From the human T2T-CHM13v2.0 reference genome, Homo sapiens, in assembly GCF_009914755.1 (NCBI RefSeq), contig NC_060926.1: a DNA stretch of 64,000 bases, one strand, 5' to 3'. The translations under genes were made by a program, and so were the position numbers. This document shows positions 1 through 64,000 of the stretch, piece after piece. The notes under the pieces were generated by a model that saw nothing but the letters and a program-made list of their open reading frames with translations, made no database searches and was not told where the DNA came from. Every line of letters begins with the position of its first letter. The stretch's first letter is position 1.

Positions 1-943
1 ATTTTAAAATGCTTAATTACACAAACATGTTCCTGGTGGTGGGGGGGTGGAACATAAAAAGCACAGATAAGCAACATGTATCTGCAATCCCCATAAACAC
101 AGAATTATTATTAATTGTGGAAGGCAGATTGTCTTTTTTGTTTATTTCATTCCAAAACTCCATTCTTACTCCAGTTGGGTCATGAAGACACAAAGCTGGT
201 TTGGAAAAAAGGAAATGTCTTTTCAATGGCTGAATCTGGAGAGAATGTTTGACACTGCTAACCATGCTGCAAATGAGGTCTTTGTGTGTGGGTGCAGGGG
301 TCAGCCTGGGAAACAGCAACAGCAAGGGGTGGGCACACACAGGCCGGCTGCAGCCAGTGCTACGAGAATGATCTTTTGTTTCCGCTGGTCAGCCGTTCAG
401 GATGAAGGCTGAAAACATCAAAGACATGTCTAAACACTGTTATCTGGCCATGTCCTTTGCCCTGACTGTGTAAGGGGTCTCTCTCCATGGGGAATAGAGC
501 CCTGAGCTTAGCTTCTACTGTGCTGTTAATTTCAGGCAAGAGCAGATCAATAGTATTTGCATTAGCTACTTACATCAGTCTCTTTTGTTCTGAGGAAAAT
601 TTGTTGATTTATTTATCTGATGAAAGTAATTAAAAATCACTTTCTTTACATCTCAAAAATTACATGTGTTAATTGCAGAAAACTTATAAAGCATGGAAGA
701 ATACAAAACAAAAACAAATTCCTCTACCTGGACATGACTGTTGTTAGCATTTTGGGAGATTCTTCATATCCTTTTAATGTAGATATGCACATTTTACAAA
801 AAAGGCTATCATATTGTACATATAACTTTGCTGTAGGTCTGCTAGGAACCTGTACCCATGTCATTACTGTAAGCATTCTACTACTCAAATTTTAGTATCT
901 GCAGATATCAGATATCCTTTTACATAATTTCTTTATATTATAG

Positions 944-1612
<669 letters not shown>

Positions 1613-2345
1613 CCAATTAGTAAAGTATTCTTATTGCAGCAACAAAAATGTTGCAAATAAAATTACCTACTTGATTTACAGGAAAGGCTTAAATGTATCC
1701 TTCAAGTAACGGACTGTTACTTACTAGGGAAGATGGTTTCAGCAGTTGGGAAAGCGGAACCACAGAGCTTTACTCAGTTTTCATAAGCAAATAATGGGGA
1801 CTTTACATATTGACAGCAGGGAGTGGTAAGATTCCCAACCAACTGCGGCATTTCTGTGAGAGCAAGTCAGAGTAAGAGGAATGGCAGAAGAAACGAAACA
1901 GAAAGTGGAGAGAGTGACAGGCAAACTGCAGTTGGGTTAAATGAGATATGAGAAAGGTTAGCAGTTCAGGAGACACCATTTCACTCCCCAGTTCAAGCTA
2001 TGATGTGACTTTAATGTGGTACAGAGCCAGGGTCCCTTCTCAGGGTCTTACATGAGGTAGTGACAAGCTCTGTCTTTCCTCCACTGCCCAGTCCCTTGAG
2101 GGTAGGAATCAGGGATCCATCATCTGGGCACCCATGGGACCTGAACTGAGTACTGCAGCTTCGGCCAGTGAACACATTCAGTTTTTTTTCCTGGAGGGAC
2201 ACTCTTTAATCAGCTGTGTTCCCTACTGACTTTGCATTTATCAATGTCATGTCATAGGTATTTTGAGTACATCGAAGCAGTGGTGGTGGGGAGCTGAGAG
2301 GCAGAAGGGTGGGCCTGAGAGGGCAGGTGGGATTCTTGATCCTGA

Positions 2346-3552
<1,207 letters not shown>

Positions 3553-4855
3553 TAGTGCAATTTGGGGTTTTCCTCAGTTCATATATTTGCTCCTTTAGTA
3601 GTTTATCTTTATTTGGATAAACTACTAAAGGAGCAAATAACTACAAGACAGTTTAACTTGCAAGGAGGAAGATAAACTTTTATCTTTATTATCTATTTAT
3701 ATACAAATATGATGAAAATATTTATTGACCTCAGATATTGTACCAAGTACTTTATATGTGCCTACATCTATTTTATATGTTATCTGGAGCACTTCATATA
3801 GTGATGTCACAGGTGGAAGGATTACATCATTTAACTGTGTTAACAAGTCCAGGAGGTGAGTTTTGTTGCTGTCTCATGGTTGAGGAATGGGAGCTTAGAA
3901 AGCCTCAGTGACAAGGCCACACAGACAGGAAGGGGTGGAATTGAGATTCATACGAAGTCCATCCGACCTCCAGGCTGTGTTGTTGCTATGGGGCTTCATG
4001 GCTCATGTTGGAAAGGAGAAAGGGAGGCTGCTGCAGAGGTGCCTGGTAAAAGTGACTTTCAGAGGGCAAGGAGACCAATGTTCTAGTTGTGTGGGGCTAG
4101 CAGAAATCACTCTCATCTTATTTCCCCACCTGGCTTGGCTGTGTACATGGCCCCAGACAGTAAAAAGAAAGAAACGTTCCTGATGAGGGGAAGTCCCCTT
4201 TTCTCCTCCCTCATCCCAGAGGGACAATTCTCATGAGTGTGGCATGGCTTGTTTCTGCCCAGATTTTCACACGTTTATTACATAAATCTGTATCTATTGC
4301 TTCGAGTGCTTACATTTTTTGGGTTGTAAATGGCATTGTTCATATTCACATTATTGATGTAGTTCATTTTAGCTAATCTTTGGTATTTGGTAGTGTGAAT
4401 ATATATCACTGTTTTCTCTTTCTCCCTCTAATGGTAGACATTTTCATTGTTTCCTTTTTTATAATATTATGACAAATGTTGCTCTGATCATCCTTTTGTA
4501 TCTCTTCGTGTCTCAGTAGGGGAGTTTCTAGGAGCGGAATTGCTAGGTTACGTGGTATGTGCACTTCCACTTTGTGTAGGCACTGCCAAATTGCTCGCTA
4601 GCGTGGCCAGACTAATTTACATGTCCAGTGGTGGCAGATGAGTGCTTCTTTCCTCACATTTTTGCCAACACCAAATATTGTTGGGCTTCTTAATTTTGGC
4701 CACTTTCCAAGTGTGGAATGATGATTCAAGCTTTGATTGCTGATGAGATTGCTCACGTCTGGTTATCTTAGGGTTAGCAGAGCAAGATAACCTTCCTGTT
4801 TATTGCATATTACATATTCTGACTTTAACAGGTTTTCCACAATATTCAGCATTCC

Positions 4856-5383
4856 AGTAATTCCCCTTGTCCATGGGATATATGTTCCAAGATTCCTAGT
4901 GGGTGCCTGAAACCATGGCTAGTACTGGACTATATATATATTGTGTTTCTTCGTATACATACACACCTATGATAAAGTTTAAGTTATAAATTAGGCTCAG
5001 TAAAGTATTAATAATAATAACTAATAATAAAATAGAACAATTATAGCAATATACTGTAATAAAAGTTAAGTGAATGTGGTTTCTCTCCTTCTGTCTCTTA
5101 CTGTACTGTACTCACCCTTCTTCTTGTGATCTGCTGATATGAGAACTGAGATGGGTCATAAGTGACTAGTGGTCATGGGTGGGTGGTGTCCACACTGTGG
5201 ACACTCTGGACAAAGGAGATTTACGTCCTGGATGGGATGGAGTGAGAAGGTGGGAGATTTCATCATGCTGCTAAGAATGGCATGCAATTTAAAATGTATG
5301 ACTTATTTTTGGAATTTTTCATTTAGTAGTTTCAGACCTTGGAAAACTGAAACCATGAAAAGTGAAACTGTGGATGAGGGTCT
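4856..5383 (-). mobile_element. MER44-type (Tigger-derived) DNA transposon
   Basis: cagtaattccccttgtccatgg... and ...gaaaagtgaaactgtggatgaggg termini with characteristic internal sequence. Confidence 0.75.
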
Positions 5384-5394
5384 TCAAAGCGATT

Positions 5395-5800
5395 TTTTAA
5401 TAGAGATATAATTCACATAACAGAAAACTCACTATGTTGAAGCGATTTTTAGTAGATTTACAAAGTTATGCCACCACCTCCATGAATTCCAAAATATTTC
5501 CACTACCCAAAAAGAAATCCTGCATCTATGAGCGAGTAGTCTCCATTCCTTCCTTGCTTGGAAACCACGAATCTACTTTCTGTCTCTATGGATTTTGCTT
5601 ATTTTGGACATTTTGCATATTTGTGTGTGGGTTCTTTCACCTAGTGTAATGTTTTCAAGTTTCATCCATGTTGTAGCATGTAATAGCACTTTATTCCTTT
5701 TACTGGCTGAATAACATTCCATTGTATGGATAGATCACATTTTGTTTATCCAAACATTGCTTGATTGCTTATTTCTACTTGTTGGCCATTATGAATAATT
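5395..5800 (-). mobile_element. Old L1M 3' fragment
   Basis: gagatataattcacataac...ttcatccatgttgtagcatg...ttccattgtatggata motifs. Confidence 0.75.
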
Positions 5801-5894
5801 CGACATTACTTTTGGTTTTCATTCCTACACTATTCATTGAGCCCTTTCTTGTGCCAGACACAGCACTTTGGGCCACCTTATTGGCTCTGAGTAA

Positions 5895-6233
<339 letters not shown>

Positions 6234-6538
6234 AGGTGTCATCACATTCTACCGAGATGGGGACTGCGGCGAGGGGAGTGTAAGTCAGTTTCCCAGCCTG
6301 CACTTGATCATGCTTCTCCTTTGCTTAAAATGTCTCCTAATGGCTCTGCATGCTCTTGGGGTGGAGAGCACATTCTGTCATGGTGCCTGCCAGCTCCTTC
6401 CTGTCTCTCCAGCCACTGGTCCTCTGGACAGAGCTAGAGTCTTTCACACAAGCAGTTCTCTCCAGCTCTTCTATACTTCCCTGAGAGTTTGTCCCACATC
6501 CTCAGGGATGTGAGGAATTCAATAATAATAAATCATTA

Positions 6539-7048
<510 letters not shown>

Positions 7049-8120
7049 TCAAAGCCTGTTGCGTTTGTTTATTGCTACAACAAATATTTATTGAGCACCT
7101 GCAGTATGTCAGGCACCAAGAACAGACCTGTGAGCCCAGTGCACATGGTCCCCGTGCTCACGGGCCTAACATTCTCTGTGGTCTGGGAGTAATGTTTCTA
7201 GTCACAGCAAATCATCTCATGTGTTCTTGGTTGAGTATAGATGCTGGAATTTCCTGTCCTTGAGAAGCGTGGTTTGGTAATGTGCCAACAGGTAGTTACC
7301 ATGCAGCTGAGCCAGGGTCAAATGGTTTATCTGGGGACTGGGCTTGTGGCCATAGCCTGAGGGGAACCAGTGACACCTTTTCTTCAGGGAGGCCAATGGT
7401 AAGAGCACCTGAGGCCCAGGAATCAGAGCTTCTCTCCCCATGATCTCCTTGGCAGGCCTTAGCATACCCAGACCAGTGGGCATTTTGTTCATTAGGTGAT
7501 GAGAAACCTAGGTGGCCAGGGGAAAAGAGTGGAGATTTAGTTGGTGTATTTATTATTTTCTATTAGACCATCTGCCTTTGGAGTTGGTTAGGAATTGGAG
7601 GTGGATTTCCCCAAATTAGTTAGAAATGATCATACAGTCCCGTCTTCCCTTCCTTCATGTCTTGAAAGTTCATTATGCTAAAATGTGATGTGTGCTAGGG
7701 ATGAGATCATGGAAGCTTGGGGAGGCTTGGGAACTGGCAGAATGACCAGAGTTGGAGCAGCAGAGCAGCGTGGAACCCTGAGCTCTGGACTCTCCATCCT
7801 GGGGAGGAGCCAACTTCCAGTCCCTGATACTGCACACACACTGCAGTGTGCAGTGGCAGACTGCACTGTACTGTGGGTATCACACTTTGTTTTTCAGAAC
7901 TTTCAGGATCAAGGTTCCACCCACGTTAAATACAACATGTGTTACATCCCTTTATATTTTGTGTGAAGCAATCAAAGAATATTGCTGATTTTGATATAGA
8001 ATTACAAGATAATCAATAACTTATTATACAAAGAAATTAAAAAAGAAATAATCCTTCTCTATATACCAGTTTTCTTGGTAGATGATATCACAAGCATTGG
8101 TATTTTTTCATGATTAATTA

Positions 8121-8513
<393 letters not shown>

Positions 8514-9834
8514 TCAGGTAATTTATATTTGGTATCAAGAAACCAAGAGTGAACATGCAAACTGCATTCTGTGTTTTATTAGTTCAGAGACCTTGCCCAG
8601 CCCTTGCAGTTCTATCAAATGGGTATTATTTTGACTAACAAGGGAGTCTCCTGGCATGGAGTTGCTGCCTGTCCAGGCGCCAGCCTCCTGCTTCTCAGAG
8701 TCCTTCCTGCCCTTGGAGGCTCTGGGTGGAGCTGGTTGCCTGGTGCCCCCAACAGCTGTGTTCATACTGAGTCTGTCCCTCTCTGGTCCCGACTCTACCA
8801 TGGAGTCCTGAGACCACAGGACTCAGGGAAGCTGTTGCTGCTGTCACCACATAGGCCTTGGAGTGGGTGAGAAGAAAGCTGCCTTTTCCTGAGTTATTTT
8901 AACTGAGGATTCTGGACCTTTCTTTAATTCTCTCCATTAACTCATCTAAACAGAGGCTGCATTGTTTACAGTAATATATTGAGGAAATTATCCCAGGAGG
9001 GAATTATATGCCAAAAAACATAAAGCCATGTACTAGATATATTGTTTTCAGAGACTTCTAGACAGCTTCTAGTCCATTTCGCCTATGGTAGAGGTTTGCT
9101 TTCTTCTTCTTCTGAGAGAAGGAGAAACAGAAAGACAGACAGATAGACACTGAGCTCTTCCAGGCCCTTCAGCCTCTCCCCACTGTGGCCCCAGTCCCAT
9201 GCCACAGGCCTGCACCCTGGTCCAATTTCTATCCCTAGATCTTCCTTCTCCAGGGGCTCATGGCAGTTGGAATTTCTATTTCCTCCAGGAAAACCCTCCA
9301 CATTTTACATCCAGGGATTGGCCTCACCCTGCAGCCACCCTCACCATCCTCTGCATCGGGACACATGAGGCTGGCGTTGGAATATTTCCCAGATCCTTCA
9401 TTTTCCAACAAAGAACAGCGCCCTGCGTGGGTCTTCAGCAGAACGGGCTTTGCACACGCTTTGGCAGCCTCAGGCTGGGCTCCTTTCTGGCTTTCCCCCA
9501 GTGTGGCAAAGGTTTGTTTTGCATCCTTCCTGACATCTTTGCCTGGCCACTCCCCTTTTACGTGGCTTGCTGCTTGAACAAGAACGTACATAATCCTCCC
9601 AAGAACAAACAGTCATTTTCCAGGACAGTGTAGTCTACACTTGTATTTAGAATGAAACAAAATAAAACAAACATCCTTTTAAAGCCAACATAAACTTTAG
9701 AGATTTGGCTTGCACCGTGTTGAAGATTTCTCTTTCTAGATCCACAGCATTTCAAATCATTGTTTGCCAGAATCTCCACCATTATTGCCATTGCCTACCC
9801 AAAACGTTCACCGTGGTTGTCTTCCAAAACATGA

Positions 9835-10179
<345 letters not shown>

Positions 10180-10249
10180 CCAGATTTTTCTTTCTGTAAG
10201 AATTCCCCCTAAGTCCAAAGTGTGCAGGACCATATTCACTTTTTTCTCC

Positions 10250-12034
<1,785 letters not shown>

Positions 12035-13915
12035 TAATTATTTGTTTTGGTGCTCAAATTGCCCAGCTTTGGCCAGCGCAAACTCTTCACATTGGCTTCT
12101 GCAGGGCCAATGGTGAGGGCAGGCATGGGGCGTCAGGCTCACTTCCTCCCAGCAGTCTTCACAAGAACGAAGCTTTTTCCTGGTGAATGGCCATGGGTAG
12201 CCAGGCTTGGATGAAAAGATCACTCTGTCCATCATCCAGTAAAGCATTTTTCTAGGGGTCATAGTTTTTCGGGTGCTACACAATCATCCCCATTTTATGG
12301 CTGGAGAGCTGGGGCCCAGAGAAGTTACATTTTTCCCCAGATTGCGTAGCCAGGAAAGGCAGAACTAGGAAGACAATTTTTGGCTCCACATCTCTGAGAG
12401 TGGATGGGGAGTAAGAATAGAGCAGGGGATGGCATTCTAGGTGGGGTAAACTTTGGGCCAAGGCATGGAGACAAGATGGGAGTGTGAGTTCAGGGAAAGA
12501 CTGGCTGGAACCAAAGCATATTAGGGGTGGGTGGAGAAGGTAACAGGAACTCCATTTTGGAGAACTTGGATGTCTCCAGATGAGGAAGCAGCGTGCCCTC
12601 TGAAGGTGACCCGGTGAGAGGAGGGCGTCTGCACAGGAGAGCAGCATTCATGTCTCACTGCTCCTCATCCTCATCCAGGAACTCGCCTGCTGCTGAGACC
12701 CTGAGCTTAGGGGAATGGGGTTCCTCTGTACTGCACAGTGGGCTTTCATATAGCCCAAAGCAAACACTCAGCCTGTTTGCCCTGTATTTTAGACACCTAG
12801 TCTCACTGTGAACTGGGGAGAACAGGGGTCCTGCCTCTAGAGTTGATGTGGGGATTAAGTGAGATGACACACCTCGGATGCCTGGCCCAGCGCTGGTCCG
12901 TGGAGGAGACCTTGGTGGGTGTGACTGTTATTACCACCCACCGCCCCTTTCCTCTGACTGTTACTTTGCTGTCTGTGTTCCTGAAAAAAAATCTCGGTCC
13001 AGTCTCATTGCTTTCTGTTACTCAGCGATTTCTAGCCTGTAGCGAGTGGAATTCCCAAGGCACTGGCAATGGAGTTATATTCAGAAACAGTGCTGGAAAT
13101 ACATTAAAACAATTGACATGAAATTCACACAACATAAAATTAACCATTTTAAAGTGAACAATTTAGTGGTGTTTAGTACATTGACAATGTTGTGCCACCA
13201 TCACCTCTAGCAACGCTGTCTTCAAATTCTTTTATTTTCATTTTAAAAAGTTGACCACTAGCTCCTGGGGAGGAATTTGTGTCTTGGGAATCATCATTTA
13301 ATTTAGTAAAACCTGAAGAGAGAAATTATAATTCTTATGGGGCTGAAGTAGAAAATTTTTTTAAAAAGCAGCTAAGTGCTTTCCTATTAAGTAAAAATTC
13401 ACTTAACAAATATTTATTGAGTGCTTACTATGTGCTATGCCCTGTGTATTTAGTAATGAATGCAACGGGTGTGATTCCTGCAAGGATTTTCCTGGCAACA
13501 TTGAAGCAAGGGGAAACGTGTGTATTTCCTAAAGCTTTAGAAAAAAATGACTTGTGTGTGTTTAGACCAAGGATTGTTGAAGATTACTCTGTTTTGGTGG
13601 AAGGTGCGGTGAGCTTGGCGTGGGTCCCTGGGTTGGGCTGTGTGCTCCACACCCCACCAGCTAGTACAGGAGCTCGTTGCTCAAATCAACCACCAAGCCT
13701 CACTTTCCCTGTGTGACAAAGAGGATAAGACCTCTTGTCTCACACGGCTGTTGGAAGGCTCACTGTGCCCAACACATGGCATGTGCTCAGTGACCCTTGT
13801 GGGATCTGAAGAATCCTAAGAAAAGAATGAGACTTAGGAGACTTTTTACGCAGCTTAAGTAATTTTATGTTTTACTTAGGCGGATATGGCTTAAGACTTA
13901 TAGACAAAGATAATC

Positions 13916-13930
13916 AGGTCAAAATGACCT
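13916..13930. promoter_or_regulatory. Perfect estrogen response element (distal, about -21.2 kb)
   Basis: AGGTCAaaaTGACCT palindrome; GATA motif AGATAA at 13908-13913. Confidence 0.93.
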
Positions 13931-15920
13931 TCTTTCAGTTGTTGGGGCAGTGAGGGTGGAGGAACCGGTGGGCTGGAAAGAAAGAGTTATGGATTCTTTC
14001 AACACACTGTCCGTCCGCCTGGGAATGGAGATTTTGATAAAGATGAAACTTCTCTGTTCTGGAGCTGAAGCGCAAAGCTTAAAAAAATGGACTTAATTGG
14101 GTCTGATTGTTTTCCTATTTGTATTCATAACGAAGACTATGTAAGCAGGTCTGCTACGGTTCTAGAATGCCCCGAGGATGAATCAAATCTGTCTATCCTC
14201 TTTATTTTCCCACATAAGGACATTTTTCAGCTGTCCTGGAAGTCTGTTAGGGACTCGCAGCTCATATCCCTGACAGAGGCGGGTGGGCGTCTCTCCCTTG
14301 TCCTTGTGTGGGAACAGTAAGGATGTGTATGTCACCCTCATGGATTTCAATCCCAGAATCAAAGGATGGGCATCTCAGGGAAGGAAGTTCGAAGCAGCTC
14401 AGGGTCACGGTAATTAATTTATCCGGGAGCAACACTCAAGATCTTTGCCACAAATTAGATTCTCTTAGTCTAGCCCAGTATGGGGTTTATAGGGAAGCTC
14501 TTAGTCATCCTTCAAGGCCTACTTCTTTCAGGAAGCCTTCCCTGATCTCCTTAGCTGGTAGAATTTTCTCCCTTTTCTGAAACTCTATAGTCCTGGCTTG
14601 GAGATTTATTTTGACTTGCCAGAAACTTAAATTAGCAGCAACACGCAATTTCCTGATCATTCTAGTTAATTGATGGTTTTCGGTCTTGCTTTAAAAAAAA
14701 AAAGAACTGTGGCTTCCTTGTAATAACTCACATTTATTTAGTCCCCAGGGTGTATGAAGTGCTCTTCCAGGCCTGGTCCTTCTTGGTACCGATATTGCCA
14801 TATTGGCTGGACATCCTGGCTTGGTAGGATGCACTCACATGGGCTGTAGTAATACTGGTATCACCAGCATAACTTGTGGTTCTTCAGCCAGTAATTTCTG
14901 AGTAATAATCTGTGGCAGGTACTGAGCTAGGCTTCCGGGTTGTAGAGCTGCCTAAGTCCTGGCCGCTGCCCTTAGGAGCTCACATCCTAAGAGGGGAGGA
15001 TGAAGATTAATCTCCTACTCACTGCAACAGAATAGGAGCTGGATCAGTGCAGAGAGGATGGGGATGGGTGGAGAAGGAATATTTTTGACTGGGAGACTGG
15101 ACCAGATGGGATAGAGTTGAATCTACATGACAAAAGGCAATGGAAAAGAAATGGTGTCTCCAAATCCCAGGAAGCAGGAAATAGGCGATTAACATTGAGA
15201 GCCAAATGTGTGTGTGCCAGATATGGTGCTGGCTTATTTACATAGAGTTCTCATTCAGTCTTTTAAACAACACTGCTCTGTACGTATTACCATGTTACCT
15301 ACGTAAATATGGAAAAAGTGAGAGTCAGAGAAAATCAGTTATGTTCCCAAGTTTGCTATTGCATTGTTGAACTTGGGATTCACCAGTTGGAGACTCTGAC
15401 TCCAGATCCTACACCCTTTTCACTACACCCCTTTGCCAACATCCACTACCATGCCACACCATGTTTCCATGATCAGATGTCAGTGTTGTGTCCTCAGATG
15501 TATGTACTATGTAACTGCTGTCTTGGGGAGAAGTTTGACCCTCAGCAATGTTTGTCAAGCCAAAGAGGAGGGGTGTTGATTACAGAGGACTCTTTAGAGG
15601 GAAAGAACTGGAATGAACTTTGGAGGTTTCAGTTGGGCCAAAGGAATGCCACTGCAGGTTTGGGAAGGCACATGCTGAACCCAGTGCCAAGAGATCCTTT
15701 GCATCTTTTGGGGCTCAGTCTGCACAACCCCTCTGTGCTCAGTCCATTGCTCTCTCCTCTTTGTTATAGCATTTATCATGTATTGGCTTAGGAATATGGC
15801 ATTTCCCCCTACTAGGTTGTGAGTCCCTCTGAAGTTGAGAGCAGGCATCAGTCATCTCTGTATGCCCAGTGCTTAGTGCTGTGCTTGGCACAGAGTGGGC
15901 ACTTAAGAGCTATTAGTTGA

Positions 15921-16227
15921 ATCCATCCGTCCACACATGTATCCATCTTCCCATCTCTTCCTCCACTATCCATCCATCCATCCATCCATCCATCTGCGCA
16001 TGTGTCCATCCTCTCATCTCTTCCCCCACCTGACCATCTATCTATCCATCCATCCATCCATCCACACATGTATCCATCCTCTCATCTCTTCCCCCACCTG
16101 CCCATCTATCCATCCTTCCATCCATCCATCCATCCATCCATCCATCCACCCACCCCCCATCCGTCCATCTATCCATCCATCCATCCATCCATCCATCCGT
16201 TCATGCACGCACCCACTCACTCATTCA
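15921..16227. repeat. (TCCA)n compound microsatellite with degenerate longer units
   Basis: TCCA runs interleaved with repeated catctcttcccccacc units. Confidence 0.95.
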
Positions 16228-17321
16228 GTCTTTCAGTAGGTGTTCTCTGAACAGTACAACATACCAGGTATTATGGCCAGTGCAGAGGGAACAGAGATTG
16301 AATTGGATAGAGATGATGTGCTCAAAGAACAGAGTCTAGGCGTAGTGAGAGGAAAATGTGCTAAGTAGGAAAGAATGAATTAATGAAAATGTCATTAACT
16401 GCAAGCCTGAGGCTCTCCAAGAAGAAATTAGGTTGTTATTGTTGTGTTTTTTAAAAGTCTTGAATAATGTAGACGTGAGTGAGGCAACCTCCCACTCTGT
16501 CTTTTTCCATTGTGTTTCTGCCCCTCCGAGGTTTTCTCTGGCACCATCTGGCTGCTTCCTCTGCTGGAAGCCCTGTGAGATGTGAGGCTCTCCCTGGGAG
16601 CCTGAGGGCGGGGGGAGGGCAGGGGCACTGACCTGGTGGCTTCAAGGTGGTCACAACCCCGTCCCCTCCTGTGTCTCCCAGGAGGAATGCTGCCTAAAAG
16701 GGCAGAGCAGATGTTCTCAGGCCAGAGTGATCCTTCATCAGCCCCTCCTCCGGGAACAGGAGGTGACAGCATATTTCTCTGAGAGCAAAGGCTAAAATCC
16801 TCTGGCATTCTTCTTAATTCAGTCTAGTAGGGTTTTGTGAAACACTTCAGACTCCTAGGGGTAGAGTAAATTCTTTCACCTACTCCAGGCTTTGTGCTTA
16901 GAGGCCCATGTGGAGCTCCTTAGGGAGGCAGATTTAGCCAGGCAAGACAGCACTTCGGGCATGCCGCAGAAACACAACCAGAGAAAAGCTCATTAGAGCT
17001 CAGTGGCTTATTTTCAAACTGACTTGGCAAATCCAGAATCTGGGCATTGAAAGTGAAAATGTGTAGATGGCCTCTGTGGCGGGACATGGTGGATGTCACA
17101 TGAACCATAGGAAGAAGTGCTGTCTGTCTCACACCCGATCTTTAGACTTGGACATCACTCTGCTTGCTGGAGGTCCTCCCAGAGCATCACGTCCAAAATG
17201 AACCCAGCTTTTTCTCCTTAGTCCAGTTTCTCCTCAACTCTTTGATGCCATCTACCAAGACTTGGGTATCTTTCACTGCCTCCAAAACCAGGTAATTACC
17301 AAGTGCTGTAGATTTTCCTGC

Positions 17322-17323
<2 letters not shown>

Positions 17324-17360
<37 letters not shown>
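17324..17360. repeat. (GT)n microsatellite
   Basis: About 18 perfect GT units. Confidence 0.97.
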
Positions 17361-17361
<1 letters not shown>

Positions 17362-18408
17362 ACGCAATCTGTTCTCTTCTATCTTGCCCTGACTGCTCTG
17401 GTGCCGTCCTCAGCTGGACTGTCATAACTGACTTCTCCCAGGTCTCCACACAGACCAGATTCCCACCAGTGCATCCTCGAATGTCTTCTACAACATAGTC
17501 ACATCACCCAGGGGCTTCAAACCCTGCAGTGTTTCCATTTGGCCTCGGGAGCTAATAAGTGACTCTTCTCTTCCCCACCCCAAGTCCCAGCTGTAGTTGA
17601 CGTAGGAGTCAGGCAGATGGAGACCAGAATCTCACCTTTCTTACTAAGGCTGTGGGCCCATGCGGTTGAGGCGTGAGGGCCAAACGGCCTTACCCAAGCT
17701 CCCCGCCCCAATTCCTGACTCCCTGCAGGATAGACCTTGGCGCCGTCCATCTAAGGGAAAGACCTGCACCCAAGTTACCTAGGAAGCTGCCACACGCAAG
17801 CAAGAAAGAGAGACAAAGTCTCTGTGCTAACAGGCTCTCACTGGATTCATTCTACCTAGTGGAGGAAGGAGGAGCAGCTTCTGTCTCCTACTGAGACAGA
17901 CTTTTCTCTTCCGTGGGCAGTGGGGTGGCGAGGGCTGTGAGGCGGGGAGCATTGTTTTGGGGAAGCCCTTCCAGGAGCAGAGCAGGGGATTAGGATCCAG
18001 TCCAAGCTCCTTAATATGGGACATGGATGATGTGACCACTGCTTATTATTCCAGTGGCTGTCTTTGCTGCTGTGTCTGGAAGGTTCCCTGGTGTGAGCAG
18101 TGGCCCCAGGGTCACTTGGATGAGTGAGATTTTGGGTGTAGGCTGGGGTCATGTCCTGTGGACCCCTCCAAGGCCAGGCTGGCCCTCTTCCCTGCTGCCC
18201 CCGGCCTCCCTGCCCTTTGCCTTCCAGCAGCACCATCCTGTGTGCCTTGTCTGAGTCGGTGTTGTGCAGTCGCTGCCTGAAGGTGCTGATCCTGCCTTGT
18301 GCCATTCGGCTCCCTCCGCTCCAACCCAGGCACCTGCTCTTTGGACTGCCTTTTGTGACCACCTCCTTCCCAGCTGGCTCAGGTGCTTTTCCTTACAAAG
18401 AGAAAGGG

Positions 18409-18516
18409 ATCGATGGCTGGACCGACCTGAATGCGCCTGGTCTCAGAAGCTAAGCAGGGTTGGCTTGGTCAGTACTTGGATGGGAGACCACTGGGGAGAC
18501 CCGGTGCTGTAGACTT
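18409..18516 (+). pseudogene. 5S rRNA processed pseudogene (possibly RNA5SP84)
   Basis: Diverged 5S match (GAAGCTAAGCAGGG...AGTACTTGGATGGGAGACC...GGTGCTGTAG) with a short internal deletion, A-tail 18518-18528 and TSD-like aaagagaaaggg/aaagaggaaggg. Confidence 0.9.
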
Positions 18517-18610
18517 GAAAAAAAAAAAGAGGAAGGGGCTTGATCTGAAGGTAGATTGATGTTAGCTGTGGGAACAGGGTCTTGGCTATGAGGTGTGGGA
18601 GCCAGAGTGA

Positions 18611-18941
<331 letters not shown>

Positions 18942-19829
18942 AACAGTGAAGCATCTTTAACAGCAGTTTAAAGATGCTGGTAACTTCACAATACCCGGAG
19001 AGTTTTCCAAGGAGTGAGTTTGTTTTTTGTTTCCCCTTGACTGTGGGCATTTTGCCAGAGAGGGTAATTTAGTGCTATTCCTCAAGAGCAAAGGAATAAA
19101 GGATACAATAACTAACAAAATGGAATATGCATGCTAATTTTTAGGCAATAGTTTTCTTTTATGGTCTGCAATGGAGTGGACAACCTGCTGAGAGAACTGA
19201 GGCCTCCTTCCAGTTGTTTGACGTCAAGGTCAGGAGGAGCATGGAGATCCATTTGGGTGGAATTTATGACTTTGCAATCATTGAAAGTTGAACACATTAA
19301 AAAAATTCGTGTATAGGAGAAAGTAGTCATGCTCATTTAAAGGTATTTTGGGCTGTTTGGGTAAGGTGACTGTGTTTTCCTTTCTTTTCAGTAGGAAAAA
19401 GTTGCTATTTTTCTCTCTGGAGCTTGTCATTGTATCTCAGACACTGAGTTTTGAGTTTCAGAAACCTAGAGTCAGGGCATCGAATGAGAATGCAGCTTTA
19501 TCTGTGCACAGGGCTGCTGCTGCTGCAGTGGACAGGGGGCGGGTAGGGGGTGGGGGTGTGTGGCATGGGCCTGGTTAATGCAGACAGATCCATCCAGTCC
19601 TGGCCTCCAGATGCATTTGCAGCATCTCCTTTAATCAAGGTTCAAACCTGCTAAAATGATTTACATTAGATTCTGATGATATTTTGATGTCAATTTGAAT
19701 AGAACTTGGGCAAGTTCTTCAGGTCTGTAGAGCAGTAGATAGGGCAGTAAAGTGAAATACAAAAAAAAAAAAAAGAAAAAGCGCATATGCATAAAATATA
19801 AGCATGTGTCTTTTTAAATGAAAAAATCC

Positions 19830-20234
<405 letters not shown>

Positions 20235-20454
20235 TTAATAAAATTTAGATAGACATCGTTACCTATACTGTTGGTAATAAGGGCTATCTGGATGTTACTG
20301 CTTGTTGGATTATTAAAGGCTGGCATTTTGAACATAGGAAATGACCATCTGTGAGGGTCTTTATTAGGTCTCTGTGAAGTTAGTAAGTCCCCCAGGTATT
20401 CTCTGATTATCCTGTAATTTCCTGGTCTTAGCCTTTTCACATCTTATGATTACT

Positions 20455-20769
20455 TGTTTTGGTTTTTTTTTTTTTTTTTTTTTTTTGAGGCAGAGTTTCG
20501 CTCTTGTCGCCCAGGCTGGAGCGCAATGGCACGATCTCGGCTCACTGCAACCTCTACCTCCCGGGTTCATGAGATTCTCCTCCCTCAGTCTCCTGAGTAG
20601 CTTGGATTACAGGCACCTGCCATCACGCCTGGCTAATTTTTGTGTTTCTTAGTAGAGATGGGGTTTCACCATGTTGCCAGGCTGGTCTCGACCTCTTGAC
20701 CTCAGGTGATCCACCTGCCTTGGCCTCCCAAAGTGCTGTGATTACAGGCGTGAACCACTGTGCCCAGCC
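20455..20769 (-). mobile_element. AluS
   Basis: Alu consensus; TSD tgattacttg. Confidence 0.9.
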
Positions 20770-20868
20770 TGATTACTTGCTTAATTATTTAGCCTCTCAC
20801 CCTCAAGACTAAAGTTCTGTGAGAACATGAAGTGTACTTATCTTGTTCACCATTAAAAAATTAAATGA

Positions 20869-21160
20869 GGCCAAGCGTGTTGGCTCACGTCTATAATCCC
20901 AGCACTTTGGGAGGCTGAACGGGGGTGGACTGCTTGAGCCCAGGAGTTCAAGAGCAGCCTGGGCAACATGGCCAAACCCCATCTCTACAGAAAATACAAA
21001 AATTAGCCAGGCATGGTGCCTTGGGTTTGTGGTCCCAGCTACGCAAGAGGCTGAGATGGGAGGATCACTTGAGCCCAGGAGGTCGAGGCTGCAGTGAGCC
21101 GTGATTGTACCATGGTACCCCAATCTGGGAGACAGAGTGAGACCCTGTCCCCTGCCACCA
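20869..21160 (+). mobile_element. AluJ-like
   Basis: ggatcacttgagcccaggaggtcgaggctgcag right arm; TSD ttaaatga. Confidence 0.88.
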
Positions 21161-21266
21161 AAAAGTTAAATGATTAATTAAGTACTTACCATAATACTCA
21201 GCCTTGTTTTAAGCTCTTTTTATAGATTAAGCTCATTTCATCTTTATAGCAAACCTTTGAGATAGA

Positions 21267-21883
21267 GTATTAGCTTCCTATTGCTGCTGTAACAAATTAT
21301 CATAGATCTATTGGCTTAAAACAGCACATATTTATTATCTATCTTCCAGTTCTGGAGGCCAGAAGATCGGTTTTGGTCTCACTGGGCTAGATTCATGATG
21401 TCAGCAAGGCGGCATTCTTTTCCTGTGGCTCCAGGAGGAATCTGTTTCCTTATTTGGGTTGTTGGCATAATTCAGTTCCCTGTAGGGAAGGCCTATCAGC
21501 TGCTGGCCATTCCTAGCTTCTAGAGGCCACTCACATTTCTTGGCTGGAGCTTCCTTTCTTCTACCTTCAAAGCCAACAGGGTTGGTCAAGTCTCTCTCAT
21601 GCTTTGAATTCCTTCTCCACCCTCTCTCTCCTCTTTCCTTTTCCTCCTTCTTCTTGTATTATCCCTGATTACAGATGGCAAAGTATCTTTCTTTTTAAAG
21701 ACTCACGTGATTAGATTGTGCTCCCCAGGTAGTCCAGCATTATCTCCGCATCTCAAGGTCTGGAACCTGAATCACATCTGAATCACATCTGCAAAGTGCC
21801 ATTTCCCACTAAGGTCACATATTGACAGGTGCCGGGCTTTAGGGGGTGGCTGTGTTTGGGGAGCCATTATCCTGCTTTCCATA
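21267..21883 (-). mobile_element. MaLR solo LTR (MLT1-type)
   Basis: ttcctattgctgctgtaacaaattat...ggcttaaaaca...cacatctgcaaag...gccattat motifs. Confidence 0.8.
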
Positions 21884-22129
21884 GGTAGTTACTACCATTC
21901 TCTTCCTCTTACAGATGAGGCAGCTGAGGTGCAGAGAGATTAACTAATGTTTTCAAGGTCACACAGTTAGCAGGGGGCGTCTGGGATCCCACTGCGGGCA
22001 GTGCTAGAATTCTTATGCCCTCTGCCGCGTGGGCTCCATGGTCTATCAGGACCTGAGCCAGGCATGTATAGGCAACTCAGCACTCACCCAGGGAGGGATG
22101 AATTTATGCTGGTCTTTTCTCTTCTTTGT

Positions 22130-22423
22130 CTTTTTTTTTGAGCGAGGGTCTTACTCTGTTGCCCAGGCTGGAGTGCTCTGGTGTGACCATAGTTCACTGT
22201 AGCCTTGACCTCCCTGGGCTCAGGTGATGCCTCCTGCCTCAGCCTCCTGAGTAGCTGGGACCACAGGCATGTGCCACCATACCAAGCTAATTTTTGTATT
22301 TTTAGTAGAGATGGGGTGTCACAATGTTGCCCGGGCTGGTCTTGAACTCCTGGGCCCAAGCAATTGGCCTACCCTGGTCTCCTAAAATGCCGAGAGTACA
22401 GGCATGAACCATTGTGCCCGGCC
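22130..22423 (-). mobile_element. AluJ-like
   Basis: Alu consensus, J-type arms. Confidence 0.88.
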
Positions 22424-23247
22424 TAGTCTCTTTTCTTAGAACAGAAGTGATTGATATTCAAGGATATTAAAAAAATTGGCATGTGTGAATTTCTAAAACT
22501 TTTAAAGGATAAAACAATTTGTGTCCCACGTAGATGAATTGCTTTTTAACTTTGCAATTTTTCTTGATTTGGGAAGCTCCCTTGCTATAAACTCGGCTGT
22601 TTCACTTCTACTCATCTTGTGCTCCTTAACCCCAGTGAGAGTTCTCTGTCAAATATGAGGCCCAAAAAATCAGCTACGGAGCCTCTCCTTTGTCATCAAA
22701 GAACTCATTCCGATTCAAAATAAATTTTAACGTGTAAATAAATCTACTTGAAAATCTTGCAAAATGCTAATAACGCAAACCATTTCTGGTTGGCTACTTT
22801 GTGCCGTATTTAGAAATATTCTGAGCCAGTTTTCACCACACTGTAATTATTGCCTCAAAAGACTTTAGTGGGTGGCACTGATGCTCTTCATCTTTGTACA
22901 ATGTACTCCACTGTACCAGGCCCTGTTCCCACACGTGTCCTGCAGCGATCTGTGGTCTACACGTTGTGATCTCTGCTTTTCTCCCGCTGGGTGTAGTTAA
23001 TCTCGGCTCTTTAAACTCAAAATACGGAGTTGTCTGCAGGAAGTCTCTGCTTTGTGCCTGGTAGATGAAGAGGAGCACAGATCATCCCCCAGGGGCATCT
23101 GTCTATCTGTCTGGCTTTGTCAGGCATTCTGCACAACTCCCAAGTTCCAGGGTTCTGCACATTTGCATTATAAGATTTTCAAGTAGATTTTTTTTTGGGT
23201 GTTAACATTAATTCTAAATATGAATGAGTCCCAGGAGAACAATTAAA

Positions 23248-23388
23248 CCCATTTATGCCTAGTGTTCCATTATTGGAACACTAAGTATGTAGGAATTATT
23301 TATATCCTACTGCTCAATGTCATTGCCAAGGTCTGATTTTTCACACACGTCTGCAATTCAAAAAATTGCAACCTCCAGCATAAATGGG
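23248..23388 (+). mobile_element. MER85 (piggyBac PGBD3-derived MITE)
   Basis: About 140 bp, TIRs CCCATTTATGC / GCATAAATGGG, TTAA-type flanks, internal palindrome GTTCCATTATTGGAAC. Confidence 0.92.
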
Positions 23389-23946
23389 TTAAAGTAGAGT
23401 GTTTTTGCAGCTAATGCTTTTTAAGCCTCTGTATTTGAAAGAGGCTTACTTAGGAAGTTGAACTTGGCTGGGTCTGTCACAACTGTCGCCTGAATACTGG
23501 TTTTTGTGCTGGACCCTGCACACTGCTGCAGGACTCGCAGCAGGAACCTACAAATCATGGTCCCTGCCCTCCCGGAGCTTTTGGCTTTGAAGAGGACAGC
23601 CACTGAACATGTGGTTCTTACACCCGTGGCAGGTGTGGTTCAACTCCTACTTTAGGGAGTTCAAGTCCAAGGACACATCCGCTCTGTCTGATAAAACACT
23701 TCTGATGGGACACAGAATGACACAAGCAGAGGGACCTGGGGAGGCTTCCGCTGGGGAGCATCTTAGCTGTGCAGACTCAGGGATAGCAATGTCATGGGAT
23801 GTCTGATATATAGATCCCCTTTGCCTGTGCAGGCTTGAAACAAAGGTTTTGTTGTTTTCAGCACATCTCACCAGGATTCCCAAAGTGCCTGTCATCCATC
23901 CTGTGCACCTTGTTTGACATCTTCCAGTTAGAAAAATATCATCTTC

Positions 23947-24410
23947 TTGCAGCACTATTCACAATAGCAAAGATATGGAATCAACCTAGATGCCCATCAG
24001 TGGTAGACAGGATGGATAAAGACAGTGTGGTACAGATACACCATGGAATACTATGCAGCCATAAAAAAGAATGAGATCATGTCTTTTGCAGGAACATGGA
24101 TAGAGCTGGAGGCCATTATCCTTAGCAGACTAACACAGGAACAGAAAACCAAACACTGCAATGTTCTCACTTATAAATGGGAGCTAAATGATGAGAACCA
24201 ATGGACACACAGGGAGGAACAACAGTTACTGGGGCCTACTTGAGAATGGAGAGTGGGAGGAGGGGGAGGATCAGAAAAAATAACTATTGGGTACTAGACT
24301 TTGTACCTGGGTGATGAAACAATCTGTGCAAAACCCCCCCCATGACATGAGTTTACCTGTATAACAAACCTGCACACGCACCCTAAACCTAAAATAAAAG
24401 TTAAAAAAAG
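23947..24410 (+). mobile_element. 5'-truncated L1 3' end (older L1PA type)
   Basis: ORF2 C-terminal remnant (YYAAIKKNEIMSFAGTWIELEAIILS), 3'UTR, AATAAA, A-tail, TSD aaaaatatcat. Confidence 0.9.
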
Positions 24411-25611
24411 AAAAAATATCATGTTCAGTGGATTCTATGTTTTAATGTCACTTTTATTTTGGAAGCTAATTGCTATTGGTCTTGGGATGCCATGGTAGAT
24501 GGTCCATAAAACTCTGTTGATTGGTACGGCTTCTGTAACGTGTGTCTTTCCTTGGACGCAGTAAATGGGCATCCTGTCCTCGACACAGAGATCTGCAGAG
24601 CTCTTAACTGTCCTTGAGTTCTAAGCTATATTTTGGATAGATGTCTGGTATGCCGAGCAGAAGTCTTAATGTTGTGATTCAAATGAAAACCAGAAAGACG
24701 GGAGGACCTGCAAACAACCCTGGTTTTCAGTCTTTCTGATCAGTCTCCTTCCTGTTTTCTTTTCCAGTGATCATAGACAGGCCATGGGAGGCTTTAGCTT
24801 CTTTGCCCCCGGCTTACTGTGTTCACAGCCTGTGCAGCTCATGATTTGGGGGTCTCCATCAGTTACCATGGTCTCTGCTCTCTAGATTGGTTCAAAGTGT
24901 CTGGCACAGAATGGAACTGCTTTCTAAGCAGATGGTACCCATGAATTCATACTGGGACAGGTCTTTTCTCAGGCTCATTCAGGCTCAGCCCAAGGACTCT
25001 TTATTTACAGGAAAGGGATCACAGTGTATCATGTCTGAAGAAATGCACACACGTGCATGCACACTCACACACACACACACACACAGAGTACACATTGCAT
25101 TTAAATTTGCCAGTGCAAATTTGTACTCCTTGTAATGAAATTATTAAACACTTCAATATAAAATTCATCTTTTTTCTCCCTCCTCTCAGTAGAAGGTGTT
25201 AGTTGTAGAAGACAAGTTGGACATTATTGATAAGGCTTGGTGAAGAGGAAAGAGCTTGTTCAACAGTCTGAAGGAGGTGGGCTGGGGCTTCTCATGGCCA
25301 GGCCCAGGAGACAGGTTGTAATGCTAAACAGGTTGCAATGCAGTTGCTAATTGACAGCCATTAGGTTGGGTGACATGACAGAGGGAGGTGACATGTCCAT
25401 GACTCTTGAGGACAGGGCCAAGAGTCATAGGACTGTTTGAGGGTGAAATGAAGTGGCATGTGAAATGCTGGCAAGAGTACCCTCTAAGGGAAATCTGTGT
25501 GCCATACTTAGGTGGAAATAGCCACCTCTGCAGGATTGTAAAATAACACTTTGATATTTTTGTGTTTCCCTTGCAGTACCACGTCCTGTCTGAACATCCT
25601 CTTCTTCTCAA

Positions 25612-25628
25612 AAGGTCATCATGACCTT
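25612..25628. promoter_or_regulatory. Perfect estrogen response element (about -9.5 kb)
   Basis: AAGGTCAtcaTGACCTT with 7-bp perfect arms. Confidence 0.93.
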
Positions 25629-26235
25629 ATTGTCTGGGACATATTTGGCCTTGCTCTGTTTTGTTCTTTCGTTACTTTTCATACTGTGCTTTCCAAAACA
25701 CATCAGTCATCTTCTCTTCACTGGTTGCATGGATGCTGGAGTCTGTGTGGCCTGTGGCAGACAACCCTGTCCATCCCCCCACTTCCTGGCTAGCAGAACT
25801 CTGATTTTGTTAGGGATAGCAGAGTACCTGGCTAAAAGCTTGATTTCCTAGGGTCTTTTGGAGTTAAGGTGGCCAAAAAACTAAGTCCTGGCCAATGTTT
25901 TGTAAGCAGACATCTATGGGCGGGTCTTCTAGAAACGCTGTTGTTTTTCTGGTAAAGCGGCCGTGTTCTTTTCATCCCTCATGTTTCTCTCTTCTGGTTT
26001 GGAAAGCGGACTACACTTGCTGCCTTCCAAAAGGCAGAAGGAGCTTTGATCTTGAAGTCATTGCAGACTTGCTGTTCCATGGGAAGAACAGACCTCTACT
26101 GGGTTAAGCCATTGTGGTTGGCTGTGTTACATGCAGCCAAATATGATTATTGATACGTGAGGTGCTTCTCTGAACTCATACTGATATGAGCCAAGCAATT
26201 TAAACATGTTTAATGGGGCCTTTAAAATGGCATCC

Positions 26236-26536
<301 letters not shown>

Positions 26537-27570
26537 TCAGGTCATATTCTCTTTCCTTTTGCCTGTTTCCTTTTGGAATGACCTACTCTGTTGATTGACT
26601 TGGGCCTCAGTTGGCCAAGACATGGGAGGCTATTCTCACACAGAAATTCTACCACTCTTGGTGATAGGGAAGCACTAACTGCAGGGTGTAAGACACCACT
26701 CTCCAGGCCAGGACTGCCCTACCCAGAGACAGACCAGCCTGGCAGGATGGAGCATGAGGTCGGGGCTCCAGCAGTCAGAACTTCATATGCCTGGTTCTGA
26801 ACGACCCATCTAGATTCTCCTGGCCCCGGCTCCATCCTGCTGTGAACTCACCTCCTGCCTGGACTCTCAGCATCATTGCTTTCCCCATGCTCTGCCGTGC
26901 CCTGATGGATCCTTTGTTGTAAAGCTTTGGGCTGCGTGGAGTCAAGTGCCTTCTGAATTTAACTTTGCCCGGAGAGTAACTCTGCTGTCATCTGTGGGTG
27001 GTGCTTCTAAGGCGTATTTCAGCTTGGCATAGAAGCATCAGACATTTGAGAGGGTTTCATCAAAGGCTTTCTTTTATCAATGCTAACTTAGCTTGTTCTA
27101 GTGCAAGAAAAATCCATAGAGGGCTTGAGTTCACGCAGGTTAATTATGGATAGAGCCCTAGTTTTATGAATGGTCTTAAACATTGTCCTTCGTTCTTCTG
27201 CACTCATCTTTGCCACATTTCTTTCTGTTTTACATCATACGGCACTTCATGAGACTCTGTGGCTCTAAGCTTTCTTCCTTTATATCACTAGTCCTCTTAG
27301 AGGAGAATAAGAGAGGAGCAGAATGTAGTAGAAAGATTATGAGCTTTGGATTTCAGTAAAGCTGTATTAAAATCTCAGCTTAACTACTTACTAGTTATGT
27401 GATCTTGGTTACTTAATATCTATAAGCCTTAGTTTTCTCATTAGTAAAACAAGAATTTTAGTGAAGATTAAATAACATTATGTATTCGGTACTAATTGTG
27501 ATCTTATTCTCTATAGCTACTCATGCCTTCTTCCCATATCTTGTTCTCTGGGGGCAAAAACTTTAAATCC

Positions 27571-27870
<300 letters not shown>

Positions 27871-29511
27871 TTCAATCCTTTTAACTGATTCTTTTGGTAA
27901 TTATCTTGATATTTCTAAATAACATATTTTGCTACTTCTTGATTTTTGAATTTTAGGTAATATTCTTAAGCTTTCTAATATGGAAGATAAGGATGTTGCT
28001 CTTTTTCACACATGCCTCATCCTCCCTACACAGACACCCACATCCTGCCCTCCATCCTTCCACTACAGTTATTTATGATTTAGATAGCCCAATTCAATGT
28101 ATACATCACTATAGTCATGTAAACACTTGGACAGCAGAGCCATGTAGTGTACTACTATTAGTTTTTTGTCCTGAATAGTTTTTTGCTTTCCCTGAAATTA
28201 GTCATTGCTTATTTTTTGAATGCACCTATTGCTATCATGCGGTCAAAAAAAATGGGGAAGTGATAAGTGCTACTAGTCATATTATTAGAAAGAAAGAGGC
28301 ATGTCACTTCTTCAAGGGAAAAGATATTTTCTCATGGCATTAAATTCTCAAAGTAACTTTGGTTGTGGGACCTCATATAAATGATACAGTGGACTTAATT
28401 TGTTAGGAAATGCCAAAGCCAATTCCATATGGCTGTTTTCTGTAATGGTTTCAGAAAATAACCAAGGTAATAACATTTCAGTGCAACTTTGGAAAGATAA
28501 CTTCACGAGGGACCAAGCTGCTCAGCCTAAAAATGCTTTGTGGGGAAGCTTGGTCCCAGAGTGGGACCTGGGCATCTGGTGGATTGGCTGGACAACCCAT
28601 CCCCTGGACAGTCTTTCCTGAAGGCCAGCCTCTCCAAATAGCAAGACTGCACTCATTCATTCAACCAGGAGCTATTCAGTGAGGCAGCCAGGCACTGCCT
28701 AGGCTCCATAGATTCTATAGTAAAACAGATGTGGACTCAGCTCTCATGTAGTTCAGGGTCCTACGGGAAGACAGACACTGAAGCATGAAGAGCTGGTGTG
28801 ACGGGTGCTCCAAAGGAAAAGTGCAGGAGGCCTGGGAGGGCGCCACACTTGACCCTAATCCCAAAAGCATTCTAACAAAGTCCCCCACATTTGTTGTTCT
28901 GCTGATACAGATCCTCAAACTGCTTTAAGACCTATCAATATCCCTAAGTCCCTTAATTTCCTTTCCCTTTAACTTTTTTGAAGGCTTTTCTTCTTTCTGC
29001 ACTGACAGTCAAATAACTGCAGAATAAACACACAATATCTCAGAATCAGCCTTTCTCAGGTTGTAAAATCAAATTCCACCAAACCCAAAACATCCTGAGG
29101 AAAACAGTACACCAGGGATTATGTCAGACCTTCCTGGTCCTAGCTGTTCACACCAGGAAAGTGCCCTGAATTCATAGGCTTGTGACTGTCTGAGGAACAG
29201 ATCACAAAAATCTAGAGATCACTGGTGAAACAGAAGAATGATGACTTTTCTATCTCTTTACATCTACTCCAAATCCACATTTATGTGAAAGCTCATTTGT
29301 GGCAGAAAGATCTTTCAAATCTATCCATACAAGGCAAGAATTTATACACTGCAAATACCCTCGTTGAAAGTAGCAGAATTATTTACTCCGATCAAGTGTT
29401 CTTCTATTCCTTGTCTTTAAAATGATATAACAGTTTCTTATTATGAGTCAGAGGGTTAGACTAGGTGAGAGATTTGAGTCTCCTTTGAGTTGTAAAATCT
29501 ATGGTTATAGA

Positions 29512-29646
29512 ATTTTTTTTTTGAGATTGAGTCTCGCTATGTAGCCCAGGCTGGAGTGCAGTGGCTATTCACAATCACAATTATAGTTCTCTGCAGTCTT
29601 GAACTCCCAGGCTTAAGCAACCCTCCTGCCTCAGCCTCCCAAGTAG
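29512..29646 (-). mobile_element. Partial Alu (right-arm monomer)
   Basis: Alu right-arm fragment; TSD-like tagaat. Confidence 0.8.
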
Positions 29647-30339
29647 AATATTTTATAAAGTCCTTTACCAAGTTATGCTTCATCTGTAAGCATTAATTGG
29701 TACCAAGTCTGTATTTCCTGGGCAAACTCCTTAATACCAATATGCCTATGAAATAATGTATGTTTGTGAAATTTTTCCTTTTTTTTGCTACCTATAGATG
29801 TTTATTCTAAAAGAATAACCAGACAATATTTTTTAGAAGTCATTCATTAATTAAATTGAATAAAGAATGAGCCCTTGGCAATTTTTTCAACTAGCTTTGG
29901 CAGTTCTCTACATTATTAAAATGTGACTTTGATTACTTGAAGTGCAGAGTTGCATTGCAGCAGTTATTATCTTCAAAAAAGAGAAGACTTTATTTTCTCC
30001 TGGTTTATATATATTTTTTGCCCACAGTGACTTTGAAAGTTCCCATTCACCAGAATTCAGAGAATCTGCCTCATTTGAAAATAATGGGAAGAGTAATCTA
30101 AAGAATATTTAAGGTAGTGAAATTGACAAATCTGTATTAAACCTGTAAAGATGGAAGAGTACCCCTCAACCCCATGAGAGAAAAGAGCCTGTAAAGCAGT
30201 AAAAAGACACATTGGAATCTATTGTAGGGCAGGGATGAAAACTAATTAAGAGCAAGATATGACTATCCACAGAAGGTTCTTTTGGTTTGCTAAGATAAAC
30301 TGAGGCGCTGGCTTAGGAATTGGAAAGAAACGAGAAACA

Positions 30340-30900
30340 GATAGTTAATACCCATAGGACGAGATGCTCAACTTCACTAGTAACAAGGGAAGTGCAAATT
30401 AAAACCACAATGAGATACCCTTTTACACCCACCAGACTGCCAAAAATTCAAAAGTCTGACGGTGACAAGCATGGATGAGGTTGTGGAACAGCCAGAACAC
30501 TTACTTACCTGATGATGGGGGTGTAAGTGGGTACCACCCCCTTGCTCTAGGGGAGCGATTTATGTAGCCCATAGTGTGAGCCCCCTGGAGTTCCCTGGCA
30601 GCTTTGTGACTTGTGTGTGTAACAGGAGACAAATAGTAATGTTGATTGATACAAGTTATGTGTGTACCCTCCTGACACACAAATGCTAGAAATACCTCAA
30701 ATAGACATAACATGTAGATTGGGAAGAGAAAGTGGTATATTTATATCATAAAATACTATACAGCATTGAATGTGAATGACTCACAGGTACAGGCAACATT
30801 GTGGATGAACTTCAGGAACATTGTATGAGGCAGAAAAGCAAGTCTTAGAAAATTCATACAGCATGAGCCCATTCATACACAGTTGAGAAATGTAAAACTA
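30340..30900 (+). mobile_element. Old L1ME 3' fragment
   Basis: gcaaattaaaaccacaatgagatacc...cacccaccagactg...atactatacagca motifs. Confidence 0.7.
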
Positions 30901-31018
30901 AACAAAACTAAATGTAAAATGAAACAATATGTTTCTTAGTTTAAAAGTTAAATGAAAATTAAGTTAAATTGGCTTGTCAGAAATGCTAAATTTGGAGGCT
31001 GTAGCCCAGAGGTACTGA

Positions 31019-31376
<358 letters not shown>

Positions 31377-31474
31377 TAGGTGATTCTTATGCACACTAAA
31401 GTTGATCTTTGCCAAATAGGAAAAAAAAAAAAAGTAAAATCTATGTTAAAATTTAGGTTAAAAGTTAAGTTACC

Positions 31475-31598
31475 AGGAGGCTGAGGCAGGGGAATCGCTT
31501 GAACCGGGAGGCGGAGGTTGCAGTGAGCTGAGATTGCACCACTGCTCTCCAGCCTGAGGACAGAGCGAGACTCGGTCTCAAAAAAAAAAAAAAAAAAA
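31475..31598 (+). mobile_element. 5'-truncated Alu
   Basis: Right-arm 3' part with A-tail; TSD ttaagttac. Confidence 0.88.
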
Positions 31599-32544
31599 TT
31601 AAGTTACAATTAAATCCATCATGTTGTTAAAATCATGAAGAGCAAGGGAAAAATAAACATAAAATTCAGGATGTGAGTTATGGGGGGCAGGGATGGAGGA
31701 CAAGAAGGGGACTTCAAAGACGATGATGAAGTGCACCTTCACCAGAACCTGCATGTGGTGCATGGTGTTCATCATATCATGAGTCTGTGCAACATACATA
31801 CCAATATTCTTTTGTATCTACTTAAGTTTAATACACACAATTTTTAAAAAGGGGTTAGAGTGAGGGTTGGCCAATGTGGGAAGGCTGTGTGGGGGAAATA
31901 GGATCTGAGGCTGGCCAGGAAGGGTGGGGAAGTTTGGTGTTTGCGGAGCAGACACCGGCTCTCTCTGGCCAGAGAAGCCCTTTGTACAAGGCTGCCCATC
32001 CCAGTCCATAACTCCATTAACCCCCCCAAAACTAGCCTAGTGCCAGGGAGAAAGAGTTCCCTAGGTAGGTGGGCCTGTTTGGAGGGTGTGGGCAGGTGCC
32101 CTGGCTGCTTCCTGAGTGGCCTCAGGCCCTGTACTGGAGGTCAGCTCAGTCAGTGTCACCCAGGCCTGGGGATATTTGCTTCTATTTAGCTCCCAGTAGG
32201 TTCCCAGTTTACTGTGGGAGTGTAGTTGCTTGACGCATACAAGCAGATGTTGAGCTAGAGCCTAGGCTGCCAAGGAGCTGGTTTAGTTCAGACCACTAAT
32301 TGTATAGAGGTTAAGTGACTTGCCTGCTGGAGATAGGCAGAGCCAGGTTGGTGCGACTCCAGCATTTGGTTCCTTTCATCTGTTCCACGTTGTGCAGCCT
32401 ACAGAGAGATTCAAGCTTGACGGAATTTCATGATTATAATTTACCCCAAAAAAGCTGTTTATAAAAAATGCATGTGATCATTTGTAAAAAATTTAGAAAA
32501 TACAGATGATTAGAAACAAGAAAAAAAAATTGCGTATAATTCTT

Positions 32545-32880
<336 letters not shown>

Positions 32881-33544
32881 TAATTCTTGTTTTAAAATAC
32901 CCACTGTTAACATTTTAGTGTATTTCCTCCCAGTCTTTTTTCTATGCATTTAAGAAAATTACAATTAGATTAGGTGTTAAAGATGTGAATGATACCGCTT
33001 TCTCTCTTTATATATACTTTTCTCTGCTTTCTACTATTGTTTCGTACTTTCTGTCATTTGAATATGCCATATTAAATATGTTGAAATTATCTTTGCTAAG
33101 GAGTCAACATTAGCAAGAATAAAGTGGGAAATGTTCATTTATTCCTGAAGAGTTTAGCAAAGATCATATATTCGAGTCATTAATTCTTGCTTCTTAACTG
33201 CTTGAAAATCAACCCGCGTATAGGAGCCCTTCATCAGTCAACACTCTCATGGCACTTATTTCTGGTAGGGGCCGGGAAACAGATGGGAAAGACAACTTCC
33301 TAGGAGCTCTGGTCTTGGAGCGAGGGAGGTTCATGAAAATTATACCTATGTTCAATTGTGGCCAATAAAATAAAGAAAATCAAGTGTGAATGGTTTCCTT
33401 GATCAGGGCTTGCTTCTGAAGGGCAGAGCTGATAACGTCCTCACTTTGAGCAAAAGCCACAAAGTAGTTATCTTTCCTTACGCCTTTAGTTTTTGTTTAA
33501 AGGTTCATTACGAACTTTAGCAGTGAAAAAAAGTGTGGCAACTG

Positions 33545-33557
33545 GGTCATTCTGACC
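33545..33557. promoter_or_regulatory. Perfect estrogen response element (proximal, about -1.6 kb)
   Basis: GGTCAttcTGACC (context gGGTCAttcTGACCt). Confidence 0.93.
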
Positions 33558-34867
33558 TAGAAGCAACCAAAATACTTCTGATTGCCGCAGCAGACAATGA
33601 TGAATCATACCTAAACAAGTTTGCTGCCTTTTCATTTCTGTGGGTCGTAATCAGACTCATTGTTTTGTAGCCAGTGAGACATTTGCAGCAGCATGTTTGG
33701 GTCTGTGGGAGGAGGGAGGCTTGCAGATCTTCCCAGCGATGTGTGTGCTTGTCCCCACTAGCGCAGTGGAAACAGTGTTCTTGTTATCCAGGTTTAAGCC
33801 CTGTTAGGGATATGGCTTGTCCATTGTCATCGTGATGATACTGCTTAAAGATATCCTTTGTTGAGCACCTGCCATATGGCAGACGGTGTAAAAGGTGCTT
33901 TACGGTCCTGGTGTCATGGAAAGCCTTCCAACAACCTTATGATAGAGGTATTATTATCTTCATTTTGCCAAGAAAACTGAGGCTCTGGGAAGTTAAGTCA
34001 GTCACATAGCCAGTAGATACCAGGCACCCATAAATGTTTGTTGAGTGAATGAATAAATGAAGGAATGAATGGCAACTCCAAACTAATGGGAGAGAAATGC
34101 AAGAAGAGAGAGACTGATCAACATGAGACAAAAAACTTGGTGCTACAAGTTAAGAGGTTTTGCACATCCCAATTATTCATTTTTGCAATTTTTAAGCTCC
34201 ACTTTCAAATAGAGACGGGGATTGGGATGGGATTTCAATGCAGGCGAATAACACAAGACAGATGGAGGAATATGTTTATGATCAGCAAAGAGATCACTCA
34301 TCTTGAAAAAAACAGATAAATGGGAAAACACTGAAGTGCCAGCCACAGTACTAAATACTCTACTACATTATCTCATTTAATCCTCACAAAGTCAGCTTTG
34401 AAGTCAGCACTGTTATCTCTGTTTATGGCTGAGGAAACTGGAGCTCAGGGAGTGAGGGAGGCTGTCCAAGGTCACACAGCTCCGGTGGGTGAGGGGGCAG
34501 GGACTGGACCCAGGCACACCCAGCTCCACAGCGTCCCTGAGACTCTGTAAACAGAAGCCGGGAACAACAATTTCATTATTTATGCTTGAATTTAATTTTG
34601 TGTTTGATGGAGGAAAAAATGGATGATACACAGATTGCTACCAACAAAACCCAACAATTGGTTCTTTGAGATTCTAGCTTAGTGCAGGGAGAAAGGCAAG
34701 CCGGTGATGAACGTTTTGGGGTAGCCAGAAACAATGAACTAGGGGTGACTGGTGTGAAATTCAGTTGTGTGGACCATATTTTCTAAACTAGAATCTGCAC
34801 ACCATGCTCTCCCGCCATGTTCTCCCCTAGGAGAAAATTGTAGCTTGCAGGCAGAAATGTAAACACA

Positions 34868-35488
34868 TAATCAATTCTACTATAACTTGATATATGTGTT
34901 CCTAAAAATTATTGCACCATGCAAGATTGGGCAATAAAAACCGCAGGGTTTATGACGAATACAGGCTTAGGGCAACAGCTCTCAAAAACTTCATCAATGA
35001 CACATTTTTTAAAAAGATAAAAACCTAATAAAAAGGGCAGCACCGTTTTACACATGCTAAATGGTTAAGAGATACATAAATACTGCAGTAGAGATGGGAT
35101 TTTACCTCAAAGTGCAAAGGTAAATGAAATAAAGTTTTTTCAATGGAAGGCTTGCAGCTCTTGAGGACCTGCCAAATGGCAGAAGGACAGAGACCTGGAG
35201 CCCTATGGAAAGTTCTGACACCATGTGTGGAAGGACATGGCTTTTAACACGTGTGGTGACTGGAGGTAGGTGGTAGGTGCTTGAGGCTGGTGTGTGTGCG
35301 CCTTTTGTATATTCTCAAGCAGCTGGGGTCAGTTGGGCACCATTTTTCTGAACTTACTTTTGTGTTTCTTGCAGAGGAAATCACCAGGCACACACAAAAC
35401 CCACAAGGTATTCAAATTGTTCTGTAATATGTCAATCTGTCCGTACAAATTTGCAGTTTCAAAACAAGCGTTATAGCTGAACTGACTG
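34868..35488 (+). mobile_element. Tigger13a-like TcMar DNA transposon remnant overlapping GREB1 promoter and exon 1
   Basis: Degenerate TIRs (taatcaattctactataac ... gttatagctgaactgactg|TA); the left 230 bp resembles the recalled Tigger13a consensus. Confidence 0.7.
35100..35265 (+). other. GREB1: GREB1 main non-coding first exon (start approximate)
   Basis: Strong donor GAG|GTAGGT after 35265 and TATA-like CATAAATA at 35075-35082. The three EREs fall about 1.6, 9.5 and 21.2 kb upstream, matching the spacing known for the GREB1 promoter. Confidence 0.75.
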
Positions 35489-37970
35489 TATGTGGGAACA
35501 TCACTGCAACTCTTGCTGACCCTGTGTGCTGAAGTGGGGAGCGTGCGGCTTTCATACCCCCAGCCTTTCTGCACAGCTCTTCAGTTTACCTGGGGGCCCC
35601 TCAGCAGTAAAGCCAGATCAACAGGCTCACCCGTGAGAGCTCCTCTTGTGTGATTGTTGAGTGGCTCAGTGATTGGGTTGGTTGGGAAACAGAGTGTGGC
35701 CCTCAGTCTTCCTGAGGATGGTAATTAGAGGGGGATGTGTGCTTCTTCTTCACATATACCTGGTTGTTCTCTGATTGCTTTGGTGTCTTTTCTTCTGTTT
35801 CTTCTCCTGGATGTTGTTTTCATGTTTCCTTCCTTAAGTGCTACATGACCCTTGGATTTTCATGTGTGTTTAAGAGTGAGGCAGAGAAGGTTGACTGGGA
35901 GTGTTGTGTCCACAGGGGGCGCTGGTGTCTGGCAGGTGTCACTTTTGGGGTGCTCAGGACAGAATCAGCTGGCATTCTGGAGGCCTCTGAATGCCAGACT
36001 GTGCGTTAGCGGCTCTAGTTCTTGTTGGTTGATTCAATTTGTATCAGAAGAGCTTTCGGTATTTTTTGCCTGGGGTGAACGCCTGGCTCCTGGGAGATCT
36101 GCATGTGGCCCTGGGGTGGGAGGTAGAGGAGCTACCTGCTCTGTAGACAGGATTTCACAGAAGACCCCTGGTCCCAGCGCTGCTGTGCACTCCTCCCAAC
36201 ACTTGTCTGGCGTATCTGAGTCTCTGCATTTCCTCAGGGCCAGTTGGTCCCCCCAGGTATGCACCCTTCTCCTGTGTCAGCTCCACATTCCCTCTCTAGT
36301 CTGGCTTCTGGAAGTTTATGAAACCTGAACCTCTAGTTAGCTAATGGCATCCCTTCCATCTTTTCATCACTGTGGCTTAAAATACCTCACCCCACTTATT
36401 TATTTATTTATTTATTTATTTTTAATTCAGTATCTTTTGAAGGTCATCTCAGGAAGGGCCAGGTACCATGTTGAATTAGAAGTTAATTCTCATACCATAA
36501 TCTAAATGTCTGTTTCCATTAAACAGCATTTTTACAAGGAAAGGACTTTTCCTCTACTCTTCGAGTTTCCAGTGCCTGGCACACAGGATGACACTTAAAA
36601 AATAATAATAAATAAATAATAGAGAAATAAGGTGTGTGTTGATTGAAATACATTGATTGAGTTCTTTGGTTACTTCTAGGTCTGAGAGTCTAGGATTCGG
36701 TGATTCAAGGGGAGAGGCTGAGGAAAGTCTTTAACTAGATGGGAAGGCTTGGGTCCTTGGGTTTTCACGAGTATAGAAAAAGGTTGCATTAGCCCCACTT
36801 ACATGATTTGTTTTATCTTCCCCACTTCCTGACCGTGCCCACTAAATCTCTGAAATCTCTGGGCTGTCTACATTTTGCCTGGATATGGATGTCGGAATTG
36901 TTCATCTTCTTTCTTCTTGCTGCCCTGAACTCTTTTTTTTTTCCCTGTAAAATGCAAACACTACCTTGTAAATAAACTCTTATCAGATACCTTCTATTTC
37001 CTAGGCACTGTGATTGGCCAAGGGCGTACATCTGCATGTTCTCTGCTCTCCTGGGGATCCCAGGCAGCAGGGGAGAGAGGGAAGCACACAGATTAACCAT
37101 GGTCCTGGGAGACCACCGCAAGCCTGGAGCATACACAGGAGTGGTGGGGACACAAAGAGAATGCCCAGCTCAGTTTCGGGAGGTCAGAACCACCACACAA
37201 TTGAAGAGATGCTTGAACTGGGTCTTGAGGGATGAGGCAGCGGGAACACAGCATGTGCAGAGTCGGAGGTGTGACAGGATACGGAGGCACTGCTTGTGCC
37301 CCAGGCAGTCAGCAACCAGGCAGTGCCAGCAGCACCAACCCCGCATGATTTGTCCCAGTAAAGCTTTGTCTTCTCTAGTGATCTGGAAACCTCTCAGGGA
37401 AACATTTTGTAAAAGCCAAGCCATATTTATTTATTAATGGTGGTTATATAGTTTCTAGAGCATTTTGTTGGATAGGTAGAGACTTTTCTGCTTTTTGAAA
37501 GTTATCACTCCTAGCCATTGTGGCCAAAAAGAGAAAAATGCCAAAAAGTGCCAAACTGTGGCTATGATTGTCATGTTTAATGTGGAGAGGATTTGGCCAG
37601 GGGTAGAAGAGCATTATGTATAGAATAGAACAAAGAGATTTATGGCAAGAAGAGATACTGGCATTAAGCAAAGAATTGCAGATTTAAACTGAGAAGAGAG
37701 CCGCACAGCAGATGGAGTTAACACTGGAGGTGAGCTCTCTCCTCTTTAGGTACCTCATTGCTATTTTCACATCAAAAGCCTATTTTTGACAGTAATTAGA
37801 AAGCATAGTGGGTTCAAAGTCATTGCAATTCACACCTAATGAAGGCAAACTTTGCTAATTTTCTCCTCATAATAGTAAGTTACATCAATTTTAAAAGTTA
37901 GCAATTTACAGCACAGTTGAAAGAAGCATGTTTTAAAAAACCTTGAATTCTTAGAGGCAAGTACCATAGA

Positions 37971-38279
37971 TATTTTCTTTTTTTTTATTTTTCTTTGAGA
38001 TGGAGTTTCACTCTTGTCGCCCAGGCTGGAGTGCAGTGTTGGAATTGTGGCTCATTGCAACCTCCTCCTCCTGGGTTCAAGAGATTCTCCTGCCTCATCC
38101 TCCCAAGTAACTGAGATTACAGGCACCCGCCACCGCGCCTGGCTGATTTTTGCATTTTTTAGTAGACATGGGGTTTCACCATGTTGGCTAGGCTGGGATT
38201 GAACTCCTGACCACAGGTGATTTGCCTGCCTTGGCTTCCCAAAGTCCTGGGATAACAGTCGTGAGCCACCGCGCCGGCC
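37971..38279 (-). mobile_element. AluS
   Basis: Alu consensus; TSD ga(t/c)attttcttt. Confidence 0.9.
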
Positions 38280-38384
38280 GACATTTTCTTTCAGTCCCTT
38301 TTACACATTTAATTTATTTATTCACAGGTGGCAAGCTTCATATTGGTAAGAATTGTTACTATTATCCTGGCATGTATAATATTA

Positions 38385-38590
38385 TATATGTGCCAGGTAC
38401 CATGCTAAGCACCCTATACATACTAATTATTAAATCCACACAACTCTAAGAAGCAAGTACTTTTCTCCCATTTTTCAGTTGGGGAAACTGAGGCACATAA
38501 AGGTTAAGTAACTTGCTCAAGGTCTAATATCCAGTAAGTGAAGATTCAAACCCAAACCTGGCTCCAGAGCCCATCATCTTAAAAACTCTA
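38385..38590 (-). mobile_element. MIR (representative; other MIR-like remnants near 12.3, 15.3, 21.9, 27.4, 33.9, 34.4, 44.4, 46.7 and 61.1 kb)
   Basis: MIR core ggaaactgaggcaca...ggttaagtaacttgctcaaggtc. Confidence 0.75.
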
Positions 38591-38615
38591 CTGCTTAAAC
38601 TCTCTTCCCTTCTCT

Positions 38616-38845
38616 AAAAATATAATAAATAGTATATACTATTTTAACATGTTATAAGTTTATATATTATATAAAAATATAAAAATATTTTATATATTAT
38701 ATATTACATAAATATCATATATTAGATAAATATATGATATTTATATAATATATAATAATATATAAATTTTATATATTTATAAATAAAATATACTATTTTA
38801 ACATAAAATACATACATGTATTTTAATATATATGATCTCATATAT
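38616..38845. repeat. AT-rich low-complexity tract
   Basis: Almost pure A/T, TA-rich. Confidence 0.9.
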
Positions 38846-39408
38846 AAGAATTTAAAATTATCCGCAGGATCTACCTATCTTTCTATACAGTAAATGTATC
38901 TTGCTGAATGTTGTATCCTAAGTGTGTCTGCATCATTGACAAACTCTTCATGCACATAGCTTTTATGCATTTATTGCAGGCTGTGTTAAGTATGCATTTT
39001 TTGCTGGGTATTTTGTTAGTTTCCAGTTTCCCACCGTCACACACGGTGCCCTGAGTGGCAGAAGGCACGGGGCACTCCACGTACAGACCGCGTACAGTGT
39101 GCCTCCCCAACGAGTAAAGCCCTGGCACTAGGGATGCTTCAGAGCTGCAGATGCTCGCTCGGGCAGAACCTCCAGCGGGTGCCACCCCTGCCTGGCGATG
39201 AAGGTGCAGGGATGGGTGGGGTCTCCACTGCCCTTTCTAGGGAGGCACTGCCCAGCCTGGGAACGAAGAAGCCCACCACACAAGTTCTACCCTTTAGCGC
39301 CTGGCAATTTTGGGGACTGAGCCCAGGAACAGCTGGGAACTCTCCTCCCTGACTGGGGCACCAAGAGGAGTAATCCACCTCTTTAACCTTTTTTTTACAA
39401 AAGATAAA

Positions 39409-39417
39409 TGACCTTGA
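39409..39417 (-). promoter_or_regulatory. ERR/NR5A-type extended half site TCAAGGTCA next to a GATA motif
   Basis: TGACCTTGA at 39409-39417 and AGATAA at 39402-39407. Motif match only. Confidence 0.35.
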
Positions 39418-39550
39418 ACCCTCTGGGTCATATTCAAGTCACTTTTGCAGGAAGTTAGTGATCCTAGCAAGAAGAGAAAAAGCAAAGTTAAAGGTATTTG
39501 CACAATTGGAGTGGGCTCTCATGATTTATTTTCTTTCCTTTTTGAATTAG

Positions 39551-40304
<754 letters not shown>

Positions 40305-40799
40305 AATAGCTGGTGTTTTCTTGAAGATTTCCTGGGCCTCTCCAGGGGGTTTTTGTTGTTGGGGCATGTTCCATGGTATTCACAGCAGAGTTGTTTGAAG
40401 GGGCACGTGCTCGCTTATGTGGCTTAGGTCCACGCTACCTGTAGTCCTTCGGAGGCAAGCCAGGCTGCCAGCTGACTGTCTTCCACCACAAAGCCTGTGT
40501 TCTTCTCCTGACCCTTTGTTCTTTGCACAGCGTACTGTGGCTCCAGTCCAAGTACACAAACTTCCATGTAGTTTAAAAAGAATCAGTTTAACTGTTGGTG
40601 GTTAGACAGATTGGTATGTACCTGTGTGGAGAGCACTGTGACCCAGCAAAACACTTCAGGGCTAAGAAGACACGAAACGGTGGCATTTGCCATCTGACCC
40701 GGCAGGCGCTGGGGCAGATGAAGCTCCAGTTGGAAGGGCTACTGCTGAATTTTTTTTTTTTTTTTTTTTTTTGGTTGTTGTTGTAGCTCTGGGAGCAGA

Positions 40800-41063
40800 T
40801 ACTAGCTCTGAAACTTTTCCCCTGGCTGGCTTGGCTGCCTCTCCCTGCCGGGCAGGGGCCAGGAAGCCTGGGTGTCAGGCAGACCCGAGCCAGGCTCTGC
40901 ACAGCAGGGCATTACGCGCCCCACGCATCCTCTTCCATCCCCAGGCACAGATCAAAGGCGCAGCCCAGGAGGCGGGAGCCCCTGCACACTTTCCACCTCT
41001 GCTGGGCTTAGCCTCTTGGCTGGTTGGTCTGTGGAGTGCCTGAAGTGACCAGCTTTTTGTAAG
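40800..41063 (+). other. GREB1: Candidate alternative non-coding first exon of GREB1 (GC/CpG-enriched)
   Basis: Local CpG/GC enrichment ending at candidate donors TTT|GTAAGG (41059) or AAG|GTACGG (41064). GREB1 is known to have several first exons; limits uncertain. Confidence 0.45.
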
Positions 41064-41559
41064 GTACGGTTTATTTGACTTTGCAAGCGAGCACCTGCTT
41101 TGGGGGTTGGAGAGGTTTGTGTTGACTTACGAAGACAGCTGTGGCCTGTGTTCAGCAGAATAATGGCAAAGCATTGGCCCTTCTAATAAGGTGCAGGGGA
41201 GCAGTAAACCGAGACAAGTCCACTTAATGAATGGGTGTCCTTATTTTTATTGTTTGAAATGATATCCAAAGGGATTGCAGATAATTAGTTTGTGTTCTTA
41301 TGAATGATAGGCTAAGGAGATTCAAAACACTGCTTGGGCCCTGCCTGGTTGGTTCCAGAGAGAAGGTTTTCAGTGGTTTCTGCTTCCCTGGCTTTATTCT
41401 GAAGGTCCTTCTCTTCCATTCAGTTCTTACTGCAATCGGAGGGGACATAGCTGATGGCTCTGTAGTTCCATTTGAGAGCACTTAAAGATATTCTCCAAAG
41501 AAACACTCTCTGACATTCTGTGCACAGATGTAGAGCAGCTCGGGGCTGAGCTGTGGCTG

Positions 41560-41632
41560 TGGGCCAGGCAGTCTGAGTTGGAGAGACAAACAAATTAGAC
41601 ACCAGTCGCCTCTCAGCCCAGCTTTTCTCCCT
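41560..41632 (-). ncRNA. MIR4429: MIR4429 hairpin (mature about 41607-41626)
   Basis: Reverse complement reads AGGGAG-AAAAGCUGGGCUGAGAGGCG-ACUGG...GGCCCA, matching recalled miR-4429 (miR-320-type seed). Confidence 0.85.
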
Positions 41633-43649
41633 TCAGTAACACCTGTGGAGTTTATGAGTTCCTCTAGGGAAAATCGGAGAAATCTACATGAGAATGATGT
41701 CTTGTTTCCTGCTGGGAGGACCGTCAGAGTTTATAGGAGACCATCCTGCAGTCTCAATGCGTTTATTGCCGTGTCATATATTGGGGGCTGACTATTGCCA
41801 CATTACTGGAGCACCCCATTCCCATCCTTCCTCAGCTGTTGAAAGTGAGACAGGTTGAGGACGCAGTCCTGAGAGTGTTGCTTTTTTCAAGTCTTGTTTT
41901 CTCAAACTTTGGACTCACCAGAAGTAAGTCACCATGCTTCTGTGTTGGCTGGGGAATTCTTCCAGTTAGAATTTAGTTGTAGGGAAGTTAGAAGAGGAGG
42001 GAGCATGGGTCAGTGATGTCTGGAATTTGGGGTGTTCTAGTGAGATTTGGGGTGGGGTCATGTCCCTGTGGCTGGCCAGGGTAGTGGCCCTGAAGGGCCA
42101 GGTTGGCAGGGCTTCTAGGAGAAGGCCATCTCCCAGAAGGAGATGGAACCCCAGGTGGGAGGGTATGTGGTGTGTTTTGGATGTGATTCAGAATGGAGGC
42201 AGTGAGGCAGAAAGGGAAGGGAAAGGGAGGCCGGGCAGGAAGCCAGGGTTGGGGTTTTGCTCTTGTAGACTTGACTCCAGACCATGGCCCTTCCTTCTCT
42301 GCCATGGATCCTTCTGGAGGAGAGGGTATCACACCGCTTGAGGCTCTGTGCACAGGCGGGTTCTGTGGGCATCCGCGAGTGAGTGGATGGCAAGCGAGGG
42401 GGGGGGCATGGGGATCGGAACACTTGGCATCGTGACCTCTCAGCTCTCTCTTCAGACCCCCATGCACTACTCTTCTCTATGACAGTGAGACCACCACTGC
42501 CTCCGACTCTTTCCAAAGCCCGAGGTCAGCTAGGCTCCTCGTGCTACTCACCCTGCACAGAGGCAGTCTTTAGTCCTCTTTGAGTCTTGGTCTATTGCAG
42601 TATCCTCCTAGAAGCCTTCCTTAGGAAGCCGCAGGAATCTCAAACACAGCCTCATCAGCCCTGCCTAACTCCTTTGGTGGCTTGACGTGGTTAATTTCAA
42701 ACACCTTAGCAGGGCTTAGGCTGAACGGGCCCCTCGTTGCCCTCCTACCCCCTGTCCCTGCATACACCTCATGCTGGAAGGACCTGTGTTGCCCAGGCAC
42801 ACAATAGGTGTCTCGCCCTTGGGTCAAGCCGATGCCTTGTATACATTCTGCCTGGAAAGCCCCTTCTTTTCAGACAGCAAACCTGTACTCAACTTTGATG
42901 ACTGAGCCTTCCATGAGGCCCGCCAAGACTGACCTGATAGAATTTTCCATTCCCTTCTCTGTTTCCCTCCAGGCCTTCTTGCCCCCATCTCTTCTATTTT
43001 GCATTACACTGCTGACCTGCACTTCCTGTGTCTCGGTGAGGTTCTTCAGGGCAGGAACTGTGTCTAGTTCAGTTTCACCCTTAGCAACAAGTGGTAATGA
43101 AATATTTCTGCCAAGGATCCAATTCAGATTATGTAAGCATTTACCTTTGTTTAAGGCAAAATCCTGATTCTGGAAGAGGAAAGTTCTTTGCTTCTCACAG
43201 GGCAGGCATAGAACAGGCCAGAAGCTGTCCATGTGTGGCTTGGGAGAGACCTGGCTATCTGTACTTGAGCCCTGAGACCCCGAAGGCCCCCGGCTGCATC
43301 TGCTCTTGGAGCTTGGGGTGGCCTGGGTGGTGGTCGAGTAGGATCTGCAGCGTGGGATCATCGGCAGAGTCAATGCCATTCCCTTGCAGATCCACTCTCC
43401 CGTAAGAAACTGTTCTGGGCTCTGAGAGGAACGAGGGGAAGAGGGGAGATGGGTGAGCTTCCTTGCTGCATTTAGCAACTCAGTCCCTGGGGGAGGTGTA
43501 GACACTGACACACTCCCTGTGGCCCCAGGGAGAACAAACCCAGAGCCCAGTGAGGGTGCAGTATGAGCAAAGTGCTGGGGCGGGGGGGAGGGCAGAAGAG
43601 GGAGCAGTTGATTTTGGCTTAAGTGTAAACTGAAGAGAGAACAGACACG

Positions 43650-43771
43650 GGGCGGCTGAGCAGCAGTGTGTTCATGGAGAAAGAATCAAAGCGCACATCT
43701 TGTACTTTGATGCCCATAGGAAGGGCTCTCCTCTGGCCCCTCTGGCTTTGTTTGGAGCAGAAAACAACAAA
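43650..43771 (+). other. GREB1: Candidate alternative non-coding first exon of GREB1
   Basis: Consensus donor AAA|GTGAGT after 43771, downstream of a G-rich GC-box-like tract (43577-43592); start approximate. Confidence 0.45.
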
Positions 43772-45158
43772 GTGAGTTCAGGTAATACCTGGGGCAGTGG
43801 GAATTAGCTAATTAGTTTTCTGGAATTCTAACAGCGGTGGCATCCCAGGGGCCTAAATTAAAGCCGCAGATGTGTTTATTTGGTACACCTGGGGCTTTAA
43901 AGGCTAATCCAAATGCTTTCAGACAGGACCTCAGTCTATTTCTTGACAATCCTCTCTGTAACCTTAAGCATGTGGTCTTCCTTTTCCTCGTCTACTGTCT
44001 CTTTTTAGGGGTTGTTTTCTGGGGACCTGCAGTGTTCCGGGCACCATGGGAAGTAAAGAGGTGACTGGAATAGTCCCTGCTGTCAAAGCCCTTCAAGTTT
44101 AGTTGGGAAGCTGGCAGAAGGGGGGATAAGAGACTAAATGATATATTATCTACTCAGAGAGGCACGTTTCAATAGGTGTACTCCTAAGGAAGCCAGAAGT
44201 TTAATTAATTCCATTGGATAAACTACTCTGTGATAGTGAATAAAATTAAGTCAAGCTTAAGACTTAAAATTAAGTCTCTAGTTAACATCTAGAAATTAGA
44301 ATTATGGGCAGTTAATTCCAATTTTAGAGAGGAAACTGGAACTTATTAACATCTATTTTATGCCAACTGCCCTGCATGTTAATTTAGTCCTCACTACAGC
44401 CGTGTAAGGTGGTTCTTAGTATCTCCATTTTATAAAAGAGGAAATGGAGGTTCAGAGAGGTTAGGTAACTTGCCCAAGGTCACACAGCTTGAAAGCAGCA
44501 TAACCATGAATCAAGCCCCTGGTGGTCTTATTGAAAAGTGAATGCTTTTACCACTATAGCAGACAGATTATGAACACTTTGCAAAGCCCAAGTTTGAGAA
44601 TTTTTTTGACATTGGTGAAGTTCAATGATAATGAGTTTATTATCTCATAACTTGAAGAGACCTGTAAGACCTTCTCTATGAGTCCTGCTGGTTTTGATCT
44701 AGCTGGATGTTGCAACTGGGAACCCAAGAGCGCTGTGTTCTCAGCACCTCGTGGGCCTCGGTGTCCATGTTCGTGTGCAGGGGTGTTGAACCTCTGATGT
44801 GTGCTGCTGGGTGGTGTGAAGAAATGGGTATTGAGGCCCGTCTGTGAATGGACCGGGGAGTGGGGAGGAGTTGGGTCTGAAGGGTAGGCAGTACACGGAA
44901 GCTGTGGCTTTATTTTTCTGAGCAAAATGATGAGTGTACAGCACCCAGGAGCACCCAGAGCCAAGTGTTATCTTAGGAAGTGAGTTCCAGCCCATTCTGG
45001 GACTCAGCGCTGTTGTTGACAGATGGAGGCTTCATTTAGACAGAGGTGCCTCATTGCATGATTGGTAACAGGTGGAGTGAAGGGACCTCAGAGAGGAGTA
45101 GGAAAATCATTCAGACCCCGATTTTAGTTGGATGCTTAACCCTTCTAGTCTGAGAGCC

Positions 45159-45469
<311 letters not shown>

Positions 45470-45774
45470 GAGCCTTTTAAGAGAAATCCATTTTTCACCT
45501 GTGGGCAAACTTTTGGCTGTTCTATTCTAAGGAGGGAAGAGGAGGGGAGGGGTCGCTCTAAGGAGAGGCCAGGGCAAGAATGTTTTCCTTGGAATGGGCT
45601 GGAGCCAGAAGGCTCCTGCTCTCATCCCCAGGGAAGGGCCCATGGTGCTGAGGGTGCAGGTGGAGGAGCCAACGCTGGCTGCCTGTCTGTCCTGCCCCCC
45701 TGTTTGCCTGCTCACCTCCACGCAGGAGATGGGTCTGCAGGCCACATTCTTAGAATGCTCTTGGGTTTGTTTGT

Positions 45775-46111
<337 letters not shown>

Positions 46112-46124
46112 TGAGGCTAAAAAA

Positions 46125-46385
46125 TGTGTCCCGGGCTGGAGGGCAATGGCACGATCTCGCTCACTGCAACCTTCGCCTCCCAGGTTCAAGCGATTCTCCT
46201 GCCTCAGCCTCCGAGTAGCTAGGATTACAGGCACCCGCCACCTCACCTGGCTGATTTTTGTATTTTAGCAGAGACGGGTTGCATCATGTTGGCCAGGCTG
46301 GTCTCGAATCTCCTGACTCAGGTGATCCACCTGCCTCAGCCTCCCAAAGTGCTGGGACTACAGGCATGAGCCACTGCACCCGGCC
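46125..46385 (-). mobile_element. Tailless Alu, apparent inverted copy of the Alu at 50892
   Basis: No A-tail or TSD; shares private indels and 5' flank with the 50892 Alu. Confidence 0.88.
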
Positions 46386-46740
46386 GATCAGCAACTTTCT
46401 ATGGCAGCTCCCCTTTTGGCAAAGCACCATGACAAAAGAACCCAAGGCAATCCTTTTCCTAACCCAAAGTTTGGAGCATGGCTGGACAAGTGAACACCAT
46501 TTTTAAAAAGCAACTTAAAAACAATGCATCCTTTTCTGAAGGAAAAGGGATTAATCTTCCCAATGAATCTTTGCTTTCAGTAAAGCATACTGAGGGCCAT
46601 CATTGGACATTCTAAAATTGTTCCAAATGTGTGACCTTGGACAAGTCACTTGAATGTCACCCAGCCTCAATTTCCTAATGTGTAAAATGAGAACCACGTT
46701 ACCTAAGTTTTAGGACTGTGATGAAGATGAAGTAAGGTTA

Positions 46741-47204
<464 letters not shown>

Positions 47205-47897
47205 TCATCTGCAAAACCAAGACAATAATACTTTTGTCATTGAGCTGTTGGAAGAAAATTTCCTGGCACATAGTATACAGGAAAGAAATATTGGTTTTCT
47301 TATTCCATTCATACTCTCTTTCAGTAAATAAATACACACATATATATGTATACAACATATGTCCTTACTGATTTATAAGAACATGGACCACATGTTTTTA
47401 TATGCTTATATGTGGTTTATGCATGCATGGACCACAGTATATATTATTTGCCTTATAAAATATATACATACATACTTGAAGTGAATAGGTAGATGAGCTA
47501 TAAACTGAAGTTTTGGTATTTTTTATGTGCTCACTTGGAATACAATGTTGTAACATACAAGCTCTGTAATAGGGACTTTACAAACTTTCTCAAGTGGTTC
47601 TGGGAGAATAGGTAGAACCTGTTCTTGAAATAATTGCAGGACTTTCTTGGCTCCCAGCATGATGAAAACCCTGCTCTGCTCAGGAGCGCATCTCGCTTTT
47701 CGTGTGAATGCAGGCTTAGTCTCCTTAGGCCAAGTCTCTAGTGCTGTCCTTTAGAACTTTAGAGGAATGCCTTAACTTTCTATAAAATCAGGAAGTGTCT
47801 TGTCACTACTAGAAATGGCACCAGAAAGTAATGATAATACAGATTTATAACTCTGAAAGTGAGGATGTCTGAGAATTTTACATTCTGCTAGTTTAAA

Positions 47898-48195
47898 CTT
47901 TTTTTTTTTTTTTTTTGAGATGGCTTCTCACCCTGTTGCCCAGGCTGGATTGCAATGGCGCAATCTCGGCTCACGCAATCTCTGCCTCCTGGGCTCAAGT
48001 GATTCTCCTGCCTCGGCCTCCCGAGTAGCTGGGATTACAGGTGTGCCACCACGCCCAGCTATGTTTTGTATTTTTAGTACAGATGGGGTTTCACCATGTT
48101 GGCCAGGGCGATGTCGAACTCCTGACCTCAAGTGATCCGCCTGCCTCGGCCTCCCAAAGTGCTGGGATTACAGGCATGAGCCACCGTGCTCGGCT
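47898..48195 (-). mobile_element. AluS
   Basis: Alu consensus; TSD tgctagtttaaa. Confidence 0.92.
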
Positions 48196-48852
48196 GTGCT
48201 AGTTTAAATTTCTTAACACTACTTTTCATGGAAGAGATTCTTTGGAGATCGGCTTTTAATTCCAGACCAGGCACTAGCTGTGTGTCTTCAGACAGGTCCA
48301 ACCTTTCCAAGCCTTATTTTCTTAGTTTCTTCGTATGGGATAAAAGTAGGGAGAGAAATATCTAGAAGACAGGGTTGTTGGCAGGATGAAATTAGATAAT
48401 TCTTCACACGTGTCCTTCCTTTAATATTGGTCTGCAGTCTACCATGATCTTCAGCTTCTCTTCTACTGAGATTCCTTATAATGCCTGTCATTCTATTCTT
48501 CCCTGCCTTTCATTTATTTTTAAAATGTAATCATCGTTTTTCAAAAATTATAAATATACACACAGTCTAAAAGTTAAATTATAAGCTTTAAAATGAAAAA
48601 TGAAAATGAAAAACCTATTTCTATCCCAATTCCTGCTTCCTAGAGACAACCATTTTTAAATTGACGAAATTTAAAACCATTTTTAAATTCTTTCCTTTTT
48701 TTCTTCTTCTCTGGAATTACCTCTTTATTTCCAAATAACAACTGGTGTTGCAATTTATTGTTTGTGTCTAGGCCATCTTTTCATTCTTACTGTAGAATAT
48801 GAGAATTTAGCTTTCTTATAGCTCTTTCCTTCTACCCCAAGAACACACTGTT

Positions 48853-49143
48853 AGCTGGGTGCAGTGGCTCACTCCTGTAATCCAAGTGCTTTGGGAGGCC
48901 GAGGCGGTAGAATTTCTTGAGCCGAGGAGTTTGAGACCAGCCTGGGCAACCTAGCAAGACCTCTGTCCTTACCAAAAAAAGCTATCTGGGCATGGTGGCA
49001 TGTTCCTATAGTCCTAGCTACTCAGGAGGCTGAGGTGGGAGGATTACTTGAGCCCAGGAGTTGAGGCTACAGTGAGCTGTGACTGCACCACTGCACTACA
49101 GCTGGGCAACAGAGCAAGACCCTGTCTCCAAAAAAAAAAAAAC
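48853..49143 (+). mobile_element. AluJ-like
   Basis: Alu consensus, J-type. Confidence 0.88.
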
Positions 49144-49144
49144 C

Positions 49145-49360
49145 CACCACACATTCTCACATGCACACAGCCAGACATGTGCACACATGTGCACATACCC
49201 AAACATATGTGCACACACATGTACAGCCAGACACATGCACACACATGTGCACATACCCACATATGCACACACACGCACACACCCAGACACGTGCACACAT
49301 GCATATACCCCAACACAGATGCACACACATACACACACCCACATACATACACATACACAT
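49145..49360. repeat. Degenerate (CA)n/CACATG repeat
   Basis: Alternating purine-pyrimidine tract after the Alu tail. Confidence 0.9.
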
Positions 49361-50789
49361 GCCTTTCCCTTTTCTCATTCTTCCAAAATAGTTATATCAA
49401 AACTTTGTTTGAATCAGCACTCACCATAGACTTACAGTGTGAGTAACTAAAATTTCAGGCATTGTACATCTTATTCTTCCTGCACCTGTCAATAATACAT
49501 CCCCATATTCTGATAGAACTTGTAAACTCCTTTCAATATTATTGAACACATCAGATAATTAAATCTGTTGCCCTGTTTTCTTCTTGGAGGCCTCCTTCCT
49601 GGAGCCTTCTGTCCCTGCTCCAGTGTGGATCATTTAGCTGTTCTCATCATCACCTTGTGAGTCCCCTCTCCTTCTACCCTCTGTTGGATCCCCCATCCTG
49701 GCCCCCTGGCTTCACAATTGTTAATTTACACCACTCCCCAGTAGTTTCTTGAGAAAGTGAACTTGGGAGATAAATTGCTTTGAGATTTTGCATTTCAGAA
49801 AATGGTTTTACTCTACTCTCACTTTGATTATTATTTTTGTTGAGTATTCTAGGTAGGGAAAATTTTCCCTTAAAATTTTCCGGGCATTATTTCATTATTT
49901 CCAATGTCCACTATTGCTGTTGAGAAATCCAAAGTCATCCTGATTATTTTAAGCCCTTGAATGTGACCTGTTGTTTCTTTACCTGTTTATCTCCAGGGTT
50001 CTAAAATTTCATGGATGTGCCTCCATGTGTATCCTTTTCATTTGTTGTGCTGGGCTCTTGATTGGTCCTTTAAATCTGGAAATCTATGTTTTTCAGCTCT
50101 GAAAAATATTCTTTGGGAATCTCATTTTCTCCTTTTTCTTTATTTATTCTTCTAGAACTCCTTCTGGGCCTCATGGATTGATCTTCCAGTTGTCTTTTTT
50201 TCCCCCATGAACCCCCAAAGAGTTTATTTTCTAATAGAATAAACACATTAAAAGGAAACATTAAAATGTTTTCTCTTTGTGGGTATTCGGTGTCTGATAA
50301 GTCCTTTCCTCGGTAACGTCTCAGTTGTCCTACTTTAAGACGAAAAAAAAGAGAATGGTTAAATGTATAAATAGGAGCCACATTAATGAAATGTTTCAGA
50401 ATAGCCTTCAGTGTGGCCAAGAGTAGCTATTTTTGTCTCATTTTGGAAATAATATGGTAGGAAAATGACATTGAAAACTACTGAAAAAACTTCAGCTTAA
50501 TGCTATAGTTGTCCTGTTATGCAATAACAAAATCATTTCAATTTTCTTCTCTTTTCCATTCTTTGTATCTTGATCTTCAACTTTGCCTTGTAGCCCTTCT
50601 AGTAAAGTTTAAATTTCTGTTATTGTTTAAACAGTTTTTAAGAATTCCTTCTCGTTTTCTCCATGTTTACTTTTTATAGCATTCTGTTCTTGTTTTGTGG
50701 ATACATCATCCCTCTGAAGATATTAACTGTGGCAGATGTGTTTCCTTTGTGGTTTTTGTTTGCTCTCTTTTGTCTCTTTGTTTCTTTTA

Positions 50790-51201
<412 letters not shown>

Positions 51202-52661
51202 AGAAAGCTGCTGGTTGACTGCTGGGCCTCACAGAAGGTGATTGGATATGGATCTGTTATACTGAGTACCCCCAATTTTCAATATCTGTCCATCCTTAAG
51301 CATGATTGCATTTTAGGGGAGCCAAATGGGAGAAAAGGAATGAGAGAAGGGACATTGCGTCATTTGAGTCAATTTCCCTGTTTTCACCCTTGCATCTCAT
51401 ATCTGTTGCCAGCTATGTCCAAGAGTCCAGATTCTCTTTGGTTTAATTTGTCCTGAGTAAACTTCCAGACTTCTGCAGAGAAGGGGAAAGGGCTGCTCGG
51501 GAAGGGAGAGGGAGTCCTCCCACTCTTCAGCCCTACTTTTCACCTTGTTGCCTGGAATTCCCAAGCCTTCTCTGGGTTCTGTGCATTTGAATCAGTTTGC
51601 TCCTCAGGAGGCCTCACCCAGTTCAGGACTGGGCTTGGAAAGGACACTTTCCAAATCTAGCCCTACTTCTCGTCTGCTTTGAAAATGCTAACTTTTGTTG
51701 GCATATCTTGTCTGCCGTGATTTTCTCTCCTGTCTCTTTGTCTTTGGGTCCTTATACCTGCACATTCCTTCACTGTCCTTCTAGTGAGGTTTTGAAGGGA
51801 CTAGAGACAATGCATGTTCTCCATCTGTCCCATTTCACCAGAAGCCTCCTCTCCTTTCTTTGTCCCCGCCTTTAATAGTTCCTTATCTTCCTTGAAGCTT
51901 CTGCCCTGCACTTATTCTAGTTGAACTTCAACTCAACCTAAAAATTCTCATTCTACCCGAGTCCTCTAAAGGACACAGATTTACTGGTACCATGGGAAGA
52001 GAATAGCTCAGGTCAATGTCCCAGCCACCTAGAGCATGTTGAGCTAGCTCACCGTTGCCACTTCAAACTGACCTGGGTCAGTTGGCTTCATCTGGTCAAG
52101 CCCATGGTGCTTCTGGGATCAGAAGGGCCAGTGGAAGTTAGGTACTGGTGCTGTGATTTGAGCTGACATGGAGCTATGTTTGAGGTTGATATGGTGAAAC
52201 AAACCCACATCTGATCACCTCCCATGAAGCCCACCAGGCAACCAGTTGAATCTCCACGTAGAGAGTTTCCAAGCAACTTTTTGTGCCTCACTCTTAAAGA
52301 TAAGCAGATATCAAAGGTCCTATTGAAAGAGTGTCTGCCCGGCCTCCTGCCTGCAGGTCTTCCCTCCAGTTTTATCCTAATCATTTCTGTCTGATTGACT
52401 GGCATTATCTTTACTATCATCGGTCTCTAGCTCTGCGGGTCCAGGGAGTGTCTGTCGCCTATACAATGTCTGATTTTCACCCTTGGGTTTGTTTTTGTTA
52501 TTCTATCACTGTGTCATCTTGTAAACCATTTACTCTTAGGCAAATGAACTTACTTCTTTTTCTAGAGTATGTCTGTTCCCTTGGAGTTTTCGTGCCTTTG
52601 CACTCTCCTGTCCCTTCCTCAAATGCTGTTCTTAGTTTTTTTTCCAAAGACATCCTACTCA

Positions 52662-52730
52662 GTGGTCTAGTGGTTAGGATTCAGCGCTCCCACCGCCGCA
52701 GCCCGGGTTCGATTCCCGGTCATGGAACCA
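52662..52730 (+). pseudogene. tRNA-Glu-derived pseudogene with CCC anticodon and encoded 3' CCA
   Basis: GTGGTCTAGTGGTTAGGATTCAGCGCT-CCC-ACCGCCGCAGCCCGGGTTCGATTCCCGGTCATGGAA-CCA is a tRNA-Glu(CTC) body missing the 5' acceptor strand. Anticodon 52689-52691 is CCC; flanked by a 17-bp TSD. Confidence 0.9.
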
Positions 52731-53684
52731 AGAAGTGGAGCAGGACGAGCCGTGGCCAAAAATATCCTACTCAGCCCTCCTGGCCTGCTTCCAGTACCAG
52801 CCCCATTGTAAACCAAGTTCTCACTGATTTCTCCCCTCTTTTAAGTTGTAGCACTTATGGACAATAGTGCTTTTTTGTCACTTGTCATTTATAATCTGAA
52901 ATTCTTTTCCTGTGAATGCTCAGATTTAACTAGAAATTAATGATTACGCACTGACTATACTCCGTCTCTCTTACTGTCCGTAACGAGCAATCAGTTTTTC
53001 TAAGTGCCCATTTTACAGTTGAGAACACCAAGGCCCAGTGATTAAATCACTTTGCGTGGGGTTGTGCATGCTGTTTACAGACTAGTACAGCCAGGCTTTT
53101 GTGCATTAAGGTGAAGGCTGTTGTTCGGCCATCATCACTGCCCTGATGGGCACTGCTTCAGATTCTGTAGTTGAAGAGCATCACACACCAGCCTGGAGAG
53201 AAGCTGGTCCAGGCCTTGGAATGCAGGCGTTGGATGTGATGTGTTAGGGCGTGGAAGAAATCCCACAGGCAGTCTGCAGAGTTGAATAACTGCAGCAGGG
53301 GTCTAGCAAAGAGACCACGGACAGAGAACGAGTGGTCAGGGCCAGCCCAGGGAAAGAAGGACCATCCCAAGGAGGCCTTTGATAGGTGTTGTCTCCACTC
53401 CATGCGGCATTTGGGAGGATTGAAGCTTTAGTGTGTGACCTTGAACTAGGCTCTTCCCTGTCTGGGTCTTTAGTTCTCCACTGGTCAAATGAAGGATTCC
53501 AGTGGGTCAGAGAGCTCCAGATGTACCTCCGCGGCAGGACCGGTCTGGCCCAAACCTTCCTCACCCAGCAGGTGTGGCTTTGCAGTCAGGGTCTGTCTGT
53601 AAGATAGAGCACTGCCATGGTATCTAGAAAGTCCCCACACTGTTTGGTTGTGGCCACAATGGAATAACAAAAAGAGCCGCAGTT

Positions 53685-54053
<369 letters not shown>

Positions 54054-54186
54054 TCAAATGCGTCATTTGGGATAGGGAGTGGTATTTATTTTTTCTTTCA
54101 CTATTTGCTTACAGACATTAAAACTTTGATGTTTGTTTAGGGCTATAAAATAAAGTTTTAATTTTGTGAGTATGAAAACTTTACTG

Positions 54187-54460
54187 GGCGGGCATGGTGG
54201 CTCATGCCTGTGGTCTCAGCACTTTGGGAGCTCTCTTGAGCCCAGGAGTTCGAGACCAGCCTGGGCAACATGGTGAAACCCCGTCTCTACAAAGAATGTG
54301 AAAATTAGCTTGGCATGGTGGTATGTTCCTGTAGTGCCAGCCACTTGGGGAGGCTGAGGTGGGAGGATCAGAGGTTGCAGAATCGAGATCATGCCACTGC
54401 ACTCACTCCAGCCTGGGCAACAAAGTGAGATCCTGTCTCAAAAAACAAACAAACAAAAAA
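54187..54460 (+). mobile_element. AluJ-like with internal deletions
   Basis: Alu consensus with gaps in both arms. Confidence 0.85.
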
Positions 54461-55619
54461 CCCCACTTTTCTATGCTGTCTTGTTTTTAGCTTCTCTGTC
54501 TCTTTCTCCATCTTTCCCCCATTCTATTTTTTTTTTTTCAGCAAGCGTTTCTGCCGGCTATGTATCTCTAGATTCAAATGTATCATTTATAAAATGGGCT
54601 TCATCATACCTCTTCCATGGGCTACCATGTGTGTGAAGTAGGGAGTGTGCCCAGTGTCTTGCACGCAGTGGCTGGACAGTGGATATTATTTTTCCTTCTT
54701 CATTTTTATTGCCCCGTCTACATCAGGCCTACATGTCCCTTCGCTGCTGGAGTCTCCTGGGTGCCAATCAGCTGTGAGGTCAGCTGAACAGGACCTTGGG
54801 CAGGGAGGGTCTGGATGCCCCGATGTGTTCTTTCTGTCAGAGGACATGATTCTTCAGGGGCTCCATGTAAAACGAGTCCACCTTAAAGCTTCTTCCTGTG
54901 TGCCTTAAGCTCTATAGACAAAGATGCTATGGAAACAGAGGGCATTTGGGATGTTATTCGTTGGTGGCAGCTTTAAACACACCACCCTGAGTTGAGAATA
55001 ATGCAGGTGTCCCCAAATGTGGCTGGCAACCCCTCAGTCACATATTAAAGTCTGCCACAGATCGAGAAAAAAGGCAGACAAGAGGACCCTGCAACCTCTT
55101 CTGCTCTCCTGTTAGGTTACTCCGGCTGCTGACCTCTCTCTTTCAGGAGCACTTTCTTTTTGTTGGGGCTAATTCCTGAAGCAATCTTCCCACAGCTCAT
55201 TTCCCCAGGCTATAAGCAGAGGCTGACCAAGGGGCCCTGTGGTCAGAAGTTATTGCCACAAGCAGGAAGTGGTTAATGCCTTCCATTTACTTTTAGTTGG
55301 AAGAGGAAAGGCTGAATCTTTCTTACAATAGGGGCGGGAAATCAACGTGACTCTACCAGTTATTATACCTTCGGGAGGGAAAGCAGAACTCTTTCAGGGC
55401 ATGAAGGATGACATCTTGAAGCTACTCTGCCACCAACAGAACAAGGACGAGGGGAATTTATTACACATGGCTTGAGTTAGAGTGAATGGGAGATCTCGCT
55501 TGACCGATGAAGCCAGTTTCATAACTGGTCTGTGTGCAGTAATTGTAGATGAAGGCAGGAAACTGCTATTCTGTGGTCATTTCAGTGCAGGCATCTGGTG
55601 CCATTTTGTATGTCAAATG

Positions 55620-56860
55620 TTACTTTAAAGATGAACAGGCTAGTAGACAAGAGACATACAAGGATATAGAACAGTTGAATAATCTGATTGATTTCCTTTC
55701 ATCCCTTGTAGAGTTTACGAATGTCTTTTCTCATATCTGTAAAACTCCAGCAGGTATATGTCAAAAAGAAACCCTTAACAAGTTTCAAAAGTAGAGTTTC
55801 TAAAGACCACAGTCTTGATTATAATCTATTAAAAACTGGAAATAAATAATATGAAGCTGAAGTCACCCCCCATTGCTGTCTTGACTGTTTAAAAATTAAA
55901 CACACACTCCTGTATAATTAACGGATCAAAGAGGGAATCAGAGGGAAATGATAAACTGTCTAGAAAGAAATGAAAAGGAGAACACTTCATACTAAACCTT
56001 GTACCATAGCAAAGGAGGTGCCCAGAGAATAACGTATAGCCTTAAATGTCTTCGTTGTTAATGAAGATGAAAACTAAAGATGACAATAAAGTAACTATTT
56101 TGAAAAGTTTGGAAAAAGTACAAGTTAAACCAAAGGGAAATAAAGAGAAATATAACAAATAGCTAAATGTAATGAAATAGAAAATAAATGGAAAACATTA
56201 TGGACATATACACATTTAAATGCCTGTTCTTGGGAAGGACTGAAAATAGAAATTTAACCCTATGTATGATCAGGGAGAAATGTCAGAACAAATATCAGCA
56301 TTTTCACTCAATGGAAGCAGCCATTAAAATTGTTCTAAAAACATTTGCAAGAGGGTTGAGCGAAATGCTTATGTCAAGGAAAAACAAAAACAATAAAAAT
56401 GTGTATTATAGTATGATTATAATTATGTGAATACAATCTCCCATCCCTTCCCATCTGCAAGTTCTGAAGAGAATTAAGTCTAAAACAATACATCAAAATA
56501 CGTGAGTGGGAATGAAGTATTGATTCATGCTAAACAGATGAATCTTGGAGACATTGTGCTAACGTTAGATAGAAGCCAGTCACAAAAGACCTCGTACTGA
56601 ATGATTCCATTTATACAAAGTATCCAGAATGAGCAAATCTATAGAGACAGAAAATAAATTAATTGTTGCCTCCAGCTGGAGGGGTTGGAGGGTTGCAGAG
56701 TGATAGGTCTGGGGTTTCCTCTTGGGGTGATGAAAGCATTCTAAAATTGATCGTATGATAGTTACACGACACTGTGAATATACGAAAAACCATTGAGTTG
56801 TCTACTTTAAGTGGTAAGGTATGTGAATTATATCTCAATTAAGTTGCTACAGAAAAAAAG
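55620..56860 (+). mobile_element. Old L1M ORF2 remnant and L1MB-type 3' end
   Basis: A-rich ORF2-like stretch, then agaagccagtcacaaaagac...gattccatttatac...gtgaattatatctcaat. Confidence 0.7.
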
Positions 56861-57408
56861 TCACAGTGGTTCTCTGTGATTTTTGGGGGGATAGAAAATA
56901 AATCTCTTGGGGGATAGAAATGTCAGTGATTTTCCTCGTTTTCCCACTCCTCTGTGATTTCCAGGTTTTCCAGATATAATTCTGTATTACTTGAATCATG
57001 GAAACATTTAGTAGATTAAAAAACATTTTAAAGGAAGAATGAGAATAATCAGCCTTTTACCAGCAAAGACAATGGTGGGAGACCTGCTAGCCTATCTTCT
57101 GGGAAGGTGGGGGAGGCCGGCTCCTCTAATCCTCAAATCTGGGACTGGTTTTGGTGGATCGCTCATTTGCCGTCACTTACAAGAGTGTTGGAGGGCCATT
57201 CGTCTGCAGGTCATGGAAAATGAAACGTCATTCGTCTGGGAACTCTCAGGGGCAGGACCACATCTCTGGGAAAAGTGGGAGTCCTGTGAAACCTGGGGAT
57301 GGCAAAAGAGGCAGCTCCTAGTGAAACAGTCTAAGAGGTGTCAGGCTCTGCTGAGTGCTAAATTAGAGAAAGCTGTTACTTATATAACTTCCTGTAATTG
57401 CCCGGCAG

Positions 57409-57569
57409 TAGCTGCAGCTGAGGACAGCCACCCTTTCTTCGTCTCTGCTGAGCGAAGGCTACACGGCCCTTCCTCCTTGCAGCTGTTTCACCTTCTACCT
57501 TGCGTGGAGCCAGGCTTTTGCACCGAATCTGAGATGCCATTTTAAACAGAAGACTCCATCCTCTTGAAG
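57409..57569 (+). other. GREB1: GREB1 5'UTR part of exon 2
   Basis: Acceptor ...cccggCAG|TAG (tandem NAGNAG) 161 nt upstream of the ATG; agrees with recalled transcript structure. Confidence 0.75.
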
Positions 57570-57726
57570 ATGGGAAATTCTTACGCTGGACAGCTGAAGA
57601 CGACACGCTTTGAAGAGGTCTTGCACAATTCCATCGAGGCATCCCTGCGGTCCAACAACCTGGTGCCCAGGCCCATCTTTTCCCAGCTGTACCTGGAAGC
57701 TGAGCAGCAGCTTGCCGCTCTAGAAG
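57570..57726 (+). CDS. GREB1: GREB1 first coding exon (CDS part, codons 1-52 plus 1 nt)
   Basis: ATG at 57570 translates [52 protein letters not shown], recognised as the GREB1 N-terminus. Donor AAG|GTGGGA after 57726 is phase 1 and joins in frame to 63418. Confidence 0.97.
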
Positions 57727-60700
57727 GTGGGAGACGCACGTTGCTTTTATCTGTGTATTTCTTTTATTGTGCGCAGTTAATGTTAGCACCAGAACTTGAA
57801 ACTCTTTTCTTTATGTAGATAACGTTGAATCTAGCAGAAAAGAATTATTAGAAAAAGAAAACTGGGTACAAGTTCTTACTTTGGCTAAAATGTAAATAAG
57901 TTTCAGCCATAAAATTGCAAGAAGTAAAATTATTCATTGAATCAGTAGGAGAAAGGAAGAGGACAAATTGTTCTCAATCGGTTGTTACTTATGCTCTTAT
58001 TAGAAGGTTTGACATTTTCACTTGGAAAAGCAAGGAATTTTAACATGCTTTTGACCCTCAGCAATATATTCCTTTTCTTTGTCCTGTGATTTGTGGCTAT
58101 ATCTTTGCAAAGTAATAGTAGGTATGAGAACTCTCAGAAACTTTTAAAAACCAAAAGCAAACATTATAAATTTAATATATGCCAAGAATAAACAACTAAA
58201 TTCTCTTCGGGCATAGGGATGACTTTTTAGAGTTTATTTAATTATGCAGAGATTGAAATGATTGTTTTTTATAGCTGTGTGTTTTCATTTCAGAAGTAAC
58301 CCCTCAGTGATCCATAGTATGAGATAGCTCTGTTATGGAAGTTCTTTTTGTAAGTTGATGTCTTTGACTTGAAGTTACCCGCAGACTTCTCTTAGTTATT
58401 GAAGTGAAAAGGGGCTATACTTTAAAACAAAAATTAATAAACTAGAATTAACGAAGAAAGCACTGAGTGAGCCAGGTCTTGTGCTGGGGTGGTCTTGCTG
58501 TGCGTGAGTGTGTATGTGGAAGGGGATGGTTGGGTTGGAGAGAATTGCACCTAGAGAAGAACGAGGTGTGGAGGTGCTTGTCTTCAAGGGGCCCCACACT
58601 GAGCTTGTGTGAGATCTGATAGTTGCTTATTCTAGCAGGAGGCATTTCTGTGTCATTGTTTAAAACATCCTTACTAAATTAACCTTGCAAATGGCCCTTC
58701 TAAACCCCTGGAAGAACTGGATGTGGGTCTGAGAGAAACTAGACTGTGGTCAAAACCATGCATTAGGAAAACCAAGAATTCGCTGGCATTCACATCAAAA
58801 GCACTGATGTTTTCTGGCATGGGAGACGTCACTGTGATTTTATGGGGAGCCGAGAAATGGCTGGAAAGTATTTTATGGACTGTTTTTGGCCAGTTGAAAG
58901 ACTTTGGTGGAATATGAATTACCTGGTCATCCTCTACATCTATAGTATTGAAGAGCTTTGTGGCTAATTATGGATTAATAATAGTGATATTGATGGTAAT
59001 GTTTATTTGAATGATACCTTAAAATCCACAAAGTGCTTTCACCTCACAAGCTGAAGTAATTGAATTCTGTGATTTGGGAAGATGGAAGGGTGGCTTGCTG
59101 GAAGCTTGAGTGACTGAGCAGCAGTTGCATACTCAGCTTTGGCCAAGCTCTGAGATAAAAAGGGGACAGACAAGGGCTTGAGTAGACTCAGGGCTGCCCA
59201 CAGGGGGAGAGAGGAGTAGAAAGCCCTTTGAGGATTCCAAATTAGCTTTCCCTCCTGTTGAAAGATCTTGATAGTTGCTTTCTGCCCACCTTTAACTGGG
59301 AGGCTGTGTCTGACATTCCGACAGCTCAGGGTGCCCTTATCTGCTGTTGGACATGTGGCACTGTCCAGGGACAGCGCTGAGGCTTAAGCCTTCATTCCTC
59401 CGGTGCTGCGGTTGAAGGTTCCCTGCCAGCTGTCAGCCGGCTTGTCCAGCTCCACGTTGGTATGAAAACTGGAACAAGCCCTATGATTTTCCCATTTGTC
59501 CGACAAACAGAAGAGAGAAGTCCTCTGAGAGTTTGGTTTTCTAGTGCAGGAAAACAAGGGGGCTGATGGGGCTGGTGGGAAGAGACAGACTCTTTTTGGT
59601 TTGCTAAATGTTACCCTAAACCAAGCACTCAGCTAGAGGCCCTGCTTTCTGCATAGTCAAACCTGGTGCAGACAGGCTTATCCAGGCCACATCTCGTAGT
59701 GTCTGTTTGTCGGGGTTTCTTATCTCATTGCTGGCCTTCTTCAGACAATGACATTAAAGATGGTTTTTATGACCAGGGTGCTGGTATACTGAACACCCCT
59801 TGATCTGTTAACATTTTATGTATTTGTGAGGGGGATTTAACAGGAGTCTTATTACTTTGTTCTTTGAATTAGGGCTGTTAACCTACCACCTCCTTTAGGG
59901 GAAAAACCCTTACACATTCTTGATTTTTTTAAAAAAAGAGAGATCAACAAAACAGACACTGTCCAGCATTTTGGGATAAGTATTTATTCATTAAACAGGA
60001 TGTAGGTAAAATCCTGTAGTCCCACCCACTTAGAATGCCATAGAGTTTCTGCTCATGGAAAGAAAACACAATTGCATGTCAACATTAAAAGCAGTAGCCT
60101 TGTACGGAATGGAGGGAAGCGGCGCTCCAGGCCCCTGAGTTCCTGTGTTTTGTTATTAGGATTCTAAGCTCCCAATCCAGTTGGTTTTGTCTAAAGCCAT
60201 TTTAGAGCTCTCGTCCTGCCAGGAGACCTGGGTAAACACGGCTGGTTTAGTCTGCTCCCGGGCAGGAATGTCCCCTCGAGCTTGTTGCTGGCGGATCTTC
60301 CCATCACAGCCCCTGGAATATCTGATGTAGACCTTTGACTTTTAATCCTGCTTTCTTACTGACTGGATTTTGAGCTCTTTCTTTGACCTTTTGAGGCTTA
60401 CGACCCTTTTCTTTCATGCCTTCTGAGAGTCTGAATTGCCGTTCTTAGCAGCTTGGCAGAATCACATGCAGGCATTCCCGGGTGTGCCCTTGGCTGCGAC
60501 GGTGCGGGCCTTGGGGGCTGCTGGTTTTAGTTCTCCTGGGATGTGTCTCCCTTATTTCACTGATAGTTGGCATCTGTGCCATCCCCTCTGAGCCTCTGTG
60601 GTGCTGGCTTAGAGACCAGAGTCGATTTTGCAGAGTCTTCTGTGTCCGACATGGAGACCTGTACTGCCTTGCTGGCGCCTGGGGTCTGGGCATGACTCTT

Positions 60701-61306
60701 TACACCTTCTGCTAAAACCACGCCTGCTGTATGTAATGGCAGGAAGAAAGCATCTGAAGCAGGCTCAAGAGTGTGTCTCCCTCCCCACCCCACCTCTGGG
60801 TAATCTCTTCACACCTTTCCTACCACTCTGTGTCCTCTAAGCCCAGGAAATCTGAGAGATCAGGAGTTCCTGAGTCACCTCCTGCTGTGACCTTCCCAAA
60901 GTCACGCTTCCCACCTGCTGGAAACGTTCAGCTTCTTCTGCCTCTTGTCCCACAAGCCCGTTTGAAATGGTCGCCATTGTGAGGCCATGTTTCCAGTATG
61001 CTCTACCGTTTAATCACATCTGGAACTCCCGTGCAGCTCTGAGGGCCACGTTTTTCCACACAGACCATCAGAACTCCAGGTGACCTTAGGGTTTGTCTGG
61101 ATTAACCACCTCATTTTAAAGATGCAGGATCAGATGCACAGAGAGGTTAAGTAATTTTCCTGCGTCCACATAGGCAGTGGCCCAGGCTAGTATGGAAACT
61201 TGAGCTCCCTGATTTCCAGTCCAATCTCTTTCTACTACACATGATTTCATCATTAACCTAGGTTGCTTAGCCCTCTGGATGGATGGACGGTGTTAGAGCC
61301 AAGTTA

Positions 61307-61667
<361 letters not shown>

Positions 61668-62117
61668 GAAATAAGCGAAGAGTGCCTGTATCCTGGCCCA
61701 GTGTGTTTAAGGATGTTCATAATGACCCTGTTCCCTGAAGAACTCTGTATGCTATTTATTAAATGACATTTAAAGATAGAGAAGTTGAGAAAGATTTTTA
61801 CCCCAAATGTCTAACTTACAAGAAGTTGGCAGGACTAAATTTCAACAGCCTGAGATCCTGCCTTCTCCAGCAGTGCTTAGTGAATAAGGTACGATTCTGT
61901 GTACCCAGAGCCACTGGGCTGCCCAACACACAGTCATAATTAGCTTCCTTGTGGGGTGCCTAGAATACAGGGATGAGTGAGGGCACAGATCCTGCCTGCC
62001 GGAGCTGAGAGAATTTCATTTCCCTGTAGTGACAGAGTGTGTGTCCAGGGAGTTGCAGGATTTCCATGGCCACCCCTAGGCTCTCCTGACCTGTTCAACA
62101 GTGACCATTCCTTCTGA

Positions 62118-62616
<499 letters not shown>

Positions 62617-62619
<3 letters not shown>

Positions 62620-62734
62620 TACAGCACCTGGTATTCCCAGGTGGTCTCCCATCCAAGTGTTAACCAGGCCCGACCCTGCTTAGCTTCTGAGATCAGACGA
62701 GATCAGGTGCGTTCAGGGTGGTATGGCCATTGAC
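62617..62734 (-). pseudogene. 5S rRNA pseudogene, near full length (possibly RNA5SP85)
   Basis: Plus strand GCCTACAGCACCTGGTATTCCCAGG...GTTCAGGGTGGTATGGCCATTGAC is the reverse complement of 5S rRNA with few substitutions. Confidence 0.95.
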
Positions 62735-63417
62735 AATGTGCCGTTTGACAGCTGTCTTGTATTGTGTAAAGCTGTTCATACTACCTATATTTTGTGTCCC
62801 AAATGAAGCAGTGCAGGTTAGGGGCAAGAGCATCAGCTTGGGCATCACACAGGACTGGGAACGTGTGGGCCATGCTGCTAGCACATAGTTGAATAGCTGT
62901 GGGCCAATTGCTGGATCTCTCTGAACCTCCATTTCCTGTTTTGTAAAATGGTCTTCATATGACACTATGGTACCATCTACACAAATATCTTTGGAACGCT
63001 ACCATGTCCAGGCATTGCGCTCAGTCCTTATCAACCAATTCGATACATATTAAACCTCTAGTGTACGCGCAGCTGTGACAGATGGAAGAGAAATGAACCT
63101 GAATTTGGAGTCATGAGGCCCAGGTCTGTGTGCCGTGTGACCTTGGGTGAGTCATCCAACCCGAGCAAGCCTCAGCTTTTCCCTCCAGTAAAGAAGGTTG
63201 ATAAAACCCGACTGACAGACTGTTTGTAAGGACAAGTTAATTTCGAACTAGCTAGACGTGCTGAGTGCTTGTTAAGGATGGGTGGAACCCATTCTGGATT
63301 AGTCCCATAGGTCCTGGGCTTGTTGAGCCTGAGAATGCAGGCAGAGGAAAGGCCCTGGGGGAAGCTCTGAGGCCAGACAGCAGCTGCCTTGCTCATCACT
63401 CTTCTTCCCGCATCTAG

Positions 63418-63537
63418 GTGGTAGCCGAGTGGACAATGAGGAAGAGGAAGAAGAGGGAGAAGGAGGGCTGGAAACAAATGGCCCCCCAACCCCTTTCCAG
63501 CTGCACCCTCTGCCTGAAGGATGCTGTACCACAGACG
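63418..63537 (+). CDS. GREB1: GREB1 second coding exon (120 nt)
   Basis: Acceptor cttcttcccgcatctag|G and donor ACG|GTGAGC. In-frame translation (G)GSRVDNEEEEEEGEGGLETNGPPTPFQLHPLPEGCCTTD(G) continues GREB1. Confidence 0.96.
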
Positions 63538-63922
63538 GTGAGCCTCTGCCAGCTCCTGGCCAGGCAGTGCCTGCCATGCTGCCCGGAGGCAGTGGCCAGG
63601 CGGGTGACTGGGCCTGTGACTGTGTGCTGCAGGGGTCCTCTTTGCTCTTCCTCTTTGCTTTCCCTGAGGTGTGAGCCATGCCCCTGGGCCCGCAGCAGGT
63701 GCTGGCCCGGCCTGCCCTCCTGAAACAGGAGCTCCAGAGACACCATCCTGGGATGCTAAGGCAGGCCTCTGTGCCACTCTTTGGACAGTCTCAACTTTAC
63801 CAGTGGCTTGGGAGCCAGACATTCATTTTTCTGTGTTGGTTGCTTGGAACCTAGAATACATTTTCCCTACTCAGGCCTGTTTGCACAGCATATTGAACTC
63901 ACAAGTGATTAGGAGGAATAAT

Positions 63923-64000
63923 CTTTCTTTCTTTCTTTTTTTTTTTTGACGGAATCTCACTCTGTTGCCCAGGCTGGAGTGCAGTGGTGCAATCTCAGAT
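63923..64000 (-). mobile_element. Alu 3' end, truncated by the window edge
   Basis: T-tract followed by gacggaatctcactctgttgcccaggctggag. Confidence 0.9.

What the first reader, a model, noticed from the sequence alone, without database searches (positions are those of the whole stretch)
52646..52774. Retrocopy of tRNA-Glu-CCA fused to antisense ERV LTR U5: possible fossil primer/strong-stop intermediate
Seen: a 17-bp TSD (aaagacatcctactcag 52646-52662 / aaaaatatcctactcag 52758-52774) encloses a tRNA-Glu body ending in CCA (52728-52730), followed directly by 27 nt AGAAGTGGAGCAGGACGAGCCGTGGCC and no poly-A tail. On the minus strand this reads CGGCTCGTCCTGCTCCA-CTTCT-TGGTTCCATGACCGGGAA. From memory this matches the 3' end of LTR2-type (HERV-E/Harlequin) LTRs (...GCGGCTCGTCCTGCTACA), a short spacer and the tRNA-Glu primer binding site. 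However, the tRNA match runs about 69 nt rather than the 18-nt PBS, and there is no other ERV sequence. Inference: a tRNA primer already extended by ERV reverse transcriptase, or a transcript of such a fusion, was inserted by L1-type target-primed reverse transcription, priming on an internal AAAA. That would record cross-talk between two retroelement systems. A tRNA scanner would only call it a Gly-CCC pseudogene.
Basis: partly seen in the sequence, partly recalled or inferred. Interest (0 to 1): 0.85.

Follow-up and report, generated by a model that had tools for sequence, protein, structure and literature searches.

The report
Retrocopy of a tRNA-Glu–HERV-E junction
A 93-base insert in a GREB1 intron is an L1-made copy of a molecule joining a glutamate tRNA to the reversed tip of a HERV-E retroviral repeat, most likely transcribed from an old defective HERV-E that had copied its whole tRNA primer into its own DNA.

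Summary
Between a 19-nt target-site duplication (17/19 identical) lie tRNA-Glu-CTC positions 8-72, CCA, a 5-nt spacer and 20 nt antisense to the 3' end of the HERV-E LTR, with no A-tail. The extension is not a tRNA gene trailer.

The arrangement is not unique. Nine genomic HERV-E copies carry LTR, spacer and the complement of the whole tRNA-Glu with CCA, joined to gag. About 600 nt of leader is missing, and the junction has 9 nt of microhomology. These copies are flanked by tandem repeats and lie in duplicated regions, and probably correspond to the 'SATR-HERVE-SATR' module of Xiao/DA duplicons. They look like a germline fossil of RT reading through its primer, followed by a misplaced plus-strand transfer.

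The window insert shares a rare U5 base (G) with this variant. That base is seen in 7 of 9 variant copies and in 1 of 96 exact ordinary PBS junctions.

A second isolated copy, on chr2 at 205.8 Mb, certainly derives from the variant. It is fused to an L1 3' end, and its ends fit a Pol III transcript.

Most likely the window element is a tailless, 5'-truncated L1 retrocopy of such an RNA, primed on an internal AAAA.

The parts
52644..52662 (+). A run of eight T lies just upstream.
   Evidence: 17/19 identical to 52756-52774; chance estimate; upstream bases.
52663..52727 (+). tRNA-Glu(CTC) body, positions 8-72; acceptor 5' strand missing. A-box-like stretch 52663-52673 and B-box-like stretch 52706-52716 (box names recalled). 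Anticodon 52689-52691 reads CCC because of T35C at 52690.
   Evidence: 94% to tRNA-Glu genes; those genes called tRNA-Glu ctc; 4 differences in 65; Rfam tRNA 29.8 bits; ARAGORN: none.
52728..52730 (+). CCA, which no tRNA-Glu gene examined here encodes. It marks descent from a mature tRNA.
   Evidence: the four gene loci L003-L006 continue with unrelated trailers; gene hits stop at query position 65.
52731..52735 (+). Complement of the 5-nt spacer that lies between the HERV-E LTR end and the primer binding site.
   Evidence: the LTR ends at ...CTACA in both LTRs of the chr10 provirus, followed by TTTCT and then the PBS. The window has CTTCT on the minus strand.
52736..52755 (-). Last 20 nt of the HERV-E LTR (U5 end), antisense to the tRNA. 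Base 52738 is the G that marks the full-tRNA variant. 52756-52757 may also be source-derived if the duplication is 17 nt.
   Evidence: alignment with 10 full-tRNA loci and 6 ordinary proviruses; G/T census.
52756..52774 (+). 3' copy of the target-site duplication. Its first bases, CCAAAA, overlap the ACAAAA of the source sequence at this point, giving microhomology for internal priming.
   Evidence: the source reads GACAAAAC at this point in L002, L021, L023, L027, L034 and all 6 ordinary proviruses shown.

Best explanation
The element is a tailless, 5'-truncated L1-mediated retrocopy. I reconstruct it in two stages.

Stage 1: the source variant.
- A HERV-E reverse transcriptase making plus-strand strong-stop DNA did not stop inside its tRNA-Glu primer. 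It copied the primer to its 5' end.
- The new 3' end then paired with a 9-nt look-alike in gag instead of the primer binding site.
- The resulting provirus has LTR, spacer, the complement of the whole tRNA with CCA, then gag, and lacks about 600 nt of leader.
- The structure of this provirus is shown. The pathway is inferred.
- The defective provirus then spread by segmental duplication, flanked by tandem repeats. It probably corresponds to the SATR-HERVE-SATR module of Xiao/DA duplicons.

Stage 2: the window insert.
- An RNA was read from the tRNA-sense strand of such a copy. I think most probably this was a Pol III transcript driven by the embedded tRNA's internal promoter and ending at the T-run opposite the viral poly(A) signal. 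This step is inferred.
- L1 used that RNA. The nicked target (T-run / CCAAAAA...) annealed to the internal ACAAAA 25 nt past CCA.
- Reverse transcription ran back to tRNA position 8 and was joined there.
- This left a 17-19-nt target-site duplication and no A-tail.
For: - Extension is HERV-E: the extension matches the LTR end plus spacer next to the Glu PBS. Ordinary proviruses have ...CTACA + TTTCT + an 18-22-nt tRNA-Glu complement. A 22-mer across CCA and U5 occurs 217 times in the genome against 2 for the reversed control.
- Naming: hits coincide approximately with published HERV-E loci such as the AMY1 cluster, CD5, FABP7 and 2q37.1 (Table 1 of PMC4379568).
- Full-tRNA variant: nine copies share both flanks.
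- Variant structure: the sequence past the tRNA aligns to provirus positions from about 1390 onward at 91-93%. It includes a Gag_p30 match, E 3.8e-16. The junction shares CACCAGGGA between the tRNA 5'-end complement and gag.
- Diagnostic base: G at window 52738 is found in 7 of 9 variant copies (the other 2 have A) and in both other isolated fragments. Among the first 100 exact junction matches listed, 95 have T and 5 have G. Those five are 3 variant copies, L002 and one ordinary provirus. Fisher p = 1e-8.
- Sister fragment L002: it carries 6 nt of gag-derived flank and three variant-specific tRNA substitutions (G45T, G50C, G51C, as in L025). It ends in the T-run, is fused to an L1 3' end with an A-tail (L1 identity recalled), and has a 12-nt duplication at a TT/AAAA site inside an Alu. 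RNA from the variant was therefore an L1 substrate.
- Tailless class: the target and 3' junction fit the published features. These are internal priming on A-rich stretches, target complementarity and the motif TT/WAAAAWW (PMC5322556, section 14, read).
Against: - The window copy starts at tRNA position 8. It therefore lacks the gag-derived bases that would prove descent from the genomic variant.
- It has none of the tRNA substitutions shared by subsets of the variant copies (G45T in 7 of 9, G51C).
- It is less diverged from the tRNA gene than the nine variant copies: 4/65 against 82/574 pooled, binomial P = 0.035. On a single-origin model this needs rate differences or small-number noise. L088 shows the same pattern (4/58).
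- One ordinary provirus (chr18, L100) also has the G, so the marker is not exclusive.
- Only 100 of the 217 junction matches were listed.
- No expression or Pol III occupancy data were available. The Pol III step rests on one chimera's boundaries.
- L088 was inserted in the ERV-sense orientation, so not all fragments need a Pol III RNA.
- The target has CC rather than TT directly before the A-run.
Confidence: 0.72

Rival explanations
1. A tRNA-Glu primer already extended by HERV-E reverse transcriptase into U5 (minus-strand strong-stop cDNA still joined to its tRNA) was itself used as template by L1 and inserted.
For: - CCA is followed at once by spacer and antisense U5, which is exactly the strong-stop structure.
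- The tRNA part is closer to the real gene (4/65) than the genomic variant copies are (9-20%), and it lacks their shared substitutions. A fresh tRNA would explain this.
- An ordinary provirus with the same U5 base exists (L100).
Against: - It needs a U5 type seen in 1 of 96 exact ordinary junctions.
- It needs L1 to copy a DNA-RNA hybrid molecule that normally sits inside a viral core, and to pass the modified tRNA bases. No misincorporation is seen in the T-loop.
- The only sister fragment that can be tested (L002) comes from genomic DNA, not from a mature tRNA.
- I know of no mammalian precedent (recalled). My searches returned none.
Confidence: 0.09
2. Retrocopy of a long Pol II antisense transcript running through a full-tRNA HERV-E copy (for example a lncRNA of a duplicon), rather than a Pol III RNA. 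The outcome is the same but the polymerase differs.
For: - The 5' truncation and the internal A priming of the window copy say nothing about the ends of the template.
- L088 shows that the other strand of the variant was also retrocopied.
Against: Both ends of the L002 non-L1 part coincide with a predicted Pol III unit, from a few nt upstream of the tRNA to the first T-run. This would be a coincidence for a long transcript.
Confidence: 0.15
3. An ordinary tRNA-Glu retropseudogene or gene relic whose 3' extension is a gene trailer or chance sequence.
For: RefSeq lists it simply as a tRNA pseudogene (hub annotation).
Against: - All 32 gene-type hits stop before CCA.
- The trailers of four genes are unrelated.
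- The extension aligns to HERV-E LTR ends at many loci.
Confidence: 0.01

Closest known systems
Tailless retropseudogenes (Noll et al. 2015, PMC5322556: outline, section 14 part 1 and supplement passages read; Schmitz et al. 2004 recalled)
   Same: - L1 target-primed insertion without an A-tail.
- Primed on an internal A-rich stretch that is complementary to the target.
- Flanked by a target-site duplication.
- The target resembles TT/WAAAAWW.
   Different: - The catalogued tRNA forms begin at the tRNA 5' end and stop in a loop (about 36 nt for the GluCTC entries seen). This one is 5'-truncated and runs past CCA into retroviral sequence.
- It is not among the chr2 Glu entries visible in the passages shown. 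I did not read the full list.
Defective HIV-1 proviruses with tRNA(Lys3) inserts from deferred second-strand transfer (Hardy et al. 2025, PMC12657518, passages of sections 8, 11, 12); m1A58 as the RT stop (Fukuda et al. 2021, PMC8599865, passages)
   Same: The source HERV-E variant has tRNA sequence continuing past the 18-nt PBS, directly joined to a downstream viral site with the interval deleted.
   Different: - In HIV the inserts are 7-54 nt, somatic and in patients. Here the whole tRNA is copied (58 nt beyond the PBS), in a gammaretrovirus-like ERV.
- The copy is fixed in the germline and duplicated to at least 9 copies.
- The junction has a visible 9-nt microhomology.
SES (SATR-HERVE-SATR) flanking module of Xiao/DA composite duplicons (Li et al. 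2009, PMC2700803, section 3 part 1 read; Mohajeri et al. 2016, PMC5088589, passages; Ji and Zhao 2008 not held)
   Same: A 'modified HERV-E' flanked by satellite-like tandem repeats, dispersed by duplication, and present at 8p23.1. Four of my nine copies lie on chr8 at 6.8-13.0 Mb.
   Different: - I could not verify the names SATR1 and SATR2 for the 63- and 75/76-nt repeats.
- I could not find an OR7E frame in the 10 kb examined.
- The text I read does not mention a tRNA copy.
U6/L1-type chimeric retrocopies (PMC4476161 and PMC6789731 seen as search listing only; PMC11838501 passages)
   Same: L002 is a small Pol III-type RNA copy fused in sense to a 5'-truncated L1 3' end, with one shared duplication at an L1 endonuclease site.
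   Different: - The partner is a tRNA plus antisense U5 unit.
- The tRNA/L1 chimeras reported in PMC11838501 (21 loci) are mostly half tRNAs in antisense to L1.
Okada-Ohshima model: tRNA-derived SINEs start from retroviral strong-stop DNA (recalled; the 1993 J Mol Evol reference is seen only in the reference list of PMC11838501)
   Same: A tRNA head with CCA followed by U5-derived sequence, apparently transcribed and moved by a LINE.
   Different: - Only 2 tRNA-sense retrocopies were found, with no LINE-derived tail and no family.
- The tRNA-U5 unit arose here inside a provirus by plus-strand read-through, not as free minus-strand strong-stop DNA.

Membership tests
HERV-E (LTR2-type LTR) | Primer binding site complementary to the 3' end of tRNA-Glu, directly after the LTR. 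| tested here: met
   Ordinary proviruses L030, L031, L038, L041, L047 and L049 have LTR end + TTTCT + an 18-22-nt complement of tRNA-Glu. The tRNA identity was confirmed by ARAGORN on gene loci.
HERV-E (LTR2-type LTR) | Sequence match to the curated LTR2/LTR2B/LTR2C or HERVE-int models. | not testable with these tools
   No Dfam or Repbase library is available. Indirect support: junction hits lie near published HERV-E loci (against Table 1 of PMC4379568; the assemblies differ and no lift-over was done). Li et al. call the ERV in SES 'HERVE'.
Tailless retropseudogene | Target-site duplication with no oligo(A) tail. | tested here: met
Tailless retropseudogene | 3' end at an internal A-rich site of the source, complementary to the target; target motif TT/WAAAAWW. 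| tested here: met
   The source has ACAAAA where the duplication CCAAAA begins. The duplication's 17-nt form starts AAAAATA. The two bases before it are CC, preceded by eight T, so the TT part is only loosely met.
Direct retroviral strong-stop intermediate | tRNA part copied from a mature primer tRNA at the time of insertion, not from a genomic tRNA copy. | tested here: inconclusive
   CCA is present, but the genomic variant also has it. The U5 marker G points to the genomic variant. Low divergence and absence of variant tRNA markers point the other way.
Direct retroviral strong-stop intermediate | cDNA reaching the 5' end of R. | tested here: not met
   The window copy stops 20 nt into the LTR. 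L002 stops at the T-run opposite the poly(A) signal, short of R's start. Internal priming could hide this for the window copy.
SINE | Internal Pol III promoter, LINE-dependent spread and many copies. | tested here: not met
   Box-like motifs are present (motif names recalled) and L1-type insertions are seen. Exhaustive pattern scans find only 3 isolated copies, 2 of them in tRNA sense.
Functional tRNA gene (RefSeq TRG-CCC7-1) | Complete cloverleaf with acceptor stem. | tested here: not met
   Positions 1-7 are absent. ARAGORN finds none. The Rfam match covers model positions 8-63 only.

The most novel reading that the evidence does not exclude
A HERV-E provirus that swallowed its whole tRNA-Glu primer created, by accident, a new Pol III gene: a tRNA head with CCA, a body of antisense U5, and the viral poly(A) signal read backwards as terminator. 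Its RNA was then moved by L1 at least twice (the window, and the chr2 205.8 Mb chimera). This would be a natural, datable human example of a SINE being born from a retroviral priming structure, as Okada and Ohshima proposed on indirect grounds.
Probability: 0.4. Interest if true: 0.8.

Novelty: new variant of a known kind. Interest (0 to 1): 0.58.

Why it matters
The window element is a small, inert intronic insert. Its value lies in the chain of events that it and its relatives record:
- a retroviral reverse-transcription error (primer read-through and a misplaced plus-strand transfer) fixed in the germline;
- spread of that defective provirus by segmental duplication;
- L1 copying of RNA made from the embedded tRNA.

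This gives a concrete and testable human case for two questions. One is how RT stop signals in tRNA shape proviral structure. The other is how tRNA-headed retroposons can begin.

It also corrects an annotation. TRG-CCC7-1 is a tRNA-Glu(CTC)-derived fragment, not a glycine tRNA relic.

Tried and rejected
- ARAGORN on the window region found nothing.
- The PreQ1 riboswitch hit (20.6 bits, threshold 39) is chance.
- Ji and Zhao 2008, the first Xiao/DA paper, is not held, so I could not see whether the tRNA copy was noted there.
- I looked for an olfactory-receptor frame to tie the variant copies to the Xiao core. No ORF of OR size occurs in the 10 kb of L064, so this remains unresolved.
- Two of three frames past the tRNA gave no Pfam match.
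- In the Noll et al. supplement passages shown, the chr2 Glu entries do not include this locus. I did not read the full list.
- Papers naming Gly-CCC-7-1 appear only as two small-RNA listings, which I did not read.
- I considered insertion in the ERV-sense orientation for the window copy. I rejected it because that strand has neither an A-rich start to the duplication nor an A-tail.
- I considered that the 'extra C' at the tRNA 5' end of the variant was a tRNA mutation. One search shows it is gag-derived sequence.
Only the one new G-type locus was fetched afterwards.
- No primate genomes are held, so no empty-site test was possible.

Full report
**What is in the window.**
- A direct repeat of 19 nt (52644-52662 and 52756-52774, 17/19 identical) encloses 93 nt.
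- Repeats this good at spacings of 60-399 nt occur in 1,206 of 21.7 million comparisons in this window, mostly in low-complexity DNA. A binomial estimate gives 2e-8.
- The first 65 nt of the insert (52663-52727) are tRNA-Glu(CTC) positions 8-72.
- In a whole-genome search, 32 of 40 scored hits were gene-type matches at 88-94% that all stop at query position 65. ARAGORN calls four of them tRNA-Glu, anticodon ctc.
- The four differences from the gene are G28A, T35C, G45A and G68T. T35C changes the anticodon to CCC, which is why RefSeq labels the locus Gly-CCC.
- CCA follows (52728-52730), then AGAAG, then 20-22 nt, then the second repeat copy. There is no A-tail.
- ARAGORN finds no tRNA here. 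Rfam tRNA barely passes, at 29.8 bits against a threshold of 29, covering model positions 8-63.

**What the extension is.** Seven further hits run past CCA into the extension. Aligning them and searching with their LTR part showed a large LTR family: 868 first-look candidates, of which 40 were scored.
- In ordinary members (L030, L031, L038, L041, L047, L049) the LTR end is followed by TTTCT. Then comes an 18-22-nt complement of the tRNA-Glu 3' end, then a normal leader.
- The two LTRs of a chr10 provirus define the LTR end at ...CTACA.
- This is the HERV-E arrangement. A 22-mer spanning CCA and U5 occurs 217 times in the genome against 2 for the reversed control.
- Listed places fall close to published HERV-E loci: seven in the AMY1 region, plus CD5, FABP7, UBE2D2 and 2q37.1 (Table 1 of PMC4379568). 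The assemblies differ and I did no lift-over.
- I could not align to Dfam models.
- The trailers of real tRNA-Glu genes are unrelated to the extension.

**A HERV-E variant that contains the whole tRNA.** Nine loci carry the LTR, TTTCT and then the complement of the entire tRNA-Glu with CCA, not just 18 nt. They share both flanks.
- The loci are chr13:40.68 Mb, chr2:71.06, 96.06 and 159.34 Mb, chr3:128.42 Mb, and chr8:6.82, 7.80, 7.83 and 12.98 Mb.
- Upstream of the LTR lie 75/76-nt and 63-nt tandem repeats.
- Downstream, the sequence aligns at 91-93% to ordinary proviruses from about position 1390 of L066 onward. It contains a Gag_p30 match, E 3.8e-16.
- About 600 nt of leader between the PBS and that gag site are therefore missing.
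- At the junction, the complement of the tRNA 5' end (...GACCACCAGGGA) and ordinary gag (...GACACCAGGGAAAC...) share CACCAGGGA.
- The simplest reading is that plus-strand strong-stop synthesis ran through the whole primer, and its 3' end then annealed in gag instead of at the PBS.
- The same kind of product is described for HIV-1, with tRNA(Lys3) inserts of 7-54 nt at a deletion junction. There it is attributed to failure of the m1A58 stop (PMC12657518 and PMC8599865, passages).
- Because the copies share flanking repeats, they spread by duplication. Li et al. describe a 'modified HERV-E' flanked by SATR satellites (SES) at the ends of Xiao/DA duplicons, and Mohajeri et al. place such units at 8p23.1. 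I think these are the same thing but could not verify the satellite names.

**Where the window copy came from.** One U5 position separates the variant from ordinary HERV-E. Three results favour the variant as source:
- The variant reads ...AAATGG..., and ordinary copies read ...AAATGT....
- Among the first 100 junction matches listed (all exact), 95 have T and 5 have G. The five are three variant copies, the fragment L002 and one ordinary chr18 provirus.
- In the 61 distinct LTR ends I held, the 11 full-tRNA ones have G (9) or A (2). The 50 ordinary ones have T (47), C (2) or G (1, fetched because it had G). The window has G at 52738.

Three results count against the variant as source:
- The window copy begins at position 8, so it lacks the gag-derived bases.
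- It lacks the substitutions shared by subsets of the variant copies.
- It is less diverged from the tRNA gene (4/65) than the nine copies pooled (82/574). Binomial P is 0.035.

L088, which shares a U5 peculiarity with two variant copies, shows the same low divergence (4/58). I therefore read this as rate difference or small numbers, but it keeps the rival alive.

**How it was inserted.**
- The duplication starts with an A-run, and eight T lie two bases upstream.
- The source reads ACAAAA exactly where the duplication CCAAAA begins.
- There is no tail, and the 5' end is truncated.
- This is the pattern of tailless retropseudogenes made by L1 through internal priming (PMC5322556).

**Evidence from the two other isolated copies.** Exhaustive pattern scans find only three isolated tRNA-CCA-U5 copies in the genome.

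L002 is decisive for the pathway:
- It sits inside an Alu between 12-nt duplications at a TT/AAAA site.
- It starts about 5-6 nt upstream of the tRNA with gag-derived bases.
- It carries G45T, G50C and G51C, as one chr8 variant copy does.
- It runs through CCA and 66 nt further, ending in the T-run that is the complement of the viral poly(A) signal region.
- There it is fused to about 95 nt that I recognise from memory as an L1 3' end with an A-tail.
- Its two ends are those expected of a Pol III transcript of the embedded tRNA.

L088 was inserted in the opposite (ERV-sense) orientation, with an A-rich tail and an AAAAAAGGCC duplication.

**Verdict.** The 'fossil primer' is real but sits in the source provirus. 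The window element is most likely a second-hand L1 retrocopy of its RNA (0.72, of which the Pol III step is about 0.4-0.45). Direct capture of a strong-stop intermediate remains possible (about 0.09).

**Not done.** No primate empty-site test, no Dfam naming and no expression data. 117 of the 217 junction hits were not seen.

Noticed in passing
L063:8913-9772 (chr2:159.34 Mb); likewise L021-L028, L034: HERV-E copies with the complement of the whole tRNA-Glu (with CCA) after the LTR, joined to gag at a 9-nt microhomology, with about 600 nt of leader missing. Nine copies, flanked by 63- and 75/76-nt tandem repeats.
   Followed up: yes
L069:913-1199 (chr2:205,836,412-205,836,698): An insertion inside an antisense Alu. 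A full tRNA-Glu copy with 6 nt of gag-derived leader, CCA and 66 nt of antisense U5 ends in a T-run. It is fused to what I recall as an L1 3' end plus A-tail. 12-nt duplication AAAAAATCTTTT.
   Followed up: yes
L088 (chr3:106,879,136-106,879,242, minus strand): A third isolated fragment: tRNA positions 15-72, CCA and about 63 nt of U5, of the subtype shared with the chr2:96.06 and 71.06 Mb copies. It appears to be inserted in ERV-sense orientation, followed by about 80 nt of unidentified A-rich sequence. Duplication AAAAAAGGCC at a TT/AAAA site.
   Followed up: partly
L029/L086 (chr8:10,494,354-10,494,786): The last roughly 73 nt of a HERV-E LTR are repeated three times in tandem before the PBS.
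   Followed up: no
L100 (chr18:71,693,560-71,694,010): An ordinary HERV-E 5' LTR-PBS junction that carries the otherwise variant-specific G in U5, with a different R region.
   Followed up: partly
chr8:59,013,411-59,013,475; chr1:197,365,400; chr15:70,737,542 (listing): Other tRNA-Glu-derived relics. One has CCA followed by an A-run. Two stop in the anticodon loop before an A-rich stretch, the classic tailless form. Seen only in the pattern listing.
   Followed up: no
window 52519-52535 / 52806-52822: A second 17-nt direct repeat (82%) around the region. It has no relation to any insert boundary and is probably chance.
   Followed up: no
window 52656-52727: The RefSeq span of TRG-CCC7-1 begins 7 nt inside the target-site duplication. 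The scanner apparently used flanking DNA as a false acceptor strand. The Gly-CCC label comes from one T-to-C change in a Glu-CTC anticodon.
   Followed up: yes
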